This document shows positions 1-64,000 of a stretch of 64,000 nt of DNA, in pieces. Numbering within the stretch: the first letter of the stretch is position 1; the number at the start of each line of letters is the position of its first letter. Under the pieces are notes generated by a model. It was not told where the DNA came from. It made no database searches and was given only the letters and a program-made list of their open reading frames with translations. A program made the position numbers and the translations under genes. This DNA comes from an uncultured Verrucomicrobiae bacterium (lineage in GTDB: Bacteria > Verrucomicrobiota > Verrucomicrobiia > Limisphaerales > AAA164-E04), in assembly GCA_951813855.1 (NCBI GenBank), contig OX638380.1:386876-450875 (forward strand), written 5' to 3'.

Positions 1-1
1 T

Positions 2-703
2 TTCCGAAGTGCTGAGGGAAAGCCGCAACTCCAGCGCCGAGGCCGTTCCCCGGTCGAACCGGTCTTTCATCGTGTCGGCCATGCTCCGGAACACTTCTGC
101 CGAAGCCAACGCCAATTCGTGCTGCTGGCGGGCCGCCGCCGCGGCCACCCACGCCTTGCTGGTTTGTGCCGCCAAGGACAGGCGATACACGGCCAAATCG
201 GCCAGTGCCGCTTCGGAGTCAGCCCAAGCCGCGCTACGAGCCGCCCTGACTCGTCCCCACAAGTCCAATTCCCAGAAGGTCGAAAAAACACCCCGTTGCG
301 TCGAGTACAACGCAGTCGGAATCCGATTGTTGAATTCCGGAATATCGAACGGCAGGCCGACGAAAGCCTGGTCCTGTCGTGAACCCTCCAGTCCGGCCGA
401 CAAGGAGGGATACAAACCGGCCCCGGCGATACGGGCGGTAGCCGCAGCCATCTCTACTCGCTCGGCCATCGAGAGCAAATCAGGATTGGCGGCGAACGCC
501 TCGTTCAGCATGGCCGCCAATTCTTCGGAAACGAATGCGTCCCACCAAAGCGGGCCGGTTTCCGCCGTTTCGACAGGCCCGGCGGTCCAGGCTTCAGGGA
601 CCACTAAGCCTTCCGGCAGCGGCTGCCTTTGGGGCGAAGTCGCGCAACCAGCCAACCACCCAAGCAACAGGCTCAAGGTAATCGCTCTCCCGGCCCTTTC
701 CAT
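2..703 (-). CDS. RND-efflux outer membrane factor lipoprotein (NodT/TolC family), N-terminal part; continues beyond the window start
   Basis: Hand translation of the minus strand from ATG (cat at 701-703): MERAGRAITLSLLLGWLAGCATSPQ... (lipobox LAGC) followed by ...LWWDAFVSEELAAMLNEAFAANPDLLSMAERVEMAAATARIAGAGLYPSLSAGLEGSRQ...ELDLWGRVRAARSAA, typical of the OMF family. The frame is open to position 2. It is absent from the ORF track because it has no stop inside the window. The listed + ORF 9..770 is its antisense shadow. Confidence 0.75.
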   Translation of the reverse strand, partial: MERAGRAITLSLLLGWLAGCATSPQRQPLPEGLVVPEAWTAGPVETAETGPLWWDAFVSEELAAMLNEAFAANPDLLSMAERVEMAAATARIAGAGLYPSLSAGLEGSRQDQAFVGLPFDIPEFNNRIPTALYSTQRGVFSTFWELDLWGRVRAARSAAWADSEAALADLAVYRLSLAAQTSKAWVAAAAARQQHELALASAEVFRSMADTMKDRFDRGTASALELRLSLSTSE

Positions 704-782
704 GATAAAAATCAATGCCGATTCCGTCCTCTGCCGCCACTTCCCTCCATCAGACGACTGGACCGATTAAACGAAGCCGAAA

Positions 783-1958
783 TCACCATTTGTCCGACTC
801 CTGATTGGTCGATCGAGTGGGCAACTGGTAACTGATGGCACCGTCGCCAAATTCGGAAACGTCGAGCATGACCGATAAATTGGAGAACTTCAACTTGAGC
901 GAGCGTCTGAAGTAACGATCGTAATAGTTGTTGAGATGAAAAGCTATCACTTCCAGTATGCCGCCGAGTCGAGGGAAGCCTAACTTGTCGGCCATTTTGC
1001 TGCCGATCAAACTTCGCGAAATGGAGTAGGCCAACCTCACCAGTTTTTCCCCCTCTTTCGGGTCCTTGACGTTCGCGACCATCGGAATAGCCCCGATAAA
1101 ACCGTTGGCCACGGCTTGGGCCGAGGTTTCATGAATCGGTTCACAGGCCATGCCGATCCGGTACAAAGCCTCGGCTTCAGCTCGAGATCGGTAAAGTATC
1201 GACTCCGGGATGCCCATCACGTATCCGGAATAACGAAATACGTCCATCACCCCCTGTTGCTCGTCTTTAGTAAAGCGCACGCCGAGTTTCCGGCAGAAAT
1301 ACAGCAGCCGGGCGGAAAAAATAGTAATGGCCAATCCCATGTTGGCAGCACTCAGCGGGATGCCTAATTCGTCGATATTCCAAGCTTCTGGGTCGGCGGC
1401 CAAATGCTGCCGAACCCGGGCATGGACGAACCGGATTCGACAGGATAGCTTGAATCCCTCGTTTTCCCGTTGCAATCCCCCGGGATAGAAAATATCCAGG
1501 ATATGCCGGTTGTTCTGTCCTAACCGGCGTTTGGAATCTCGGGAACCTACCCGGCCGGTCAGCCAAAACGATCTCGAAATCAAGGTCGAAAATCCTTCGA
1601 TCAACGAACCCGTCACGAAGGCCACCAATATCATGTTAGCTTTCTGGAAAAAAGCCCGATTCGCCGGAACAAACGTATTGTGATTCATCCAAGCAGGAGT
1701 GTTAGTGTCAACGGCAGCGAAAAACATACGCAAACACTGCGGCGCCTTTTTCAACTGATCTCTCTTCTGTTCGATCCCGGCCGCGATGAAACGATGAAGG
1801 GAAGGCGGATCCAAATCGGCCAATTCCTCGAGCACGAGATCCAACTCGGGGTCGCCGAGCATGACGTGACGCAGGTAATTGTCGGCCAATTCCGGATTTC
1901 GGGATCTGGTTCTCTCATACGGCTCACGATATAATGTCGGTATGACCAAGGGATTCAT
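783..1958 (-). CDS. oxygenase MpaB-family / DUF2236-like protein
   Basis: 391-aa ORF with coding-like composition. Overall resemblance to the DUF2236 (MpaB/rubber-oxygenase-like) family, recalled from memory (…RIRFVHARVRQHL…GIPLSAANMGLAITIF…). Confidence 0.55.
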   Translation of the reverse strand: MNPLVIPTLYREPYERTRSRNPELADNYLRHVMLGDPELDLVLEELADLDPPSLHRFIAAGIEQKRDQLKKAPQCLRMFFAAVDTNTPAWMNHNTFVPANRAFFQKANMILVAFVTGSLIEGFSTLISRSFWLTGRVGSRDSKRRLGQNNRHILDIFYPGGLQRENEGFKLSCRIRFVHARVRQHLAADPEAWNIDELGIPLSAANMGLAITIFSARLLYFCRKLGVRFTKDEQQGVMDVFRYSGYVMGIPESILYRSRAEAEALYRIGMACEPIHETSAQAVANGFIGAIPMVANVKDPKEGEKLVRLAYSISRSLIGSKMADKLGFPRLGGILEVIAFHLNNYYDRYFRRSLKLKFSNLSVMLDVSEFGDGAISYQLPTRSTNQESDKW

Positions 1959-3011
1959 TGATACGGCTGTCTACAGCTCAGCCAACCCTCAAAGACGAAC
2001 GCAATTGAAATCGCTCTCGCGTTTGCGAAGAAAGAGGCCTCATTTTGCTAATCTCAACGTGGGCGACCGGTACGGCAACCCTTTGTCAGTCATCCGAACC
2101 GGGGTCCGATTATCCGAGCGAATCATGAATCGCTGACTTTCGGAAAAGCCACCGGGCGAGAAATCCTCGAGCAGCTGAACCGAATACGAAATCGCGATCG
2201 AAAAACGTTCGATCGTCGCTCCGGTAATCAAGGCCAGTTTCAACAGATTGACGTTTCAAAAACAAGCTTGAATCGCCGAAAACGAAAAACCACCCCAACC
2301 ACTCCGATAGCCTGTTTCAGGTGGCCGCCCCTTCGCTCGACGCCGGTAGCGGATAACCGGCGAAACGAAAGCAGGGCCGAAACGGCCGATGCCTCAAGCG
2401 AGACAACCGGTCTGGAATCGCCAATCACGACGCGACGCAGGCAGCCACGGGCGGCATCCTGATCTGAAGCCCCAGCTTGCCGATATGATTTCCGATTCTG
2501 ATTTAGTGTCGCCAAAGGATCAGTCTATTCATTCAACTAAACTCGGTCAACCTTAATCACGGAACATCAGGGATGAAAAAAGGATCACCGCAGACAACCA
2601 AGGAACCGTTCTGCCGCTCAGGAAGAATAGTTTTTTTCGAACCGCAAATCACGATACGATCGACTGTCGGACATCCGGCGCACTTCGGATAGGCAACCGC
2701 TCCGAACGACCGGGCGAGGAATTCCTGATCGTCCGAACTGGCGGGTCTTCGGGTTCCTGGGACATTCGGTCCAGCACCGGACAACGGTATCTTCGCCGAT
2801 TCGGAAGCTATCGCCTCGCATGGACGGACCCGAGACATTCCGCCAGCAAAACGTTTGCGGGTTCGAGATTACGGATCGCCTGACAACGCCCCGCCTTCCG
2901 GAGTGGCGCCGGAATCGTTCGCGTCGAATCGTCAATCTGCCGCGGCGCCGTCACCATCGACGAAATGTTTCCGCTCGATCGCGATCAAACCGGAAAGCGG
3001 GTTCAATTGTT

Positions 3012-3222
3012 GTAACTATTCAAGTGCCGGAATTTCCTGATCTGACGCATTGGATCTGACCGTTGGGGGGCAGACAAATCCCGAATGGCGCACAAGTCCA
3101 TCGAGAGGTTTTTCTGATGCGAAAGGTCAGGAACATCGGAAGGCGGAAAATCTTCAATCGGGCGTTCCTTGGATCCGAAGATGGTTCCGTCAGTGGATCG
3201 AGAATCCGATTCAGGATAAAAG
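3012..3222. repeat. left terminal inverted repeat of the IS66-type element
   Basis: Reverse-complement match to 4992-5201 along about 210 bp with scattered mismatches (e.g. ...TTTCCTGATCTGACGCATT(G/A)GATC...GTCAGTGGATCGAGAATCCGATT...). Confidence 0.8.
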
Positions 3223-3276
3223 GTAACCGTTCAGATGCCGAAAAAGGTTGAATTATCGGAACGCAACGACCTGATT

Positions 3277-4881
3277 CTATTTCAATCCAAACTTCGCCAG
3301 TAACTGATCAGGAGATGACATGACCGTTTCGACGAGATCCAGACTCTGCTTTTTCGCCGTGTTCACGATACTGCGTAACACGGCATAATCCTTGGCCCCT
3401 TGATACGTGCGAAAACACCCAGAGATTTTTTGACGAATTTTCATCATGCGCCAATCGTTTTCCGCTTGATTGTTCGTGAAGGGCACCTCCGGATCCGTCA
3501 GGAATCGCGAGGTGTCTTCATTGTACTCTTGCAGCCTCACCGCTAGATTGTGCCCTTTCCGTTTCTTCTGCTTGCCTCGGCTTTTCTGTTGCAACGGTGG
3601 AAGGGATTCATAGTGCTGAATCGCTTGATCCAGGATTCGATCGTATTCATCCAACATCCCACGCAGTTCCGGGAAATCGTCTGGATCTCCCCCTTTATTC
3701 TTCTGTTTCCACCGATTCATCCGGAGCAGAAGTTTTTGCATCTGTCCCGCCCATTTTTCCTTCGGATTGAGGTCCGACACCAGTTGAAGTTCTCTCAGGT
3801 GATGAGCGTTGCACCGGGCATGCTTCACTCCCTCGACCTTGTAATACGGTTTCCAGTGGTCGTGCATCAGGCAACCCCAAAGTTTCGGGAACATTTCTCC
3901 GCGTTTTTCGGATATTCGATAAACCGTCAGGCACCAGGTGGCGGCCACGTGAAGCCAATGGAGCCTGCCGTTCACCCGAAAACCAGTCTCGTCCAGATTC
4001 TTGACCTTGCTGTCCCGGCAGACCTTTTGCTCGAGTTTCTCGACTACGGGTTCCAGGCGTTGAGCCGTCTTGCGGCACATCGCCGTTACCGTGCCCTTGG
4101 ATATCCTGATCTTGAGGAAAAGCTCCAGGATTCTCACGATCTTGTTGACGGGCAGCTGAATCTCCGGGTGCAAGATGCAGACCATCGCTATGAACTCTGG
4201 CCCATACGGTACCGGAGCTCTCACCGATTCCGGATATTGGGCCCGAGTTATTCCCTGGCAACAAGGACAATGCCCTTCAAACGCCCGGTGCTCGATCACA
4301 TGCACTTTGCCGTCCTTCAGATCAATGATCTGACGGCTGCTGTGATTCCTCGTCAAATCATCGCCAACCAGCTTCGAGCCACAGTGGCGGCAGGTATCCG
4401 GGAAGTGGTCGACGATTTGATCCGGATCAGTTCTTGGTTGGCAGGTATGTCCCTGATGGCCGGCTTGCCCGCCAGGTTTCTTCCCAGACTTTTCTCTGAG
4501 GCTCCGGTTGCGATCGGCGGCAGGCTTTTTCGCCAATCCGTCCGATGAGGGAGGCTTGCTGCTGTTCTGTTTCAGGCGGCGGTGGGCTTCATCCAATGCT
4601 TGCTGAAGCAAGGCGATCTCTTCATCCGCCTGATCGGTAGCGTCGTCTTTCTGCGGCTCGGAACACCCCGGTGATTCGTTCGGTTTCTTCGAAGCTGGAT
4701 CCTGACTGACCTCCTGATCTCCGCGTTCGTTCTGACTCAACTTGTAGCGCAACTCAGCCAATTGCTTGTGCAATTCAGCCAACTGCTCATCCCGTTCGGC
4801 CAACTGCCCACGTAGCTTGGTCAATTCATCGCGCAGATCGTTGAACCGAGAGACGTACCACTGTTTGTCGGATTCGAACAA
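3277..4881 (-). CDS. IS66 family transposase (TnpC-type)
   Basis: 534 aa. N-terminal leucine-zipper-like coiled coil (LAELHKQLAELRYKL), Cys cluster (CRHCGSKL...HCPCC), and the DDE region motif LDETGFRVNGRLHWLHVA...CNAHHLREL characteristic of IS66 TnpC. Confidence 0.9.
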   Translation of the reverse strand: MFESDKQWYVSRFNDLRDELTKLRGQLAERDEQLAELHKQLAELRYKLSQNERGDQEVSQDPASKKPNESPGCSEPQKDDATDQADEEIALLQQALDEAHRRLKQNSSKPPSSDGLAKKPAADRNRSLREKSGKKPGGQAGHQGHTCQPRTDPDQIVDHFPDTCRHCGSKLVGDDLTRNHSSRQIIDLKDGKVHVIEHRAFEGHCPCCQGITRAQYPESVRAPVPYGPEFIAMVCILHPEIQLPVNKIVRILELFLKIRISKGTVTAMCRKTAQRLEPVVEKLEQKVCRDSKVKNLDETGFRVNGRLHWLHVAATWCLTVYRISEKRGEMFPKLWGCLMHDHWKPYYKVEGVKHARCNAHHLRELQLVSDLNPKEKWAGQMQKLLLRMNRWKQKNKGGDPDDFPELRGMLDEYDRILDQAIQHYESLPPLQQKSRGKQKKRKGHNLAVRLQEYNEDTSRFLTDPEVPFTNNQAENDWRMMKIRQKISGCFRTYQGAKDYAVLRSIVNTAKKQSLDLVETVMSSPDQLLAKFGLK

Positions 4882-4991
4882 ATGAGAACGGCACGGTTAA
4901 GTGCTCCCAAAAGAGGCATCAGATTTGCCTTTGAGCCGTTGAGGTTTCCCTTCGCAGACTCATTGTACCTCCGATATACGAGAAAGTCAAA

Positions 4992-5201
4992 CTTTTCTCC
5001 GAAATCGGATTCTCGATCCACTGACGGAGCCATCTCTGGATCCCATGAACTCCCGACCGGGGATTCTCCGTCTTCGGATGTTCCTGACCTTTCGCATCAG
5101 AAAACCCCTCGATGGACTTGTGCGCCATTCGGGGTTTGTCTGACCCCCAACGGTCGGATCTAATGCGTCAGATCAGGAAATCCCGGCACCTGAATAGTTA
5201 C
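4992..5201. repeat. right terminal inverted repeat of the IS66-type element
   Basis: Reverse complement of 3012-3222 (see the left TIR). Confidence 0.8.
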
Positions 5202-5921
5202 CAATTGTTTCAACTGCCGACGACTCGGTAACGCTTGAGCGTTCGACCCGCAACGCCCGCTTGCGACCGTTTTCGCCGGCGGCCAGCAACCTTCCGTTCC
5301 GTTGCGTATCGCATCGCCAACCAGCGGCCATGGTCCGAGTTCCTTCAACCCGACGGGCGCCGCCTGACGCCTCCGGATTTTGTCGTTGCCACATCGAAAA
5401 CGAGGGAACACAATGGTGCCCGGTCAAAAGATCGACGAGCCGCGACCGGGCACGAACGCTGACAAAATTGCTTGGCGTTTCGGCCGGTGACGGCAGCGAA
5501 AAAAACGAACGCCGGAGAACTGTCGAATCCTGAACGCATGCCCTGCCGTATCCCCCTTGGCCCATCGCTCCCGGCACGAAGGAGCCCGATCCCGTTCGAC
5601 GAAGGAAGAGACGGCACTCGAATCGTCATCGATGGTGGAACGCCGGAAAATCTGACGATTCTCGCCTCCCCCTGTCGGCCCTCGAACGGCATGGCGAAGG
5701 ACGGCTGTCCGCGACGGCCTCTCGGATGATTTACCGAGACGAAGCGTCGGCACGACCATGCAGTTTTTCGCAACTCGAGAGCTACTCCGGTTAGTGGCCG
5801 ACGTTCCTAACACTTTTTTCCGCGCCGGCAGCGCCCCGCTCCGGCGACAAATCCATGCCATCCCGCCGTCCGAATTTCGGCCCGACTCTTCGATGCCGCC
5901 GATTCGAACGCCGATCGTTCC

Positions 5922-6851
5922 ATGAGTCGAGCCGTCATCCAAACCAAAGACTTCACCAAGTCGTTCAAAAGGCAGAAGGCCCTCGACCGGGTTACCGTGA
6001 AGGTCGATCCGGGAGCCATCGGCCTGCTCGGACCCAACGGCGCGGGCAAGAGCACGTTCATGAAGTGCCTCCTGCAACTCATTCCTCATTCCGGCGGCAA
6101 AGCCCTGCTGCTGGGCAGGGATATTCGCCAGGAAGGCGCCGAGATCCGCAAGCGGGTCGGCTATAATCCCGAACAAGATTGCCATATCCCCGGCATGATC
6201 GGTTGCGAGTACATCGCCTATTGCGCTCAATTGAGCGGGCTGCCTTTCAACGCCGCCCGGCAACGGTCCCACGAAATGCTCGACTTCGTCGGCATGGGGC
6301 AAGAACGCTACCGCAACATCGACACCTATTCGACCGGCATGAGGCAACGCCTGAAACTCGCTCAGGCCATCGTTCACGACCCGGAGATCGTTTTTCTCGA
6401 CGAGCCCACCAACGGACTGGACCCCAAAGGGCAGGCCCAGATCCTCGATCTGATTCAAAGCCTCTGGAAAGTTCACGGTATTTCCGTCGTTCTCTCCTCG
6501 CATCTGTTGCACGACGTCGATCGAATCTGCGAACAGATCATCATTATCTCCCAAGGCAAAATCCTGGTCCACGACACCTTGGAAAGACTCAAAGCCCGCC
6601 GGAATTACTCGGCTGAGCTCGTCTTGAAATCCCGAGCCGGCGACTTTATTTCGGCTTGCCGATCCCGGGGCTGGCCGACCGAAACGCTGCCCAACGGCCA
6701 TATCAAGGTAGAGCACGGGACGAGCACTCTCGATCCGCTGTTCGATCTGGCGCTGGAGACCAAAGTCACTCCCCTGCAAATCATCCCCAGTCCCAGCGCG
6801 CTGGAAGAATTATTCGTTCAAGCTCTCGCCAACGCCAATGAGTCTGCATAA
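5922..6851 (+). CDS. ABC transporter ATP-binding protein
   Basis: Walker A GPNGAGKST, signature YSTGMRQRL, Walker B IVFLDEPTNGLD. First gene of a 4-gene operon. Confidence 0.9.
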   Translation: MSRAVIQTKDFTKSFKRQKALDRVTVKVDPGAIGLLGPNGAGKSTFMKCLLQLIPHSGGKALLLGRDIRQEGAEIRKRVGYNPEQDCHIPGMIGCEYIAYCAQLSGLPFNAARQRSHEMLDFVGMGQERYRNIDTYSTGMRQRLKLAQAIVHDPEIVFLDEPTNGLDPKGQAQILDLIQSLWKVHGISVVLSSHLLHDVDRICEQIIIISQGKILVHDTLERLKARRNYSAELVLKSRAGDFISACRSRGWPTETLPNGHIKVEHGTSTLDPLFDLALETKVTPLQIIPSPSALEELFVQALANANESA

Positions 6852-7818
6852 CATCAGCTACCAACATTGGGATAAAGCCCACGAGGGAATCTGGTACCGG
6901 CGGCGGGTCATCGCGCTCCACGGCATCCGGAATTTTTTCAATAATTGGTGGGCCAAACAACTAGTCATCGGAGTCTGGGTCATCGCCTTGGCGGCTACCG
7001 CCTTATTGTTCTTGATCGGCCAATTGCTTACCACGGACAATTTGCTGTTCACGTTCACCGAACAGGTCGGCGGAATCATGCAAAGCGTCGTTCATAAACT
7101 CAAAGACTGGCTGACTTCCGACATGGGCAACGCCGTTCAGACGACTCACAGCGTATTCTTCTATCACCTATCCAATATCTTTCGCTTCTTCTCGATGGCC
7201 TCCGTCATCTTCCTAATCCCCCGATTGATCGCCCAGGACCTATCCAGTAAAGCCATCGTGATTTACGCCTCCAAAGCGATCAGCCGGTTCGACTATTTTT
7301 TGGGGAAGTTCGGCACGGTATTCGGCTTGCTGGCGATCCTCTGGATCGGCCCGCTGCTGTTCGTTTGGTTCATGGGCAATTTACTGGCTCCCGAATGGAC
7401 ATTTTTCTGGTATTCGAGTTCCGTGCTCGCAACCTCGCTGGCCTTCGCTCTGACGGCTTCCACTGTTATCGGCATTGTCAGCTTGGGAATATCCTCCCTC
7501 TCCACCAAGCCGGGCGCGGCGGTCGGCATCTGGATCATGTTCTGGTTGATGGGCAACGCCGTCAGCACTATGGGGCATTCCGATTCCTGGATCCGCCACG
7601 TCAGCATCAGTTACAATTTAGAGCAACTCTCGCGGTATTTCTTCAATCTGGGCCGACATTTCGAGGAACTAACCAGTATGATTCCGAGTATTCTCCGCAT
7701 CTGGGGTCGCGATATTCAATCCGCTCATGCGACCCACGAGGTGCGCAGTTTGATCGCCTTGGGCGTCATGGCCTTGATCGCCGGCCTGCTCCTGAACTAT
7801 CGCGCCAAGCCGGAATGA
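6838..7818 (+). CDS. polytopic membrane protein, putative ABC-2-type permease partner
   Basis: 326 aa with several hydrophobic segments. Overlaps the upstream ATPase stop by 14 nt, and its stop overlaps the next ATG (ATGA at 7815-7818). Confidence 0.6.
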   Translation: MSLHNISYQHWDKAHEGIWYRRRVIALHGIRNFFNNWWAKQLVIGVWVIALAATALLFLIGQLLTTDNLLFTFTEQVGGIMQSVVHKLKDWLTSDMGNAVQTTHSVFFYHLSNIFRFFSMASVIFLIPRLIAQDLSSKAIVIYASKAISRFDYFLGKFGTVFGLLAILWIGPLLFVWFMGNLLAPEWTFFWYSSSVLATSLAFALTASTVIGIVSLGISSLSTKPGAAVGIWIMFWLMGNAVSTMGHSDSWIRHVSISYNLEQLSRYFFNLGRHFEELTSMIPSILRIWGRDIQSAHATHEVRSLIALGVMALIAGLLLNYRAKPE

Positions 7819-8741
7819 AAGAATATATTCAAGCCGTAGAACTCAGCCGCTGGTACGGTTATATCGCCGGATTGAATCATATCAGTTTCGCTCTGGAACC
7901 GGGAATCACGGGTTTCGTCGGGCCCAACGGCGCCGGCAAGAGCACGTTGATTCAAATCATCACCGGACAACTCCGGCCCAGTTCCGGATCGCTGACCGTG
8001 TTCGGCGAAGTCCCCTACAACAATCCTCCCCTGCTGGCGCGTGTCGGGTTTTGCCCCGAACGGGATTCCGTGCCCGACTATCTCCGCCCCATGCACTGGC
8101 TGATGGGATTGGCGCGCCTTTCCGGAATCCCTGGCAATGAAATTTCCGAGCGTTGCCATCGGATATTGGAACGGGTCAAGCTGCCGAAAGAACACTGGAA
8201 GAAACGATTGAAGCAATATTCCAAGGGCATGCGGCAACGGGTTAAGCTGGCGCAAGCCCTGATTCACGAACCCGAACTCTTGGTGCTGGACGAACCCATG
8301 AACGGGCTGGATCCCATGGGGCGGCAAGAGTTTTCCGTCATTCTCAAGCAACTCGCCAGCGAAGGAGCCAACATCATCATCTCCAGCCACATCCTCGCGG
8401 AACTGGAACCCTTGTGCCAGCAAGTGCTCATCATGAATTGGGGCCGGGTCCTGGCCACTGGCGAACAAGAATCGATCCGTCAGGAAATTCAGGACTGGTC
8501 CGAACAGTTGTTCGTACGCTGCGACGATCCCCACAAATTAGCTTACCTGTTGTTCCATCATCAGCTGATTCGAGGATTCGATCTCGACGAAGAAGCCAAG
8601 GCCATCACGCTTCGGATCCGGTCGGGCGAAACCTTTTTCGACGCCTTTCCCGCTCTGGTCCGGAGCAACGGACTATCGATTCAAGAGATGAGAAGCCAAA
8701 GCCGCTCGTTGCGCAATTTGTTCGACCGGATCACCCGGTAA
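7815..8741 (+). CDS. ABC transporter ATP-binding protein (second ATPase of the operon)
   Basis: MKEYIQAVELSRWYG...; Walker A GPNGAGKST, signature YSKGMRQRV, Walker B LLVLDEPMNGLD. The start was moved from the ORF-track 7365 to the ATG at 7815, because 7365-7814 is an out-of-frame read-through of the permease gene. Confidence 0.9.
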   Translation: MKEYIQAVELSRWYGYIAGLNHISFALEPGITGFVGPNGAGKSTLIQIITGQLRPSSGSLTVFGEVPYNNPPLLARVGFCPERDSVPDYLRPMHWLMGLARLSGIPGNEISERCHRILERVKLPKEHWKKRLKQYSKGMRQRVKLAQALIHEPELLVLDEPMNGLDPMGRQEFSVILKQLASEGANIIISSHILAELEPLCQQVLIMNWGRVLATGEQESIRQEIQDWSEQLFVRCDDPHKLAYLLFHHQLIRGFDLDEEAKAITLRIRSGETFFDAFPALVRSNGLSIQEMRSQSRSLRNLFDRITR

Positions 8742-8753
8742 TCTGATTACCCC

Positions 8754-9548
8754 ATGAGCGATTCACTTCCCAGCCTCTATGCCGCCGCCCGCGGGCTCTG
8801 GACGCTGACTTGGCGCCGAGTCTTTTCCCGGAAATTGCTTGTTCAGAACACGTTTCTGTTTCTGTTTTACCCGGTGATTATCGGCTATTTCAGCTATTTC
8901 GGCCGGGACGAATCCGAGGCCTTTTTCAAGGGCGGAATCATTTCGATCCACGTTTGGCTCGTCGTACCGATCAGCGTCTTGAACTATTTCGGCCACATGA
9001 TCCGAGGCGAACTGCGCGAAGACAACTTTTCGTATTTATTCACTCGCCCGGTCAGCCGGTTTCGCCTCTACTTGCTAAAATACCTCACGGTAATGGTTGC
9101 GCTGCAAATCATCCTGTTCATTAACGGTATGGTCTATTGGGGCGTCGGTGCCTTCCTGAACATTCCTGAGCTGAAGCATTTTATCGGCACGCTGTTAGCG
9201 GTCCAATTTCTCGAGGTCATCGCTTACGGCGCCTTGGCCGGTTGTCTCGGATTAATCACTCGAAAATACGTTTTCGCGGGGCTGATCTACGGACTGATCG
9301 TGGAATTCGGGATGGGACGAATCCCGACCAACATCAATTTGCTGTCGATCAATCGCCACCTGAATGGATTTATCTCGCAGCATACATCCATCGTCGAATA
9401 TTTCAGTTTGGGGGTCGCCACCCGGGAGGATCTCTGGCTCTCAATACTGGTACTGCCGTTGGGCACCGCATTCGTGCTGGGGATCGGTGGTTTGCTGTTC
9501 ACGTATCGCGAGTACCTCCACACCAGCGAATTGCAGGACAGCGCCTGA
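8754..9548 (+). CDS. polytopic membrane protein, putative second ABC-2-type permease
   Basis: 264 aa, about 6 hydrophobic segments, 12 nt downstream of the second ATPase. Confidence 0.55.
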   Translation: MSDSLPSLYAAARGLWTLTWRRVFSRKLLVQNTFLFLFYPVIIGYFSYFGRDESEAFFKGGIISIHVWLVVPISVLNYFGHMIRGELREDNFSYLFTRPVSRFRLYLLKYLTVMVALQIILFINGMVYWGVGAFLNIPELKHFIGTLLAVQFLEVIAYGALAGCLGLITRKYVFAGLIYGLIVEFGMGRIPTNINLLSINRHLNGFISQHTSIVEYFSLGVATREDLWLSILVLPLGTAFVLGIGGLLFTYREYLHTSELQDSA

Positions 9549-9639
9549 GCCGACCGCCGTTCCGGAGCTCAGCGACGACGGGCCGAACCTTCACCCGGCG
9601 ACTGAGGGCGGCAGGCCTGAACCACGGGGCAGCGACGAT

Positions 9640-10125
9640 TTACGGCACCGGCTGATCGACCTCTTGGCCGGTCGGCTCCTCCAACGGCACTTCGTGATAA
9701 ATCAGGGCCCATTCCTCCATGTACCGGACCCGGCAGGGCGTTATCCGATACAGATTCCAATCCGGATTATCAATCTCGCCGAGATACTTCCGCAGCAAGG
9801 GGTTGGCCGCCCAAATCGACCGGATCAACTCCGGGTCCCGTTCTTCGCCGGCTAATCCCGAGATTCTGACCTGGTGATGATTTTCAGCGAAATAGCATAA
9901 TTCCGCCCGGGGATTGGCGGCGAGTTCTTGAGTCTTGTGATAGCGCTTGAGATTAGCGACGTAGACGACGAAACCTTCGGTCAGCACCGGCGAAACCGGA
10001 CGGGCCCTGGGCCAGGGACCGTCCACGGTCGAAAGAATCGGGAACCGGGCCAGTTGCATGGTAGCTAACGCTCGTTCTCTCAAGTCGCTCTCGGCTATCG
10101 GTTCGGCGGCAGGAACGGTTTTCAT
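9640..10125 (-). CDS. pyridoxamine 5'-phosphate oxidase-family (FMN-binding split-barrel) protein
   Basis: 161 aa. ...FPILSTVDGPWPRARPVSPV...VYVANLKRYHKTQELAANPRAELCYF...VRISG... matches the general-stress-protein-26/PNPOx-like pattern. Confidence 0.65.
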   Translation of the reverse strand: MKTVPAAEPIAESDLRERALATMQLARFPILSTVDGPWPRARPVSPVLTEGFVVYVANLKRYHKTQELAANPRAELCYFAENHHQVRISGLAGEERDPELIRSIWAANPLLRKYLGEIDNPDWNLYRITPCRVRYMEEWALIYHEVPLEEPTGQEVDQPVP

Positions 10126-10335
10126 GGACGACGAGCAATTAATCCTCGAAACCGGAAATAGTCAATCCGCGTCCCCCGGTTCTGCAGGGTTTTTTCACGC
10201 TAATCGCTAGAGGCCCGTGTCACCGATTTCGGGACATATTCGCTTTTTCCCTTCACCAGAGAGCCGAAACTTTAGCGCCTTCGAAATGGGAAAATAAAGC
10301 TGGCTTTTTCATTCTCCGGTCGTTATTGGTTCCTC

Positions 10336-12123
10336 ATGGACGCCAAAATCAACCTCAAGCTGGTGACTGTTCGATTAGTGAAGAGCAGTGAGCGAAGACG
10401 CTGGGATTCGCTGATGGATCAGAACCATCGCTTGGGTTTCAAAGGCTTTGCCGGACGCGGGCTGCGTTATGTTGCCGAGTACCGAGGCCGGTGGTTGGCG
10501 TTAGCCGGCTGGCAAAGCGGAGTGTTCAAGTGTCGCCCGCGAGACAAGTGGCTCGGATGGAAAAAACGAGAGCAGTTTCGTCGGCTGCATTTGATTGCCA
10601 ACAATACCCGATTCCTCCTGCTTACCGAGCGGGGCGAAGTGCGCAATCTGGGGAGCTGCGTCATGGCCAAAATGCTGCGCCGGCTGAGTGCCGATTGGCA
10701 ACGGACCTGGGGTCATCCGCTGGAATTGGCCGAAACTTTCGTCGATCCCCGACACTTCGCGGGCACGATCTATCGCGCGGGGAATTGGCGGGCGGCAGGG
10801 CAATCGCAAGGCTACGCTCGCAGCAACGGACGCTATACCGCCCGGCACAATATCAAGAAGGAAAGGTACGTTTATCCCTTGCGGCCCCAAGCCGGTTCCC
10901 GATTAAGGAAGCGTCAGGACGATCCGTCTTGGGGCCCCCAGGTGCAGCGGGTAGAAACGTCTCCGAAACAGTTGAAATCATTGGTGCAACTGCTAGCGGA
11001 AATGGCTGATTTTCGCCGGGCACAAGGACGCAAACATCGGCTGGAAATGGTCCTCGCTAGCTGCATCTTAGCTCGATTGGCCGGCAAGGTCGGCCCCTTG
11101 GCGACTTCGCGTTACGCCCAAAAAATGACGCCAAATCAATTGCAGACTCTCGGGGCGTGGCGCCACGCCAAGGGCCGTTGCGTGGCCCCGTCTCTCGCGA
11201 CGATTCACCGGGTCATGACCGAGACGGATCCGGAAGCGTTGCCAACGGTAACTCACCGCTGGGTAACGGCCCAATTGACTCGACAACCCCTGGAAGCCTT
11301 GGCTGCCGACGGGAAGCGGATCAACGGAGCTAATCGCAACAGCAAAGACCATTTCGAGACCGTCATCCTCGTGCGCCATCAAGATGCGGTGCCCCTCGCC
11401 GTTCGCATTTGCCGAGACCAAGGCGGCGAACAGGCGGCGATGGCGGCTCTCTTGGAGGATGTCGATATCCGGGGAGCCATCATTACGATCGATGCGCTCC
11501 ATACTAACCGAGTCATGGCCGATGCCATCGTGTTGGTTAACGGAGCCCATTTTCTCTTCACGGTCAAAGAGAACAACCCCGAACTCTCTCAATTTTTGAC
11601 CAGCCTGGATTGGGATCGAGTGGCCCAGGACCGGTTCACCGAAAACCCGGAGAAAGGACATGGCCGCATCGATCAACGGAGCATTCAAACCTATGAACCC
11701 CTTCCCGGAGCCGTCAAATTACCGCATGTCCTCCAAGTCTTTCGGATCCTTCGACACCGCCATCATTTAAACGGTGGGCCCGAGACCGTGGAATATGCTT
11801 ACGGCGTCACTTCGTTGCCTCCGGAAGCTGCCGACGCTCAACGATTGTTGTCACTCAATCGGGGACATTGGACGGTAGAAAACGGCAATCACCGCCGTCG
11901 CGACGGGATTTTCGGCGAAGATGATTGTCTCATGCGAACTCGCCATGGGCCGACAAACAATGCCCTCTTCAACAACCTGGCCTTGGCGATCATTCTCCAG
12001 TCGGGATACTCTAATATGGCCGAAGCTACTGACGATTTTCAGACGAATCGGAACCAAGGGTTGCGAGCCGTCACGAAAACCACCCCGTTTAAACGTCCGA
12101 AAAAACGTCCGAAAAAAAACTGA
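10336..12123 (+). CDS. ISAs1-family DDE transposase with a DUF4338-like N-terminal module
   Basis: C-terminal two thirds: DFRRAQGRKHRLEMVLASCILARLAG (DDE_Tnp_1-associated), ADGKRINGA..., ITIDALHTNRVMADAIV..GAHFLFTVKENNPEL, NRGHWTVENGNHRRRDGIFGEDDC (ISAs1/H-repeat signature). N-terminal about 190 aa: WDSLMDQNHRLGF..GRGLRYVAEY..RDKWLGW..NNTRFLLL..ETFVDPRHFAGTIYRAGNW, a DUF4338-type pattern. IS ends were not located. Confidence 0.8.
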   Translation: MDAKINLKLVTVRLVKSSERRRWDSLMDQNHRLGFKGFAGRGLRYVAEYRGRWLALAGWQSGVFKCRPRDKWLGWKKREQFRRLHLIANNTRFLLLTERGEVRNLGSCVMAKMLRRLSADWQRTWGHPLELAETFVDPRHFAGTIYRAGNWRAAGQSQGYARSNGRYTARHNIKKERYVYPLRPQAGSRLRKRQDDPSWGPQVQRVETSPKQLKSLVQLLAEMADFRRAQGRKHRLEMVLASCILARLAGKVGPLATSRYAQKMTPNQLQTLGAWRHAKGRCVAPSLATIHRVMTETDPEALPTVTHRWVTAQLTRQPLEALAADGKRINGANRNSKDHFETVILVRHQDAVPLAVRICRDQGGEQAAMAALLEDVDIRGAIITIDALHTNRVMADAIVLVNGAHFLFTVKENNPELSQFLTSLDWDRVAQDRFTENPEKGHGRIDQRSIQTYEPLPGAVKLPHVLQVFRILRHRHHLNGGPETVEYAYGVTSLPPEAADAQRLLSLNRGHWTVENGNHRRRDGIFGEDDCLMRTRHGPTNNALFNNLALAIILQSGYSNMAEATDDFQTNRNQGLRAVTKTTPFKRPKKRPKKN

Positions 12124-12346
12124 CCCGACCTTCCTGATTACCGACGCTTCCTCCCTGCTGATTCGGTCGGCGAATTGATCGTTCGACCGATACTCGCACC
12201 GGTTCAGTCTCCTGTCCGGCTGAAACTCGTCTCAATCGGCAATCGCCGCCTAACTCGAAGCATAATTCGGAAAAACAGTTTTTCCGACGAATCGAAATAC
12301 TCCGCTCGACACTTAAAAAAACGATCGTCGATCAAAAATTATTAGC

Positions 12347-12976
12347 ATGAAAAAGTCCTGCCCGGTTCTGCTCGACACCGGCCCAGCGGCCAGGCAGTAT
12401 CGAGCCATGGCCCAGACCCCATCCACCATGATCGCGCTGGGAACGCCCGCGCCCGATTTCGCCTTGCCCGACACCGAAGGCCGAGAAGTGACCCGCGACC
12501 AGTTTCGAGGCCAGAAAGGCCTGCTGGCAATGTTCATCTGCAATCACTGTCCGTTCGTCATTCATCTCCGCAGCGGTTTGGTCGAAATGGGTCGAACTTA
12601 TATTCCCCGAGGCATTGCCGTATTAGCCGTCAGCAGCAACAACGTCGAAACGCATCCGGACGACAGTCCGCAAAAAATGAAAGAAGACGCGGAAAGGTTC
12701 GATTACCCCTTCCCCTACCTTTACGACGAAGACCAGTCGGTGGCTCGAGCTTACCGTGCCGCCTGCACTCCGGATTTCTTTTTGTTCGACGAAAACCGGC
12801 GACTGGTATACCGCGGTCAATTCGACGACGCTCGGCCGGGCAATCAACACCCCGTTACGGGAAAGGATTTGAAAGCGGCCATGGACGCGCTCTTGGCGAA
12901 CCAACCGGTCGCCCCCGAGCAAAAGCCCTCGATCGGCTGCAATATCAAATGGAAACCCGGCAACGAACCGAACTAG
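12347..12976 (+). CDS. thioredoxin-fold protein (AhpC/TSA-redoxin family)
   Basis: GTPAPDFALPDTEGREV..., FICNHCPFV, SSNNVETHPDDSP...YPFPYLYDEDQSVARAY. The true start may be the internal Met (MAQTPS) at 12407. Confidence 0.75.
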   Translation: MKKSCPVLLDTGPAARQYRAMAQTPSTMIALGTPAPDFALPDTEGREVTRDQFRGQKGLLAMFICNHCPFVIHLRSGLVEMGRTYIPRGIAVLAVSSNNVETHPDDSPQKMKEDAERFDYPFPYLYDEDQSVARAYRAACTPDFFLFDENRRLVYRGQFDDARPGNQHPVTGKDLKAAMDALLANQPVAPEQKPSIGCNIKWKPGNEPN

Positions 12977-13552
12977 CCGGGCCGCCGGGGCGAAAGTCGA
13001 TCCGATTCGAACCGGTCGGGTTTTTGCCGGCTTTCGCGCTCCGGTGACGGAAAAGGCGACATTACCGTCCTGAAATGTCGGATCGCTCGGAGAAATGGTT
13101 TGCCGAGGTTCCCGATCGGATGAGACTGGGAAGCCTTGATCGGGCCGGTCGATTTCACGATGCGGCGATTGTCAAGGGTCGAACGAGATACCGATCAACG
13201 CCCTGATTCAAGCCGGAGAGATTCGCCTCGAGGCAAATACGGAAGCTGCAGGGCCGCCCCGGTCCCGACCGAAGACTACCCGGAACTCATCGGGGAAGTG
13301 TCCGGCGATCGATCGGCGGAAGACGCCGCCGGGAAACCGACGGTAAGCCGACATTTTTGCCTCCGAGCCTGCCCCCCCATGCGGCTTTACTGGGCGTAGA
13401 AAGCGTTCGCAAATGCCTCTGGCGTTCCCCGCCCGAAAAAACAACAAAATCCGCATCACCGCCGCCGTTCAGCGATATTTTGCCGATAGCGAACGGACTA
13501 CAGGACGGAGACGGAATGATTCAAGCCCCGACTCAGGATCTTCCGACCTGAT

Positions 13553-14115
13553 CTATCCGGGACCGGGTAAAGCGAACCCTGAAACCGGAAAATCACACGA
13601 GTGGAACCGGCAATCCGGCCGCTCAAGGAGACTGCCGGTGCAGAACCCGATCTCGTTCCTCAGCTCGGGATCATATCCCGGAGGCTCCTGCCGCTCCAAT
13701 TCCTGAAATGCCCGAGCGATCAGTTTCGCCTCACGACGGCACAGCTTCTTGACCATGGTAAAGGACAGGTCGATATTCAAAACCACCCGAGCTATGTCTG
13801 TGCGTTGCCGCTCGGATAGGCATTGCACGACGCCCAAATAGATTACTTTCCCGGTCAATTTCGGGCCGGGTTGGCTCAGCCCGTCAACTTCCATCGGAAA
13901 GGAATCTTTAACCCGTTCGCCGCATTTCGCACAAGAGCAACTATGGGCTCGATTCTCCGGATATTCCTGTCGGATACGCGTTTCGGCTTCGTCCCAAACT
14001 TGCCGTATCTCGAAGTCGATTCCCCTTCGGAATCAAACTCAATAAGCTCACCACAGTAAAGGCAGACGGTCGGAAACAGATCTTCGTGACGGTCCGGACG
14101 CGAACTTAGTTCCAA
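13553..14115 (-). pseudogene. frameshifted small Zn-ribbon / HTH-like protein gene (unknown family)
   Basis: Frame A gives MELSSRPDRHEDLFPTVCLYCGELIEFDSEG. After a 1-nt shift at the C/G run near 14015-14030, frame B gives IDFEIRQVWDEAETRIRQEYPENRAHSCSCAKCGERVKDSFPMEVDG...VVQCLSERQRTDIARVVLNIDLSFTMVKKLCRREAKLIARAFQ. Both segments look coding, but neither frame is open throughout. Confidence 0.4.
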
Positions 14116-14154
14116 TGGTCGGGGTTGGAGTGTCCGAACAGACCCCCAAACGGA

Positions 14155-14620
14155 TTATTCTTGTATTTGCGCTCGGGTTTGCTGCCGGGCATGGCGTTCT
14201 TCGGCTTCAATCCATCCGATGCAGGGGGTTCGCGACTCAACCTCCTCGATGATCATCCTTAATCCGTCGAACAGCTCATTTTTTTCCTCCCATGGTTCCC
14301 GGAACGTTTTCTTCCCCCTTGATTCGTGGCGTGGAACCGTTCGGAGGTTTTCGATTCGAAACAGAAAGTCGCAATACCGTTCGAGACAGTTGTCGCGGTG
14401 AAGAGATCCTCCGATCGGGATGGTTCCGCCTCCCATTCGTTGATCCGCTCCTCCCGCCGCGGGACGCGAAAATCAATTTCCCGATCCCGACGGCAAAAAT
14501 CCTGATTCTGCAGGCGCAACTCCTTGAAATTCGAGGTTGGCGGGGAGCCGACAACGAAAAAGAGCTCGATCCCCCAAGACTGTTTCGACCGAGAATGGCT
14601 GGCGGCCGACTCGGCTCGAT
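14155..14620 (-). pseudogene. frameshifted ORF of unknown function upstream of the Zn-ribbon/HTH pseudogene
   Basis: Coding-looking segments lie in two frames: ...WGIELFFVVGSPPTSNFKELRLQNQDFCRRDREIDFRVPRREERINEWEAEP and ...HRDNCLERYCDFLFRIENLRTVPRHESRGKKTFREPWEEKNELFDGLRMIIEEVESRTPCIGWIEAEERHARQ. There is no ATG at the start of the first frame and a stop lies just upstream. Confidence 0.3.
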
Positions 14621-14958
14621 ATCAAGCTGCGCCCGCTACGGCGCACGGTCGCATAATTCGAACGCTATTGCCAAGCCAACGCGAAAATCCCTGCAGCGTC
14701 AATTGCGAAACCGGTAACAACCCGGAATTGAAATTCCGCCCCGGCAAACTCACGCTTGGAGAATCGCTCGAAACCACTCACCTCCGATCACCCGAAACGA
14801 GAATCATCAGCCGAAGTAGTCCATGTCGAATCCCGGGGCAGGGACCGTGAGGCTTCGGACCCGCCGGCGGTTAGCCCTTCGGCTTCGAGGCGCCGCTGCG
14901 ACTCCCCATCCGGATTCGACGATTGACCGGTCCAAGATTATCTGACTAACTCTCCATT

Positions 14959-15672
14959 ATGACTAACTTAAGGATCATAGGACTGACGCTCGTCTGGTTC
15001 GCTTTCTGCTCCCCTCGCCCCCTGGCCGAACATTTCGAACAACCTCATATCTCCGTCTTCGGCGCCGCCACCACCGAAGTCGAACCCGACGTCATCAATT
15101 GGCGAATCAGCGTCACGACGAAAGCTCCGAGCACGGAAAAAGTGGGCGCTCTACACGAACAGAACGTGGCCGCTGCGTTGCAACAGCTACTGGAACAAAA
15201 CGTCGAAAAGAAATACCTCCAGACCTCTCAGATGACTCTCAACGTAAATTGGGAACGTCAACCCGTTCGCCACCGGGCGGGCTTTATCGCCACGACAAGC
15301 ATTTCCTTCAAAAGTTCCATCGCTCCGGAAGTTCATCGGAACCTCTGGAATACGCTCAGTTCCCTAAAGGCCGTTTCCATTAACGGAGTCCATTTCGATA
15401 TCAGCGATCGTGAGAAAGTCGAGCAGAACACTCAGGTCAAAGCCCTCAAAAACGCTCGGGCCAAAGCGGATCTATTGGCCATAACGCTCGATAACCATAT
15501 CGGGAAAGTTTTATTGATTCAGGAAGAGGGTTTCCCTCAACCTGCTCCTCGTGCCTACGCCCGAACGATGGCTATGGATACAGAAAGCGCTACGTCGATA
15601 TCGCCCGGAACGATTACCGTCACCAAGCGCATCAAGGTTGTTTTCACACTGCTTTTTTTCCGCAATCGTTGA
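14959..15672 (+). CDS. SIMPL-domain (DUF541, BP26/OMP28-like) secreted protein
   Basis: Signal peptide, then ISVFGAATTEVEPDVINWRISV...ENVQVKALKNARAKADLLA...ISPGTITVTKRIKVVF, the typical SIMPL layout. Confidence 0.75.
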   Translation: MTNLRIIGLTLVWFAFCSPRPLAEHFEQPHISVFGAATTEVEPDVINWRISVTTKAPSTEKVGALHEQNVAAALQQLLEQNVEKKYLQTSQMTLNVNWERQPVRHRAGFIATTSISFKSSIAPEVHRNLWNTLSSLKAVSINGVHFDISDREKVEQNTQVKALKNARAKADLLAITLDNHIGKVLLIQEEGFPQPAPRAYARTMAMDTESATSISPGTITVTKRIKVVFTLLFFRNR

Positions 15673-15784
15673 ACCGGTCGAATCCAGAACCGCCACGAAG
15701 CGGCTTTAAGCTCGCCGGCCTGGCCGACGGGCTGTCTTCCTCGAGTCCGGACGGTTCCCGGCGTTCCTCGGAACCCGAGCCGGT

Positions 15785-17065
15785 TCAGCGGATGCAGTAC
15801 AGCGTTTTATCGGACCGCAGCAGCAAACTGCCTTGGGAAACGGCCATCGAAGCCTGAAAGTAACCGGGCAGTTTATTGCGCGACAGCACTTCGAATTCGG
15901 CTCCAGGCTGGATGACTGCCGATTCGCCTTCCTGAGACATGAAATAAATCCGGCCGTCGGCGTATACGGGCGAAGCGCAATGCTGACCTCCGATCCGCTC
16001 TTGCCAAACCAGTTCGCCGGTTTGCCCCCGGTAACAGGTGACCACTCCCCCGTTCGTAACGGCATAGAGGTATGGGCTGAGGTAAAGCAAAGACGATTCG
16101 GAGGGCACTCCCTTGCGCTGCTCCCAGGCGATATGGGTCTTGGTAACGTCACCTTCGCCGTGCAAACGAACGGTCCGAACGGTCGATTTTTCGAATCCCG
16201 AAGCCGTAAAGACCAATCCGTCGCCGATCGCGAAACTCGGCGTTACCCCCTCGCCCTGGCTGTAGACCGTCCAGACCAGTTTCCCGTTCTGCGGATCGAA
16301 ACCCTGGATCACGTCGCCCGCGGCGCTGACGATTTGTTGACCGCCGTCCGGCAAGTCGACGACATTGGGGGTGACGTGAGCGATCCGCGACTGGCCCCGC
16401 CGAGCCTTCCAGACCGTCTTCCCGGTGCGAATATCGACCGCCAGCACCACCGCCTGGTCCCAGGGGATCTGCCAACCGATTCGTTCCTCCCGGCTGTTTT
16501 TCGGCCACTCGCCGGCTTTGTCGACCGCATTGCTTCCGTCATAGGGCATGACCAGCAAATTCCCCACGATCAACGGCGAAGCGCCGAGCCCGTGCCGACT
16601 GTAAAACTCGACTTCGTCGTTGAGCCATCTCCGTTTCCCGTCCCAATCCACCGCGACGATATTGCCGTTGCCGAACACCGCATAAACTCCTGCGGCGCCG
16701 AGTGCCGGAGTCGGCGTCGCATAGGAATTCTTCCGCTCTTTTCGCTTGGGAACCTGCCGTAGCGCCTCAACGTTCCAGAGAATGTTCCCCGACTCCAGGT
16801 CCAAGCAGACGATCCGGCAGGAACGGCCGTTTTCGGTAGTCGCGGTGACGACCACCCGATATTGCCAAACCACCGGAGACGACCAACCGACTCCCGGAAT
16901 GTCGGTTTTCCAAGCCACTCCCTCGTCCGGCGACCAACGCCAAGGAAGGTTTTTTTCGTTCGAGTGTCCCTGCCCGCCCGGACCCCGGAATCGCGGCCAG
17001 TCATCGCCGTCGCTCGTCAACGGCAAAACCAAAATCAAACAGCAGAGGCGTAAGGTCGTGATCAT
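15785..17065 (-). CDS. secreted PQQ-like beta-propeller repeat protein
   Basis: Signal peptide plus DDWPRFRGPGGQGHS...VAWKTDIPGVGWSSPVV and repeated propeller blades. Paralog of 46214..47497. Confidence 0.75.
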   Translation of the reverse strand: MITTLRLCCLILVLPLTSDGDDWPRFRGPGGQGHSNEKNLPWRWSPDEGVAWKTDIPGVGWSSPVVWQYRVVVTATTENGRSCRIVCLDLESGNILWNVEALRQVPKRKERKNSYATPTPALGAAGVYAVFGNGNIVAVDWDGKRRWLNDEVEFYSRHGLGASPLIVGNLLVMPYDGSNAVDKAGEWPKNSREERIGWQIPWDQAVVLAVDIRTGKTVWKARRGQSRIAHVTPNVVDLPDGGQQIVSAAGDVIQGFDPQNGKLVWTVYSQGEGVTPSFAIGDGLVFTASGFEKSTVRTVRLHGEGDVTKTHIAWEQRKGVPSESSLLYLSPYLYAVTNGGVVTCYRGQTGELVWQERIGGQHCASPVYADGRIYFMSQEGESAVIQPGAEFEVLSRNKLPGYFQASMAVSQGSLLLRSDKTLYCIR

Positions 17066-17108
17066 CGGATGCTTCGGTCAGTAAAACAACAAGCGCCGGT
17101 TATGTCGA

Positions 17109-20100
17109 TTACGGAACGGTTTCACCGTCGCTTTCGACGGCACGGAGCGTTTTGCGCAAGGCGATCTGCAAACCCGGGTAAAATCCGGCAGCTGCCAAAT
17201 GACCGCCCTGAATGACTTGCCGGCCTAAGGTTCGGGCCGCTTCCAGTTCGTCTCGAGCCAAGTACAACTCGAGCAACCGCGCCAAGGCGCGCTGCGGGGC
17301 GGTCTCGTCCAAATCGAACCGGATCGGACCATGCTCGATACCCGGCCGAAAAGCCCACTCCGTCAACTCGACGAAGCGGTCATCCTCTCCCCGATCCCAC
17401 GCCAACTCGGCCAGCAGCAGGTAATAGACCGGCCGGAAATCCGGATCCCGGTCGAGCGCCTCCCGCAAGGTCCGTACCAATTCCTCGGCTGGGGGCACAT
17501 GCAACAGGGATCGAAGATGGCGGTATTCCCACAATAAACATTTCAGGTAACGGCGCAGCAAGGCGGGCTCGGTTTCGGCCGACCGCATTATCAAGTCCCG
17601 CCGCCGGGAAAGAAAGGCCGCCTCGGCCTCCCACGCCGTGCGATACTCGGCCAATTGCGCCGAAAGGTTCACCGCCCGAACGTCCTCGGGAAACCGCTCC
17701 AACCATCCGGCGAGGACGCTGCGAAAAAACGGCGGTCTCACGGTACCGTGCGTCAGGAACGACGTTTCCAGAGCTTCGTAATCGGCTCGGTTCAATTCCC
17801 GCTGTTCCAGATAACGGCCCAGCAAGGTCGCAGAACGGGCCCGGTAAAGTTCGTTGATCGTCAACGGTTGCTCGCCCTCCGTCCGGACGAATCGGCCTCG
17901 TTGCGCGAGATATTCCAGGCGAGGCAGCAGATCGAGGTGCAAGCTCAAATGATCGGGCGAAAGATAAAAACCGTTGGCGGGAGATACCAATTCCGCCATC
18001 AAGAACGCGACAAACCCGTTCACCTGAACTTCGGCGAAATGTTCCCTGACCGAAGGTTGTCGAAAGCTCGCTTCCATCGCCTCCCAATCCGTCGCAGGTT
18101 CCTGGGTAAATCCGACCAGTATCAAATCCGATTCCCGGCCTCGCCACACACTCATTTCCGGAAAGACGGCGGCGAAAGTCGCCAACACCGTTTCGAGCCC
18201 TTCCCGATCGGTATCGCGCAACGAGACCCGTTGCACGACCAATCCTCCGTCCTTCAGCAACCTCCGGCAGCCTTGAAAATGTTCCTTGGTGAACAGTCCC
18301 GCTATGGCGGCCCGGCGAAAATCCGTCAACGTACCGATAACGATATCGTAGCGTCGCTCCGTATGCTGAACGTAGGTTTTTCCGTCGCCTACTCGCAATT
18401 GCAACCGCTGATCCTCGAGCGGGTTTCCCTGAGCCGACGTGAGATACCAAGCGGCTTCCACTACGGCTGCCGACGGTTCGACGACGTCCAGACGTTCGAC
18501 CGAACCATGCCGGAGCACGGCGTCGCAGGCCGCTCCGCTGCCCAACCCCAATTGCAAGATTTCCCCGGCTTCCGGATGGAGGATAAGCGGCAGGTGGCCG
18601 CTCATGATTTGCGGCAGCAAGTCCCGGGCCGTCGTGGACTCGACCCGGCCGTTGACCCGCAAACTCAACAACTGATTGTCGGCGTCGTAGGCCCGAACGG
18701 ACACGGTGCTATCGATACCGTCGCGATGATGGAGCACGCGGCTTTGCCCGGCCCATTGCCGGGCCAGAGCGATACTCGCCGGCGGCGAAGCCTCACGCCA
18801 GATAGCCCGGACCACGATCCCTTGCCAATCCGAATTCGCCCGCGCCCCGACGAACGAAACAATCCCGATGAGCCAAAAAGGCAGCCCGATCCAAAATAAA
18901 CGCCGCCATTTATCCTGACCGATCGCCCACGAGCCAACCCCGACGGCTCCCAATACGGCGGCTCCCAATCCGATCGACCGCGGCGCTCCCAAGGACGGCA
19001 ACACCATCGGCGTCAGCAACACCAATCCGACGGCCGCTCCCCCCGCTTTCGCGGCGATCACCCGCCCGACTCCTTGCCCCGTACCGCCCGAACCGTCCGC
19101 CGCCAAACGCATGGCCGTCGGCAACATGCCGCCCACCGCCGCCATCGGCCAAAAAGTAACGGCGAACACTGCCGCGGCCTGAAGCAACAAATAAAAACGG
19201 TACGCTTCCGGCACCGGCCGCACCAGATCCGACAACCGGACGAACCAATGAGGGAGCTGCCCTAAGAATGCGCTGGACACTAACAGGGTCAGCGAAGCTA
19301 GCGCCAGCAACCAGGCCAATCGACGCGTCGAATCTTCCGGGCGCCACCCCGCCCCGGCGAGAGCGCCGGCCGCCAAACTCCCCAGCGCTACCGACAACGT
19401 AATGACCCAGACGTGCGAACCGGTACCCAACGACAAAGCGAACAGCCGGAACCATCCGACGAACACTATCGCCAAGCCCATCCCGGCAAGGGCCAACAAC
19501 CAAAACAACGGCGACCGGAACCAAAATCCGGACCGGTTCGCTACGCGATTCGACGGGCGATTGTCCTGCCAGCCTAAATACCCGCTCATGCCCAAGGCGA
19601 CAGCTCCCGCCAACAGATACAAACCGGCAGCCAGCAAGACCGCCATCGGCAACCCGCCGAACGGAATGACCGCAAAGGCAGCCAATCCCAGGCCCAGAAC
19701 CAACCCGGCGACGGTGACTCCTATGACCACGGCAGAACGACGCGGGATCTCGTCCGGCCGGCGGACCACTCCCGATAACAGGATCGGCATGGCGCCTCCG
19801 GCCAAAATGCCGGGGACGAATACCGCCGACAAAACCAACGACAATCCGAAAACCGAAAACGACGAACCGGTGAACCCGCTGGCAGGATCCGACCAAGTCC
19901 AATCGGATACGACCTTGAACAGAATCGCGTAAAAGCCCGTCGCCAACGCCAAGCAGCCGAACAGGGTCAAAGGGCGCCCGGCTCGGTCGGCTCCCTTGCC
20001 GATCCAGGCGTGGCCCAAGGCCAAACACCCGAGCATCATCGCCGGCACGATGATCGACGACATTCCCTCGTGCCCCAAAAACAGCAGCAGATAACGAACC

Positions 20101-20267
20101 CAAGCCGAAAGTCCGAGAGCCGTAGCCGTTCCGAATAACGCCAAGCAAACGCAAACCGTAGCCCAAGTCGCGTAAGGCTTGAAATTAGGTGATGTCGACA
20201 CCTCTCTCATCGAACGAGCTAAACACCCGATCCGCCCGGTATAACGCCGCGAAGACGGCGCCGGCAA
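17109..20267 (-). CDS. fused polytopic membrane domain / spermidine-synthase-like methyltransferase-fold / C-terminal helical-repeat protein
   Basis: 1052 aa. The N-terminal about 480 aa is highly hydrophobic (MFS-like). The middle has ILQLGLGSGAACDAVLRHGSVERLDVVEPSAAVVEAA...YDIVIG, a spermidine-synthase/SAM-MTase-type GxGxG. The C-terminus is helical and TPR-like. Confidence 0.65.
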   Translation of the reverse strand: MPAPSSRRYTGRIGCLARSMREVSTSPNFKPYATWATVCVCLALFGTATALGLSAWVRYLLLFLGHEGMSSIIVPAMMLGCLALGHAWIGKGADRAGRPLTLFGCLALATGFYAILFKVVSDWTWSDPASGFTGSSFSVFGLSLVLSAVFVPGILAGGAMPILLSGVVRRPDEIPRRSAVVIGVTVAGLVLGLGLAAFAVIPFGGLPMAVLLAAGLYLLAGAVALGMSGYLGWQDNRPSNRVANRSGFWFRSPLFWLLALAGMGLAIVFVGWFRLFALSLGTGSHVWVITLSVALGSLAAGALAGAGWRPEDSTRRLAWLLALASLTLLVSSAFLGQLPHWFVRLSDLVRPVPEAYRFYLLLQAAAVFAVTFWPMAAVGGMLPTAMRLAADGSGGTGQGVGRVIAAKAGGAAVGLVLLTPMVLPSLGAPRSIGLGAAVLGAVGVGSWAIGQDKWRRLFWIGLPFWLIGIVSFVGARANSDWQGIVVRAIWREASPPASIALARQWAGQSRVLHHRDGIDSTVSVRAYDADNQLLSLRVNGRVESTTARDLLPQIMSGHLPLILHPEAGEILQLGLGSGAACDAVLRHGSVERLDVVEPSAAVVEAAWYLTSAQGNPLEDQRLQLRVGDGKTYVQHTERRYDIVIGTLTDFRRAAIAGLFTKEHFQGCRRLLKDGGLVVQRVSLRDTDREGLETVLATFAAVFPEMSVWRGRESDLILVGFTQEPATDWEAMEASFRQPSVREHFAEVQVNGFVAFLMAELVSPANGFYLSPDHLSLHLDLLPRLEYLAQRGRFVRTEGEQPLTINELYRARSATLLGRYLEQRELNRADYEALETSFLTHGTVRPPFFRSVLAGWLERFPEDVRAVNLSAQLAEYRTAWEAEAAFLSRRRDLIMRSAETEPALLRRYLKCLLWEYRHLRSLLHVPPAEELVRTLREALDRDPDFRPVYYLLLAELAWDRGEDDRFVELTEWAFRPGIEHGPIRFDLDETAPQRALARLLELYLARDELEAARTLGRQVIQGGHLAAAGFYPGLQIALRKTLRAVESDGETVP

Positions 20268-20281
20268 CTAACGGCAATAGA

Positions 20282-21529
20282 TCAACCACTCGAAAGCCTC
20301 ATCAATTGGGCGCATAGGAGAGCGGCATAGGTGCCTACTCCGTAACCCAGCACCGCCAATAACACGCCCACCGGCGCCAGGGACGGATGAAAGGCACTGG
20401 CAACCACCGGAGCCGAAGCGGCTCCCCCGATATTCGCCTGGCTGCCCACCGCAATCAAAAAATAGGGAGCCCGAATGATTTTCCCCACTGTGAAGATCAC
20501 CAATCCGTGCACCAATATCCAGATCAGGCCCATGACGAAATATTGCCAATTCTCGGCGATCGAGGTCACGTCCATCTTCATGCCGATCGAAGCGATCAGC
20601 AAATAGAGAAATACCGTGCCCATTTTCGAGGCGCCCACCGATTCCAGCTTCGAAGCGCCGGTCAGCGACAACAGGACTCCGCCAGTGGTAGCGATCACGA
20701 CTAGCCAAAAAAAGTGACTTGTCAAACTGAACTCCGCCAGTATCGGCATCTGAACTTGCAGCCAGGGCACGATCCAGTCCGCTAAATAATGTGCCAAGCC
20801 CGTCACCCCGAAGCCCACGGCCAATAACGTGAACCAATCCGCCGCCTGAGGGGTTTTCTGTCCGGCCTCCTGCCGAGCGGTCATTTTTTGCTTCAGATTC
20901 TCGATAACCGACGCGTCGGCTCGATTCCATTTGTCGATCCCGGCCGCTCTGGGGATGTTCAGGATCAAGAACGCCATCCAGACGTTGGCCACGAGGACAT
21001 CGACGGCGATCATGGCGGAAAACAAGGTTTCCTCGACTTGGAACACTTCCTTCATCGCCGTCTGATTGGCCCCTCCCCCGATCCACGAACCGGCCACCGT
21101 CGACATGCCTCGCCAGATCTCGCCCGTCATCGCTGACGGCCAGAGCTGCTGCATGACCAACAGGCTCACCACGCCCCCGAGCACGACGCCGAAGGTTCCG
21201 GCCAGGAAGATCGTCACCGCCTTGGGGCCCAGGCGCAGAATTTCCCGCAGGTCCGCGCTGAGGGTCAACAAGACCAGACTGGCCGGCAACAAATACCGAG
21301 AACTCACGTAATACAGCTGGGATTGGTTCGGATCGTAGACGCCCAACACCGTGAACAACGAGGGCAGGAAATAGCAAACCAGCAAGGGAGGCACGACGCG
21401 GTAGAAACGCCGCAACCAGACGTTTGAACTGCTCGAGGTGCGAAAAACGAAGGCCAGGATCAAGCACAGAATGCCTAATACCACGCCGTCGTTAGTAGTC
21501 CAGGGATTCGATTGAATCGGATCCTCCAT
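20282..21529 (-). CDS. polytopic membrane protein, DUF819-like
   Basis: 415 aa, about 10-12 TM segments. Family call is from memory of the DUF819 pattern. The alternative same-strand ORF 20268..21467 is an Arg/Gly-rich wrong frame. Confidence 0.5.
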   Translation of the reverse strand: MEDPIQSNPWTTNDGVVLGILCLILAFVFRTSSSSNVWLRRFYRVVPPLLVCYFLPSLFTVLGVYDPNQSQLYYVSSRYLLPASLVLLTLSADLREILRLGPKAVTIFLAGTFGVVLGGVVSLLVMQQLWPSAMTGEIWRGMSTVAGSWIGGGANQTAMKEVFQVEETLFSAMIAVDVLVANVWMAFLILNIPRAAGIDKWNRADASVIENLKQKMTARQEAGQKTPQAADWFTLLAVGFGVTGLAHYLADWIVPWLQVQMPILAEFSLTSHFFWLVVIATTGGVLLSLTGASKLESVGASKMGTVFLYLLIASIGMKMDVTSIAENWQYFVMGLIWILVHGLVIFTVGKIIRAPYFLIAVGSQANIGGAASAPVVASAFHPSLAPVGVLLAVLGYGVGTYAALLCAQLMRLSSG

Positions 21530-21553
21530 TCTGGCGCTCCCGTTCGCTCCGGC

Positions 21554-23383
21554 TCAGGCCGCTTTCGCGCTTCCCCTCGCTACTTTGAAGAGGTAAATGG
21601 CGACCCCCGCAATCACCACTAACGACACGAAAGATTCGGGTTCCAGATTAAAGAAAATCAGCAAAGCGAGCAATACGCCCATGATCGATTCGCCGGCCAC
21701 GTAGCCCGAGGCCAACAGCACTCCGTTGTCGGATTTCCCTTCGGTGTTCTGGCGATTCTTGTCGGCGAAAAAGCGCACGACACCGCCCAGAAAAATCGGC
21801 ACGGCCAAGGAAATCGGTAAATAAATACCTACCGCCACCGGCATCAAATAAAGCCGGAACGACATGCCCTTGTACTTGAGAATCGCATCCAAAATCAAGA
21901 TGACGACGCCGATACCCGCTCCGATAAGCAACATGTCGGTAGGCAAGTCCGCGTCGCCGAACAAGGTTTGGGTCAGGCTGGCGAACAAGGTCGCTTGCGG
22001 GGCCTTGAGTCCGTCGCCGATGCCGTAGGTCGAATGCAACAAGGTAAGCACCGGAGCGATCACGACTGCCGGGATCACTACACCGATGACTTGACCTAAT
22101 TGCTGATAACGAGGCGTCGCTTTAACCATCAGTCCGGTTTTAAGGTCCTGCGAGCAATCGCCCGCGATGGCCGCCGCGCAGCAAACGACGGCCGCCACCC
22201 CCAAAGTCGCCAAAATCGCCGAATCTCCCTGAAAGCCCAGGACCAAGAACAACGACGCCGAAGCCAACAGGGTCGTAATCGTCATGCCTGATACCGGATT
22301 ATTGGAAGTGCCGATCAACCCGACGATATAACTGGAAACCGCCACGAAGCAAAAGGCCAGCGCGATCATGACCAAGGTGACCAGCAATGAAAATTTCAAA
22401 TCGTTAATCAGATGCTGATAAATGAAAAACGTGAGGGCCGCCGCCCCGAGAAACAGCAACCCCAAAGCGAAGATGGGAATATCCTTTTCGGTGCGTTCCG
22501 GCGATTTCTCGGAATCGCCCCGGACCGTTTGCGCCAGGCGGGAAAACGCGGAAGCAATGCCCGTCCGCACCGAAAAGATCGATGCCAATCCTCCCACGAC
22601 CATGGCTCCGACCCCGATATACCGGACTTTCTCACTCCACAGGGTCCACGCCGCATCGAGGGCTTCCGTTTCTTCCGGGGGAGAAAAGTATCCCAATAAC
22701 GGCAATGCGATCACCCAACCGATGACTCCGCCTAAAAACACCAGCACGGCGATGTTCAACTTCACGATATAGCCGACCGCCAATAACATCGGCGAAATGT
22801 CAATTCCGAAATAGAAAACGCTATCCTTAGCCTTGACGGCGTATTCCACCGTGCCTTTCAAGAATTCCAGGCCGGTCATCAGAAATTTGACGACCGCCCC
22901 GACGATCAAGCCTTTGGCGACCAGAATGACCCCCCTCATGCTGTCGGAAGACCCGGTTTCCAGCACCGTAGCGCAGGCCATTCCCTCCGGATAGGTGAGT
23001 TTCTTGTCTTCGACGATCAGTGCCCGCCTCAAGGGGACCATGAACACCACGCCCAACAGTCCGCCGGCGACGGTAATCAAGGTAGTGGGCCAAAACTTGA
23101 ATTCCTGCCAAGCGCCGATGAGCACCAAAGCCGGGAGGGTAAAAATGGCGCCCGCGGCCAAGGATTCTCCGGCACTGGCGATGGTTTGTACGAGGTTGCT
23201 TTCCAGAATGCTCTGGCGCCGCAGGATCCCGCGGAAAATTCCCATGGCGATCACCGCCGCGGGAACCGAGGCCGAAACGGTCATGCCGGCGTACAGTCCG
23301 ACGTAAACGTTCGCCGTAGTCATAATTATGGCTACGATCATGCCAATCCCGACGGCCAACAAAGTAAATTCTCGAGGTATCAT
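21554..23383 (-). CDS. OPT-family oligopeptide transporter
   Basis: 609 aa. N-terminus REFTLLAVGIGMIVAIIMTTANVYVGLYAGMTVSASVPAAVIAMG...ESNLVQTIASAGESLAAGAIFTLPAL is characteristic of bacterial OPT-superfamily proteins. Confidence 0.85.
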   Translation of the reverse strand: MIPREFTLLAVGIGMIVAIIMTTANVYVGLYAGMTVSASVPAAVIAMGIFRGILRRQSILESNLVQTIASAGESLAAGAIFTLPALVLIGAWQEFKFWPTTLITVAGGLLGVVFMVPLRRALIVEDKKLTYPEGMACATVLETGSSDSMRGVILVAKGLIVGAVVKFLMTGLEFLKGTVEYAVKAKDSVFYFGIDISPMLLAVGYIVKLNIAVLVFLGGVIGWVIALPLLGYFSPPEETEALDAAWTLWSEKVRYIGVGAMVVGGLASIFSVRTGIASAFSRLAQTVRGDSEKSPERTEKDIPIFALGLLFLGAAALTFFIYQHLINDLKFSLLVTLVMIALAFCFVAVSSYIVGLIGTSNNPVSGMTITTLLASASLFLVLGFQGDSAILATLGVAAVVCCAAAIAGDCSQDLKTGLMVKATPRYQQLGQVIGVVIPAVVIAPVLTLLHSTYGIGDGLKAPQATLFASLTQTLFGDADLPTDMLLIGAGIGVVILILDAILKYKGMSFRLYLMPVAVGIYLPISLAVPIFLGGVVRFFADKNRQNTEGKSDNGVLLASGYVAGESIMGVLLALLIFFNLEPESFVSLVVIAGVAIYLFKVARGSAKAA

Positions 23384-23449
23384 AAACTTCGACTGAATCG
23401 CGGACTGTCGCCTCTCCGCCCAGGTCTCTCAGGTCTCAGAAGATCAACG

Positions 23450-25504
23450 TCAGTTATAGGTCGGCAGAAAGGAATAAGCCGACGAATAACCAAGATGTTG
23501 CTCCGTGAAATCGTCGGGATACTCGAGGTGCACGTCCTGAATCTCGCCCTGATCGTCGGTTACCGCGATCAACCGCGGGTTGATGAACGCCGAATACGGC
23601 GCGAGGTCCAAGGCTTTAACCCGGGCGAGCACTTCCTGGTGCAATTCCTGATCCACTTTCACCCCATAACGTTCGACCAACGCTTTGCCGGCGACGTAAT
23701 CGCCCTCGGATTTAATCCGCTGAATCTCACGAAGCAATTCGCCGAACAGCCCGGTCAAAGCGTCGTAGTCGTTGATCCGGACGTAAGTCTTTCCGGCCCG
23801 TTGTTCCATGACGACCACCGATTTTGCGGCGCCGTGCTCTAACACCCAGCGACAAATTAATTGCCGGTTCCGCATGTGATCCTCTTCGATATTTTCGCCC
23901 GGTTCGATGCGCCGCAGTTGCACGAGCAACCCGTTGCGCAGATAACTTTGGTAGGCCTCCTTCCCCACGTCGGTCGTGGGCATCAAACTGAGTTCGACCA
24001 GTTTCGAATGCCGCGCGAAATACAGGGCGACCAAATCCGCTCGGGCTTCCTCCAGCGTCGAAGCGTACGACTTGAGCGTTTCCTTGGGAGTGCCGATTCC
24101 CGGATCGATCCGGCCGGAAGCGTGGCCGATCACTTCGTGCATATCGACATGCAGATTATGAGACAAGGCTCCCCACCGCTTGGAGAGATCGAACTCTTCC
24201 TCGCTGGCGGCGAATTCTTGCAGCAAGCCGTCGGACTTCGACACTTCGTCGTAAGCGTTGACGATGTTGGCCAAATTAACCGACTTGGAACCATATTGGG
24301 CGCGGATCCAGTTGGCGTTGGGTAAATTGACCCCGATGGGTGAAGCGGGCGAGATGTCGCCGGCGCCGACGACCACGTTGATGACCTTCGCCGAGATGCC
24401 CCGCACCTCCGGCTTTTTGTGCTGGTCCAGGATCGAAGAGTTATCCTCGAACCATTGCGCCGCTTCGCTGATCGCGGCAATGCGTTGGGAAGCCTGGGGG
24501 TCGCGAATCGACACCATGGATTCGAAGGCTCCGCGGTAACCGGCGGCGTCGCCGTAGACTTCGATGAAGCCGTTGATCAGATCGATGTGCGATTCGGTAT
24601 CCGCCACCCAAGCGATGCAGTGATGGTCGAAGGTTCGCAATTGCCCGGTGCGGTAATAGGCGATCAGCAATTCCAACGCCCGCCGCTGGGAGGCGTTCTC
24701 TGCCACTTGCACGGCTTTCTCCAACCAATGCACGATCCGCTCGATACTCGACGAATACATGCCGCCGAGCTTCCAGGTCTTTTCGTACACCACTCCGTTT
24801 TCCCTGATCAACTTGGAATTCAGTCCGTAGGAAATCGGGCGGTCGTCGCCGTCTCCCTCCATCTTCCGGTAAAAGAACTCCACGTCGACCATGTTGACGT
24901 TCTCGTAATAATTGTTGGCCGAATCGGCGATCGGATCCGCGCCGGCGTCCTTGTTCACCCGTTTGGCGTCCACTGCCGGATCGAACAGGATCGGACGCAA
25001 GCGTTCCTGGAGTTCGTCCGCGGTCTCCCCGGAAGCGAGCGGGAGCAATCCGGCGTCGGATCCCGCGATCAGCTGCCGAAGGTACTCGGGCCCGAATCCG
25101 GGACTGAATTTTCGGGTGGAATAATGATGGTGAATGCCGTTGGCGACCCAGATGCGTTTGAGATAAACCGTAAAAGCCTCCCAATCCGGCCCCGATCGTT
25201 CGCCCCGGTAGCTTCGGTGGATGGCTTCCAACAACCGACGAATACAAAGGTTATGCTTGTAGTTCTGATCGTAAATGATGTCGCGGCCCGACAGGGAAGC
25301 TTGGGCAAGATAATAGCTCAGCCGTTTTTGCTGCAGGGGCAGCGATTCGAAACCCGGGACTTGGAAACGAAGGATTCTCAGGTCGGCGAACTGCTCGACC
25401 TGCCATTGAAACGATTCCGTTGGTTGCTCTTTATCCGCCATCGCCAAAAACGCCCATCCCGAAACCAGAAAGGCATACGCCCCCGACCACATCAACTTCG
25501 GCAT
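23450..25504 (-). CDS. peptidase family M49 (dipeptidyl-peptidase III-like) with signal peptide
   Basis: Zinc motifs HEVIGH (HExxGH) and EEARADL (EExR/KAE/D) with M49-like spacing; 684 aa. Confidence 0.8.
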   Translation of the reverse strand: MPKLMWSGAYAFLVSGWAFLAMADKEQPTESFQWQVEQFADLRILRFQVPGFESLPLQQKRLSYYLAQASLSGRDIIYDQNYKHNLCIRRLLEAIHRSYRGERSGPDWEAFTVYLKRIWVANGIHHHYSTRKFSPGFGPEYLRQLIAGSDAGLLPLASGETADELQERLRPILFDPAVDAKRVNKDAGADPIADSANNYYENVNMVDVEFFYRKMEGDGDDRPISYGLNSKLIRENGVVYEKTWKLGGMYSSSIERIVHWLEKAVQVAENASQRRALELLIAYYRTGQLRTFDHHCIAWVADTESHIDLINGFIEVYGDAAGYRGAFESMVSIRDPQASQRIAAISEAAQWFEDNSSILDQHKKPEVRGISAKVINVVVGAGDISPASPIGVNLPNANWIRAQYGSKSVNLANIVNAYDEVSKSDGLLQEFAASEEEFDLSKRWGALSHNLHVDMHEVIGHASGRIDPGIGTPKETLKSYASTLEEARADLVALYFARHSKLVELSLMPTTDVGKEAYQSYLRNGLLVQLRRIEPGENIEEDHMRNRQLICRWVLEHGAAKSVVVMEQRAGKTYVRINDYDALTGLFGELLREIQRIKSEGDYVAGKALVERYGVKVDQELHQEVLARVKALDLAPYSAFINPRLIAVTDDQGEIQDVHLEYPDDFTEQHLGYSSAYSFLPTYN

Positions 25505-25769
25505 AAGTCATTTGATGCTGTTTCCCGATTGCCGAGGCAAGGAAAAAGACCGGTAGAAAATTTTCCCGGCCGGCCCGGCGAACCTAACCGAGTTCTCGCG
25601 GTTTTCAATCCGGAAAAAGGCCGCCCCCAGTAATCCGACGCCTCGGGTTTTTGTCCCGAGCGAGCGGCGCTTCTTCAAACTCTCCGCTTGACAGCGAACC
25701 GACTCTTCGTTCCAATCGGCATACCGTTACTACGGATCGGTTATTCCGAAGCGCAGGTTGCGCCCCAGC

Positions 25770-28700
25770 ATGAATATCAAGCTTCCCCGCGAAATCGACG
25801 CGAAGTTCAACCAGTTGAAGGCCCGGTTGTGGAAGGTTCAAACGCTCCAGACTTCGCTAGCCGTTTTCGTCGCTCTGAGCGTTTCCTGGTTGCTGGTTTT
25901 CTTCTTGGATCGTCAAACCGACACCGCCGCGGCCGTACGGCTGATACTGTTGTCGCTGGGATGCGCCTTCGCCCTGTGGCCGCTCTGCCGTTGGCTGCTC
26001 ACTTGGGTCGTTCGCGAACCCGGGTTCAAACGCCTGGCCGTTCTCGTTCAACGGCGATACCGGTTGCTGGGCGACCGGCTGTTGGGCATCGTCGAACTGG
26101 CTAACGAATCAACCCGCCCGGCGCACTTTTCGGAAGAACTCTACGAAGCCGCCATCAAGCAGGTTTCCGACGACGCCAAGACCTACGATTTCGACCAAGC
26201 GGTTTCCACGCGCCAGCTGCGCCGTTTGATTTTAACCGCGAGCGCCGCCGGCTTGGTGATCGTGTCGCTCTCGGGACTGTTTCCCGGCGCCGCCGCGAAC
26301 GCATTCGCCCGATGGATCGCTCCCTACCAGGACGTTCCCCGGTATACGCTGGTGCGGATCAACAATCTGGAAGCCCGCGGCACCATGGTGCACGGCGAAC
26401 CCTTCGAAGTGGCCGCCGAAGTTCGTTACCTCTCGTTCTGGCGTCCCAAGACGGTTCGCGCGCAGTTCGACAGCCAGCGTCCGTTGGAGCCGACCTCAGT
26501 AGCCGACCAAGCTATCAACCTCCAAGTCCCCGGCCAATTCGAAAATCGGATCTTAGAGGTGCGGGTCGGCGACGCGACGGCGCGATTGCCGGTCGAACCG
26601 GTGTTTCGCCCGAAACTGATCGATATCGGCGGGGAAGAAATCTTGCCCGGCTACCTGCAACGCTCGCCCCGCCCCGTCAGTATTTCCGGAGGCGTGCTGG
26701 AAGTGTTGGAAGGCAGTACGGTGTCCCTGCACGGGACCGTCAGCCGCGAGTTGAAGGACGCCGAATTGCAGTGGAGCGAAGAGAGCGAAAGCCGCCTGAC
26801 GATCGACGGCGCCAATTTCACCAGCGCTCCCCTGTCCTTGACCAACGTCTACCAGGCGGCGCTCGACTGGCGGGACCGCCTGGATTTGCGCAACGCCGAA
26901 CCATGGCAGTTTACCGTCCGGCACAACCCGGATCGATCGCCGGCGATCGAGTTGCCCGAACTGGGATTCGACAACGCCATTCTCGACACCGAGGTCTTGG
27001 CCTTGCGGATGGTCGCGCGCGACGATTTCGGAGTCGACAGTTTCGGGTTGGATTGGCGGATCGACTCGGAAGCGCCGGACCTTAAAATGAGCGAAACCGA
27101 ATTCCATGACGGTTCCGTCCATCGGTCGCAACCGGAGTTGGACGTGACCTTTTATTTCAGTCCCTCGATCTACGGCGTGCCGGCCGGCGTCACCATGGCG
27201 CTGCAAGGTTTCGCCACCGATTTTCTGCCCGGCCGCGAACCCGTGAAAACCGCCGTGCACCGCATCCACGTGGTCAGTTCGGCCGAACATGCCGAGTTGC
27301 TGCGCTCCCGGCTGGAATCGTTGTTAACGTACTTGGAGGAAATCGGCTGGTTACAGGAAAAACTGCTGGAAGCTTCGACGCAACTTTCGGAAGACGAAGG
27401 CTTGGACGAGGCCGCGATGAAAAACCGGTTGGAAGATCAGATCGACGATCAAGGCATGAACGCCGCGCAACTGAACCAACTGGCGCAGCAAGGTTTCGAC
27501 GTCCTGCAGGAAGCCATGCGCAACGCCCGGTTCAGCGACGAAATGATGGAACAATGGACCCAGACCATGTCCCAGATGCAATCGCTGGCCCAGCAAGACA
27601 TGGCTCGGGCTTCGCAATCGCTTTCTTCGGCTCGCCGGAATCAGGAAAACCGCTCGGAACACCTGAGCGAAGCTCAACGCCGGCAGCAACAGATCCTCGA
27701 AGCGCTGGAAGCGTTGCAAACCCAAATCAACGAAGGGCTCGACGCCATGGAAGCCATGACGCTGGCGGAACGGTTGCGCTCCATCAGCGCCCGGGAAACC
27801 GAAATGGAAGAAAAGTTGATGGAATCGGCCGCCGACGTCATCGGAAAATTCCCCGACGAACTCGCTCCGCGTTACCGGGCGATCCATGATCGGCTATTCG
27901 AAAAACAGACGGAAGCCGGCACGCAGACCCAGACCCTGCAGCAAGAAATCGGCCGCTTTTTCGAACGCACGGCCCGGCAGCCCTACGGCGACGTCAACGA
28001 AGCGATGAAAGAGACGAAGGCCGTCGAAGCGCTAATGGCGATCAGGGAACTCATCCAAGAAAATATCGCCATGCAAGCCGCCGAAGAATTATCCGATTGG
28101 GCCAAGCAGTTCGACGATTGGGCTTCCTTGCTGGAACCGGAAGAATCGGGCGGCGGGGGCGGAGGCGAAGGGGGCGAAATCCTGGATCTGACCCGTCAAT
28201 TGATGGCTCTCTTGCGATTGCGGGAAAGCGAACTGACGCTACGGGTCCAAACCACCCTGTTGGAGCGAAAACGAGAAGAATTCCTGGCGGAGTTTCTGAC
28301 CCGGCGCACCGGGGATTTATCCGTCACTCAGCAACAGCTCCGCAGCAAGCTCGAGGAGATCATCTTGGAAATGCCAGTGCTGGAAATCGAGGCCGTGCTT
28401 CAGGAAGCCCGCGAAGCTATGGATCAGGTCGTCGAACGGCTCGACAGGGAAGATACCGGCGAAGCAACCGTGGCGTCGCAAACCGAGGCGATCGACGTCA
28501 TTTCCGACGCCATCAATCTGATCAACGAACAAGCTCGCAGAATGAGCCAAGGCGACCCGAGCATGGCCCAACAAATCGCCATGATGATGCAGATGGCGTC
28601 CATGGGGCAAGGAAGAGCCTTGGGAACCACCCCGTCCAACAGCGGCAATCCGGGCGGAGGCGACACCGATCGCACGGCCGAGGATTTAGTGGGACAAACG

Positions 28701-28856
28701 TCCGGCGATGCCGGCCAAGGCCGTTCTCGGCAACGCTCCAGCGGCCGGTTAGAAGAACGCCCCACCGAATTCCGCCGGGCCTTCGAACAATACTACCGCC
28801 AATTGGAACGTCTCGAACGGCAACTGCCCGGAACGGAATCGGCCGTTCAACCATGA
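25770..28856 (+). CDS. large membrane-anchored coiled-coil protein (DUF4175-like architecture)
   Basis: N-terminal TM hairpin (LAVFVALSVSWLLVFFL; LILLSLGCAFALWPL) and a further TM (LILTASAAGLVIVSL). Beta-rich middle, a long Glu/Gln/Ala-rich coiled-coil C-terminal half, and a Gly run (ESGGGGGEGGE). Start placed at ATG 25770; the ORF-track TTG is at 25758. Confidence 0.6.
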   Translation: MNIKLPREIDAKFNQLKARLWKVQTLQTSLAVFVALSVSWLLVFFLDRQTDTAAAVRLILLSLGCAFALWPLCRWLLTWVVREPGFKRLAVLVQRRYRLLGDRLLGIVELANESTRPAHFSEELYEAAIKQVSDDAKTYDFDQAVSTRQLRRLILTASAAGLVIVSLSGLFPGAAANAFARWIAPYQDVPRYTLVRINNLEARGTMVHGEPFEVAAEVRYLSFWRPKTVRAQFDSQRPLEPTSVADQAINLQVPGQFENRILEVRVGDATARLPVEPVFRPKLIDIGGEEILPGYLQRSPRPVSISGGVLEVLEGSTVSLHGTVSRELKDAELQWSEESESRLTIDGANFTSAPLSLTNVYQAALDWRDRLDLRNAEPWQFTVRHNPDRSPAIELPELGFDNAILDTEVLALRMVARDDFGVDSFGLDWRIDSEAPDLKMSETEFHDGSVHRSQPELDVTFYFSPSIYGVPAGVTMALQGFATDFLPGREPVKTAVHRIHVVSSAEHAELLRSRLESLLTYLEEIGWLQEKLLEASTQLSEDEGLDEAAMKNRLEDQIDDQGMNAAQLNQLAQQGFDVLQEAMRNARFSDEMMEQWTQTMSQMQSLAQQDMARASQSLSSARRNQENRSEHLSEAQRRQQQILEALEALQTQINEGLDAMEAMTLAERLRSISARETEMEEKLMESAADVIGKFPDELAPRYRAIHDRLFEKQTEAGTQTQTLQQEIGRFFERTARQPYGDVNEAMKETKAVEALMAIRELIQENIAMQAAEELSDWAKQFDDWASLLEPEESGGGGGGEGGEILDLTRQLMALLRLRESELTLRVQTTLLERKREEFLAEFLTRRTGDLSVTQQQLRSKLEEIILEMPVLEIEAVLQEAREAMDQVVERLDREDTGEATVASQTEAIDVISDAINLINEQARRMSQGDPSMAQQIAMMMQMASMGQGRALGTTPSNSGNPGGGDTDRTAEDLVGQTSGDAGQGRSRQRSSGRLEERPTEFRRAFEQYYRQLERLERQLPGTESAVQP

Positions 28857-29836
28857 AAAGGTCGCTATTCGCCGCGCTCTGGTTAGCCGTGATTCCGCTG
28901 ACCTCGGCGCAGGAACTTTTTATCGAATCGGTCGATCTGGCCGCCACCAAGGTCGACAGCATTTACGTCAAGGGACTCGAATTCCTGAACCGCACGCAGA
29001 CCCCGGAAGGCAATTGGCCGGACTCTCCCTACGGCAGCCAAGCGGGGGTGGTGGGATTGGCGGTGGTCAGCATGTTGGCGCACGGCGACGATCCGAACAC
29101 CGGCCCCTTCAGCTTGGCGATTCATCGCGGCCTGAATTTTATCCTGGAACAGCAAAACGAGGAAACCGGCTATATCGGCCCTTCGATGTACAACCACGGC
29201 TTCGCGACCCTGGCCTTGGCCGAAGCGTATGGGACGGTCAACAATCCCCGGCTCGGCAACGCCCTGAAACAGGCCATCAAGCTCATCACGACTTCCCAAG
29301 CCAACAATTCCAACAAAGCTTGGCGCTACACGCCGGAGAGCAAAGACGCGGACACGACGGTCAGCGGCGCTCAGATGGTCGCGCTCTTCGCCGCCCGCAA
29401 CGCCGGCATCGGCGTGCCGGAAGACGCGATCCAACAAGGCATCGACTATTTCCATAAGTGTCAAACTTCGGACGGCGGCTATGGGTACACCTCCCCTTCC
29501 GGCGCGAACGCGCCCCGCACGGCCATCGGCGTCCTGGTGCTGGCGCTGGCCAAGCAGAAAGATACCGACGAATTTACCCAAGCCTTCACTTTTTTGCGCA
29601 ACTCCCGGAGCAACAATTCCTATTACCAATACTACTTGTATTACGCGTCCCAAGCCTACTTTCAAGCCGATCCGAAGCTCTGGAGAGAATGGAACCAAAA
29701 GAACATCGTCGAACTGGGCAACGCTCAAAACGGCGACGGCAGTTGGACCGGGCAATTCGGCGTGACGTTTTGCACTTCGGCCAGCCTGCTCTCGCTGGCT
29801 TTGAACTATCGTTACCTTCCCATCTATGAACGATAG
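28853..29836 (+). CDS. secreted prenyltransferase/squalene-oxidase-repeat (terpenoid-cyclase-like alpha/alpha-toroid) protein
   Basis: MKRSLFAALWLAVIPLTSAQE signal. Repeats of the type GNWPDS..., QNEETGYIG, TSDGGYGY, QNGDGSW. ATG 28853 overlaps the upstream stop (ATGA). The ORF-track extension 28097-28852 is the wrong frame of the upstream gene. Confidence 0.7.
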   Translation: MKRSLFAALWLAVIPLTSAQELFIESVDLAATKVDSIYVKGLEFLNRTQTPEGNWPDSPYGSQAGVVGLAVVSMLAHGDDPNTGPFSLAIHRGLNFILEQQNEETGYIGPSMYNHGFATLALAEAYGTVNNPRLGNALKQAIKLITTSQANNSNKAWRYTPESKDADTTVSGAQMVALFAARNAGIGVPEDAIQQGIDYFHKCQTSDGGYGYTSPSGANAPRTAIGVLVLALAKQKDTDEFTQAFTFLRNSRSNNSYYQYYLYYASQAYFQADPKLWREWNQKNIVELGNAQNGDGSWTGQFGVTFCTSASLLSLALNYRYLPIYER

Positions 29837-29839
29837 CCG

Positions 29840-31243
29840 ATGAAATCCCGGAACTGGCGAATCCTACCCCGACGCGCGGCGGGCGCACTGGGCTTGTTGA
29901 CGATCGCGCTGCAACTAGCCGCCGACGACCAAAGCCTGGTCCGATTCCTCAACGGCTCTTCGCTGCACGGCGAAATGGCTTCCCTTTCCCTGAAGGAAGG
30001 CTTGGAGTGGCGGCATCCCGACGCCGTCGGGCCCTTGAACATCCCCTACCGTTCCCTGGGCTCCATCCGGTTCAACCCCGAACAGACCTGGCAAGGCGGC
30101 CGCACGACCCAATGCCGGTTCCGTTTCGTCAACGGCGACGAAATCTACGGCAAGATCGTGGGCATGGACCAACATTTCATCGAACTGGAAACCTGGTTCG
30201 GCGGCGGGTTGCGGGCGCGCCGGGAAAACGTGCGGAACATCACCTTTCTGCAAAACGGCTACCGCATCCTGTACGAAGGCCCCAATGCCATGAACGAATG
30301 GGTTCGGGGAAAGAGTCCCAACGACTGGACCTACCGGGACGGCGTGCTCTGCGCCAACTCGCGGGGAGTCATCGGCCGGGACCTGGGCTTGCAGAATTCC
30401 TGCAGCTTGGCCTTCGACTTGCACTGGGAGCAGGACTTTTATCTGACGATCATCATGCATACGAAAACGCTGGATCGCCACGATTACCGCCAAGGCGCCT
30501 ATTTATTCTCCCTGCGGCCGCAATCCATTTCGTTTCAACGCATTCAGCCCGGCTCGGGCACGGTCATGCTGGGCACGGCCTCTCTGGAACATCTGAACGA
30601 CCGGAAACGGGCCCGTTTCGACTTTCGCACCCACCGCGAAAAATCGCAGTTCGCGGTGCTGGTCGACGACAAACCGCTGGCCACTTGGAAAGACGCCCGA
30701 GGATTCGTGGGCGAAGGCGGAGGCGTAGCCTTTTCCCTGTGGGGTTCGAACCGCAGCACGAAACTGGCCCTCAGCCGCATGCTGGTCACCGAATGGGACG
30801 GGCTCAACGAACCCGAGTTCGAAAATTCCGATCAGGAACTGACCAACGGCCTGCTTCTTGTCAATCAAGACCGGCCGATGGGAAAAGTCCGGGGCATCCA
30901 AGATGATTTTCTGAAGTTCCACCTGCGCGACCGCTTCGACGTCGATATTCCTCTGGAACGCATTCGCCAGATCCATTTGCGCTCCTCGCCCGAAACCCCG
31001 CTGGACCGTTCGGAGCGGGAAATCCGGGTTTCGATGTACGGCGGCGGAAGGCTTTCCTTCGAACTGAATACTTGGACCGACGCCCTGATCAAAGGAGTGA
31101 GTCCGACTTTCGGCCGGCTTAATTTCAATCCCGAGACGATCCGGCAATTGGATCTCAATCTGCACCGTCATCCGCTCCAAGGCAAGTCCCTGCAGAACTC
31201 CTCCGGCGATCTTTGGCCGATCGATACCGATACCGGTCAATGA
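29840..31243 (+). CDS. secreted protein of unknown function (paralog A)
   Basis: Signal peptide (RILPRRAAGALGLLTIALQLAADD). Shares repeated motifs with the next gene: LNGSSLHGEMASL.../HNGDVLAGTLQSI...; FVNGDEIYGKIVGMDQHFIELETWFGG/LADGDELVGRLEELNADQVTMQTRYGG. Confidence 0.6.
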   Translation: MKSRNWRILPRRAAGALGLLTIALQLAADDQSLVRFLNGSSLHGEMASLSLKEGLEWRHPDAVGPLNIPYRSLGSIRFNPEQTWQGGRTTQCRFRFVNGDEIYGKIVGMDQHFIELETWFGGGLRARRENVRNITFLQNGYRILYEGPNAMNEWVRGKSPNDWTYRDGVLCANSRGVIGRDLGLQNSCSLAFDLHWEQDFYLTIIMHTKTLDRHDYRQGAYLFSLRPQSISFQRIQPGSGTVMLGTASLEHLNDRKRARFDFRTHREKSQFAVLVDDKPLATWKDARGFVGEGGGVAFSLWGSNRSTKLALSRMLVTEWDGLNEPEFENSDQELTNGLLLVNQDRPMGKVRGIQDDFLKFHLRDRFDVDIPLERIRQIHLRSSPETPLDRSEREIRVSMYGGGRLSFELNTWTDALIKGVSPTFGRLNFNPETIRQLDLNLHRHPLQGKSLQNSSGDLWPIDTDTGQ

Positions 31244-32613
31244 GCGATCCCTGGACCAACCGAGTCATGCCGGCGGTCACGGCCGCCCTGCTCTGCCTGG
31301 CGGCGCCGTCGGGACAGGCGCAAGCCCAGTACCGGGACGTCTTGCATTTGCACAACGGTGACGTCTTGGCCGGCACCCTCCAATCGATCTTGCCCGAAGA
31401 AGGTGTGCTTTGGCAGTACGATCCGGATTTTCCTTCGGTTCAATTCCGCTACGAAGCGGTTCGAAAAATCCAATTGCAACCGGTGATGCCTCCGGTCGAA
31501 CCGGAATCGTTTCAAGGTCTGTTCCGGCTCGCCGACGGCGACGAACTGGTCGGGCGGCTGGAGGAACTGAACGCCGACCAGGTGACGATGCAAACCCGCT
31601 ACGGGGGCCAGCTGAGCTTTCACCGGAACCGTTGGCAATGGGTTCTGTTCGACGACGAGCCGGTCGAATCCGTGTTCTCCGGTCCGAAGGGACTGGAAGG
31701 ATGGACCCGCAGCGACGTGTCGGTGCAGCATCTGGAAAGCGGGAGATGGCTCTACCAGGACCAAGCGTTCTATGCTCACAGGGCGGCGTCCATCGCCCGG
31801 GACGTCAAACTGCCCGACGTGGCCCGGATCCGGTTCGATTTTCAATGGAAAGGCATTCCCAATCTCGCCCTCGCCCTCTACACCGACTATTTGCATCCCG
31901 TCAATCTGGGAGATCTGGCGGCCGAACCGAAATTTGGAGGGTTCTACAGCCTGCAGTTTCTGCACAATTACGCCAACGTGCTGGTGGTGGAACAGAACGC
32001 GCAATTGCAACGCTTGGGATTGGGGCAGATCCAGGTGCCGGCGTTCGTCGGCAAAAATCGGGCGAGCATCGATATCCGCGTCAACAAACCCCAAGCGAGC
32101 TTAGCCCTGCTGGTCGACGACAAACTGGTAAAAATCTGGGTGGACAACAACGGATTTTCCGGTGAAGGCACAGGGATCCGGCTGGTGCATCAAGGCATGG
32201 GCTCCTCGATTCGAGTCAGCCAATTAAGAATCGAACCCTGGAACGGCCAACTGGAACAACCGCCGGCGATTCGGGCCAAGGAAACTTCGGACGCCCTTAC
32301 CCGGCGCGACGGTGAGCGGCGGGAAGGCGAGATTCAGACCATTCGGGACGGAAAGGTTCAGCTCGCCTCGGATCAAGAGCCGGTCGAATTGCCGTTGGCC
32401 GACATTCGAAAAATCGAATTTGGCGGCATTCCGAACGGTCCGGTCCAACCACAAGCCGACGAACTGACGGTCACGGCCAAGTTTGCCGGCCGAGGCCTAA
32501 TCCGGTTGAAACTGAGAGAACTGCGCGAGGGACGCTTGCTGGGCGACAGTCCGAATTACGGCCCGCTGGATCTCGATCTCCGCATGTTTGAGGAATTGCT
32601 CTTCGGCCCGTAA
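31240..32613 (+). CDS. secreted protein of unknown function (paralog B)
   Basis: MSDPWTNRVMPAVTAALLCLAAPSGQAQAQ signal. ATG 31240 overlaps the upstream stop (ATGA 31240-31243). Paralogous to 29840..31243. Confidence 0.6.
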   Translation: MSDPWTNRVMPAVTAALLCLAAPSGQAQAQYRDVLHLHNGDVLAGTLQSILPEEGVLWQYDPDFPSVQFRYEAVRKIQLQPVMPPVEPESFQGLFRLADGDELVGRLEELNADQVTMQTRYGGQLSFHRNRWQWVLFDDEPVESVFSGPKGLEGWTRSDVSVQHLESGRWLYQDQAFYAHRAASIARDVKLPDVARIRFDFQWKGIPNLALALYTDYLHPVNLGDLAAEPKFGGFYSLQFLHNYANVLVVEQNAQLQRLGLGQIQVPAFVGKNRASIDIRVNKPQASLALLVDDKLVKIWVDNNGFSGEGTGIRLVHQGMGSSIRVSQLRIEPWNGQLEQPPAIRAKETSDALTRRDGERREGEIQTIRDGKVQLASDQEPVELPLADIRKIEFGGIPNGPVQPQADELTVTAKFAGRGLIRLKLRELREGRLLGDSPNYGPLDLDLRMFEELLFGP

Positions 32614-33218
32614 TCTCCACCCCAGCCGCGGCTCGATCAAGCCCAACGTTTCGGTTGGCAAACTTAAACCGTCCCCTTGCGGCTCCGGGATTGAATACTC
32701 CGGCCGATCAATGATCGTCCAAGTTCAACCGTCCGGGATGAACTGAGCTTACCTCCGTTTTTCGGAAAACCGCTCCCCCTATTTTGCCCCTTCCTAACCA
32801 ACCCGCATCTAATCGTCGGCGCAAGCTTCAGCCGGCCCGAAGTCTTTAATTTTGATTGATCCTCGATGGCCGAGGCGCCTTCCCTTTCAATCGATCAGCA
32901 AAGTGATTCTCGATTCCCGGATGATTTCGCTTCGAGTCGCCGCAGGTCACAACGCGCCGATACGCGACCGCACGGACACCGGCGACGCTTGAGCCATCGT
33001 TCCGGTCCTATTCCCCGTTGTTCATCGCCTCTCAAAAATTATCCATAAGTCGCATCCGATCAATCCAGACACGACAGCGCCCAGTTGCAGATCTCGAGAT
33101 ACCGCCTACTATTGATTCGGCTTCGACAAGTCGAACGATCTCGAACCTGAACTTTGAAGGAATAGCTTTCGGGCTTCGAGAACCGTTCCATTATCCCGGT
33201 CTGTTCTCGACAATAGAT

Positions 33219-34138
33219 TCAACTCTTGTCGATTAAAAACAAGAACTCGTGATGAGGAGACTCCGTTTTGCACAGCCATTCATGGGTCCATTTCATGCCG
33301 GCCATGACGTTGCGCTGGTAATCCAACTTCACGACGTCAACCAGGGTGCCGCATTCGGTTAAAACCCGGTTAATATCTTCAGCCGTGCCTCGCCCCCCGG
33401 AACTGTACGACAAAATCACCCACCTGGCAGAAGTAGCTTTAATCAAGCGTTCGAGCGCCTCAACCGCCAGAAATCTCCCCGAACGTTCGTTACTCTTGAA
33501 TTCTTCGAACACCGATCCCGCAATCCGATCTGAAGAATCGCAGCACCGTTTTGCCTTTCCGAATAAATCCGGGCAGTCATTCAAACACACCGTAGTCCAC
33601 AAGTGATAGTAGGAAGCGTAGCGAACGTGTGACGGCGGCATTTTCTCGTTATTGGAACCGTAAGGCGGATCGAAATAAGCCAGATCGACATCGGCGCCGC
33701 AAATATCGAAAACGTCTTTCCTCGTCACTTCGTTCGGACGGTCCGTAACGAATACCTTGGGAACTTCAAGGACCAAATCGTTGTATGATCTGGCGGACCA
33801 AGTGTTCAAATAAAAAACGAAATGCCCGATGGTGTTATCGACCCGGTCCAAGGCCAGTATCAAACTGGAAAGAGCGACAGCTCGTTCCAATGGAGATAAA
33901 GCCAATCTATCGATTTCATGACGAATACCGTCGAGCTTTCTAGTGTTATGGATCTGCCACGGCTTCTTGAGACCGGACGGTTGCAATGCACTGCCGCCAT
34001 TCCGGTCTCCCCCATAGTGTTCCGTAAACCAACCGTCCTTTGGTGAAACTTCATTCAAGCGTCGTATCAGCTTGGCATAACGACTCTCCGGATATTGGTT
34101 TTGAAGATAACACATTCCGAATACCAGCGACCAAATAG
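33219..34138 (-). pseudogene. D12-class (Dam-like) N6-adenine DNA methyltransferase, C-terminal fragment (residues about 76-381), separated from its N-terminus by IS insertion
   Basis: Contains the catalytic motif FDPPYGSNN. It begins exactly at the 9-bp duplicated target ACCAAATAG (34130-34138). It joins in frame with fragment 38031..38265 (…CNDVAIW|SLVFGMCYLQ…). Confidence 0.85.
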
Positions 34139-34317
34139 TGTCAAGTCCAAAAGTCAAAATCCATAGTTGATTTCTTTAAAAACTAAAAAAAATAATTTCA
34201 AATTAGATCGGAATAAATGGTTAAATCGACATATTTATCTTAAATTGTATTTTTTTTGATCTTTTACAGAATTCAAGACGCACCCCTCCCATTCTTGACA
34301 TTGATTTGGCGATTTAG

Positions 34318-35531
34318 TCAAGCCGCTTTCGGACGAACCAATGGCTTGGAGAGACGCTGCAGCTCCTTGTTTCGAACGAGGCTGCCAAGGCGACAACAAT
34401 TGGCACAGAGAACGGCTAGAGCTACGGTGCGTTTGAATCCGTCTGAGCCGTAGGAGTAGACTCGATTGAGGCCTCGGTGTTCCAAATGGTTGATGGCTGA
34501 TTCGACAGCGGGATGTTGCTTCCGGGCGGTTTTGAAAGCCTCGGCAGTCTCGCGTTCTTGCTCCTTTTTGGTAAGTTTCCCTTTTTTAGGCAAGGTTACT
34601 TCTGGAACCATCTCCCGGAGTTTCTCCTGATTAAGTGGATTATGAAACCCTTTGTCGAAACTGCAACTGAACAAGTCTGGAAATAGTTTTTTGGTCTCCT
34701 CGAGGATCGGGATGGCCACGTGCACATCCTCTTCTTGCCACATGACCCGATAAGTCAAAACAAATTGGTGTTGATCTTCCACGATGCAAACGGGCACCCC
34801 GAGTTCTACCGGTTTGCCTGCCTTTCCTTTCTGGATCCACCGCGTATGAGGTTCGAATACGGAATAGATCTTTTCGTCCGCCGGAATGGTTTCTCCTTGT
34901 AGAATTCGCCGATCCGCTTGTCGCGACAAGAGACGACCGCATTTCAAAAAACCTTGGATTTGCCGGTGTTTTTTCGCCTTGATCTTCTTTTTCTCCCTCA
35001 GCCGATCCCACGACGCACTGGCTCGCTCCAGGATTTGGTCGCAGGCCTTCAGATAAGCCTGGACCTGGTCGAGACGGCGGTTCGCCAGCTGAGCGGTGCG
35101 AACGGAAAAAAACAATTTCCGAATCTTCTTCAGCCAATGGTGACTTTGCCTCCACCCCTTCAGGTTCCGTTTTTTGCATTCCCGAATCAGAGTTCGAATG
35201 CAATCATAGAGCAAATTGAGATCGGTGGGATAATGGACATCCGTTTCCACCACGAACGAATCGCAACGCGTTTTGAGTTGGTCCCCTTCTTGATGCCCCG
35301 CAACCTGCTGCCCATGCTTGACGATCAGCAAGTTGATTTCCTCAATCAATTCGGGAGTCAAGAGATTGACGTTTTGAATCACGGTGGTTCGTTTATATTC
35401 TCCCCCCGGTTCGAAATCACCATGGCCTAAGACAAATCGCAACTGCTTATGATAATTAGCGAGGGTTAGCAAAAGATCGTAATTGCATCTTAAACTGTGT
35501 TTGATGAGAGCCAGAACTGGAATCGTCCAGG
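34318..35531 (-). pseudogene. outer-IS DDE transposase, C-terminal fragment (DUF772/IS5-like)
   Basis: ...AAWTIPVLALIKHSLRCNYDLLLTLANYHKQLRFVLG... CDSFVVETDVHYPTDLNLLYD ... SFDKGFHNP ... AVESAINHLEHRGL, an IS5-superfamily DDE pattern. The apparent GTG start of the listed ORF lies inside the inner IS inverted repeat. Confidence 0.75.
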
Positions 35532-37623
35532 CAGCAATTCCCACTGAAGAAGAAAATCCAGTAAAAACAAGGGTTTTCTCGATCTGGTTTTCGCGCTGCT
35601 TTTTTCAAATATTTTCAGCATTTCTTCCAAAACTATGCTACATTAATGGTGGTTTCGTTGTAATCGCTGTTTTTTCGTATCTTTTCCTGACCAAAACGTG
35701 ATTTGACGCTTTTTGGCCCTGGATCTGGTGCCATAATTCGTCTTAACCTGTTCTCCCGACGTATTTTTCGGCCAGAAAAGCCCTCCGAGAGGATCTCGAG
35801 TTGTTCTCGAACTCAGGAGTCTGCGATCTGCCGGGATCTCAGCGTCAGTCCCATGTTTTGATTCCGTTCGACGTGCCGACCGGCCTGATCCGTCGTGGAA
35901 CAAGCCGATCCTCACAACCAATCAACGAAAGGTTTTCCTTGGTGAAATTCCGCAAAAAATTACTTAAACCCAATATCCTCGGGAGGATTTGGGGGTGTTT
36001 TCGCCTCGTTCCACGCCCCTGCCGCAAAAGCAGGTACGAGGTCACCGACCATTTGATGAGCGCGTTTGTGGCGTTGCAGCAGAAATTTTCATCGTTACTG
36101 GGCTTTGACGAAGCCACTCGAAGTCGGAAACGAAAGGGTATGAGCCGAAGAACCCGGGCTAACTTGCGCAAACTGTATCGTATCAAACGAGTGCCTTCTG
36201 ATTCGGGATTACGCAAATTCCTGGATCGGATCAATCCCATTCATCTTCGATCCGCGTTCCTGGAACTGTTTCGGATGTTACAACGAAACGGAGTGTTGAA
36301 GCGATATTGGTGGGAAGACAAGCATTATCTCGTGTCGATAGACGGCACCGGGGTTTTCTCTTCCAACCATCTTCACTGTGAACACTGCTGTCAAAAACAA
36401 CACGAAAACGGTGCGATCACCTATTACCATCAAGCCGTGGGAGCCGCCGTGGTTCATCCGGACCAGTCGGAGGTTATTCCGCTAGCGCCAGAGCCGATCA
36501 GCAAGCAATTAATCGGTTCGGAAGCCGACCCGGAGGTGGGCCCGAAGGACGAGGAACTCACCGACTTTCCATACCGGTATACGGACCGTTACCGGTGGGA
36601 AAGCAGCAATAAATGGCTCATCAACGATTGCGAGAGCCGAGCCATCCGGCGGTTGGTCACCAGACTTCATCGGGAACATCCCCGCCTGAAGATCGTCGTA
36701 TTGGCCGATGGGCTTCATTCCAACGCCACGTTTATCAAGCTCCTGAAACGGTATCGAATGTCCTTTATCATCGTCGCCAGACCAAGCAATCACGAACATT
36801 TATTCGAGCTATTTGTGAAAGCGGATGAGACCGGTGAATCCCACCGGCTCGTATGCTGGGACAAAGCTGGCGTTAAGTATACGTACATCTGGGTGAATCA
36901 ACAGCCGCTGAACCAAGCTAATCCCGAGCTTAAAATTAATTTTTTATGGTGCGAAATCGAAGCTCCGGGTGAAAAGCCAGCGATTTTTTCTTGGGTCACT
37001 GATTGGGAAATTAATGACTCCAACGTTCAAAAAATAGCGCAGGCCGGTCGCAGCCGGTGGCAAATCGAGGATACTTTTAATAGTTTGAAAAATCGCGGGT
37101 ACCAGTTGGAGCATAATTATGGCCACGGAAAAGAACATCTCTCCACGGTTTTTCTGTTTTTGATGATGCTGGCGGTGCTGGTAGATCAAATGGAACTGAT
37201 CGCTTGTACTCTCTTTAAACGGGCGCCTCAGATGATCGGATCGCTCCAGGAAGTCTGGATTGAAATCAGATGCCATCTTCGCATGCATTGTCTCACGGAT
37301 TGGAACCATCTCTACCAGTTACTCGTGTATGGGATGCTCGACTTCGTGCCTAAACCTGCCGCCCCCACCTAGTCGGCGATATTCAGACCGAGATCGCTAG
37401 TCGGCGACCTCAAAAAAAAACTCGATTTAGATCGAGCTAGGAGTGGTGCGTTCTGAGCTCGTTCGTCGGTCGGGCGAAACGCAAAATAAATCACCTGGTC
37501 AAGGGAAAAAACGAAATTTCATCTGAAATCAGGCTTGAAAATCCGCTTTTCAACCGTATTTAACATATTTACAAATAATTTTTTCACAATTACAATTTGG
37601 CCTGACTTCAGTGGGAATTGCTG
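35532..37623 (+). mobile_element. IS4-superfamily insertion sequence (2092 bp) nested inside the outer IS transposase gene
   Basis: Perfect 18-bp terminal inverted repeats CAGCAATTCCCACTGAAG (35532-35549; reverse complement at 37606-37623). Perfect 9-bp TSD TCGTCCAGG (35523-35531 / 37624-37632). Confidence 0.9.
35801..37372 (+). CDS. IS4-superfamily DDE transposase
   Basis: ...HYLVSIDGTGVFSS (D1)...KIVVLADGLHSNATFI (D2)...GRSRWQIEDTFNSLKNRGYQLEH (Y-R-E-K-type box). The true start may be an internal Met (e.g. MSAFVALQQ near 36057). Confidence 0.75.
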   Translation: MFSNSGVCDLPGSQRQSHVLIPFDVPTGLIRRGTSRSSQPINERFSLVKFRKKLLKPNILGRIWGCFRLVPRPCRKSRYEVTDHLMSAFVALQQKFSSLLGFDEATRSRKRKGMSRRTRANLRKLYRIKRVPSDSGLRKFLDRINPIHLRSAFLELFRMLQRNGVLKRYWWEDKHYLVSIDGTGVFSSNHLHCEHCCQKQHENGAITYYHQAVGAAVVHPDQSEVIPLAPEPISKQLIGSEADPEVGPKDEELTDFPYRYTDRYRWESSNKWLINDCESRAIRRLVTRLHREHPRLKIVVLADGLHSNATFIKLLKRYRMSFIIVARPSNHEHLFELFVKADETGESHRLVCWDKAGVKYTYIWVNQQPLNQANPELKINFLWCEIEAPGEKPAIFSWVTDWEINDSNVQKIAQAGRSRWQIEDTFNSLKNRGYQLEHNYGHGKEHLSTVFLFLMMLAVLVDQMELIACTLFKRAPQMIGSLQEVWIEIRCHLRMHCLTDWNHLYQLLVYGMLDFVPKPAAPT

Positions 37624-37846
37624 TCGTCCAGGCACTCATGCCTGGACGACCGAATCCTTGGTCGCCGAACTGTTGAAAATGATTTTCCAGCAGCTGCTGT
37701 ATCTGGAGCCATAATGATTCGTTACCATAAACACTCTGTAGCCCAATCAAGATTCGAACGACGCCATCACGTTGCGTGGGGTCGAACTTAATTTCCTCGA
37801 AGGGTACGGGTTGAAATGCGGGTTGAGTGCTTCTGAAGATTCTCAT
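37624..37846 (-). pseudogene. outer-IS DDE transposase, N-terminal fragment (74 aa)
   Basis: MRIFRSTQPAFQPVPFEEIKFDPTQRDGVVRILIGLQSVY...GFGRPGMSAWT, a DUF772-like GRPG motif. It joins in frame to ...IPVLALIKH at 35522 after removal of the inner IS plus one TSD copy, giving a 475-aa protein. Confidence 0.75.
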
Positions 37847-38030
37847 GTTAGGAATCGAATATTAGTCTCAAAGATGCTGACAATTGGTCTCAAGGACGCT
37901 GAAAGTCCATTTTTCAGGTAAAAATCAAAGTTCCGACTCGAATGTTAGACAAATAAATCGAACAAAATGTTACAAAAAAAACCGCTTGAAATGCAGGATT
38001 TATTGAAAAATCGTCCCTTTTGGACCAGAC

Positions 38031-38265
38031 ACCAAATAGCAACATCATTGCATAAAACGCGGTATCCGGATTTGGCAAATGCTTGCGAAACCCTTGTCGA
38101 ACCGGCAAATCCATCAAGAATCGTCGTTGCTTCAGTTCGGTTGGCCAGTTCTAAAATATAAGGCAGCAACCTTAACTTGGAACCCGCATATTTAATCCCT
38201 TGAGTTGCGGGCGCATCGATCACCAGGTCCGGAAATAAAGACGAATAGGTAGACGACAAGCTCAT
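38031..38265 (-). pseudogene. D12-class DNA adenine methyltransferase, N-terminal fragment (78 aa)
   Basis: GIKYAGSKLRLLPYIL (xYxGSK motif) and ILDGFAGSTRVSQAF (FxGxG SAM motif). It ends in the duplicated target ACCAAATAG (38031-38039), after which the ORF reads into the IS end. Confidence 0.85.
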
Positions 38266-38498
38266 TTCATTCCTTCCTGTTGTTTCTTCAGTAGAATATT
38301 GGGATTAATAACCGCTAAATCAAACTCATGATCCTGATCTGATGAAACTGGCGCTTTAGCAAACAAAGATACCAACTGTTTATGATGCGAATAGTCAATC
38401 CATTTACCGGTATTCCTGTCAAAATAATTACGGCCCCTTTTGGCATGGGGCCAATAGCTTCGATGAAGCGCGTTAGCTTGGGCGTCACCATCTCGCAC
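38262..38498 (-). CDS. small ORF of unknown function, translationally coupled to the methyltransferase start
   Basis: 78 aa with a GTG start. Its TGA overlaps the MTase ATG (ATGA at 38262-38265). No recognisable domain; could be a remnant of a larger gene. Confidence 0.3.
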   Translation of the reverse strand: MRDGDAQANALHRSYWPHAKRGRNYFDRNTGKWIDYSHHKQLVSLFAKAPVSSDQDHEFDLAVINPNILLKKQQEGMK

Positions 38499-38649
38499 CT
38501 CACAGATGCGCCGATAGCCACCTGAAGAGACGGTTCATAGAAAAAATCCCCTTAAACGCCACTCACCGAATGGTATTGGAATAAATCAATGAATCTCGTC
38601 CCGTAGGGAGATTCACATGAATTGTTGCCGGTGGGAATTGAGGCTAGGA

Positions 38650-41090
38650 CTACCGATTCATGACAATTTCGTCTGGACTACGGGCTCGCCTCCCTGATCC
38701 GCAGCCCTCTTTAGTCCGATCTCAATACCCTTTTCAATACCGATCTGGATACCAACGTGGTGGGCTAACAAGGAGGTAGATAACTTGTTATAACCGTTCC
38801 AAATGATTTGATGTCCCGGAACCTTGTCCTGTTTTCGCTGACGAAATCCTCCGAGATGGGCCATTAATTGAACGGCAGGGCCGAGGCTTGCCGGTGGTTC
38901 CAAGCGGTAAATTTTGGCGTAGTCGTTGAGAAAGTTCAACTCGTCGCTGGTAAACATAATCTCGGGGTTCCAATCGGGCGATTGCCGTCCCAGTAAAGTC
39001 ATGACCATGATCCGCCAAGCGATCACGGCCTGGATCGCAATGACCCGTCGCAAGCGTTCAGCAGTGCGAAACAGCAGCGCTTCAATTTTACATCCCGACT
39101 TGAGAACTCGAAAATAATCCTCGATTTGCCACCGTTGCAAATAATACTCGACCACCTGTTGCGCCCGGTTGGCGTCCTTCACTTCCAAGGTAGTCAGCAA
39201 GTGCCATTGTACGGGAGGTTCGTCTTCGGGCGGACTGATCTCCTTAATGTGGACTGTCGACAACTTGATGGGAGCGACTCCCTTGATGATCGCCGGCAGG
39301 GTTAACTGACGGAAGCGTAACTCGCATTGGGCTACGCGCTTAAGCCGAGCGGGCCTCGCTGGCTGGCGACTTGATTTCAGCCGTTCCGTTAACCCCTTGA
39401 TTTCGACCTCCATGATGCGACGGGCCGGCCCTTCGCTCATTTGATCGAACAGCTTCGGCACTTTCTTTCCTATAATTCGATTATGATGAGCCCGGACTAA
39501 CAAGTTCACTCGCGGATGATGGCGTTGCGCCTCGAACAATTCAAAAAAGTCCGCCTCCCGATCACCCACGGCAATCACTTGGGTCTTGCCACTGACCTGA
39601 CGTGCGGCCTTGGGCCGTATCCTTGAAGCCCTCCAGCCAGCGGTCCGTCTTTTTGCCTTTTTTGCTCGGCTCTGAGTGCTGAGTTAGCCGGTCGAATCCC
39701 AAGCGTAATATCCCCAATGGCAGTCCTTGGTCCGTGACAACCATGGTCGTATGCATCTGGATTCCGGCGGTCTTGGAATTCGTCTGGTTTCTGCCGATGA
39801 TCTGTAACCCTTCGCAACCGGGGCGAGTGGCAAATCTGAGATCGGTGCCGTCCTGAATCGCCAGCACCGTGGTTTGATTTCGGAACCGTTGCACGCTGCG
39901 ATGGCGATGGGTCGCCAAAATGTTTGCTACCGTCACTCCGCTGTCGTCCGGCTTCTCGACCAGGCGATAGAAGGCATTGATGGCGGTCAAATCATTCTCT
40001 GGGGCGGCATTGATTTTCTCTCCCATATGTTGTGCTAGCAGTGGGACGCTTCTGACCAGACGGGCCGTCAATCGCTTATCGCCCAACGGAGCTTCGCCAA
40101 ATTCATTCTTCGCCCATTCCGAGGTGTTCAAGCCGGCTCCCGGTTCCAAGGCCGGAGCATGGTCGACCCAAGGCACTTGTAATGCTCGCCGCCAGCCGGG
40201 AGTCAAGGCGTACATGTAAATCGTTTTAACCGTTTTTTCAAACCGTTTGTGACGATCTTGACGACCGCGACCGACCGTTTGACCAACGCACACGAAATTA
40301 GCGGCGCGCAAGCAGGTCCCCTCGTATCCTTCGTCGGTAAAACTTTCGACGAGTAACGGTCGATAGTCATACTGAGATTTAAAATCATCGGGCAAGCGTC
40401 GCAAAATAATCCCCAACACGTGGCTGGCCAGATGCTGACAACGAACGGACGGGCGGATGAGAAATCGACTCAGCCCCACCACTCGGTGAAGCTGATCCCG
40501 ACGTTGTTCCTCGCTCCAAGCTATCCAACGATCCCGGGCCGTGAGCCGTACAGCGGAAGCGGAGAATCCGGCCGCTCCCAGCCAACCATGCGCGGAACCA
40601 ATCAGATAACGGATTTGGCAACCCACGAAAGTTGTATTCCCTTGAGGATGTTCGTTGGCGATGAGCGTGTTCCACACCGGGCGATTATCGTCGGTCACGA
40701 CCATCACCTCCAAATCAGTAATCTTCGCTAGGGTCGGAGGTACGGCTTTCGGTAGCGAAACAGCCTTGTCGAGTAATCGAGGAGTTGACTTCACGGCCGG
40801 CCGACGGGCCGCCGGCAATGACAGACCTTTCGTCGTCTCCAGTTGCGACAGTGCCTTTAGGCACCCCGCCAGTTGAGGTCGCCCTTGGGGATTGAAAAAA
40901 CGAAATTCCTGGCAGATTCGTCGGCCTAAATCACTTCGGCTATTAAACTGTTCTTGGGTAAGAATCGCCGTAATTCGCAGAAGCGAACCCTCCAGATGCA
41001 ACGTTCGGCAGATATGAGATTGCGCCATACGGCAGCTAGTATATCCATTCAAAAATAGATTGTCCAGTCTTTTTTTCCATTAGACGGTAG
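38650..41090 (-). mobile_element. IS4-family (Tn5/IS50-like) insertion sequence, 2441 bp
   Basis: Ends CTACCGATTCATGAC...GTCTGGAC / CTACCGTCTAATGG...GACTGGAC in inverted orientation. The 8-bp direct repeat GGCTAGGA directly flanks it (38642-38649 / 41091-41098). Confidence 0.7.
38658..41052 (-). pseudogene. Tn5-like DDE transposase with a DUF4338-like N-terminal module, split by one frameshift (ORFs 39562..41052 and 38658..39578)
   Basis: ORF1: DUF4338-like (GCQIRYLIGSAHGWLGAAGF..RDRWIAW..LSRFLIR..ESFTDEGYEGTCLRAANF), then a Tn5-type N-terminal region (...LAIQDGTDLRF...KKTDRWLEGF). ORF2: VIAVGDREADFFELF...YYLQRWQIEDYFRVLKSGCKIE. The ORF2 frame is already open and coding-like upstream of its Met (RPKAARQVSGKTQVIAVGD), which places a 1-nt indel near 39605-39630. 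Confidence 0.8.
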
Positions 41091-41361
41091 GGCTAGGAAA
41101 CGCGGCTCCCAAGGACCGCAGGTGAGCCCTGAACGGAGCAATTACAGCAGCAGTCCGACATGCATGCCCCCCCAAGGCGTATTTCGGCCACCAAAAAAAG
41201 CCTTGTCAAAGATCCAGATTTCGTCATGATGTTCCGAAATCGCGACTCGAGCCAGGGTGATGAAAAGAGGCGATACGAAATTCGCCGAGGAGCCAGATTT
41301 TAACTGATCCGTCGAAAGGATGGTCACACCGCTATCTGGGACGCTAACGAGAAAGAACCAC

Positions 41362-42891
41362 ATGCGGATGAAATCGCTGCACATCACGGCTGTTTTAGGA
41401 ACGGCCGCCATCATAGTCGCTACGCTTGCTTTGTTTTTTTATATCAAAGCGTTGGATGCCGACAAAAACGAAGGCAACTCAGAAGCTACCCATGCTGAGT
41501 TCACGGCCATTGCGGCGGGATATGATCACTCAGTGGCCTTGAGAACAGACGGTTCCGTGGTCGCTTGGGGGAAGAACAAAGACGATCGAAAGAAAGTACC
41601 GAATGGCCTGAAGGACGTGACGGCCATTGCGGCGGGAGCCTTACACACCGTGGCCTTGAGAACAGACGGTTCCGTGGCCGCTTGGGGGAATAACGAATAC
41701 GGTCAAACGGATGTGCCTAATGGACTGAAGGACGTGACGGCCATTGCGGCGGAAAGAAGTCACACCGTGGCCTTGAGAACGGACGGTTCCGTGGTCGCTT
41801 GGGGGAATAACGAATACGATCAAACGGATGTGCCGAATGGACTGAAGGACGTGACGGCCATTGCGGCGGGAAGAAGTCACACCGTGGCCTTGAGAACGGA
41901 CGGTTCCGTGGTCGCTTGGGGGTCGAACGAATCCGGTCAAACGGATGTGCCGAATGGACTGAAAGACGTGTCGGCCATTGCGGCGGGAGCCGAGCACACC
42001 GTGGCCTTGAGAACGGACGGTTCCGTGGTCGCTTGGGGGGCTAACAGATCCGGTCAAACGGAGGTGCCGAATGGACTGAAGGACATAACGGCAATTGCGG
42101 CGGGATATTTTCACACCGTGGCCTTGAGAACGGACGGTTCCGTAGTCGCTTGGGGGTGGAACGAATCCGGGCAAACGGATGTGCCAAATGGACTGAAAGA
42201 CGTGACAGCCGTTGCGGCGGGATACAAGCACACCATGGCCTTGAGAACGGACGGTTCCGTGGCCGCCTAGGGGTGGGACAAATGGGGTCAAACGGATGTA
42301 CCGAATGGACTGAAGGACGTGATGGCCATTGCGGCAGGAGACTTACACACCGTGGCCTTGAGAACGGACGGTTCTGTGGTCGCTTGGGGGTGGGACATGT
42401 GGGGTCAAACGGATGTGCCGAATGGACTGAAGGATGTGACGGCCGTTGCGGCGGGATATTTTCACACCGTGGCCTTGAGAACGGACGGCTCCGTGGCCGC
42501 TTGGGGGCGGGACATATGGAGTCAAACGGAGGTGCCGAATGGACTGAAGGACGTGACGGCCATTGCGGCGGGAGCCTTACACACCGTGGCCTTGAGAACA
42601 GACGGTTCCGTGGCCGCCTGGGGGTGGAACAATTCCGGTCAAACGGATGTGCCGAATGACCTGAAGGACGTGACGGCCATTGCGGCGGGAGCCGAGCACA
42701 CCGTGGCCTTGAGAACGGACGGTTCCGTGGTCGCTTGGGGGGATAACGATTTCGGTCAAACGGATGTGCCGAATAGACTGAAGGACGTGACGGCCATTGC
42801 GGTGGGAGCCGAACACACCGTGGCCTTGAGAACGGACGGTTCCGTGGTCGCTTGGGGGGAATTAACGGGTTTGAACGCCATTTTGAACTGA
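41362..42891 (+). pseudogene. membrane-anchored RCC1-like repeat protein gene interrupted by an in-frame TAG (ORFs 41320..42270 + 42319..42891, same frame)
   Basis: N-terminal TM (ITAVLGTAAIIVATLALFFYI), then 12 units of the type AIAAGxxHTVALRTDGSVVAWGxNxxGQTDVPNGLKDVT. TAG at 42268-42270 replaces the conserved Trp codon (GCC TAG GGG versus GCT/GCC TGG GGG in the other units). Confidence 0.8.
41503..42891 (+). repeat. tandem array of 12 units of 117 bp (39 codons) with very high nucleotide identity
   Basis: Unit starts at 41503, 41620, ... with a period of exactly 117. Long identical strings such as CACACCGTGGCCTTGAGAACGGACGGTTCCGTGGTCGCTTGGGGG recur. Confidence 0.9.
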
Positions 42892-43183
42892 ACGATCTGA
42901 CGAAAAGGGCGCATTCCCGTTATCAAGGATTTCATGTTTCGCTTCTGTCAGAAGATGAGTGATCTCTTTTCATCCGACGTCCCTGGTTGATCGTCAGGCG
43001 GCTTCAGATCTAATATTCTCGACCCTCAACGTTTGCTTTCGAGTGGCATTCAATTGCCGTTCCAGCAAAATTACGGGAATAATCCCAAGCCCCGTGATTT
43101 CAGAAAGCCAGTGCTGAAAGCACAAGAAGATCTTATCCGGTATCAACCGAGGGTGATCGAACCGAGAACCAGAGCGCTGTTAC

Positions 43184-44735
43184 TCACCACTTTATTTCGG
43201 GAAAACGTTCGTTTTTATTCCGTATTATTTCGGACGTAAACGCTATGATCCGGCGGTCGGCTGCCCCATAGTGATGTTCTTTGGCCGTCAACGACTCCCC
43301 AACTCCCCCCATGGTTCTGCCGTTGGAACTTCCAGCGGATCCTTTGCGCTTTCGACGCCGGCGAAAGTGACAACCATTCCGCCGCTCGGTTATGGCAGCG
43401 TCATCCCAACGCCCAACGACTAAGGCCTTCTGGGGCTAAAGACTGGAACGACCTGCTGCGAAGCCATGGACCCGCTCCCCTAATCCCAACCGAATGTTCT
43501 TTTCCAAGCAGTCTATTCATCAAACCGTTGCCCGTTCAGAATCGGTCGTCACTTCCAGCTGCCCCACCTCAATTAGCTCCCGGATTATTGTGAAAAAATT
43601 CGCCCGAAATAACGTGACGAATAACACCGTCGACGACCGTTCGGTCCACGTCGCTTAACGGCAGGATCAACTCCGCAAGCTTTCGTCTCCGATCGTAGAA
43701 TCCCCCGATTCAACCCCGACATGAACCAATTCGGAAGACATGCAAAGACAGCGCGGAATCACCAGTCGACTGTAGCGCTTGCGCCCCTTGAAGAGAGCGT
43801 TGGCCAAGACCGGCCGGGACATAATATCGGAGGCATGAATAACCCAATGCCGGGAACAAACGTCGCCCAAGCATAAATCCGGGAATTAGAGGTGCGGAAA
43901 TAGCATCGGTTTCGACCCCTTGGACCGAACAACGAACTTTCGCTTTCTCTAATTCCATGCCCTTTCAGATTCGGCGTGTGTCCAGCAGCGATCAACTGCC
44001 GGTCCATCGTCTCCTCTCGTTCGGTGCCGCCGTACCGTTCCTGAACGCGGATGCCTTGCCCGTCAGTTTCGACTTCGAGCCGACGCCCCTGAGTGAAGAT
44101 CCAAACTCCGTCTTCGCGCAACACCCGTGTCACGACCTCGACCGCATCCCGGCTTTCCATCAGCAAAACTCCTCATACCGAAGCGAACAAACTGACGGGC
44201 GAACCCAACCATGAAAAGATCTGAGCCATCTCGCACCCGATTAACCAGGCCCCGACCACTCCCGGTTGTTCGAGCAATCGGTAAGGAAGAATATCGATTC
44301 GTTGGTATCGAACGAAACTTGCTCCAGTCCTGGAATCGCCGGGACCGAGGCACGCGAGCCGGTACAAATAACGGCCTTAACAAATCGAAGAATCCAGCTG
44401 CCGACCTAGACAGAGGTGCAATCGACAAAGCGGACCTGTACCCAAAAGATATCGACTCTCATTTCCGTAATCCGCTCGACCGAATCGAAACCGCTCAGGT
44501 CGCAACGCAAGCGCCACATCCTGGTCATCACCTCGGAAAAAACGACTTTCGGATCACCGGAAATGCTAATCACTAATCCGGCTGCCTAGGTGATTCCGCT
44601 TACCGCCCGAGCCGGAACGGTGATCGATTTGAAAGGCTCGCACCCTGCATTCTGGCAATCGCCTCCCATCAGGTCGCGCGCTATCAAAACTACCCGTGCA
44701 TTCATCTCCGCCGTGCCGGCTCCGATCAAGACTAT
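43184..44735 (-). pseudogene. class-I pyridine-nucleotide-disulfide oxidoreductase (mercuric-reductase/Lpd-like), multiply frameshifted
   Basis: Family motifs are spread over at least 4 frames. IVLIGAGTAEMNARVVLIARDLMGGDCQNAGCEPFKS (FAD site plus redox CxxxxC) near 44735-44590. LLEQPGVVGAWLIGCEMAQIFSWLGSPVSLF (NAD site) at 44173-44367. AVEVVTRVLREDGV...DRQLIAAGHTPNLKG...FRTSNSRIYAW at 43759-44166. VIPRCLCMSSELVHVGV at 43667-43870. There is no start codon, and a TAG lies two codons upstream of IVLIGAG. Confidence 0.65.
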
Positions 44736-44855
44736 ATTCTAATCGTCGACCGGTTCCGGATTCCGGGAGGCTTCAGAACGAACCTCGGCTACCAATTTCC
44801 GGTCGTGCTCGTCCCGAAGATCCAGAGAATCGAAATCAGTCATCGAAGGTTTCGG

Positions 44856-45587
44856 TCATGTCGGCCGACGGGTTTTGCCAAAGCGGGAGGAGAGACGTTT
44901 GATCGCGAGCGGAAAAACACCCAACAAGGTCAAGGACAAAAGCAACGGCCAAGACAATATGCCGCCCATTCCCCGCTCCACCAACTGCTCCAGCGACGGC
45001 AGGGAAGCTCCGAAATAGACGTAAACCACAGTACCGGGAAGCATGCCGACTTGACTGACCCACCAAAAAGTCCCCAACCGAATCTTGGTCACTCCCATGG
45101 CCAGATTGATCACGAAAAAAGGAACTCCCGCAAACAAACGCAAAGCGAACAGATAATAGGCGCCTTCGGCCTCGAACGCTCGAATATGCTTCTCGAGTTT
45201 CCGGCCGGTGATGCTACGCAAGTGCTCTCCGAAAAGGAATCGGCAACCCCAAAAAGCGATGGCAGCCCCCGAGGTCGAAGCGAAACTGACTAGCGGCAAA
45301 GCGATCCAGAACCCAAACAACCAAGCCAGAACTACCGTCATTACGGTGGCTCCCGGCAAGGAAACGCCGACGAAAGCGACGTAGATAACGAACGACAGAG
45401 CGACCGCTCGAAACAAATGATTTTCCTGCCATTGACGCAACTCTCGTTCGCGAAGCGCTAGATTTTCCAGACTCAGCAAGTCGCCGAAATAATAAAACCC
45501 GGCAGCTATTCCGATCACGGCCAGGCTCAACAAGATCAATCCGAAGGTTCTTGCATTCGCCCTCAATAACCAAAACCGCTCGGTCAT
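44856..45587 (-). CDS. TVP38/TMEM64 (DedA-related, SNARE-associated) family membrane protein
   Basis: 243 aa. ...SFVIYVAFVGVSLPGATVMTVVLAWLFGFW...GAAIAFWGCRFLFGE...YYLFALRLFAGVPFFVINLAMGVT... is the typical pattern. Confidence 0.8.
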   Translation of the reverse strand: MTERFWLLRANARTFGLILLSLAVIGIAAGFYYFGDLLSLENLALRERELRQWQENHLFRAVALSFVIYVAFVGVSLPGATVMTVVLAWLFGFWIALPLVSFASTSGAAIAFWGCRFLFGEHLRSITGRKLEKHIRAFEAEGAYYLFALRLFAGVPFFVINLAMGVTKIRLGTFWWVSQVGMLPGTVVYVYFGASLPSLEQLVERGMGGILSWPLLLSLTLLGVFPLAIKRLSSRFGKTRRPT

Positions 45588-46213
45588 CCTGAACGGGAAG
45601 CTACTCGCCCTTCGATTGAAAAATGACTAAGCACAACGCACTCGCCGTTTCGGAGATCCTAATACGAGTGTCGCTTCGCCGTAGGCAGCAGGACAGTTCC
45701 TCGAAAAAACCTTCCGGCCGTCTTTCGAAAAAATCGCCCAGCTTCGTAACCCACAACCATCCGGTTCCAGCGGTTCCATTATTTCAAAAAGTAGGTAACG
45801 GACTGATCTTCCGTATCGGTCCCCTCAAATCCCTCAGGCAATTATCCGTCAAAGGCTTCGGCGACGCGCCTCAATATCCGCAGGATAATATGCTCGCTAC
45901 GCGCTTCCACGATCGGAGCGTTGGACTCGTTACGGACAATCGAATCCGTTCGAGCCAGATAGACGGACAAATCCCCGACGTTGACTGGAAAGATCGGGCA
46001 CGACTATATTCGGGGTGCTCGAATGTCAATCTTAATTCACCCCGGCTCCCACGAACGACATTCCCGTTCGACCGCGTTTTTAGCTCGTCGCATCCCAGCG
46101 TCCGCCGGAAGGCTTGCACATAAAACGATCGATTGGCGATCGTCCCGTTAAGAGCACCACGCTTGGAAATCGCGAAACGATTAATGGCACGGCGAAACGT
46201 TCGAGTCGCCGCC

Positions 46214-47497
46214 TCAGTCGACCCGGTAGAGATGCGACCGGGTCCGCAGAATCAACGAATTGCCGGCGACCGCCGCCGAAGCCATAAATCCATCGTCCAA
46301 CTCGTTAGTTTCCAAAACCCGAAACTGTTTGGCCGCAGCGATAACCGTCGTTTTCCCCTCTTCGCTGAAGAAGTAAATAGCCTGGCCATGCAACAGCGGC
46401 GACGCGGAATAATTGCCTCCGATGCGTTCCTGCCAATAGACCTGGCCGGTGCCGGCGTCCATGCAGGAGGCCACGCCGCCGTCGTGGATCATAAACAGCA
46501 ACGAATCGGTAAGAATCATGGACGGTTTATTGGATACGCTCCGCTTCATTTGCCAGAGCACATGGGTAGCGGTCACGTCCCCCGCCCCACCGGGATTGAC
46601 GCACCATAACTGACCTTTCGGAAAACCCGTGGCGTAATAGATCCGGTCCTTTCCGACGGTCGGACGGGTGCTGCCCGAATGGCTGACTCGGGACTCGACT
46701 CGCCAGAGTTCGCGGCCGCTCAACGGATCGTAGCCGTAAAGACATTTCGACCCCAAACTCACCAATACGGGCCCTCGATCGAAACGGGCGATCTGAGGCG
46801 TGGAAAAGGCCTTGCGAAAATCACCGTCCATCATGGGCTTTCCGTTGCGGTCCAAATCCCGGAAATCGATGGAACGCTTGGTGCGCCAAACCGTCCGCCC
46901 AGTGTACTTATCCAAGGCGATCACGAACTGGTAATCGCTCCCGTCGAAATTCATGATCAACAGATCCCCGTGAAGAATCGGCGAGGAACCGGAGCCCCGG
47001 AAGTGGTTGCACTCGATATCCGTTCGCTTCCAAATCTCCGCCTTGGTCGCCCGGTCCAAACACACCGTGCCGGGAGAGCCGAAAGTGAGATAAACCCGTT
47101 CCTCGTCCAGCACCGGAGTCGGCGAAGCGTAAGAGTTGAATTTGTGGGCGAACTGAGGATTTTCCACCGAAAACAGCAGGCGGTCGTAGACGATCTTTCC
47201 GGTCTCGCAATCGACGCAAATTCCCGAAAGCTCCTTCCCGTCCTCGGTCGCCGTGGTGAGCCAGATATCCTGATCCCCTACTACCGGAGAGGACCATCCC
47301 TTGCCGTGAATCGGAGTTTTCCAGGCCACGTTCTGCCCTTCGCCCCAAGACCGCGGCAAGCGTTCGGCCTGAGACGTCCCCTGCCCGTCCGAACCCCGAA
47401 ATTGCGACCATTCGGGCGATTCGCTCGTCGTCCGAAACGCACCGGCCACCACCAACAGACCGACCGCGATCCATCGCATGCTCATCCTCATCGCCAA
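46214..47497 (-). CDS. secreted PQQ-like beta-propeller repeat protein (paralog of 15785..17065)
   Basis: PEWSQFRGSDGQGTS...VAWKTPIHGKGWSSPVV... Same length (427 versus 426 aa) and same motif order as the paralog. Confidence 0.75.
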   Translation of the reverse strand: MAMRMSMRWIAVGLLVVAGAFRTTSESPEWSQFRGSDGQGTSQAERLPRSWGEGQNVAWKTPIHGKGWSSPVVGDQDIWLTTATEDGKELSGICVDCETGKIVYDRLLFSVENPQFAHKFNSYASPTPVLDEERVYLTFGSPGTVCLDRATKAEIWKRTDIECNHFRGSGSSPILHGDLLIMNFDGSDYQFVIALDKYTGRTVWRTKRSIDFRDLDRNGKPMMDGDFRKAFSTPQIARFDRGPVLVSLGSKCLYGYDPLSGRELWRVESRVSHSGSTRPTVGKDRIYYATGFPKGQLWCVNPGGAGDVTATHVLWQMKRSVSNKPSMILTDSLLFMIHDGGVASCMDAGTGQVYWQERIGGNYSASPLLHGQAIYFFSEEGKTTVIAAAKQFRVLETNELDDGFMASAAVAGNSLILRTRSHLYRVD

Positions 47498-47617
47498 AAG
47501 GTTTAACGGTTAATCGCAGGAAAGGAAATCCTTTTGCCAACCGATCGCCCCAAGATTTTTCTTGGACAATCGTTCTCTGAATCGTTAGGAAGAAGTAAGA
47601 CGAATTGCAGCGAAGTA

Positions 47618-48775
47618 ATGGAATCGAAAACGAAGCAGCTACTAACGGGAGTCCTTTTTTGGGTCGGATTCCTGAACCTGAGTTTGGGCAGCCTGCAGGG
47701 ACAAGGCGTGGGGGTCAGTTTTCATCCGATCGATATTCCCCAGGGTTATTCGCTGATCGCCAACCCCCATTTCAGTTCCTCCAATCGAATCCTCGATCTG
47801 ATTCAAGGGCAACCGGACGGCTTGGAAGTCATCAAACTGACGGGCGATACCTGGCAAACCAACCGGTATTCCGCAGCGACGAGCAGTTGGAGTCTATCGG
47901 CGATGACCTTGACCCCGGGTGAAGGGGCGCTGTTCAACAGTCCGGAAGCCTTCACTTGGAACAGCATCGGCAAGCCCTCGGTCGGCAAACTCGAGAACTA
48001 CATTCCGGCCGGAATTTCGATGCGCTCCAGCATTCTGCCTCTGGAAGGTTTGATTTCGAGCACTCTGGATTTTCCGCCCTTGGACGGACTGATTCTCTCA
48101 ACCGTCGATCCCGCCGACGGCACCTTTTCCGTATTGGCCACGTATGAAAACGATGCTTGGCAACCGACAGAACCGGTACTGCCCATCGGCAAAGCCTTTT
48201 TGGTCGACGCCCCTTCGGGTGTCCTCTGGACGAAAGACTTTCAAACCCCGGACGACGACAACCCCCTGAGCGTCGTCACGGAACCCCAGGATCTCGAATT
48301 GATGGAGGGCGGAGAAATATCGCTTTCGGTGGAAGTCGACGGAGCGACCGACCTCCGTTACCAATGGCAGCTTAACGGCAACGATATCGAAGGCGCTACT
48401 GAGACGACCTACACCGTCGAGTCGGCATTGCCGACGATGTCCGGCAGTTACTCGGCCGTCGTTTACTCGAAGAGCCACTCCGTGCGTTCGCGGCAGGCGA
48501 CGGTTCTTGTGACCGCGAAAACGGTCGACCCGGAACCGAATCCCCCTACCGGCCTAACCGTGACCGTCAGTCTGAACGAGGACGGTAGCCAAATGATCGT
48601 CACCATTTCCGGTGACCCCGGGAAAGCGGTGCAAGTCGAGACCACGCCGACGCTCTCGGGACAAGAATGGACCGTGAAAGCCGACGATCTCGTCATTGGA
48701 GAAACCGGTCAAGCCACCCATACGGAGACCGTCGAAATCGGGAAATCGCTGTTCGTCAGGGCTCTCGCCAAATAG
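47618..48775 (+). CDS. secreted protein with an immunoglobulin (I-set-like) domain
   Basis: Signal-like MESKTKQLLTGVLFWVGFLNLSLGSLQG. Ig-like segment PQDLELMEGGEISLSVEVDGATDLRYQWQLNGNDIEGATETTYTVESALPTMSGSYSAVV. Start moved to ATG 47618. Confidence 0.55.
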   Translation: MESKTKQLLTGVLFWVGFLNLSLGSLQGQGVGVSFHPIDIPQGYSLIANPHFSSSNRILDLIQGQPDGLEVIKLTGDTWQTNRYSAATSSWSLSAMTLTPGEGALFNSPEAFTWNSIGKPSVGKLENYIPAGISMRSSILPLEGLISSTLDFPPLDGLILSTVDPADGTFSVLATYENDAWQPTEPVLPIGKAFLVDAPSGVLWTKDFQTPDDDNPLSVVTEPQDLELMEGGEISLSVEVDGATDLRYQWQLNGNDIEGATETTYTVESALPTMSGSYSAVVYSKSHSVRSRQATVLVTAKTVDPEPNPPTGLTVTVSLNEDGSQMIVTISGDPGKAVQVETTPTLSGQEWTVKADDLVIGETGQATHTETVEIGKSLFVRALAK

Positions 48776-48824
48776 AAAATGGTGGTGGCCCCGCGGGCCA
48801 GCGTCGGCACCGGAGCATGACCGT

Positions 48825-49934
48825 TTAGGCGAACCGAATCACGTTCTTGATTCCTTTCGAAGGTTCCAAGAGCAATTCGCGGTAGGATGCGGCGTCGTAT
48901 CTCCCGGTGACTATCCGTCGGAGAGCCTCGGGCCAAATCTGCTGAAACTTCCCCAAATCCGTCAACGCTTCCCGGAACCCGAATTCGTCGGCGTTGACGG
49001 TTCCGTAAATCAACTGATTCTTCAGAACGAGGTTCCGCATCAGGCGATTGGCTTCGATGGAGACCAGGTCGCCGAGAGCCGGGATGCCGGTAAAAATGAA
49101 AATGCCGTTTTCCCCCATGACGCTCAAGATATCCCAAGCGGATTTGAAAATGCCCGCGGCCTCGTAAACCAGATCGATCTGCCCTACCCGCTCGGCAAAT
49201 TCCTCGAGGGTGACCTGCTTCATCGAAAAGTATTCGGCCCCGAGAGATTCGACCAATTCGGATTTGTAATTCGGTTTGGGGGAACGCGAATACACGTAGG
49301 TTTCGAATCCTTCGCTGAGCAGTTTCATGGCGCCCAAAATTCCTATCGGTCCCGTTCCGATCACGACGGCCTTCATCCCGGCGCCCCGGGGTCGGGCCCC
49401 ATCGTCCTGCTCCCAAGGAAATCTTTTACGCGTCAACCACAATTGAGCCATCGCCTTCTCGGCGATGGTCAGCGGTTCGACCAACACGGCGACGTCGCGT
49501 AAATGCTGAGGAGCCAAGTAGAGGTAATCCTCCTGTTCGATGTATTCCTCGGCCATGTACCCGTGCTCGCCCTTGATTCCCCGCTCGATAAACTCTCCGG
49601 AAGAACAGAAATCCTGATAACCGTTGCGGCAGGGCCGACATTCCTCCCGGAGGCAAGGTCTTCTGACGGAGGGGACGACCAGATCGCCCACCTTCAGATT
49701 ACGGACGTCGGCACCGACCTCAACCACTTCGCCCAACGACTCGTGACCCAGAATCAGGTAATCGTATCCCTTTGGCGCTTCGCCGTAGACAAAAGAACAG
49801 ATCTCCCGATCGGTGCCGCATACCCCTACCTCCAGAGTACGCACCCGGACCCCGCCATCCCCCCGAATTATCGGTCGAGGATGGCCGACCATGCCGACTT
49901 CCTTTTTGCCGGGATAAACTCCAACCGCTTGCAT
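48825..49934 (-). CDS. zinc-dependent medium-chain dehydrogenase (glucose-1-dehydrogenase/threonine-dehydrogenase-like)
   Basis: VGVCGTDREI, GHESLGEVVEVG, structural-zinc Cys cluster (CLREECRPCRNGYQDFC), Rossmann VVIGTGPIGILG. Start placed at MQAVGVY (49934); the ORF-track start 50078 adds an unlikely 48-aa extension. Confidence 0.75.
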   Translation of the reverse strand: MQAVGVYPGKKEVGMVGHPRPIIRGDGGVRVRTLEVGVCGTDREICSFVYGEAPKGYDYLILGHESLGEVVEVGADVRNLKVGDLVVPSVRRPCLREECRPCRNGYQDFCSSGEFIERGIKGEHGYMAEEYIEQEDYLYLAPQHLRDVAVLVEPLTIAEKAMAQLWLTRKRFPWEQDDGARPRGAGMKAVVIGTGPIGILGAMKLLSEGFETYVYSRSPKPNYKSELVESLGAEYFSMKQVTLEEFAERVGQIDLVYEAAGIFKSAWDILSVMGENGIFIFTGIPALGDLVSIEANRLMRNLVLKNQLIYGTVNADEFGFREALTDLGKFQQIWPEALRRIVTGRYDAASYRELLLEPSKGIKNVIRFA

Positions 49935-50107
49935 TGAGGCAATTAGACTGATTGGCCCAAGAATTCCAAGGGTCCAGAAAAGCCAGAATCGGCCCACGCT
50001 AAACCAACGACCGAGTTTTGGCAAATCCTGTTTTCCACGGCGGTCGCTCGGACTCCGAAACGGGTATTTGCTTGCCAAGGGCGAATCGCCGGTCGTATTC
50101 TCCGCTC

Positions 50108-51016
50108 ATGCGATCGTCTCTGAATTTCGGCGGTTTTTTCGCGTTGGTCTTCACTCTCTCGTACCCTTCCTTGGCCGAGGGCGAATCCATCCAGTTGACC
50201 CTGCGCCACCAGGTGGCCACCGAAACCGAGGGGAAATTTCGCGCCCACCTCGAACAACAACAATGGAAACCGAGCGAAACCGCGGTCATCGTTTGCGACA
50301 TGTGGGATCTCCACCACTGCAAGAATGCCGTCATGCGAGTCGCCGAAATGGCGCCCCGGATGAATCGGGTGCTCGAAACGCTCCGTGCTCAAGGCGTGCT
50401 GATCATCCATGCCCCGAGCAGTTGCGTAGATTTCTATCGCGGCCATCCGGCCCGGCAAATCGCCCGGAACGCTCCCCCAGGCGCCAATCTTCCGAAGGAC
50501 ATCGGCGAATGGTGCCATCAAATCCCTGCTGAAAAAAAAGGCGTCTACCCCATAGACCAGTCAGACGGCGGTGAGGACGACGACCCGGTCGAACATGCCG
50601 CTTGGGCTCAATACCTCGCCGAAATGGGCCGAAACCCCAGAGCTCCTTGGAAACGGCAATGCGACGTTCTGGTCATCCACGATCACGACGCGATATCCGA
50701 CAGCGGCGTGGAAATCTGGAATCTCCTGGAGCATCGGAACATCAAGAATATCCTGATGGTCGGGGTGCATACCAATATGTGCGTGCTCGGCAGGCCCTTC
50801 GGACTCCGCCAAATGGCCCAAAACGGAAAAAACGTCGTCTTGATGCGCGACATGACCGATTCCATGTACAATCCGAAGATGTGGCCCTACGTTAATCATT
50901 TTCGCGGCAACGATCGAATCATCGCCTATATCGAAAAGTACGTCTGCCCCACCGTCACTTCCGATCAGATTTTGGGCGGGACGCCGTTTCGATTCAAAAA
51001 CGATCCTGATTCCTGA
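50108..51016 (+). CDS. secreted isochorismatase-like (cysteine hydrolase family) protein
   Basis: Signal MRSSLNFGGFFALVFTLSYPSLAEG; ...AVIVCDMWDLHHC...ILMVGVHTNMCVLGRPFG. Start moved to ATG 50108. Confidence 0.55.
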   Translation: MRSSLNFGGFFALVFTLSYPSLAEGESIQLTLRHQVATETEGKFRAHLEQQQWKPSETAVIVCDMWDLHHCKNAVMRVAEMAPRMNRVLETLRAQGVLIIHAPSSCVDFYRGHPARQIARNAPPGANLPKDIGEWCHQIPAEKKGVYPIDQSDGGEDDDPVEHAAWAQYLAEMGRNPRAPWKRQCDVLVIHDHDAISDSGVEIWNLLEHRNIKNILMVGVHTNMCVLGRPFGLRQMAQNGKNVVLMRDMTDSMYNPKMWPYVNHFRGNDRIIAYIEKYVCPTVTSDQILGGTPFRFKNDPDS

Positions 51017-51402
51017 GCGTGCGGCAGTAAAACCTGAAGCGAACGGACGGCTTCCCGAGAGGAAGGCGCGAATTACAGGCTATCGCAGATCTGTTCTCGG
51101 GGTTGCCAAACTCGGGATGCCGCCCAGTAACAGCCTTGCCCATTGCCAAGCTGCGCTTTTCCACCTAAACAGGAGATTGCTGTCGCGTTTAACAGGGTAA
51201 CCGTCAAGACGGTATCAGCCGTTATCCGAAATGGCTGCATTGTCGCTCCATCTGATTTCGCCGGACTGAAGACTCTGACGATTCTCGGGCGCAACGCACG
51301 ACTGATTCTCGGAACATAAGCGAAGCTGACGATTCCAGTCTGAACCGCAGTCAAACAACCGGAATTCAAAGCTCTTCCGTTTTGCTTGCCGGGGTTGAAC
51401 CG

Positions 51403-53046
51403 TCAGCGGTCCACTTCCTCAGTCGGAAGAACACGTTTTTGCTGGAACAGCCAATCCCAGACATCGGGAGTTTGATCGACGAGTTCCGAAGCGCGACGGG
51501 TAATTCCTCCAGATTCGGGGTCGCCCCGATAGGTCAAAGCGGGCATGGCAGCGGCATGGCGAATTCCTTTAAGGGTAGTGAATTTCATGTTGCCGCCAAT
51601 GGCTTGAAGGCGTTCGAAAGCCCTTTCCGTAAACGCATAAGGCGCGACCGGGTCGTCATCTCCATGGAAAGTCCAGACAGGAATATCTCGAATACGCGTA
51701 ACGTCTCTCCAAGGTAGAAAGATCCCGGCAGTGGGAATAGCGGCAGCAAATCGTTCCGGCTGTAAATAAATCGCCGTAAAGGTTCCTTCACCTCCCATTG
51801 AGTGGCCCAAACAGTATACCCGGTCGGTGTCGATGTTGAATTCTTTCACCAATTTTTGATCAATTAATTCAAAAACTCTATCCAAGTTGCCGGGACGATT
51901 GCCCGGGCCTCGACTTTGCCATCGTCTCAGCCAACGTTGCACCTCCGGGGGTTCGGAGCGGATCATCTCGGCGGTAATTTCGGGAATTGCGGCTAAAGGA
52001 GAATTAGGGTCAGTCCAACCGTACTCCGAATGAGGAACCAAGACAAAGGCCGGATGCCTTCGCCGCATTTCATCCTGAGCCAGCAGACCATTCCAATTTC
52101 GCAAGTTACTTTGATTGTCGTTGCCGCGTCCGCCAGCTCCGTGAAGACTCAAAATCAATGGCCATGCTCTCGTTGCATCGAAATCGATGGGCTTCATGAG
52201 GCGATAGGGAACTTCCTTGAATTCAGCCGGTTCATAAAGCCACAAAGCCGGAGCGTTCAAGGATTCTCCCTCACGAACTACCGGCGGAATTCTTTCGGAC
52301 CACACGGCGTAACCCTTAGCATTCATATGAACATCGTTGGGAATGAAACATTCGGTACGAATTTGACCGTCTTTACCGATCAAGCCAGAAACGGCATCGA
52401 CATAAGTAAGCCATGTTCTTTTCTCGCATTCCAGTTTCAGCAGATGATTCGCCTCCTGAATGAGATTCCATTTTTCGAACCGCTTCCCCGGACTAGGAAT
52501 AACGCTTGTCACGTAGACGTGAGTGTTAGGCAGGGAGTGACGAAGCTGGGCAATGAAATCATGAAAATGTGCCATTACCTCCTGCGGGACGGCACCGCGG
52601 GCAATATCGTTGCTTCCCTCATAAAGGATCACCGCCCGAGGCTGAAACGGAACCAGCAAGTTGGAAACGAAATGCTCGGCGGCGTTTTTCATCGTGGTCC
52701 CGCCGATCCCATAGTTGTAAACTTTCAGCGGATCTAAAGCGCTGGACACTTCTTTCCACCGAGCCAGGTGAGAACTGCCGACGCAAATGACAGCGCCGGA
52801 TTGCGGCACCGGGTCCTCGCTCCTTGAAGCAATGAATTCGCTCCAGTTCTCCTTGGCGCGGTCCAACGACGATTTCCTTGTCTGGCCTGAGGCCGTAACC
52901 GAGGAAACCAGTAAAATGGCACCAACCAGAAAGGTGTCGAAATGCAGAAATCGCTTTCCGAGTTGTGGACCTAATCGAATCCCGGCAAACAGTTGAATAA
53001 CTGGTCGCGACAACAGTAGCAGGCAACAAAACATTAAGCTCATCAT
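51403..53046 (-). CDS. fusion of an SGNH/GDSL-type hydrolase domain and an alpha/beta-hydrolase esterase domain
   Basis: N-terminal half: VICVGSSHLARW (block I), YGIGGTT (block II), ILYEGSNDI (block III), NDVHMNAKGY (block V). C-terminal half: LILSLHGAGGRGNDN, nucleophile elbow GHSMGG, FHGDDDPV. Confidence 0.65.
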   Translation of the reverse strand: MMSLMFCCLLLLSRPVIQLFAGIRLGPQLGKRFLHFDTFLVGAILLVSSVTASGQTRKSSLDRAKENWSEFIASRSEDPVPQSGAVICVGSSHLARWKEVSSALDPLKVYNYGIGGTTMKNAAEHFVSNLLVPFQPRAVILYEGSNDIARGAVPQEVMAHFHDFIAQLRHSLPNTHVYVTSVIPSPGKRFEKWNLIQEANHLLKLECEKRTWLTYVDAVSGLIGKDGQIRTECFIPNDVHMNAKGYAVWSERIPPVVREGESLNAPALWLYEPAEFKEVPYRLMKPIDFDATRAWPLILSLHGAGGRGNDNQSNLRNWNGLLAQDEMRRRHPAFVLVPHSEYGWTDPNSPLAAIPEITAEMIRSEPPEVQRWLRRWQSRGPGNRPGNLDRVFELIDQKLVKEFNIDTDRVYCLGHSMGGEGTFTAIYLQPERFAAAIPTAGIFLPWRDVTRIRDIPVWTFHGDDDPVAPYAFTERAFERLQAIGGNMKFTTLKGIRHAAAMPALTYRGDPESGGITRRASELVDQTPDVWDWLFQQKRVLPTEEVDR

Positions 53047-53405
53047 GCTTGGGGATGCAAATCAACAGTTCGAAGAAAAACAGGTAAAATCATACCATGC
53101 GGTGATTCAAAACGGTAGCAGCGAACCATTCAATAATTTGAAAAACGATATTCGGCTGCGATTTCAATTAACACTAATGATTCATACCGCTATTCATATC
53201 AGTGATAATGTAACTATATCTAAGGCATTCTAAAACAAGCTTTCAAATCGCTGCGGCTGAATAGAATCCTCAACCAACCAAGCGGCGACCGGTTTGTCGA
53301 ATGCCGCACCCCTTTCTCGTTCGCTGAGGGCGTCGGTTCGATAAGTCTCGAGTAATTGATCTAATGGACTCATTTTCAATCCCGAGTATTGCTCCCCAAG
53401 CCTGA

Positions 53406-54869
53406 TCAATCCGATCCTGTCTCCACCGGGTCGGTTCGAATTACCGGGTCATTATCAGATACCCCATCGTTGTCAGATTCCAGATATCCGAAATCTCCCC
53501 CTAATGCCAGGTAGAGATTGATTCGATTGATGAGACGGGCATGGCGAGAGTCGATCAAGGCGCTTCGGGCGTTCAGCGAACGCCGTTGAGCTTCCAATAC
53601 CGTGACGATGTTCACCAACCCGTTTTGGTAGTGTTGCTGCGCCAATTCCTGGGCGGCGACCGCTTCGGAAGCGGCCTTTTGAGCGGCTTCCGAAGCAACG
53701 TGCAAATGCCCCTCAGACACCAGCAAGACCTCCACTTCCAGAAAGGCGTTGAGCACGGCATCGGCGTAAGCGGCCAAGGCCTGACGATGGCTCGCCTTAG
53801 CCAAACTGATACCGGCGATTAACCGTCCCCCCTGAAATATCGGTTGAACCAGATTTCCGGCCACATTCCAAAGCAACGCTTCATGATCCAGCAACTCCCG
53901 AAATTCCCTGGTAGTCGTCCCGGTCCCTCCGCTCAAGCTAAAAGTCGGCAACAAATCCTTTTGGGCGACCCGAACTCGCTCCAAAGAGGCCGCTACCCGC
54001 CGTTCGGCGGCAAGCAAGTCCGGACGGCGAAGCAGCAATTCACTGGGTAATCCGACAGGCGGCAACTCCTGACTCAAATTCGGCAAATCGACCGCCACCT
54101 TCAAATTGCCGGAAGGATATCGCCCCAAAAGCGTTTCCAGGCTGCGAACGGCGATATCGCGGTCACGTTGGCGCAACGCCAAACTGCTTCGGGCCGCTTC
54201 AAGATTAGCGGTAGTCAAACGCAAGTCCAATGACCGGTTAGGCAGGCCGCGTTGATAACTGCCCTCGACGACTTTCAAATTCTGTTCGTAAGTCTGCACG
54301 TTGGATTCGGCCAGTTCCAATTGCAACGCGGCTTGGATCGCGTCGAACCAGAGTCGAGCCGTACGTGCCCCCAGCGAAAATCGCAAAGCCTGAAAATCGG
54401 ATTGGGCCGCTTCCCAATCGGCAATGGCCCCCCGATATCGGTTACGGACCTTCCCCCATAAATCGACTTCCCAAGCGGCACCCACATTGAGATTGTAGAA
54501 ATCGATGATTTGGGGTTCGAGGTCGATCGGCAAGGTGCGGAAGTTGTTCTTTTGCCGATTGTTCGTCAGATTTCCCTGAATCGTCGGCACGAACCCCGAA
54601 CGGACCATCCGGCGGCTGGCGTCCGAACTTTCCAGCCGGGCGGCGGCGACCTGCAGGTTGTAATTGTTGCTCAGCGATTCGGTCAAAACCGCCCGGAGCG
54701 ACGAATCGTCGAAATCCCGCAACCAATCGAACCGCTCCACCGTTTGAGTGGAAACTGTCGCTACGTACGTAGCCGGCGGATCGAACAGCAGCCGATCAAC
54801 CCGAACTTCGGGCGTTCGAACGCAGCCGATCAACCCAATCGGTAATAGCAACAGTAACTGGCGCATCAA
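53406..54869 (-). CDS. efflux transporter outer membrane factor lipoprotein (NodT/TolC family)
   Basis: 487 aa, lipobox LIGC. Two OEP repeats (…NNYNLQVAAARLESSDA…, …VDLWGKVRNRYRGA…, …RRPDLLAAERRVAAS…, …LEAQRRSLNARSALIDS…). Confidence 0.85.
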   Translation of the reverse strand: MMRQLLLLLPIGLIGCVRTPEVRVDRLLFDPPATYVATVSTQTVERFDWLRDFDDSSLRAVLTESLSNNYNLQVAAARLESSDASRRMVRSGFVPTIQGNLTNNRQKNNFRTLPIDLEPQIIDFYNLNVGAAWEVDLWGKVRNRYRGAIADWEAAQSDFQALRFSLGARTARLWFDAIQAALQLELAESNVQTYEQNLKVVEGSYQRGLPNRSLDLRLTTANLEAARSSLALRQRDRDIAVRSLETLLGRYPSGNLKVAVDLPNLSQELPPVGLPSELLLRRPDLLAAERRVAASLERVRVAQKDLLPTFSLSGGTGTTTREFRELLDHEALLWNVAGNLVQPIFQGGRLIAGISLAKASHRQALAAYADAVLNAFLEVEVLLVSEGHLHVASEAAQKAASEAVAAQELAQQHYQNGLVNIVTVLEAQRRSLNARSALIDSRHARLINRINLYLALGGDFGYLESDNDGVSDNDPVIRTDPVETGSD

Positions 54870-55214
54870 ACTGATTCTAACGATTCCAGTTTTCTGATCC
54901 GCTTCCGAGGATTTGCGTTTCGTCTCGAAGCGACGACTCGAGAACGCCTTGTCTCTCCGACAATAATATCGGCTCCGGATTGCATTGACCGTAGGTTGGC
55001 ACTGCCGTCCTGATCCATCCTCTGAGAAATCACCGTTTTGCCCCTATGCATTCTCGACCGCCAAGGTGCGTTTTCCCGAATCTTCAAACCGATTTCCGGT
55101 AATACCGTCCCTTTTTTCCTTCACGATGTTGCCGGATTCGGCGATTTCGAGCCGTCACCGGACCGCTTTCTCCGACTCTCGTTTTTCTCACCGCACGGCA
55201 AGCCGCCACGACCT

Positions 55215-56755
55215 TCAGGGCAACGTCACTCCCTGCGGAAGAAACTCGATCTGACGGTCGTTGGCCAATCGGGGGCCGGGAGTGCTTCGTCCCCGGTCTA
55301 CCAATTCCTGCAACGACTGCAACAACGCTTTGACTTTTTCCGGATTTTCCTCGGCCACGTTGTTTTGCTCGGCGCGGTCTTGATCCAAGTCGAACAACTG
55401 TATCTTCGGCAAGCCTTGCTGCCGGGCCACGTTCTCCCGCGGAGCGCTCCAGCCTCCGCTTCCGGAGGCAAGACAGAGTTTCCAGTTTTCCTGACGAACC
55501 GCGAAATGACCGCTTACCGAATGGCTCACCAAAAGCTTGCGGCCGGTAGAGGGAGCGCCGTCGAGCACCGGAAGCAAACTGTAACCGTCTTCTCCGCCGG
55601 GAAAGGCGAGTTTCTTATTCACGATCGCCTCCAAGGTAGCATAGATATCGGTCAAGCAAGTCAAAGCTTGGGTGGTTTGCCCCGATTTCACCCGTGCGGG
55701 CCAACGGACGATAAACGGCACGCGATGACCGCCTTCGTAGATATCGGCCTTATGGCCTCGATACCCGGCGCTGGGATCGTGTCCATGTTCCCGAAGCAAG
55801 GTGAAATTGCCTTCCGGCGAACAGCCGTTGTCGCTGGTGAACACGAATAGGGTGTTGCGCTTGAGTCCGGCCTCCTCGATGGCGTCGAGCAGTTGACCGA
55901 CGTGATAATCGACCTGCACGACGAAATCGGCATAGGGATTAATGCCGCTGATCCCTCGAAACGGCGAAATCGGCACGATCGGGGTATGAGGCGCCGGCAA
56001 GGGCAAATAGAGGAAAAACGGGGTCCTCGAGTTCTCCGGCTGCGAACGCTGTTTGATGTACTCGATGGATTTATCGAAGAGATGAGGCAAGACCTGATCG
56101 ATCTGGAAATCAGCTCCGATCGGACCTTTTCGATACCAACCGTAGGGATGCTGTCTTTTATTGACCCCTTCCTCTCGGTCCGGAGGAGCCGTGATTTGTC
56201 CGGTATCGACCCAAACATAAGGCGGCATGTCCAAAGACCCGCAATGACCGTAATACTGATCAAAGCCGTTGATGTTGGGTCCGTTCAGCACCGGTTGCGT
56301 AAAATCGATCTTGCCGTCGGTTTTGTGCCAATCCCAGCCCAGATGCCATTTGCCGATCATGGCCGTGTGGTACCCGGCGTTCTTTAACAGGTGAGCGATC
56401 GTGGAACGCTCGGCCGGTATCAAATGGTCGCTGCGGCCGTTGAGCACGCCGCGCGCCAAGCGAGAACGCCAATTATATCGGCCGGTCAACAAACCATACC
56501 GCGTGGGCGTGCAAACCGAACTAGTCGTATGCGCATCGAGAAAAGTCATCCCCTCATCGGCCAACCGCTGCAGGTTCGGCGTCTTGATCTGACAATCCGG
56601 ATTGGTCGGGGAAACGTCGCCGATACCCAGATCGTCGGCCATCACGATGACGACATTAGGCCTATGGCCCTCATGGGCGCTAACGGTCAATACCGGTGCC
56701 GCCGCCAGCGACGCAAAGAGGCAGAACTTTCGCGTGATCGAAAATATATTCTTCA
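55215..56755 (-). CDS. arylsulfatase (formylglycine-dependent sulfatase family)
   Basis: Signal MKNIFSITRKFCLFASLAAAPVLTVSA; NVVIVMADDLGIGD; sulfatase signature CTPTRYGLLTGR; GKWHLG. Start moved from 57131 to ATG 56755. Confidence 0.85.
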
Positions 56756-56934
56756 TGATGGCCACCAATCGAATCGAACTCGGAAGGTTAATGGAACCAC
56801 CTCGGGTTCTGCGAATCGGTAACCCCGAACATAGCCCCACAAACCGGAATCGTTCAATTGATTTCGGGCCGGGACGATTCACCGCTAGCCGAATAAATCT
56901 TGAACTCCGCTTCAGAACGCCGAACCTCTTCGGC

Positions 56935-58575
56935 ATGAGCGAATCAGGCGAAACCGACCGGACTGTCTCCTCGCCCCAATCCCTCGACGTGCCCCGATTG
57001 CTGGCGGAATACTTTGATCGGAAACCGGACCCGGCCGATCTTGAGCAACAGATAAGTTTCGGCACTTCCGGCCATCGCGGCACTTCGAGCAAGGGTTCCT
57101 TCAACGAGGCGCATGTCATCGCGATCACCAAAGCGATCGTCGATTACCGCCGCTTCCGGAACTACACCGGCCCCCTGATTCTCGGGAAGGACACTCATGC
57201 CCTGTCGGAGGTAGCGCAACGCACCGTCATCGAAGTTTTGGCCGGCAACGGCGTCACGGTCTGGATCCAATCGGGTAGCGGTTACACCCCTACTCCAGTC
57301 GTTTCCCGGACCATCCTGAGAACCAATCGCTCGAATCCGGAACAGCTGGCCGACGGCATTATTCTCACGCCCTCGCATAATCCCCCCGAAGACGGCGGAC
57401 TAAAATACAATCCGCCCCACGGCGGCCCGGCCAACCAGAACACGACCATTTGGATCACCAATCGAGCCAAAGCGCTATTGTCCCGCGGCGTGGACCACGA
57501 TTCGCGCCTGCCGTTCGAGCGAGCGCTTCAAGCGGATACCACGGTGGCAAAGGATTTCATGATGCCCTATGTCGCGGAACTGGATTCGATCGTGGATCTG
57601 AAGGCCATCCGCGCCTCGGGAATGAAAATCGGAGTCGATCCGTTGGGCGGTTCCGGATTGGATTACTGGGAACCTATCGCCGAGCGCTACGGGTTAGACC
57701 TGACCGTCGTCAATCCCTGCCGGGACCCGACGTTCGCCTTCATGCCGCCCGATCACGACGGGAAAATCCGGATGGACTGTTCCTCTCCCCACGCCATGAA
57801 GGGATTGATCAAGCTCAAAAAACGGTTCGATATCGCCTTCGGCAACGATCCCGATTTCGACCGGCACGGCATCGTGACGCCCGAGGGACTCATGAAACCG
57901 AATCATTTTCTCTCCGCCGCCGTGCATTACCTCTTCACCCATCGTCCGGACTGGAACGCCGGCGCCCTCGTGGGCAAGACGATCGTTTCCAGCTCGATGA
58001 TCGATTGCGTCGCGCATTCCCTCGAACGAAAAATATTGGAGATGCCGGTCGGATTCAAATGGTTCGTCGACGGACTCTACAACGGCACCTGCGGTTTCGG
58101 CGGCGAAGAAAGCGCAGGTGCAAATTTTCTCTGCCGCGACGGCACGACCTGGTGCACCGACAAGGACGGCTTCGTGATGGATTTACTGGCCGCCGAAATC
58201 TTGGCGACCACGCAGAAAAACCCCGCGATTCATTATCGTGATTTGGAAGCGGCATTCGGTCGTTTTTACTACGAACGGCTAGACGCTCCCGCGAATCTGG
58301 CCCAGCGCGAACGGCTCAAGAATCTTTCCCCGAAGCAGGTGAAGGTCAAGGAATTGGCGGGAGAAGCGATCCGTCACAAACGGACCAAGGCTCCGGGCAA
58401 CGGTGCCGCCATCGGCGGATTAAAACTAATGACCCAAAACGGTTGGTTCGCGGCCCGGCCCTCGGGCACCGAAGATATCTACAAAATCTACGCCGAAAGT
58501 TTCCTCAGCCCGGAACATCTGCTGGATATTCAGCATTCCGCCAAATCCTTGGTGGAAGACATCTTGATCGACTAA
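56935..58575 (+). CDS. pgm: phosphoglucomutase, alpha-D-glucose phosphate-specific
   Basis: 546 aa from ATG 56935. FGTSGHRG, active-site loop TPSHNPPEDGGLKYN, GVDPLGG, GGEESAG, RPSGTEDIYKIY. Collinear with enterobacterial Pgm of the same length. Confidence 0.9.
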   Translation: MSESGETDRTVSSPQSLDVPRLLAEYFDRKPDPADLEQQISFGTSGHRGTSSKGSFNEAHVIAITKAIVDYRRFRNYTGPLILGKDTHALSEVAQRTVIEVLAGNGVTVWIQSGSGYTPTPVVSRTILRTNRSNPEQLADGIILTPSHNPPEDGGLKYNPPHGGPANQNTTIWITNRAKALLSRGVDHDSRLPFERALQADTTVAKDFMMPYVAELDSIVDLKAIRASGMKIGVDPLGGSGLDYWEPIAERYGLDLTVVNPCRDPTFAFMPPDHDGKIRMDCSSPHAMKGLIKLKKRFDIAFGNDPDFDRHGIVTPEGLMKPNHFLSAAVHYLFTHRPDWNAGALVGKTIVSSSMIDCVAHSLERKILEMPVGFKWFVDGLYNGTCGFGGEESAGANFLCRDGTTWCTDKDGFVMDLLAAEILATTQKNPAIHYRDLEAAFGRFYYERLDAPANLAQRERLKNLSPKQVKVKELAGEAIRHKRTKAPGNGAAIGGLKLMTQNGWFAARPSGTEDIYKIYAESFLSPEHLLDIQHSAKSLVEDILID

Positions 58576-58823
58576 CCCGGGTTTCGCGCCACGACGCTCG
58601 GCCACGGCAGCGATTTGCTCCCGAAGACGGTTTCGGAATTTTTGGCGCCGCGCGTTTAACCCGTGGAATCAAGGGTGGAGTTGGCCGAGGTTCGACTCGC
58701 TGGCGGAAAATCCGGAACAGGCATCCGCAGGCGGCGAAGACAGCCCGGAATAAGAACGTCCGAAGTTCTCGGCCCTCCCCCCATCCGAACGAAACGAACG
58801 GCACGCTCGTCGCCGACCTTCGC

Positions 58824-59963
58824 TCAGGGTTCGCTCAGCGACAGCTTGGCGAACAGCCGCTGAGCCAACACCCGGCGATAATCGGAACTCTCCCGGACCG
58901 ATAACGCAACATAGACCTGCCGGTTGGGAACGGGCTCCAGTTTCAGCCGGGAATCGGACAACGCTTCCGGCCAGGCGACCGCCATGCCGACATCCACTTC
59001 TCCCGTTAATACCGCTCCTAACAGTTTTCCGGGATCACCCAAGGAGACGACCGTCGACCGGCCTATTTCCTGAGCTAACGTCCGGCTCTGACCGGCTGAA
59101 AACCTTCGATCCGCGAAGGCCATTCTGGAATTCGCGATGATTCCCAATCTCGTCGTCGGCTGCGATTCTCCGGCAACTCCAGGTTGCTGCGAACGATCGT
59201 TCAAGGTCAGGCAGACGACTTGGCGTCCCGGAACGGGCGCCGACCAAAATCCCGGAATCGAAGACTCCTGACCGCTCTCCTCCAATCCGATGATCGCGTC
59301 GAACTCCCCTCCCTCGGCGATTTTTTTGTCGATAAAGGCTTGAGGCCCTACCAAAAGCCGCAACCGGATGCCTTCCGTCGTTTCGAACCGCTTCAATTCC
59401 GGAAGGATAAAAGGATAACTCGCCCGATCGACCACCAAGAGGGGCTTCGGATCTTCGACCCAAAGATCGCCGGGGAGGTCCGAAATTCCTGGGGAACTCA
59501 CATAGGTCAGTCCCCGATCTCGGGCCGTCAGATACCGGACGAAGCGATGAGTTTCCCGGCAACTATGCTCGGAGTTCGAGTATACCGCCAACCGCCAGAG
59601 CGCTCCCGGATCGGCGTTCGTCGCAGCAACGGGAAGGGGCACCGTAAACCGGCTGACAGCCTCGTCTCCGACTTCCGGCAGTTCGATCCCGCCCGAACCT
59701 ATCGCGAGGTCCCGCCGTTTCCTCGAATCCCAGGCCAACAGATCGATCCGCACGCCGTATTCCAGTTCGTAAGCGTTGGCCACTTGCCTTACTACAGCAC
59801 GTTCCGCCGGACTGCAGACGACGCTCAAAGAGCTCGCCCTTTTCGACCAGGAATCGTCTGCTCGAGCGCCGAGATTGGGGTAGAGAATTCGAAGACAGGT
59901 CAGCAACGCGACCATCCCCAAAAAAAACACCAATAAGAATCCGTTGCCCCACCGCATGATCAA
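58824..59963 (-). CDS. membrane-anchored hypothetical protein with periplasmic-binding-protein-like halves
   Basis: N-terminal TM, then two segments resembling type-2 PBP folds (LSVVCSPAERAVVRQVANAYELEYGVRIDL...). Weak call. Confidence 0.35.
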   Translation of the reverse strand: MIMRWGNGFLLVFFLGMVALLTCLRILYPNLGARADDSWSKRASSLSVVCSPAERAVVRQVANAYELEYGVRIDLLAWDSRKRRDLAIGSGGIELPEVGDEAVSRFTVPLPVAATNADPGALWRLAVYSNSEHSCRETHRFVRYLTARDRGLTYVSSPGISDLPGDLWVEDPKPLLVVDRASYPFILPELKRFETTEGIRLRLLVGPQAFIDKKIAEGGEFDAIIGLEESGQESSIPGFWSAPVPGRQVVCLTLNDRSQQPGVAGESQPTTRLGIIANSRMAFADRRFSAGQSRTLAQEIGRSTVVSLGDPGKLLGAVLTGEVDVGMAVAWPEALSDSRLKLEPVPNRQVYVALSVRESSDYRRVLAQRLFAKLSLSEP

Positions 59964-60059
59964 GCTCGCTTTATCGCGGTATCCGGCCCGCGCCCATCCC
60001 CAACAGCGTGCCGGACTCCCCGTGTGCCGACCGGGCCCATCTCAGAGATTATCCGGCCG

Positions 60060-60248
60060 TCAGATCCCGACGCTGTTGACATGATAAATGAACCAAGCGA
60101 CGAGGGCGGATATTACCAGTCCCACGACCAACGCGGCCCTCAGGAAGGTAGCGCGTTTGCGTTTATTCGACCGCCCCATGCCCGGCAACAGATAATAGCG
60201 ATGCTCGTCCTTGTTCCGTTTCCGGCCAAAGAGTCTCATTATCCGCAC
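60060..60248 (-). CDS. small basic single-TM protein
   Basis: 62 aa with a Lys/Arg-rich N-terminus and one TM (LRAALVVGLVISALVAWFIY). Lies 96 nt upstream of 59963 on the same strand. Confidence 0.3.
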   Translation of the reverse strand: MRIMRLFGRKRNKDEHRYYLLPGMGRSNKRKRATFLRAALVVGLVISALVAWFIYHVNSVGI

Positions 60249-60355
60249 GGCTTCAGTCTGCCTCTACGGCGAGCGAATGACAACTCATTTGCCCGCGTTC
60301 CGGAGTGTCTGCCGTTGAAACTTCGCGGTTTTGCGGCGATAATCCGCCGTCAGCG

Positions 60356-62866
60356 ATGTCAGGGCTCCAGCGACCATTCGCCCAAGCACCGGGACTCCAC
60401 CAGCTGCTGGCGCCGGATTTATGGCAGCACCGGGCCATCTCGTTGCTCAAACAAGGACATGACGTCGTAGTCCAGGCGCCGACCGGCGCCGGTAAAACCT
60501 TGATTTTCGAATTCTGGTTGCGCTCGAAGTCGCGTCGGGGGCAAGCGATCTACACCGTTCCTACCCGGGCGCTCGCCAACGATAAATACTCGGAGTGGCT
60601 CGCCAAGGATTGGGATGTTGGAATCGCCACCGGCGATCTTTCCGAAAACCTGAAGGCGCCGGTGGTGGTGGGCACGCTGGAAGCGCAACGCAATCGCCTC
60701 CTGGAAGAACCCTTCCCCCAATTGTTGGTGATCGACGAATATCAGATGATCGGCGATTCCGATCGGGGACTGCACTACGAGTTGGCGATCGCTCAAGCTC
60801 CGCCCGAAACCCAGTTGCTGTTGCTGAGCGGCAGCGTCGGCAATCCGGAAGCGGTCGTCGGCTGGTTACGGCATCTCGGTCGCCGGGCCGAAAGCGTTTA
60901 CCACGACGAAAGACCCGTCCCCTTGGAGGAGGTTTCGTTGGCCGGGTTCCGCCACAAGTTGCCTCGTCAAATCCGCGACTACTGGCCTCGCATGATGGCG
61001 CAAGCGCTCGCCGAGAACTTGGGGCCGGTCCTGATTTTTTCTCCCCGCCGCGCCGCCGCCGAAAATTTGGCCGCCGAGCTGGCGGCGCAGTTGCCCAACC
61101 CCCAGCCCCTGGAATTGACGCCCGCCCAGCGCCAATTGGTCGACGAACGCATGGCCAAGATGTTGCACAGCCGGATCGCCTTCCACCACAGCGGCCTCGG
61201 TTACGCCGCCCGCGCCGGGGTCATCGAACCCCTCGCCAAGGCCGGCCAGTTGCGCCTCGTCGTGGCCACCATGGGGCTGGCCGCCGGAATCAATTTTTCG
61301 TTGCGCAGCGTCGCTGTCGCAGCTGATTCGTACCGAGTCGATTTCCGGGATCATCGTCTGGAACCGAACGAAATCCTGCAAATGTTCGGCCGGGCCGGAC
61401 GAAGAGGAATCGACAGCACCGGCTACATCCTGGTCGGCGCCAATCAGATCCGGATGCGCGACGCCTTTCCCTTGGCGCTCCAGCGCAGTCGTCTGATCGA
61501 CTGGAACACGCTTTTGAACATCATGAACCAGGCCTGCGCCCGGAACGAATCCCCCTATCGCGCCGCGGTGGCCGTTCAGGACCGGCTCTTCGCCACCCAT
61601 CCCATACCGCTCGGGGTGGAAACGTCGTTGGAACATCCCCAGGCTCCCTGTGGCTTGGCGACCGATCCCGAACGGGCCCGCTTGATTCGCCGTAAATTAA
61701 CCGAATACCGGAACAGCCAAGGAGAATGGGAAGCGAACCTAACCAAAGAGGAACTTCCCCTCGCCGAAATCCTCGTGCCGATCTATACCGATCCGGAAAG
61801 CGAAGGCCCGGTCGAGTTGATCCCGGTTCTTTCTCATCTTCCCGCGTTGCAACAAATCGTGACTGATCGGCTGGTGCCGGTCGGAAAAGAACGGAATCGG
61901 ATCGTCTACGGCCGCTCGATTCACTTGGCCGACCGCCTGTTGAACCGGCGTTATCTGTTGACCAAAACCCTGCGCCGCCTGATCGCCTGGAACGGCCGGC
62001 AAGTCACCGGAAAACGGTGGGAAGAAAAAATCGCGCCGCAATTGGAAGCATGCCTGGCCGCCCGGCAGACTCCCGTCTTACGCTACGAACACGACGGCAG
62101 GAATTGCCGAGCCGTGGTCGATCTGGCTCGGTTCAAGACGCTGACGCCGGTCGATCGCCACGGCGTCGCGCTGTTCCGGCCCACCAAACGGAAGGTCGGA
62201 CCGGCTCTTTGCCGGACCTGCCGTTACGCTTCCGTCTGCCGCTCCCTCGCCCCGGCTTCCGCTACCGCGACCTATTGGCGCGAATTGCAATTGACTCACC
62301 CGAACGGTTGTCCGACCGACCGGGGACGAATCATCAGCTTTCTGGGCCGGGAAGACGGACTGGCCCTGACGGCCGCCTTGGGCGACGCCAATTATCCCTT
62401 GGAGGAGTTGATCTTCGACCTGGCCAACTTGGATGCCGGATTCCGGTTCTGCCCGGAGGAAGCCCGTTGGGCCGGCGCTCTGGCTCGGGCTTGCAAGCAG
62501 ACTTACGGTTCCTTCAACGCGCCCGGGTATTTAGAGAACGGCCTTCCGCCCAACTACGGCTTCGGCGCCTCGGATTTGATCGCCGACCTTTATCGCAATC
62601 CGGCCGCGGCGCGAAAACGAACCGGCGACTATTTGGAAGTAGGCGATATCGAACGCATCCTGATCGAATGGCGCAGCCGCTTGCGACGGATCGTTCAGGC
62701 CCCGGCACTGGACTCGGACCGTTGGACCGACCTGCAACGATTGGCGCGCCACACTCTGAACGAAACCAAGTCACCGGCCAGAACTGAGCTTCCTTCGCTC
62801 TCACCGTTGCAACGAGAGCGCCCCGACCACCGGCTCAGTTGGCGAACCGTTCGTCACGAAGGCTGA
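60356..62866 (+). CDS. Ski2/HelY-like DExH-box helicase with an uncharacterised about 400-aa C-terminal region
   Basis: Motif I APTGAGKT, motif II VIDEYQMIGDSDRG, motif VI region FHHSGLGYAARAGVIEPLAKAGQLRLVVATMGLAAGINF...QMFGRAGRRG. The C-terminal part has a Cys cluster (CRTCRYASVC). ATG at 60356; the ORF-track GTG is at 60305. Confidence 0.8.
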   Translation: MSGLQRPFAQAPGLHQLLAPDLWQHRAISLLKQGHDVVVQAPTGAGKTLIFEFWLRSKSRRGQAIYTVPTRALANDKYSEWLAKDWDVGIATGDLSENLKAPVVVGTLEAQRNRLLEEPFPQLLVIDEYQMIGDSDRGLHYELAIAQAPPETQLLLLSGSVGNPEAVVGWLRHLGRRAESVYHDERPVPLEEVSLAGFRHKLPRQIRDYWPRMMAQALAENLGPVLIFSPRRAAAENLAAELAAQLPNPQPLELTPAQRQLVDERMAKMLHSRIAFHHSGLGYAARAGVIEPLAKAGQLRLVVATMGLAAGINFSLRSVAVAADSYRVDFRDHRLEPNEILQMFGRAGRRGIDSTGYILVGANQIRMRDAFPLALQRSRLIDWNTLLNIMNQACARNESPYRAAVAVQDRLFATHPIPLGVETSLEHPQAPCGLATDPERARLIRRKLTEYRNSQGEWEANLTKEELPLAEILVPIYTDPESEGPVELIPVLSHLPALQQIVTDRLVPVGKERNRIVYGRSIHLADRLLNRRYLLTKTLRRLIAWNGRQVTGKRWEEKIAPQLEACLAARQTPVLRYEHDGRNCRAVVDLARFKTLTPVDRHGVALFRPTKRKVGPALCRTCRYASVCRSLAPASATATYWRELQLTHPNGCPTDRGRIISFLGREDGLALTAALGDANYPLEELIFDLANLDAGFRFCPEEARWAGALARACKQTYGSFNAPGYLENGLPPNYGFGASDLIADLYRNPAAARKRTGDYLEVGDIERILIEWRSRLRRIVQAPALDSDRWTDLQRLARHTLNETKSPARTELPSLSPLQRERPDHRLSWRTVRHEG

Positions 62867-63527
62867 CTTACGAGCCCACGGCGCCTCTCCCAATCAGGAA
62901 GACCGCTCTTCCGGGATTGTCAAGGGCGCCTGATCTCGACCGCCAGTTCAAGCTTCATATGGCCGACGGTTCACGAGAGTCCTTACGTTTCGACGACCGG
63001 GTCGAACCGGGACCGGGTTTTCGCTACGCAACCTGCAGCGCCAGGGATGGGGACGCTCGTTCCATCGCTTCCTCAAAACGGTTTAATGAACGGCAACCAA
63101 ATGCCCGGCCTCGATTCAACGGGCTTGCCGCTCTGCCGTTCGATAATCCGGGATCAACCCCGGACGGGATTCAAACGGCAGGATCCGGCGACGGCTACCG
63201 TTCCCAACGACCGCAAGCTACCTTGAGCCGCAGCGCCGATAACACCGATACGGTCTCAACAGAGTTCACGCTGATCACAGGGTTCGATGCCGCCAGGATC
63301 GGTTCCCGGCTTCCGGGGACCTACCTCGGGTGACAGTCGGCAAACTCGATGGCCGGTTACCGCCCAGACCGTCAGGGTAATCATTGCGGTCGGGAAACTT
63401 TACCGTAAATCGAAATCAAGGAATCAAACGCGTGGAAAACCTCAAGACGGCCGGAGGCGTCGCCAAATGACGGACGGGACTTTGAATTCGCCTTGATTCG
63501 CCGGTGGTTCGTTGTAAGGTGGCCGCG

Positions 63528-64000
63528 ATGTCTTCGATCACCGGTTCCAAGCGTACCATGGCATCGGCCGCCCCCGAGTTGGACGATCTCCAAAATCAAC
63601 CTGAGGGCCGAGGTATCGCCATCGACCGAGTCGGCATCCGGGATTTGGAAATGCCGATTCGGGTGCACGACCGGGACCAACACATTCAAGAAACCGTCGG
63701 CAAACTCGGGATGTTCGTCAATCTGTCACCCGAACTTCGGGGGACGCACATGAGCCGATTCATCGAAGTGCTCAACGACCATAATCGTCTGTTCGGCTCC
63801 GAGCGAATGGAGGGAATCCTGAAAACCATGCGAAGCCGGTTGCGGTCCACCCGAGCCTTCTTGGAAGTAGACTTTCCTTTTTTTCGACTCAAGAGTTCCC
63901 CCGTCACGGAGCTCTACGGCCCCATGAACTATCAAGTTTCGATCCAGGCCGACCAAACCGAAGATCACACGACGACGACTTTGACCGTCCGCATCCCGGT
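63528..64000 (+). CDS. folE2: GTP cyclohydrolase FolE2 (type IB), N-terminal part; continues beyond the window end
   Basis: Hand translation from ATG 63528: MSSITGSKRTMASAAPELDDLQNQPEGRGIAIDRVGIRDLEMPIRV...MFVNLSPELRGTHMSRFIEVLN... GTHMSRF is the FolE2/MptA signature. Open to the window end, so it is absent from the ORF track. Confidence 0.8.
   Translation, partial: MSSITGSKRTMASAAPELDDLQNQPEGRGIAIDRVGIRDLEMPIRVHDRDQHIQETVGKLGMFVNLSPELRGTHMSRFIEVLNDHNRLFGSERMEGILKTMRSRLRSTRAFLEVDFPFFRLKSSPVTELYGPMNYQVSIQADQTEDHTTTTLTVRIP

What the first reader, a model, noticed from the sequence alone, without database searches (positions are those of the whole stretch)
10336..12123. The same DUF4338-like N-terminal module is fused to two unrelated DDE transposase families in one window
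The first about 190 aa of the ISAs1-type transposase (10336..12123) are clearly homologous to residues about 110-290 of the Tn5-like transposase (39562..41052). Compare GRGLRYVAEYRGRWLALAGW...RDKWLGW...NNTRFLLL...MLRRLSADW...ELAETFVDPRHFAGTIYRAGNW with GCQIRYLIGSAHGWLGAAGF...RDRWIAW...LSRFLIR...ILRRLPDDF...LLVESFTDEGYEGTCLRAANF. The catalytic cores belong to different families (ISAs1/H-repeat versus IS4/Tn5). As I recall it, this pattern is Pfam DUF4338, the domain that defines DruA of the Druantia anti-phage system. Here it behaves as a portable transposase accessory module, possibly for DNA or target recognition. Its repeated recruitment by different ISs, and its link to a defence protein, is poorly explained.
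Basis: partly seen in the sequence, partly recalled or inferred. Interest (0 to 1): 0.75.

Follow-up and report, generated by a model that had tools for sequence, protein, structure and literature searches.

The report
Mom-like enzyme module riding on transposases
Two unrelated insertion-sequence transposases in this window carry the same extra enzyme domain, a relative of the phage Mu DNA-modifying protein Mom, and this domain also accompanies at least six or seven families of bacterial insertion sequences, a pattern I found described in no paper.

Summary
ORF 10336..12123 (595 aa, ISAs1 family) and ORF 39562..41052 (the first 496 aa of a frameshifted IS4/Tn5-like transposase) share a ~180-aa module: BLASTP 31% identity, E 1e-21, and both hit Pfam PF14236 (DUF4338/'DruA'). 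Both genes lie in complete insertion sequences with inverted repeats and target duplications (10185..12360 and 38650..41090).

The module is not a plain DNA-recognition domain. Models (pLDDT ~90) give a GNAT fold. Among solved structures, phage Mu Mom ranks first for the IS4-type model and has the best query-normalised TM-score of the listed hits for the ISAs1-type model. Residues that hhalign places opposite Mom's S124, D149 and Y159 are conserved. Mom modifies DNA adenine using Gly-tRNA.

It is not a Druantia DruA. The PADLOC DruA model barely matches, and there are no DruB-E neighbours.

The module is widespread: 12,317 protein clusters. It occurs fused to ISAs1, IS4 and IS630 transposases. 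It also occurs as a separate gene just upstream of IS4, IS66, ISKra4 and unclassified DDE transposases, and near an IS1182 one. In five loci tested the inverted repeats enclose both genes.

What the module does for an insertion sequence is inferred only. I favour local nucleic-acid modification. No paper found links DUF4338 to transposases.

The parts
10175..10184 (.). Left copy of the 10-bp target-site duplication CCCGGTTCTG of the ISAs1-type element
   Evidence: Read from the sequence; identical to 12361..12370
10185..10204 (+). Left terminal inverted repeat CAGGGTTTTTTCACGCTAAT of the ISAs1-type element
   Evidence: Local alignment of the flanks, 17/20 matching the right end. Multi-copy relatives have the same CAGGG...TCACGCTAA end motif
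10185..12360 (+). Complete 2,176-bp ISAs1-family insertion sequence encoding a GNAT-transposase fusion
   Evidence: Relatives are 2.07-2.36 kb, multi-copy, with 9-11 bp target duplications
10336..12123 (+). 595-aa transposase ORF, uninterrupted: GNAT module, then DDE_Tnp_1_assoc, then the DDE core
   Evidence: The DDE-type motifs AADGK, TIDALH and HWTVEN can be read in the translation; their assignment as the catalytic motifs is mine, from recall of the family
10345..10890 (+). GNAT-fold PF14236 (DUF4338/'DruA') module, aa 4-185, Mom-like
   Evidence: Pfam E 9.5e-21. AlphaFold model pLDDT 90.7. Foldseek finds the GNAT fold, with Mom 8bv8 having the highest query-normalised TM-score (0.63) of the 50 hits listed. 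hhalign against the Mom family gives E 3.5e-5
10987..11265 (+). DDE_Tnp_1_assoc domain (aa 218-310), the usual N-terminal domain of ISAs1 transposases; presumed to bind the element ends
   Evidence: Pfam E 1.4e-12. The DNA-binding role is inferred
11287..11985 (+). DDE_Tnp_1 catalytic core (aa 318-550)
   Evidence: Pfam E 1.6e-9. NCBIfam ISAs1 match covers aa 282-553
12341..12360 (-). Right terminal inverted repeat of the ISAs1-type element
12361..12370 (.). Right copy of the target-site duplication CCCGGTTCTG
38642..38649 (.). 8-bp target-site duplication GGCTAGGA (low-coordinate side) of the IS4-type element
   Evidence: identical to 41091..41098
38650..41090 (-). Complete 2,441-bp IS4/Tn5-like insertion sequence (ends CTACCG...) whose transposase gene carries an N-terminal helical domain and the GNAT module. 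The gene is broken by a +1 frameshift
   Evidence: The orthologous locus L010 has the same insertion and the same flanks
39562..41052 (-). ORF A, 496 aa: helical N-domain, GNAT, Tnp_DNA_bind, and the first part of the DDE core (DGTD motif)
40828..41037 (-). N-terminal four-helix domain (aa 6-75), probably a winged helix; the ISAs1-type protein lacks it
   Evidence: AlphaFold model m53a102951a32, pLDDT 89.8, helices 6-19, 21-33, 39-50 and 61-75. The fold name is inferred
40240..40731 (-). GNAT-fold PF14236 module (aa 108-271) of the IS4-type protein
   Evidence: Pfam E 5.5e-27. Top Foldseek PDB hit is Mom 8bv8_B, E 2.2e-7
39952..40119 (-). Tn5-type N-terminal DNA-binding domain (Tnp_DNA_bind, aa 312-367)
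   Evidence: Pfam E 1.5e-9. NCBIfam IS4_FS_Nterm
39608..39609 (-). Frameshift site: one extra G in CAAGGCC, between catalytic D1 and the DREAD motif. Removing it restores a gap-free alignment to an intact relative
   Evidence: Shared by L010
38658..39578 (-). ORF B, 306 aa, in the +1 frame: DREAD motif, YREK-type motif, Tn5 dimerisation domain
   Evidence: transpos_IS4_3, 221.9 bits
41091..41098 (.). 8-bp target-site duplication GGCTAGGA (high-coordinate side)

Best explanation
SHOWN. The window holds two complete insertion sequences from different families. One is an apparently intact ISAs1 element (10185..12360). The other is an IS4/Tn5-like element (38650..41090) whose transposase gene is broken by a +1 frameshift. 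Both transposases carry a homologous ~180-aa GNAT-fold domain of Pfam PF14236 (DUF4338/'DruA'), placed immediately N-terminal to the domain that normally starts that kind of transposase (DDE_Tnp_1_assoc or Tnp_DNA_bind). The closest solved relative of this domain is phage Mu Mom, a GNAT that uses Gly-tRNA(Gly) to modify N6 of adenine in double-stranded DNA. The domain is a promiscuous accessory module of insertion sequences. It is fused to ISAs1, IS4 and IS630 transposases. It is also encoded as a separate ~300-aa gene directly upstream of IS4, IS66, ISKra4 and unclassified DDE transposases, within the inverted repeats in the five loci tested.

INFERRED. The domain is a working acyl- or aminoacyl-transferase. 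The adjacent DNA-binding domain of the transposase (or, in the stand-alone and IS4-type versions, the module's own N-terminal helical domain) brings it to the element's ends or to target DNA. There it adds a covalent mark to nucleic acid. That mark would tune transposition or shield the element from host DNA-targeting systems, much as Dam methylation gates IS10/IS50 (from my own knowledge of those elements) and as Mom shields the transposing phage Mu. This benefit does not depend on the chemistry of the transposase, which would explain why unrelated transposases have picked up the module.
For: Homology and family assignment.

Element boundaries and target duplications.

Fold:
- The models have pLDDT 90.7 and 89.8 with canonical GNAT topology.
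- Foldseek against the PDB gives 263 and 310 GNAT hits at E<=1e-3.
- Mom (8bv8_B) has the highest query-normalised TM-score (0.63) of the 50 listed hits for the ISAs1-type module (rank 5 by E-value) and is rank 1 for the IS4-type module.
- A phage protein named Mom is also among the top viral hits.

Sequence link to Mom:
- Apart from PF14236 itself, Mom (PF25680) is the only acetyltransferase-type Pfam family that appears, always below threshold (E 1e-3 to 5e-4). Two relatives carry it as a precomputed hit.
- hhalign of the module profile against a Mom-family profile gives probability 71.7%, E 3.5e-5, over 86 columns. The match includes RN..S, FxDx(5-6)GxxYxAxN[FW] and the C-terminal YxYPL..ARxRL.

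Active site:
- Mom residues reported as essential or important are R111, S124, D149, R151, Y159, H58, Y59 and W48 (PMC13219725).
- Module counterparts across 83 IS-borne sequences of 27-67% identity: S107 in 81/83, D137 as 64 D plus 11 E, Y146 as 58 Y plus 13 F. These three are aligned by hhalign.
- R92 83/83, H31 83/83 and W23 81/83 are placed by my manual alignment on the matching secondary-structure elements.

Active, multi-copy elements:
- 272 relatives were found in GTDB genomes.
- 69 of 80 fetched loci have one uninterrupted ORF of 588-898 aa (mostly about 590-610 aa).
- Ten or more identical copies occur per genome in several phyla.
- 43 of 51 copies have perfect 9-11 bp target duplications.

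Promiscuity:
- 12,317 clusters at 50% identity match the module profile.
- IS630 fusion P0505 scores 199 bits against a cutoff of 100.
- Separate-gene forms sit beside IS4_3, IS4_1, IS66, ISKra4 and IS1182 transposases, all above NCBIfam cutoffs.
- Inverted repeats enclose both genes in L101, L144, L164, L169 and L177.
- A rough NJ tree shows IS66-, ISKra4- and IS4-linked modules scattered across clades.
Against: - No biochemical or genetic data exist for any member. The acyl donor, the acceptor and the benefit to the element are all inferred.
- The sequence link to Mom is sub-threshold: Pfam 19.2 bits against a cutoff of 27.1, and hhalign probability only 72%.
- The automated alignment covers only the C-terminal half. 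Forcing it further misaligns the N-terminal half, so R92, H31 and W23 rest on manual alignment.
- Mom's HTH-like insertion, which is essential for its activity, is absent from the module (gap). The module instead has its own insertion carrying the invariant RDxWxGW motif.
- Mom R151 has no conserved counterpart.
- For the ISAs1-type model, the best Foldseek E-values belong to ordinary acetyl-CoA-dependent N-acetyltransferases.
- The IS4-type copy in this window is frameshifted, so it may make no full-length fusion protein at all.
Confidence: 0.5

Rival explanations
1. The module is a conventional acetyl-CoA-dependent protein N-acetyltransferase. It would acetylate the transposase itself or a host nucleoid protein and so regulate transpososome assembly.
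For: The fold is GNAT, and many top Foldseek hits are acetyl-CoA enzymes such as phosphinothricin acetyltransferase, Naa60, RimI and SpeG. Lysine acetylation of DNA-binding proteins is a common regulatory device (general knowledge).
Against: No acetyl-CoA GNAT Pfam family (such as Acetyltransf_1) scores at E<=0.01-0.1; only Mom does. The loop before helix 3 reads xN-L-[AG]-S like Mom's RN-S-E-S, rather than the Q/RxxGxG/A pyrophosphate-binding motif I recall for acetyl-CoA GNATs. The C-terminal motifs shared with Mom are specific to that family.
Confidence: 0.2
2. One reading: the module is a non-catalytic DNA-recognition, target-recognition or multimerisation domain.
For: The module always sits next to DNA-binding domains. 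The IS4-type and stand-alone versions add an N-terminal helical domain. GNAT-bearing IS4_3 elements show strict NNCTAGNN targeting in 8 of 8 insertion sites.
Against: Polar residues at Mom-equivalent catalytic positions are invariant or nearly so across very divergent IS lineages, which suggests selection for catalysis. The ISAs1-type elements carry the same module but show no target consensus across 43 duplications, so the module does not by itself impose a target sequence.
Confidence: 0.1
3. The module acts on tRNA or aminoacyl-tRNA, like the GNAT toxins TacT, AtaT and ItaT. It would slow host growth or act as an addiction or stress-coupling device for the element.
For: Mom binds charged tRNA as a co-substrate, and GNAT toxins acetylate aminoacyl-tRNA (discussed in PMC13219725). 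A host-directed effect would not depend on the transposase family.
Against: No antitoxin-like small ORF is conserved next to the module; the two-gene elements contain only the module gene and the transposase gene. A toxin that is covalently fused to a low-abundance, end-bound transposase and is carried in 10 or more copies per genome seems hard to tolerate.
Confidence: 0.1
4. The ORFs are remnants or cargo of a Druantia type I anti-phage system (DruA) that ended up beside transposases by chance or by capture of a defence island.
For: Pfam names PF14236 'Druantia protein DruA'. NCBI names some relatives 'Druantia anti-phage system protein DruA, partial'.
Against: The PADLOC DruA model (675 positions) gives no hit for the ISAs1 protein and 13 bits (E 0.0066) for the IS4 protein. 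The module is in frame with the transposase, lies inside the inverted repeats and target duplications, and is copied with the element 10 or more times per genome. None of the gene tables or ORF lists I examined for the window or the related loci showed an obvious DruB-E homologue; this was by inspection, not a dedicated search.
Confidence: 0.03

Closest known systems
Phage Mu Mom (PF25680; PDB 8bv8), a Gly-tRNA(Gly)-dependent DNA adenine N6-modifying GNAT
   Same: - GNAT fold. Mom is the top solved hit for the IS4-type model and has the best query-normalised TM-score of the listed hits for the ISAs1-type model.
- Shared motifs: RN..S before helix 3, FxD...GxxYxAxN[FW], and C-terminal Y.Y.L..AR.RL.
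- Conserved counterparts of Mom S124, D149 and Y159, and probably R111, H58 and W48.
- Both are carried by elements that move by DDE transposition.
   Different: - The module scores below Pfam's Mom threshold (19.2 against 27.1 bits).
- It lacks Mom's essential HTH-like insertion.
- It has its own insertion between strands 3 and 4 with an invariant RDxWxGW motif.
- It has no conserved R151 equivalent.
- It is fused to, or operonic with, a transposase rather than being a late phage gene.
- Its substrate is unknown.
DruA of Druantia type I (DUF4338)
   Same: It falls in the same Pfam family, PF14236, with scores above the gathering threshold.
   Different: The PADLOC DruA profile essentially does not match. 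The module is a ~180-aa domain or a ~300-aa protein, against a DruA profile of 675 positions. No obvious DruB-E genes were seen nearby. The context is an insertion sequence, not a defence operon.
ISAs1-family insertion sequences (H-repeat type)
   Same: The transposase core scores above the NCBIfam cutoff, the DDE_Tnp_1_assoc domain is present, the inverted repeats start CAGGG, and target duplications are 9-10 bp. RefSeq already names a homologue 'ISAs1 family transposase'.
   Different: The transposase has an extra ~190-aa N-terminal GNAT enzyme domain, giving ~590-610 aa against the 314-position ISAs1 model.
IS4 family, Tn5/IS50-like group (NCBIfam transpos_IS4_3)
   Same: It has Tnp_DNA_bind, a DDE core with DREAD and YREK-type motifs, the Tn5 dimerisation domain and short terminal repeats.
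   Different: It has an extra N-terminal helical domain plus the GNAT module (~300 aa). Target duplications are 8 bp and centred on CTAG (I recall Tn5 making 9-bp duplications). The gene is often split into +1-frame ORFs. The copy in this window is frameshifted inside the catalytic core.
Accessory genes that travel with transposases, such as TnpB/IscB in IS200/IS605 and TnpB of IS66, and Dam-methylation control of IS10/IS50 (from my own knowledge)
   Same: A non-transposase function is recurrently linked to insertion sequences. DNA modification at the element ends is an established way of gating transposition.
   Different: Here the accessory function is a GNAT enzyme, it spans at least six or seven unrelated transposase families, it is often covalently fused to the transposase, and the modification (if there is one) would be written by the element itself rather than by a host methylase.

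Membership tests
Pfam PF14236 (DUF4338 / DruA domain family) | Score above the Pfam gathering threshold (27 bits) | tested here: met
   74.6 bits for the ISAs1-type protein and 95.1 bits for the IS4-type protein
Druantia type I DruA (defence protein) | Match to the PADLOC DruA model | tested here: not met
   No hit for the ISAs1 protein; 13 bits, E 0.0066, over 37 residues for the IS4 protein
Druantia type I DruA (defence protein) | Operon context with DruB, DruC, DruD and the DruE helicase | tested here: not met
   The flanks of both elements are housekeeping genes, other insertion sequences or methyltransferase fragments, and the module lies inside IS boundaries. This is by inspection of ORF lists, not a dedicated DruB-E search
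GNAT superfamily | Mixed alpha/beta fold b1-a1-(a2)-b2-b3-b4-a3-b5-a4-b6-b7 | tested here: met
   AlphaFold models with pLDDT 90.7 and 89.8. 263 and 310 PDB GNAT hits at E<=1e-3. PMC10853773 also calls DUF4338 a GNAT
GNAT superfamily | Acetyl-CoA pyrophosphate-binding loop Q/RxxGxG/A (motif recalled from memory) | tested here: not met
   The loop reads [x]N-L-[AG]-S: N 68/83, L 83/83, S 81/83, as in Mom's RNSES. Cofactor binding itself was not testable
Mom family (PF25680) | Score above the Pfam gathering threshold (27.1 bits) | tested here: not met
   19.2 bits, E 1.1e-3; 20.1 bits for relative P0015
Mom family (PF25680) | Conserved catalytic residues R111, S124, D149, R151 and Y159 (PMC13219725) | tested here: inconclusive
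   Counterparts of S124, D149 and Y159 are conserved and aligned by hhalign. The R111 counterpart (R92, 83/83) rests on manual alignment only. The R151 counterpart is not conserved
Mom family (PF25680) | HTH-like insertion (residues ~175-209) required for activity | tested here: not met
   hhalign opens a ~21-column gap in the module at this place
Mom family (PF25680) | Gly-tRNA-dependent modification of DNA adenine | not testable with these tools
   Needs biochemistry or mass spectrometry of nucleosides
ISAs1 family insertion sequence | Transposase above the NCBIfam transpos_ISAs1 cutoff (70 bits) | tested here: met
   151.6 bits
ISAs1 family insertion sequence | Terminal inverted repeats and a direct target duplication flanking one transposase gene | tested here: met
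   20-bp inverted repeats (17/20) and a 10-bp duplication. Multi-copy relatives share the end motif
IS4 family (Tn5-like, transpos_IS4_3) | Transposase above the NCBIfam cutoff (160 bits), with Tnp_DNA_bind and Dimer_Tnp_Tn5 | tested here: met
   ORF B scores 221.9 bits; Tnp_DNA_bind E 1.5e-9; Dimer_Tnp_Tn5 E 5e-8
IS4 family (Tn5-like, transpos_IS4_3) | Uninterrupted transposase reading frame (a functional copy) | tested here: not met
   A +1 frameshift lies between D1 and D2 and is shared with the orthologous locus L010

The most novel reading that the evidence does not exclude
Many bacterial insertion sequences, from at least six or seven unrelated transposase families, encode their own Mom-like enzyme. 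This enzyme would write a covalent mark (acyl, or derived from an aminoacyl group) on DNA at the element's ends or target sites. That would be a self-encoded epigenetic layer controlling transposition or hiding the element from host DNA-targeting defences. The DruA protein of Druantia type I would be the defence-system version of the same DNA-marking enzyme.
Probability: 0.25. Interest if true: 0.9.

Novelty: new variant of a known kind. Interest (0 to 1): 0.68.

Why it matters
- Transposases fused to, or paired with, a second enzyme are uncommon. Finding one enzyme module shared by ISAs1, IS4, IS630, IS66, ISKra4 and other elements points to a general, unrecognised requirement or advantage in the life of insertion sequences.
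- The result gives a concrete, testable hypothesis for a large family of unknown function (DUF4338, more than 12,000 clusters at 50% identity): a Mom-like nucleic-acid acyl- or aminoacyl-transferase.
- By extension it gives a hypothesis for the uncharacterised DruA component of Druantia type I.
- It flags an annotation hazard. IS-borne modules are being named 'Druantia protein DruA', which could distort surveys of defence systems.
- The multi-copy elements found here have clean ends and target duplications, so they are ready-made material for experiments.

Tried and rejected
- **'Short OrfA' idea, rejected as the rule.** The first two homologue searches listed only proteins of 133-360 aa. This suggested that relatives are mostly GNAT-plus-DNA-binding 'OrfA' proteins without a DDE core. 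The genome scan and the representative search showed that full-length fusions of ~590-610 aa and ~750-800 aa are common. Several of the short proteins whose loci I examined are fragments cut by frameshifts or by other IS insertions. Real two-gene forms do exist, however.
- **Failed scans.** Genome scans with divergent alignments A1 and A2 failed because no conserved 7-10-column stretch was found. A six-sequence alignment worked.
- **Exact look-ups.** The window protein and P0001 are not on record. The cluster look-up gave no names.
- **Sequence search of the PDB.** The module profile found nothing meaningful. Only fold comparison showed the GNAT/Mom relationship.
- **Extending the Mom alignment.** Forcing hhalign into the N-terminal half gave an obviously wrong register. 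The equivalences R92, H31 and W23 therefore remain manual.
- **Antisense ORFs.** ORFs on the opposite strand downstream of stand-alone modules were artefacts of ISKra4 or IS66 genes on the forward strand.
- **ISKra4 for the L003/L011 partner gene, rejected.** NCBIfam gives no ISKra4 hit, so it remains an unclassified DDE transposase.
- **Plasmid search.** Only two records, both from Thiodictyon.
- **Literature.** Searches for DUF4338, DruA plus GNAT, DruA plus transposase, ISAs1 plus acetyltransferase, and passenger genes found nothing on this association.
Full report
**1. Checking the observation**

ORF 10336..12123 (+, 595 aa) and ORF 39562..41052 (-, 496 aa) exist as described.

Pfam places PF14236 ('DruA', formerly DUF4338) at aa 4-185 of the first protein (E 9.5e-21) and at aa 108-271 of the second (E 5.5e-27). 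Both scores are well above the 27-bit threshold. The two modules align by BLASTP at 31% identity over 175 residues, E 1e-21. A tblastn of both proteins against the whole window finds only these two copies.

The transposase parts belong to different families:
- The first protein has DDE_Tnp_1_assoc plus DDE_Tnp_1 and matches NCBIfam transpos_ISAs1 at 151.6 bits against a cutoff of 70.
- The second has Tnp_DNA_bind. Its continuation, ORF 38658..39578, has DDE_Tnp_1 plus Dimer_Tnp_Tn5 and matches transpos_IS4_3 at 221.9 bits against a cutoff of 160.

The Tn5-like gene is split. ORF B lies in the +1 frame, and the break is a single extra G in CAAGGCC at 39608-39609. Removing that G restores a gap-free alignment (...DTAQAARQVSGKTQVIAVGDREAD...) to an intact relative.

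**2. Anatomy of the two elements**

The ISAs1-type gene sits in a complete 2,176-bp element, 10185..12360:
- The inverted repeats are CAGGGTTTTTTCACGCTAAT and its complement, matching at 17 of 20 positions.
- The element is flanked by a perfect 10-bp direct repeat, CCCGGTTCTG.
- The ORF is uninterrupted, and DDE-type motifs (AADGK, TIDALH, HWTVEN) can be read in its translation. Calling these the catalytic motifs is my assignment from recall of the family.

The IS4-type gene sits in a 2,441-bp element, 38650..41090:
- The ends start CTACCG.
- The element is flanked by a perfect 8-bp repeat, GGCTAGGA.
- A contig from a closely related genome (L010, 98-99.6% identical) carries the same insertion at the same site with the same frameshift, plus one more.
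- The IS4-type copy is therefore an old, probably defective insertion. The ISAs1-type copy looks functional.

**3. What the module is**

An AlphaFold model of aa 1-195 of the ISAs1-type protein, built on an 83-sequence alignment, has mean pLDDT 90.7 and the canonical GNAT strand and helix order.

Foldseek against the PDB returns 263 hits at E<=1e-3, essentially all GNAT acyltransferases. Among the 50 hits listed, the highest query-normalised TM-score (0.63) belongs to phage Mu Mom (8bv8_B), which ranks fifth by E-value.

An independent model of aa 1-300 of the IS4-type protein (pLDDT 89.8) shows a four-helix N-terminal domain followed by the same GNAT fold. Its top PDB hit is again Mom, E 2.2e-7. 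In the viral structure library, a protein named Mom is among the best matches.

At the sequence level, Mom (PF25680) is the only acetyltransferase-type Pfam family other than PF14236 that appears for these proteins, always below threshold (E 1e-3 to 5e-4). Two relatives carry it as a precomputed hit.

Profile-profile comparison of the module alignment with a 30-sequence Mom-family alignment gives probability 71.7% and E 3.5e-5 over 86 columns. The aligned region runs from the loop before helix 3 to the C-terminus and includes these motifs:
- RN..S
- F-x-D-x(5,6)-G-x-x-Y-x-A-x-N-[FW]
- Y-x-Y-P-L..AR.RL

A 2024 paper from an independent group already calls DUF4338 'a GNAT domain' in passing (PMC10853773). 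I found no paper that links it to Mom.

**4. Is it likely to be catalytic?**

Mom was recently shown to be a GNAT that uses Gly-tRNA(Gly) to aminoacylate N6 of adenine in double-stranded DNA. R111 and S124 are essential, and H58, Y59, D149, R151, Y159 and W48 are important (PMC13219725). That paper's numbering equals the GenBank numbering plus 10.

Across 83 IS-borne module sequences of only 27-67% identity:
- The residues that hhalign places opposite S124, D149 and Y159 are S107 (81/83), D137 (64 D plus 11 E) and Y146 (58 Y plus 13 F).
- R92, H31 and W23 lie on the same secondary-structure elements as Mom R111, H58 and W48. They are present in 83/83, 83/83 and 81/83 sequences. These three equivalences are my manual alignment. 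An attempt to extend hhalign into the N-terminal half failed.

There are clear differences from Mom:
- The module lacks Mom's essential HTH-like insertion (gap).
- It has no conserved counterpart of R151.
- It carries its own insertion between strands 3 and 4, with an invariant R69-D70-x-W72-x-G74-W75 motif.

My conclusion is that the module is a sister of Mom within the GNAT superfamily, not a Mom orthologue, and that its conservation pattern is what one expects of an active enzyme.

**5. It is not a Druantia protein**

The PADLOC DruA model (675 positions) gives no hit for the ISAs1-type protein and 13 bits (E 0.0066) for the IS4-type protein. Both modules lie inside IS boundaries, and I saw no DruB-E genes nearby. 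The link to defence holds only at the level of the Pfam family. NCBI nevertheless names some IS4-type fragments 'Druantia anti-phage system protein DruA, partial'.

**6. How common the architecture is, and in which elements**

*ISAs1-type fusions.* A scan of one genome per GTDB species found 272 relatives of the ISAs1-type module.
- Of the 80 loci fetched, 69 have one uninterrupted ORF of 588-898 aa (mostly about 590-610 aa) that aligns to the window protein over nearly its whole length.
- Such elements occur in 4 to 10 or more identical copies per genome. The hosts are metagenome-assembled genomes of Terriglobia, Bryobacterales, Pseudomonadales, Thermodesulfobacteriota and Versatilivoraceae.
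- The elements are 2.07-2.36 kb.
- Their ends are of the CAGGG...TCACGCTAA type, as in the window, or of the CACGG type.
- 43 of 51 copies have perfect 9-11 bp target duplications, with no target consensus.
- RefSeq annotates a plasmid homologue simply as 'ISAs1 family transposase'.

*Family size and fusions.* A profile search of 1.84 billion representative proteins finds 12,317 clusters at E<=1e-3 and 2,662 at E<=1e-30. My BLAST-based sorting of the newly listed top hits gives:
- about 55 fused IS4-type proteins, many of them 700-810 aa. Locus L096 confirms one as a single 792-aa ORF with all four Pfam domains.
- about 25 with ISAs1-type domains.
- about 50 with the module alone, including a class of ~290-310-aa proteins with the helical domain plus GNAT.
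- P0505, which is helical domain plus GNAT plus HTH plus DDE_3. It matches NCBIfam transpos_IS630 at 199 bits against a cutoff of 100.
- P0485, an IS66 transposase with the module at its C-terminus. This one may be a chimeric gene call.

*Stand-alone modules are also IS genes.* A metagenome scan seeded with one ~300-aa protein returned 80 loci. About 50 of them have a complete transposase gene next to the module gene. In most, it lies directly downstream on the same strand, with a gap of -60 to +16 nt. The transposases score above NCBIfam cutoffs for IS66, ISKra4, IS4_3 (Tn5-like) and IS4_1. An IS1182 transposase lies 153 nt downstream in one locus. An unclassified DDE family occurs in L155, and also in L003 and L011, where the upstream protein is GNAT plus DDE_Tnp_1_assoc.

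Inverted repeats enclose both genes in L101 (59 nt, 98%), L144, L169, L177 and L164. The L164 repeat starts GTAA, which I recall as typical of IS66.

Rough neighbour-joining trees of the module place IS66-, ISKra4- and IS4-linked versions in several separate clades. This suggests repeated exchange between IS families. These trees are only indicative.

**7. Mechanism**

What is shown:
- A conserved, Mom-like GNAT domain is physically coupled, by fusion or by an overlapping gene, to the DNA-binding end of transposases from many unrelated families.
- It is copied along with active, multi-copy elements.

What I infer (about 0.4-0.5 for the general idea, less for any detail):
- The module is an acyl- or aminoacyl-transferase acting on nucleic acid.
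- It is brought to the element's ends or to target DNA by the neighbouring DNA-binding domain, or by its own helical domain.
- The resulting mark either regulates transposition, as host Dam methylation does for IS10/IS50, or protects the element or its carrier DNA from DNA-targeting host systems, as Mom does for the transposing phage Mu.
- A benefit of this kind does not depend on the transposase, which would explain the promiscuity.

The rivals are listed separately with the results that would refute them. They are protein acetylation with acetyl-CoA, a non-catalytic recognition domain, a tRNA-directed toxin-like activity, and a Druantia remnant.

**8. Novelty**

The individual pieces are known kinds: ISAs1 and IS4 elements, the GNAT fold, and the DUF4338 Pfam family. 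Annotation pipelines already label some of these proteins. What I could not find in 8 million papers and preprints is any of the following:
- any description of DUF4338 as a transposase-associated module;
- its specific relationship to Mom;
- its spread over at least six or seven IS families.

I therefore rate this as a new variant of a known kind, with fairly high interest. It turns DUF4338/DruA function, and a possible self-encoded DNA-marking layer of insertion sequences, into directly testable questions.

Noticed in passing
window 38642..38649 and 41091..41098; L007-L009, L004, L005, L094, L095: GNAT-bearing IS4_3/Tn5-like elements insert at NNCTAGNN and duplicate 8 bp. Paired flanks: GGCTAGGA (window), GGCTAGGC, AGCTAGCC and CGCTAGTT. 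Single flanks: GCCTAGCA, GGCTAGGG, GGCTAGCA and GCCTAGCA. That is 8 of 8 independent sites with a central CTAG. I found no paper reporting this. ISAs1-type elements with the same module show no target consensus.
   Followed up: partly
window 35533..37622: A third insertion sequence of 2.09 kb. It has perfect 17-18 bp inverted repeats, (C)AGCAATTCCCACTGAAG, and a 9-10 bp target duplication, TCGTCCAGG(C). It encodes a 523-aa unclassified DDE transposase (35801..37372; DDE_Tnp_1 E 3e-8). That transposase belongs to the same family as the partner gene of the GNAT proteins in L003, L011 and L155. The orthologous locus L010 shows the empty site, so the insertion is recent.
   Followed up: yes
L010 10816..12367 (maps to window ~38213..38221): The related genome carries a 1.55-kb IS (401-aa DDE_Tnp_1 transposase) at a site that is empty in the window. 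IS insertion polymorphism therefore runs in both directions between two genomes that are ~99% identical.
   Followed up: partly
window 33219..34157 (-) and 37945..38265 (-): Two fragments of a D12-class N6-adenine DNA methyltransferase (Pfam profile positions 92-191 and 1-50) lie ~3.8 kb apart on the same strand. Between them is a gene of unknown function (475 aa in L010), which in the window is itself cut by the 2.09-kb IS. An adenine methylase gene appears to have been destroyed in this IS nest.
   Followed up: partly
L005 ~6000..6075; L007 ~6010..6080; window 39608..39609: Many IS4_3-type relatives are split into two ORFs. OrfA (helical domain, GNAT and Tnp_DNA_bind, 351-360 aa) is followed by OrfB (DDE and dimerisation domain), always in the +1 frame, but the shift is at slightly different codons. 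NCBIfam has separate models for the two parts (IS4_FS_Nterm and transpos_IS4_3). I could not tell whether this is programmed +1 frameshifting, long-read homopolymer error or decay.
   Followed up: partly
P0154, P0185 (relatives of the IS4-type module): NCBI names these IS-derived fragments 'Druantia anti-phage system protein DruA, partial'. The PADLOC DruA model, however, barely recognises the window's IS4-type module, to which they are 54-55% identical. This is a likely source of misannotation.
   Followed up: no
window 41320..42270 (+) and up to ~42860: A protein with RCC1-like repeats (repeated '...HTVALRTDGSVVAWG.NE.GQTDVPNGLKDVTAIAAG') is encoded by long tandem DNA repeats. These appear as staggered self-matches of 85-89% identity, offset by about 117 nt.
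   Followed up: no
L107-L121 (metagenome loci): A subgroup of ~370-aa stand-alone homologues (about 45% identical to P0504) has no transposase in the flanks held. Neighbours include a NACHT/STAND NTPase. Not every member of the family is obviously IS-borne.
   Followed up: no

Follow-up and report, generated by a model that had tools for sequence, protein, structure and literature searches.

The window, i.e., the whole stretch of 64,000 nucleotides that was analyzed, probably derives from an uncultured verrucomicrobium of the order Limisphaerales. It contains a predicted D12-class methylase gene that is interrupted by an insertion sequence (IS), the transposase gene of which is interrupted by a second IS (Table 1). 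This three-layer nesting had been proposed in a preliminary description of the sequence, and it was borne out when all coordinates, repeats and duplications were recomputed and the elements were excised in silico. First, the string ACCAAATAG is found at just two places within the 64-kb window, and its two copies bracket a block of 3892 bp (34139-38030). Removal of this block together with one copy of ACCAAATAG restored a 381-aa methylase ORF (...CNDVAIW|SLVFGMCYLQ...), in which the motifs KYAGSK, DGFAGS and FDPPYG were all found. Second, CAGCAATTCCCACTGAAG occurs once on each strand and forms the perfect inverted repeats of the inner element, which is flanked on both sides by TCGTCCAGG. Excision of the inner element and one copy of TCGTCCAGG yielded a 475-aa transposase ORF (...GRPGMSAWT|IPVLALIK...), which is the one ORF of the restored outer element of 1791 bp. 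Both ORFs and their junctions were thus exact upon excision and translation, as had been claimed.

Each layer has its own target duplication and, in related assemblies, a matching empty site (locus L004 for the outer and locus L008 for the inner element). Since natural empty sites exist for both elements, the reconstruction is independent of chance statistics. The inner-outer junctions, for which the window is the single assembly, are supported by the 9-bp duplication, which is perfect, and by the empty site that L008 shows at the matching position.

Table 1. Features of the nested locus and its neighborhood (positions in the window).
Feature	Position	Strand	Details
Methylase, C-terminal part	33219..34138	-	Codons 76-381 and stop, including left target copy 34130-34138; collinear with intact L004 gene
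Outer ISNCY-family element (by NCBIfam threshold), left segment	34139..35531	-	Terminal repeat TGTCAAGTCCAAAAG 34139-34153; transposase C-terminal part 34318-35531; left TCGTCCAGG 35523-35531
Inner 2092-bp IS	35532..37623	+	Perfect 18-bp inverted repeats 35532-35549 and 37606-37623
Inner IS transposase	35942..37372	+	476 aa from GTG at 35942; DDE_Tnp_1; R(3)E(6)K motif SRWQIEDTFNSLK
Outer element, right segment	37624..38030	-	Right TCGTCCAGG 37624-37632; transposase N-terminus, ATG 37846 down to 37633; terminal repeat CTTTTGGACCAGAC(A) 38017-38030(31)
Methylase, N-terminal 78 codons	38031..38265	-	KYAGSK, DGFAGS; including right target copy 38031-38039
Partner-gene C-terminal remnant (putative type II restriction endonuclease)	38265..38513	-	78-82 codons; stop overlaps methylase ATG by 4 nt
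Neighboring Tn5-type IS4-family element	38644..41096 (approximate)	-	NF033590 221.9 bits; PF14236; PF14706; PF02281

Classification of the methylase and the two insertion sequences

The restored methylase matched the Pfam profile PF02086 over residues 26-241 with 66.9 bits (cut-off of 22), and on this profile match it is predicted to be a D12-class N6-adenine DNA methyltransferase. The AdoMet-binding motif I (DGFAGS, about residue 52) and the catalytic motif IV (FDPPYG, about residue 230) are in the order of the alpha group and lie on opposite sides of the insertion. The restored length is comparable to that of the homologues (377-382 aa, 97-100% of the query covered), and the family is kept at about 70-78% identity across phyla. 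No NCBIfam model was matched at E = 0.01, and a PDB sequence search returned no relative; the earlier designation 'Dam-like' would hold only at class level.

The restored outer transposase matched the NCBIfam ISNCY model NF033593 end to end (409.8 bits, cut-off of 325; model positions 1-443 of 444). Its similarity to the IS5 model NF033578 is real, yet remained sub-threshold (115 bits, cut-off of 275). By the NCBIfam thresholds, the outer element is assigned to the ISNCY family and not to IS5, and of the earlier label 'IS5/ISNCY-like' only the latter half is retained. ISNCY is a holding category for elements 'not classified yet'. The element is 1.79 kb in length; its terminal repeats are short and imperfect, and its duplication comprises 8-9 bp. 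The 9-bp identity of its flanks, previously described as a perfect 9-bp duplication, was confirmed; however, the ends of the element are symmetric only if read TGTC...GACA (34139-38031), and the duplication may be 8 bp (CCAAATAG) plus one coincidental ninth base, the window copy alone being compatible with either length. The outer element is multicopy: its left segment was 98-99% identical to independent copies in the loci L003, L007 and L085, and the restored transposase was 100% identical to protein P0260, encoded by an intact gene in a 4.89-Mb contig with at least five distinct 475-aa variants.

The inner transposase scored 34 bits against PF01609 (DDE_Tnp_1; cut-off of 23). Its longest ORF encodes 523 aa from a TTG at 35801, and its homologues, about 1,200 in number, are 431-476 aa long; the nearest annotated relatives (<30% identity) are labeled ISNCY. 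Against all NCBIfam IS models, including IS4_1, IS4_3, IS701 and IS1634, every score was below the cut-off, the best IS4 model (NF033591) giving 33 bits versus a cut-off of 152. The previous name 'IS4-like' is consistent with the PF01609 match, the 18-bp repeats and the 9-bp duplication, but not with the NCBIfam IS4, IS701 and IS1634 models, all of which failed; it would thus apply only at the level of the DDE_Tnp_1 superfamily, as the element matches no curated family model. With the IS4 family (IS10, IS50), the inner element shares 9-bp duplications, the DDE_Tnp_1 domain, R(3)E(6)K and terminal repeats (here 18 bp, perfect, starting with CA). In contrast to that family, the Y of the YREK signature is not evident, and the element, at 2.09 kb, is long and has about 410 bp of non-coding sequence on its 5' side.

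The inner element is multicopy as well. Full-length copies (95-99.9% identical) in the loci L003, L085 and L111 each have their own perfect 9-bp duplication, which makes four independent sites including the window, and the same 4.89-Mb contig has a transposase cluster of 31 members, among which several are full-length. A scan of a genome collection with the inner transposase returned no relatives. The 25 matches in a metagenome scan with the 18-bp terminal repeat comprised 23 chance matches and two distant relatives, and no new copies. Exact-protein look-ups for two proteins of the 4.89-Mb contig (P0260 and P0251) gave no match. The locus flags two IS elements that are probably unnamed.

Natural alleles and the order of the insertions

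The uninterrupted methylase, for which a comparison with related strains had been proposed, was found in L004. This locus aligned without a break to the window minus the outer block (99.3% over 1771 bp), has a single CTATTTGGT and encodes an intact 381-aa methylase (P0257) reading CNDVAIWSLVFGMCYLQ. Both of its ends run into other repeats, its flanks differ from those of the window and it is 0.7% diverged; it may represent the allele of a less closely related strain or of another genomic location. In L008, a long-read contig from another sample, the outer element was present at the same methylase site with an intact 475-aa transposase gene, and the target of the inner element was single-copy. 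Two independent short-read contigs (L001 and L009) showed the same methylase/IS junction with 99.9% identity. With the intact allele (L004), the allele with only the outer element (L008) and the allele with both elements (window), the order of events is observed, beyond inference; that the methylase was hit first and the IS afterwards, as previously stated, is seen directly in these alleles.

Both elements are multicopy, and in related strains the short-read assemblies are interrupted exactly within the outer IS (in L001, after 102 bp of it), as might be expected if the arrangement were an assembly chimera of collapsed or mis-joined IS copies. A mis-join, however, would not account for the perfect 9-bp direct repeats found at each level or for reading frames that close exactly. 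Moreover, the long-read contig L008 reads through the entire outer element at this methylase site, and the same nested architecture was found at other loci, each time with its own duplication. A chimera is therefore considered highly improbable.

Both filled and empty alleles occur among metagenome assemblies that have neighboring ENA accessions (ERZ15614521 and ERZ15614336), a pattern that would also fit a reversible on/off switch (phase variation) of the methylase by IS insertion instead of terminal decay. This explanation is even less credible than a chimera. DDE insertion sequences seldom excise precisely; the empty allele, with its divergence and different flanks, is not a revertant; and the filled alleles have since been hit again, by the inner IS in the window and by an IS10-like element in L008, which is the behavior of a neutral pseudogene.

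The earlier view that both events are recent needs to be qualified. The outer insertion is common to strains that have since diverged and predates their split. Between strains, the IS at the methylase locus showed about 20 times more differences per base than the flanking chromosome, an excess that points to gene conversion among IS copies. The perfect ORFs are therefore not a clean clock. Multicopy ISs with perfect ORFs would generally be poor clocks when their copies are kept alike by gene conversion.

Nested ISs have been described for Wolbachia, where 18 IS copies had been interrupted by other, nested ISs (Cerveau et al. 2011, PMC3205602). The stack described here resembles these nests in that a younger IS interrupts an older one, both are bounded by a target duplication of their own and excision recovers the disrupted copy. 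It differs in being located inside a methylase gene, in the natural alleles from related strains that are available for each stage and in the nesting of the same pair of elements at two further loci (L003 and L085), at different positions.

Insertion sites of the inner element

Searches with the inner transposase as the sole key recovered four copies of the inner element with their context, from mixed strains. Three of them lie inside separate copies of the outer element, each with its own perfect 9-bp duplication, at positions 1385-1393 (window), 1168-1176 (L003) and 472-480 (L085) of the outer element; the fourth (L111) splits a type IIG-like methylase gene. These contexts could suggest that the nest arose from target choice, i.e., that the outer ISNCY element, or IS and defence-island DNA in general, is an actively preferred target of the inner element. 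As a rough estimate, not a computed value, the outer element, if present in about 10-20 copies (at least five protein variants were seen), would account for well under 1% of the 4.9-Mb genome, and three of four insertions within it would be very unlikely under uniform insertion. However, the three sites differ and have no clear common motif, the inner copy in L085 is in a different orientation, and each of the four targets is dispensable DNA with a low GC content (36-50%, against 57% for the genome). An AT-rich regional preference combined with purifying selection explains the pattern without IS-specific recognition, and the sample is restricted to four copies from mixed strains. Thus, target choice is an unlikely cause of the nest.

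A precedent for such a preference is IS231A, which reportedly inserts preferentially in the ends of Tn4430. The likeness lies in three of four inner copies being located in copies of a single other IS; unlike IS231A, the inner element has no common target sequence or position, the sample is tiny, and low GC and dispensability suffice as explanation. Speculatively, there may be an uncatalogued group of DDE_Tnp_1 ISs, of which the inner 2.09-kb element would be a member and which may preferentially colonize other ISs and defence-island DNA, a 'safe-haven' or hyperparasitic strategy, although this is doubtful. If true, such a strategy would explain why three of the four copies are found at three positions in the same ISNCY element and the fourth in a type IIG R-M gene.

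Partner gene and proposed decay of the cassette

Directly upstream of the methylase, an ORF (38265-38498) overlaps its start by 4 nt (ATGA). The 31 homologues of this 78-82-codon ORF always aligned at their C-termini, and full-length forms have 287-295 aa; it is read as the C-terminal remnant of a protein family of about 290 aa. The possibility of a small regulator or chance ORF of 78 aa was rejected, since the homologues always aligned at the C-terminus of longer proteins of up to 295 aa. In L006, the partner gene lies directly upstream of a 77%-identical methylase, disrupted by an IS3 element and a frameshift, and in L005 it is reduced to a C-terminal fragment upstream of a methylase that is also 77% identical. 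The methylase is often solitary, as in L002, or adjoins a broken partner gene. No intact R-M pair was present among the loci recovered (fragment in L005, IS3-split pseudogene in L006, remnant in the window). In L004, the strain with the intact methylase, the partner gene was already truncated.

The partner protein had no match in Pfam, NCBIfam and PDB sequence searches. The best PDB matches of its AlphaFold model were R.SwaI, Hjc and RecU-type nucleases, with weak scores (best E = 2.6e-3, TM = 0.26-0.32), and the partner gene is weakly assigned as a putative endonuclease on this basis. The statement that no endonuclease ORF survives nearby is accurate for intact ORFs and has to be amended for the putative endonuclease remnant. 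The locus can still be regarded as decayed and R-M-like, as had been suggested, by virtue of this remnant, the family of which adjoins the homologous methylase in L006 and L005. An uncharacterized endonuclease-like family linked to a widely distributed methylase is thereby flagged. The GC content of 44-49% across the cassette, versus 57% in the rest of the window, would count for a foreign origin.

Taken together, the locus very probably records how, in an IS-rich genome, a type II R-M cassette of horizontal origin decayed step by step, driven by ISs. First, the partner gene encoding the putative endonuclease would have lost about 210 N-terminal codons, leaving an orphan 381-aa D12-class methylase, a stage kept in L004. 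Second, without the endonuclease, the methylase would no longer have been indispensable, and the 1.79-kb ISNCY-family element inserted into CTATTTGGT at methylase codons 76-78 with duplication of 8 or 9 bp, a stage kept in L008, L001 and L009. Third, in the window lineage, the 2.09-kb DDE_Tnp_1 (IS4-type) element inserted into the ISNCY transposase gene with duplication of 9 bp (TCGTCCAGG), inactivating that copy. For both elements, the mode of movement would be ordinary DDE transposition (cut-or-copy), in which the target is cleaved in a staggered manner. ISs would accumulate at the locus because the target is dispensable, low-GC foreign DNA in which insertions are cost-free. The second and third steps and their order can be read from the sequences; the assignment of the partner gene as an endonuclease and the selective logic are the presumptive parts of this path.

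Orphan methyltransferases reportedly derive from degraded type II R-M systems in which the endonuclease was lost first. Here too, the partner is truncated where the methylase is still intact; however, the orphan methylase was likewise not retained in the window lineage, and the partner family is without Pfam, NCBIfam or PDB sequence match, its endonuclease nature being putative. The reconstruction is correct, but it describes ordinary genome decay and leaves current understanding unchanged. Its main value is that of a clean worked example, in which one locus and its related strains record the decay path of an R-M cassette from loss of the endonuclease via the orphan methylase to an IS in the methylase and a second IS in the first, with each step kept as a natural allele.

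In the neighboring Tn5-type IS4-family element, the transposase is divided between two overlapping ORFs and has DruA (DUF4338) as its N-terminal domain. For this IS, no target duplication was found, and its terminal repeat, CTAG(G/C)(A/C)CTACCG, is weak. Direct cutting of the partner gene by this IS was considered and is unsupported, as the homology ends about 90-130 bp away from the apparent IS boundary, without a target duplication. Rfam and tRNA scans of the region revealed nothing relevant. A 117-bp tandem repeat next door is coding sequence of an RCC1-repeat protein.

Nested insertions and natural alleles of the methylase locus

The region 33000-38500 was re-read and all strings were recomputed. 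The outer target duplication ACCAAATAG occurred exactly twice in the 64-kb window, its copies enclosing a block of 3892 bp. Deletion of the inner element plus one copy of its duplication yielded a 1791-bp outer element with a single ORF of 475 aa (...GRPGMSAWT/IPVLALIK...). Deletion of the entire block together with one copy of its duplication yielded a minus-strand ORF of 381 aa (...CNDVAIW/SLVFGMCYLQ...) containing KYAGSK, DGFAGS and FDPPYG. The coordinates, lengths and junction peptides of the preliminary description, which had proposed an IS within an IS within a methylase gene, were all correct, and both reading frames were restored as it had predicted.

Features of the nested locus, its relatives and its surroundings
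Locus	Coordinates	Feature	Details
Window	3012-5201	IS66-family element	Transposase 3277-4881 (-)
Window	10336-12123 (+)	DruA-domain transposase	DDE_Tnp_1_assoc + DDE_Tnp_1, ISAs1-like
Window	34139-38030	Outer IS	ACCAAATAG at 34130-34138, 38031-38039
Window	35532-37623	Inner IS, 2092 bp	Ends CAGCAATTCCCACTGAAG and reverse complement (35532-35549, 37606-37623); TCGTCCAGG at 35523-35531, 37624-37632; outer-IS positions 1385-1393
Window	38265-38498	78-aa ORF	
Window	~38644-41096	Tn5-type IS, N-terminal DruA domain	Adjoins cassette
Window	39562-41052 (-)	DruA-domain transposase	Tn5-type IS4_3
Window	41386-42972	117-bp tandem units	ORF start 41320
L003		Inner IS in another outer-IS copy	Outer-IS positions 1168-1176
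L003	1682-1734, 2783-2859	Repeated element	Matches L004 ends
L004	1-53, 1808-1911	Contig ends	Window equivalents 38803, 33127
L006	2786-4995	Partner gene and methylase	Unrelated genome
L007	1022-4606	Two full outer-IS copies	Head to tail
L008	4442-5993	IS10-like element, 1552 bp	Methylase codons 15-17
L085	179-7161	Third outer-IS copy with inner IS	Outer-IS positions 472-480, opposite relative orientation
L111	3592-5682	Inner IS in type IIG/Eco57I-like methylase-endonuclease gene	Excision restores 1348-aa ORF with NPPW

The strongest evidence came from natural intermediate alleles. When clustered at 90% identity, the truncated methylase ORF groups with a 381-aa protein (P0257), the intact methylase encoded on the short-read contig L004 (sample ERZ15614336). 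L004 aligned without a break to the window minus 34139-38039 (99.3% over 1771 bp), with a single CTATTTGGT and the sequence CNDVAIWSLVFGMCYLQ across the site. Both its ends diverge from the window and match another repeated element, and the cassette in L004 may therefore have another IS at either side. On L008, a 186.7-kb contig (sample ERZ18545484) taken as long-read from its hifiasm-style name (ptg…), the methylase is split by the outer IS alone, at the identical site. In this sister strain, the locus is 99.7-99.8% identical to the window, with an uninterrupted 475-aa outer transposase and a single copy of the inner target; an IS10-like element (9-bp duplication GATCGATGC; ends CTGACGAATCCCC and CTAAAGGATCCCC; transposase of 401 aa) adds a third IS type at the methylase locus. 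Two more short-read contigs (L001 and L009, 99.9% identity) show the methylase/outer-IS junction as in the window, and L001 breaks 102 bp into the outer IS, as expected for a repeat. Thus, the proposed order, methylase hit first and then the IS, was observed directly in L004, L008 and the window. It is very unlikely that an assembly chimera accounts for the nested arrangement.

The nesting is real and its original interpretation was essentially right. In IS-rich genomes, insertion of one IS into another is commonplace, with 18 such cases reported for Wolbachia (PMC3205602). The locus is ordinary biology, though unusually well documented by natural intermediates, and adds two probably unnamed IS elements to the kinds already known.

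Families, copy number and age of the two elements

The outer transposase passed the NCBIfam ISNCY model NF033593 end to end (409.8 bits, cut-off 325) and failed the IS5 model (115 bits, cut-off 275); of the earlier label 'IS5/ISNCY-like', only ISNCY stands. The inner transposase has a DDE_Tnp_1 domain (34 bits, cut-off 23) and the R(3)E(6)K motif, in keeping with 'IS4-like', but scored far under the cut-offs of every curated IS4, IS701, IS1634 and IS1380 model in NCBIfam. Its closest annotated relatives, from cyanobacterial plasmids, are less than 30% identical and labelled 'ISNCY family transposase' or 'hypothetical'. Since its approximately 1,200 homologues have 430-476 aa, translation probably begins at the GTG at 35942.

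Perfect 9-bp duplications border the inner element at four independent sites (TCGTCCAGG, TGCTGACCA, CCGTGAGAT and CTTTTTACC). The window copy of the outer element is flanked by a 9-bp duplication, but its termini are symmetric (TGTC...GACA, 13/15 matching) only if 38031 is counted in the element, which would make the target duplication 8 bp (CCAAATAG). In the other copies (L003, L007, L085), the flanks are similar to a palindromic CTAnnTAG target.

Each element exists in several copies and is probably active. P0260, the product of an intact gene on an NCBI/ENA contig of 4,887,276 bp, matches the restored outer transposase at 100% identity. This contig carries at least five distinct 475-aa variants of the P0260 cluster, and also several full-length variants of the inner-transposase cluster (31 members). 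The outer-element pair in L007, separated by 9 bp (CTAATTAGT), could have arisen as a tandem dimer or by insertion directly beside an existing end.

L008 and the window differed at 14 of 1791 bp in the outer IS, compared to 2 of 920 bp in the methylase fragment and 3 of 8000 bp in the flanking chromosome. The differences are thus unevenly spread, and gene conversion between copies of the element is the best explanation for the approximately 20-fold excess inside the outer IS. The outer insertion is therefore older than the strain split, and its age cannot be read from its identity to another intact copy. The insertions had been called recent; this needs qualification, as intact restored frames are a poor measure of age.

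Insertion sites of the inner element

Retrieval by inner-transposase variants alone yielded three more copies with their context. The inner element lies inside outer-IS copies at three of the four loci, which is unexpected under uniform insertion. The copy in L085 is a 95% identical variant with the duplication CCGTGAGAT, and the outer element there is also interrupted by IS21 (8-bp duplication GTGCACGT). Three of four copies within one other IS might suggest that the inner element specifically targets the outer IS. This is unlikely, however, since the sites have no motif in common and each of the four targets is dispensable DNA of low GC content (36-50%). An AT-rich regional bias combined with survival in neutral DNA is therefore preferred as the explanation of the nesting pattern.

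Decay of the methylase cassette and its surroundings

The restored methylase matched Pfam PF02086 (D12-class N6-adenine methyltransferase) with 66.9 bits (cut-off 22). Among the best matches listed of its more than 6,000 homologues, most have 377-382 aa and align over virtually its entire length. As no match was found among NCBIfam models or PDB sequences, the designation 'Dam-like' holds as a class statement only.

The 78-aa ORF and the methylase ATG share a 4-nt overlap. In an exhaustive profile search, the ORF had 31 relatives, all aligning via their C-termini, the longest with 287-295 aa. In L006, the partner gene lies directly upstream of a 77%-identical, intact methylase and is split by a 1339-bp IS3 (3-bp duplication AAG) and frameshifted. 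It is reduced to fragments in L005, and in L002 the methylase is solitary. Sequence searches of Pfam, NCBIfam and the PDB gave no match for the partner family. The top PDB fold matches of its AlphaFold model (pLDDT 73.5, pTM 0.71), all weak, were R.SwaI (E = 2.6e-3), RecU/PrfA and Hjc resolvases, and several other type II endonucleases. With moderate confidence, the 78-aa ORF is taken to be what is left of the cognate endonuclease. Thus, the statement that no endonuclease ORF survives is true of intact ORFs but overlooked this putative C-terminal remnant. In L004, the partner gene is already truncated while the methylase is intact, in agreement with the order expected for decaying R-M systems, in which loss of the endonuclease comes first. 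Orphan methylases surviving decayed R-M systems are well known.

The GC content of the cassette (44-49% versus 57% in the rest of the window) indicates horizontal acquisition. For the adjoining Tn5-type IS, no target duplication was found. The neighboring M49 peptidase is 76-77% identical to Limisphaerales and Pedosphaera MAG proteins, and the host is probably an uncultured verrucomicrobium (Verrucomicrobiota). The additional IS66 element and second DruA-domain transposase in the window point to an IS-rich genome. The IS66 transposase lies within inverted repeats of unusual length (arms of about 200 nt, 85-93% identity). The two DruA-domain transposases belong to different DDE lineages, each with an N-terminal DruA domain (PF14236, formerly DUF4338), named after the Druantia defence protein. 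Finally, about 13 tandem copies of the 117-bp unit (82-89% identical, strong positive GC skew) encode RCC1-type repeats.
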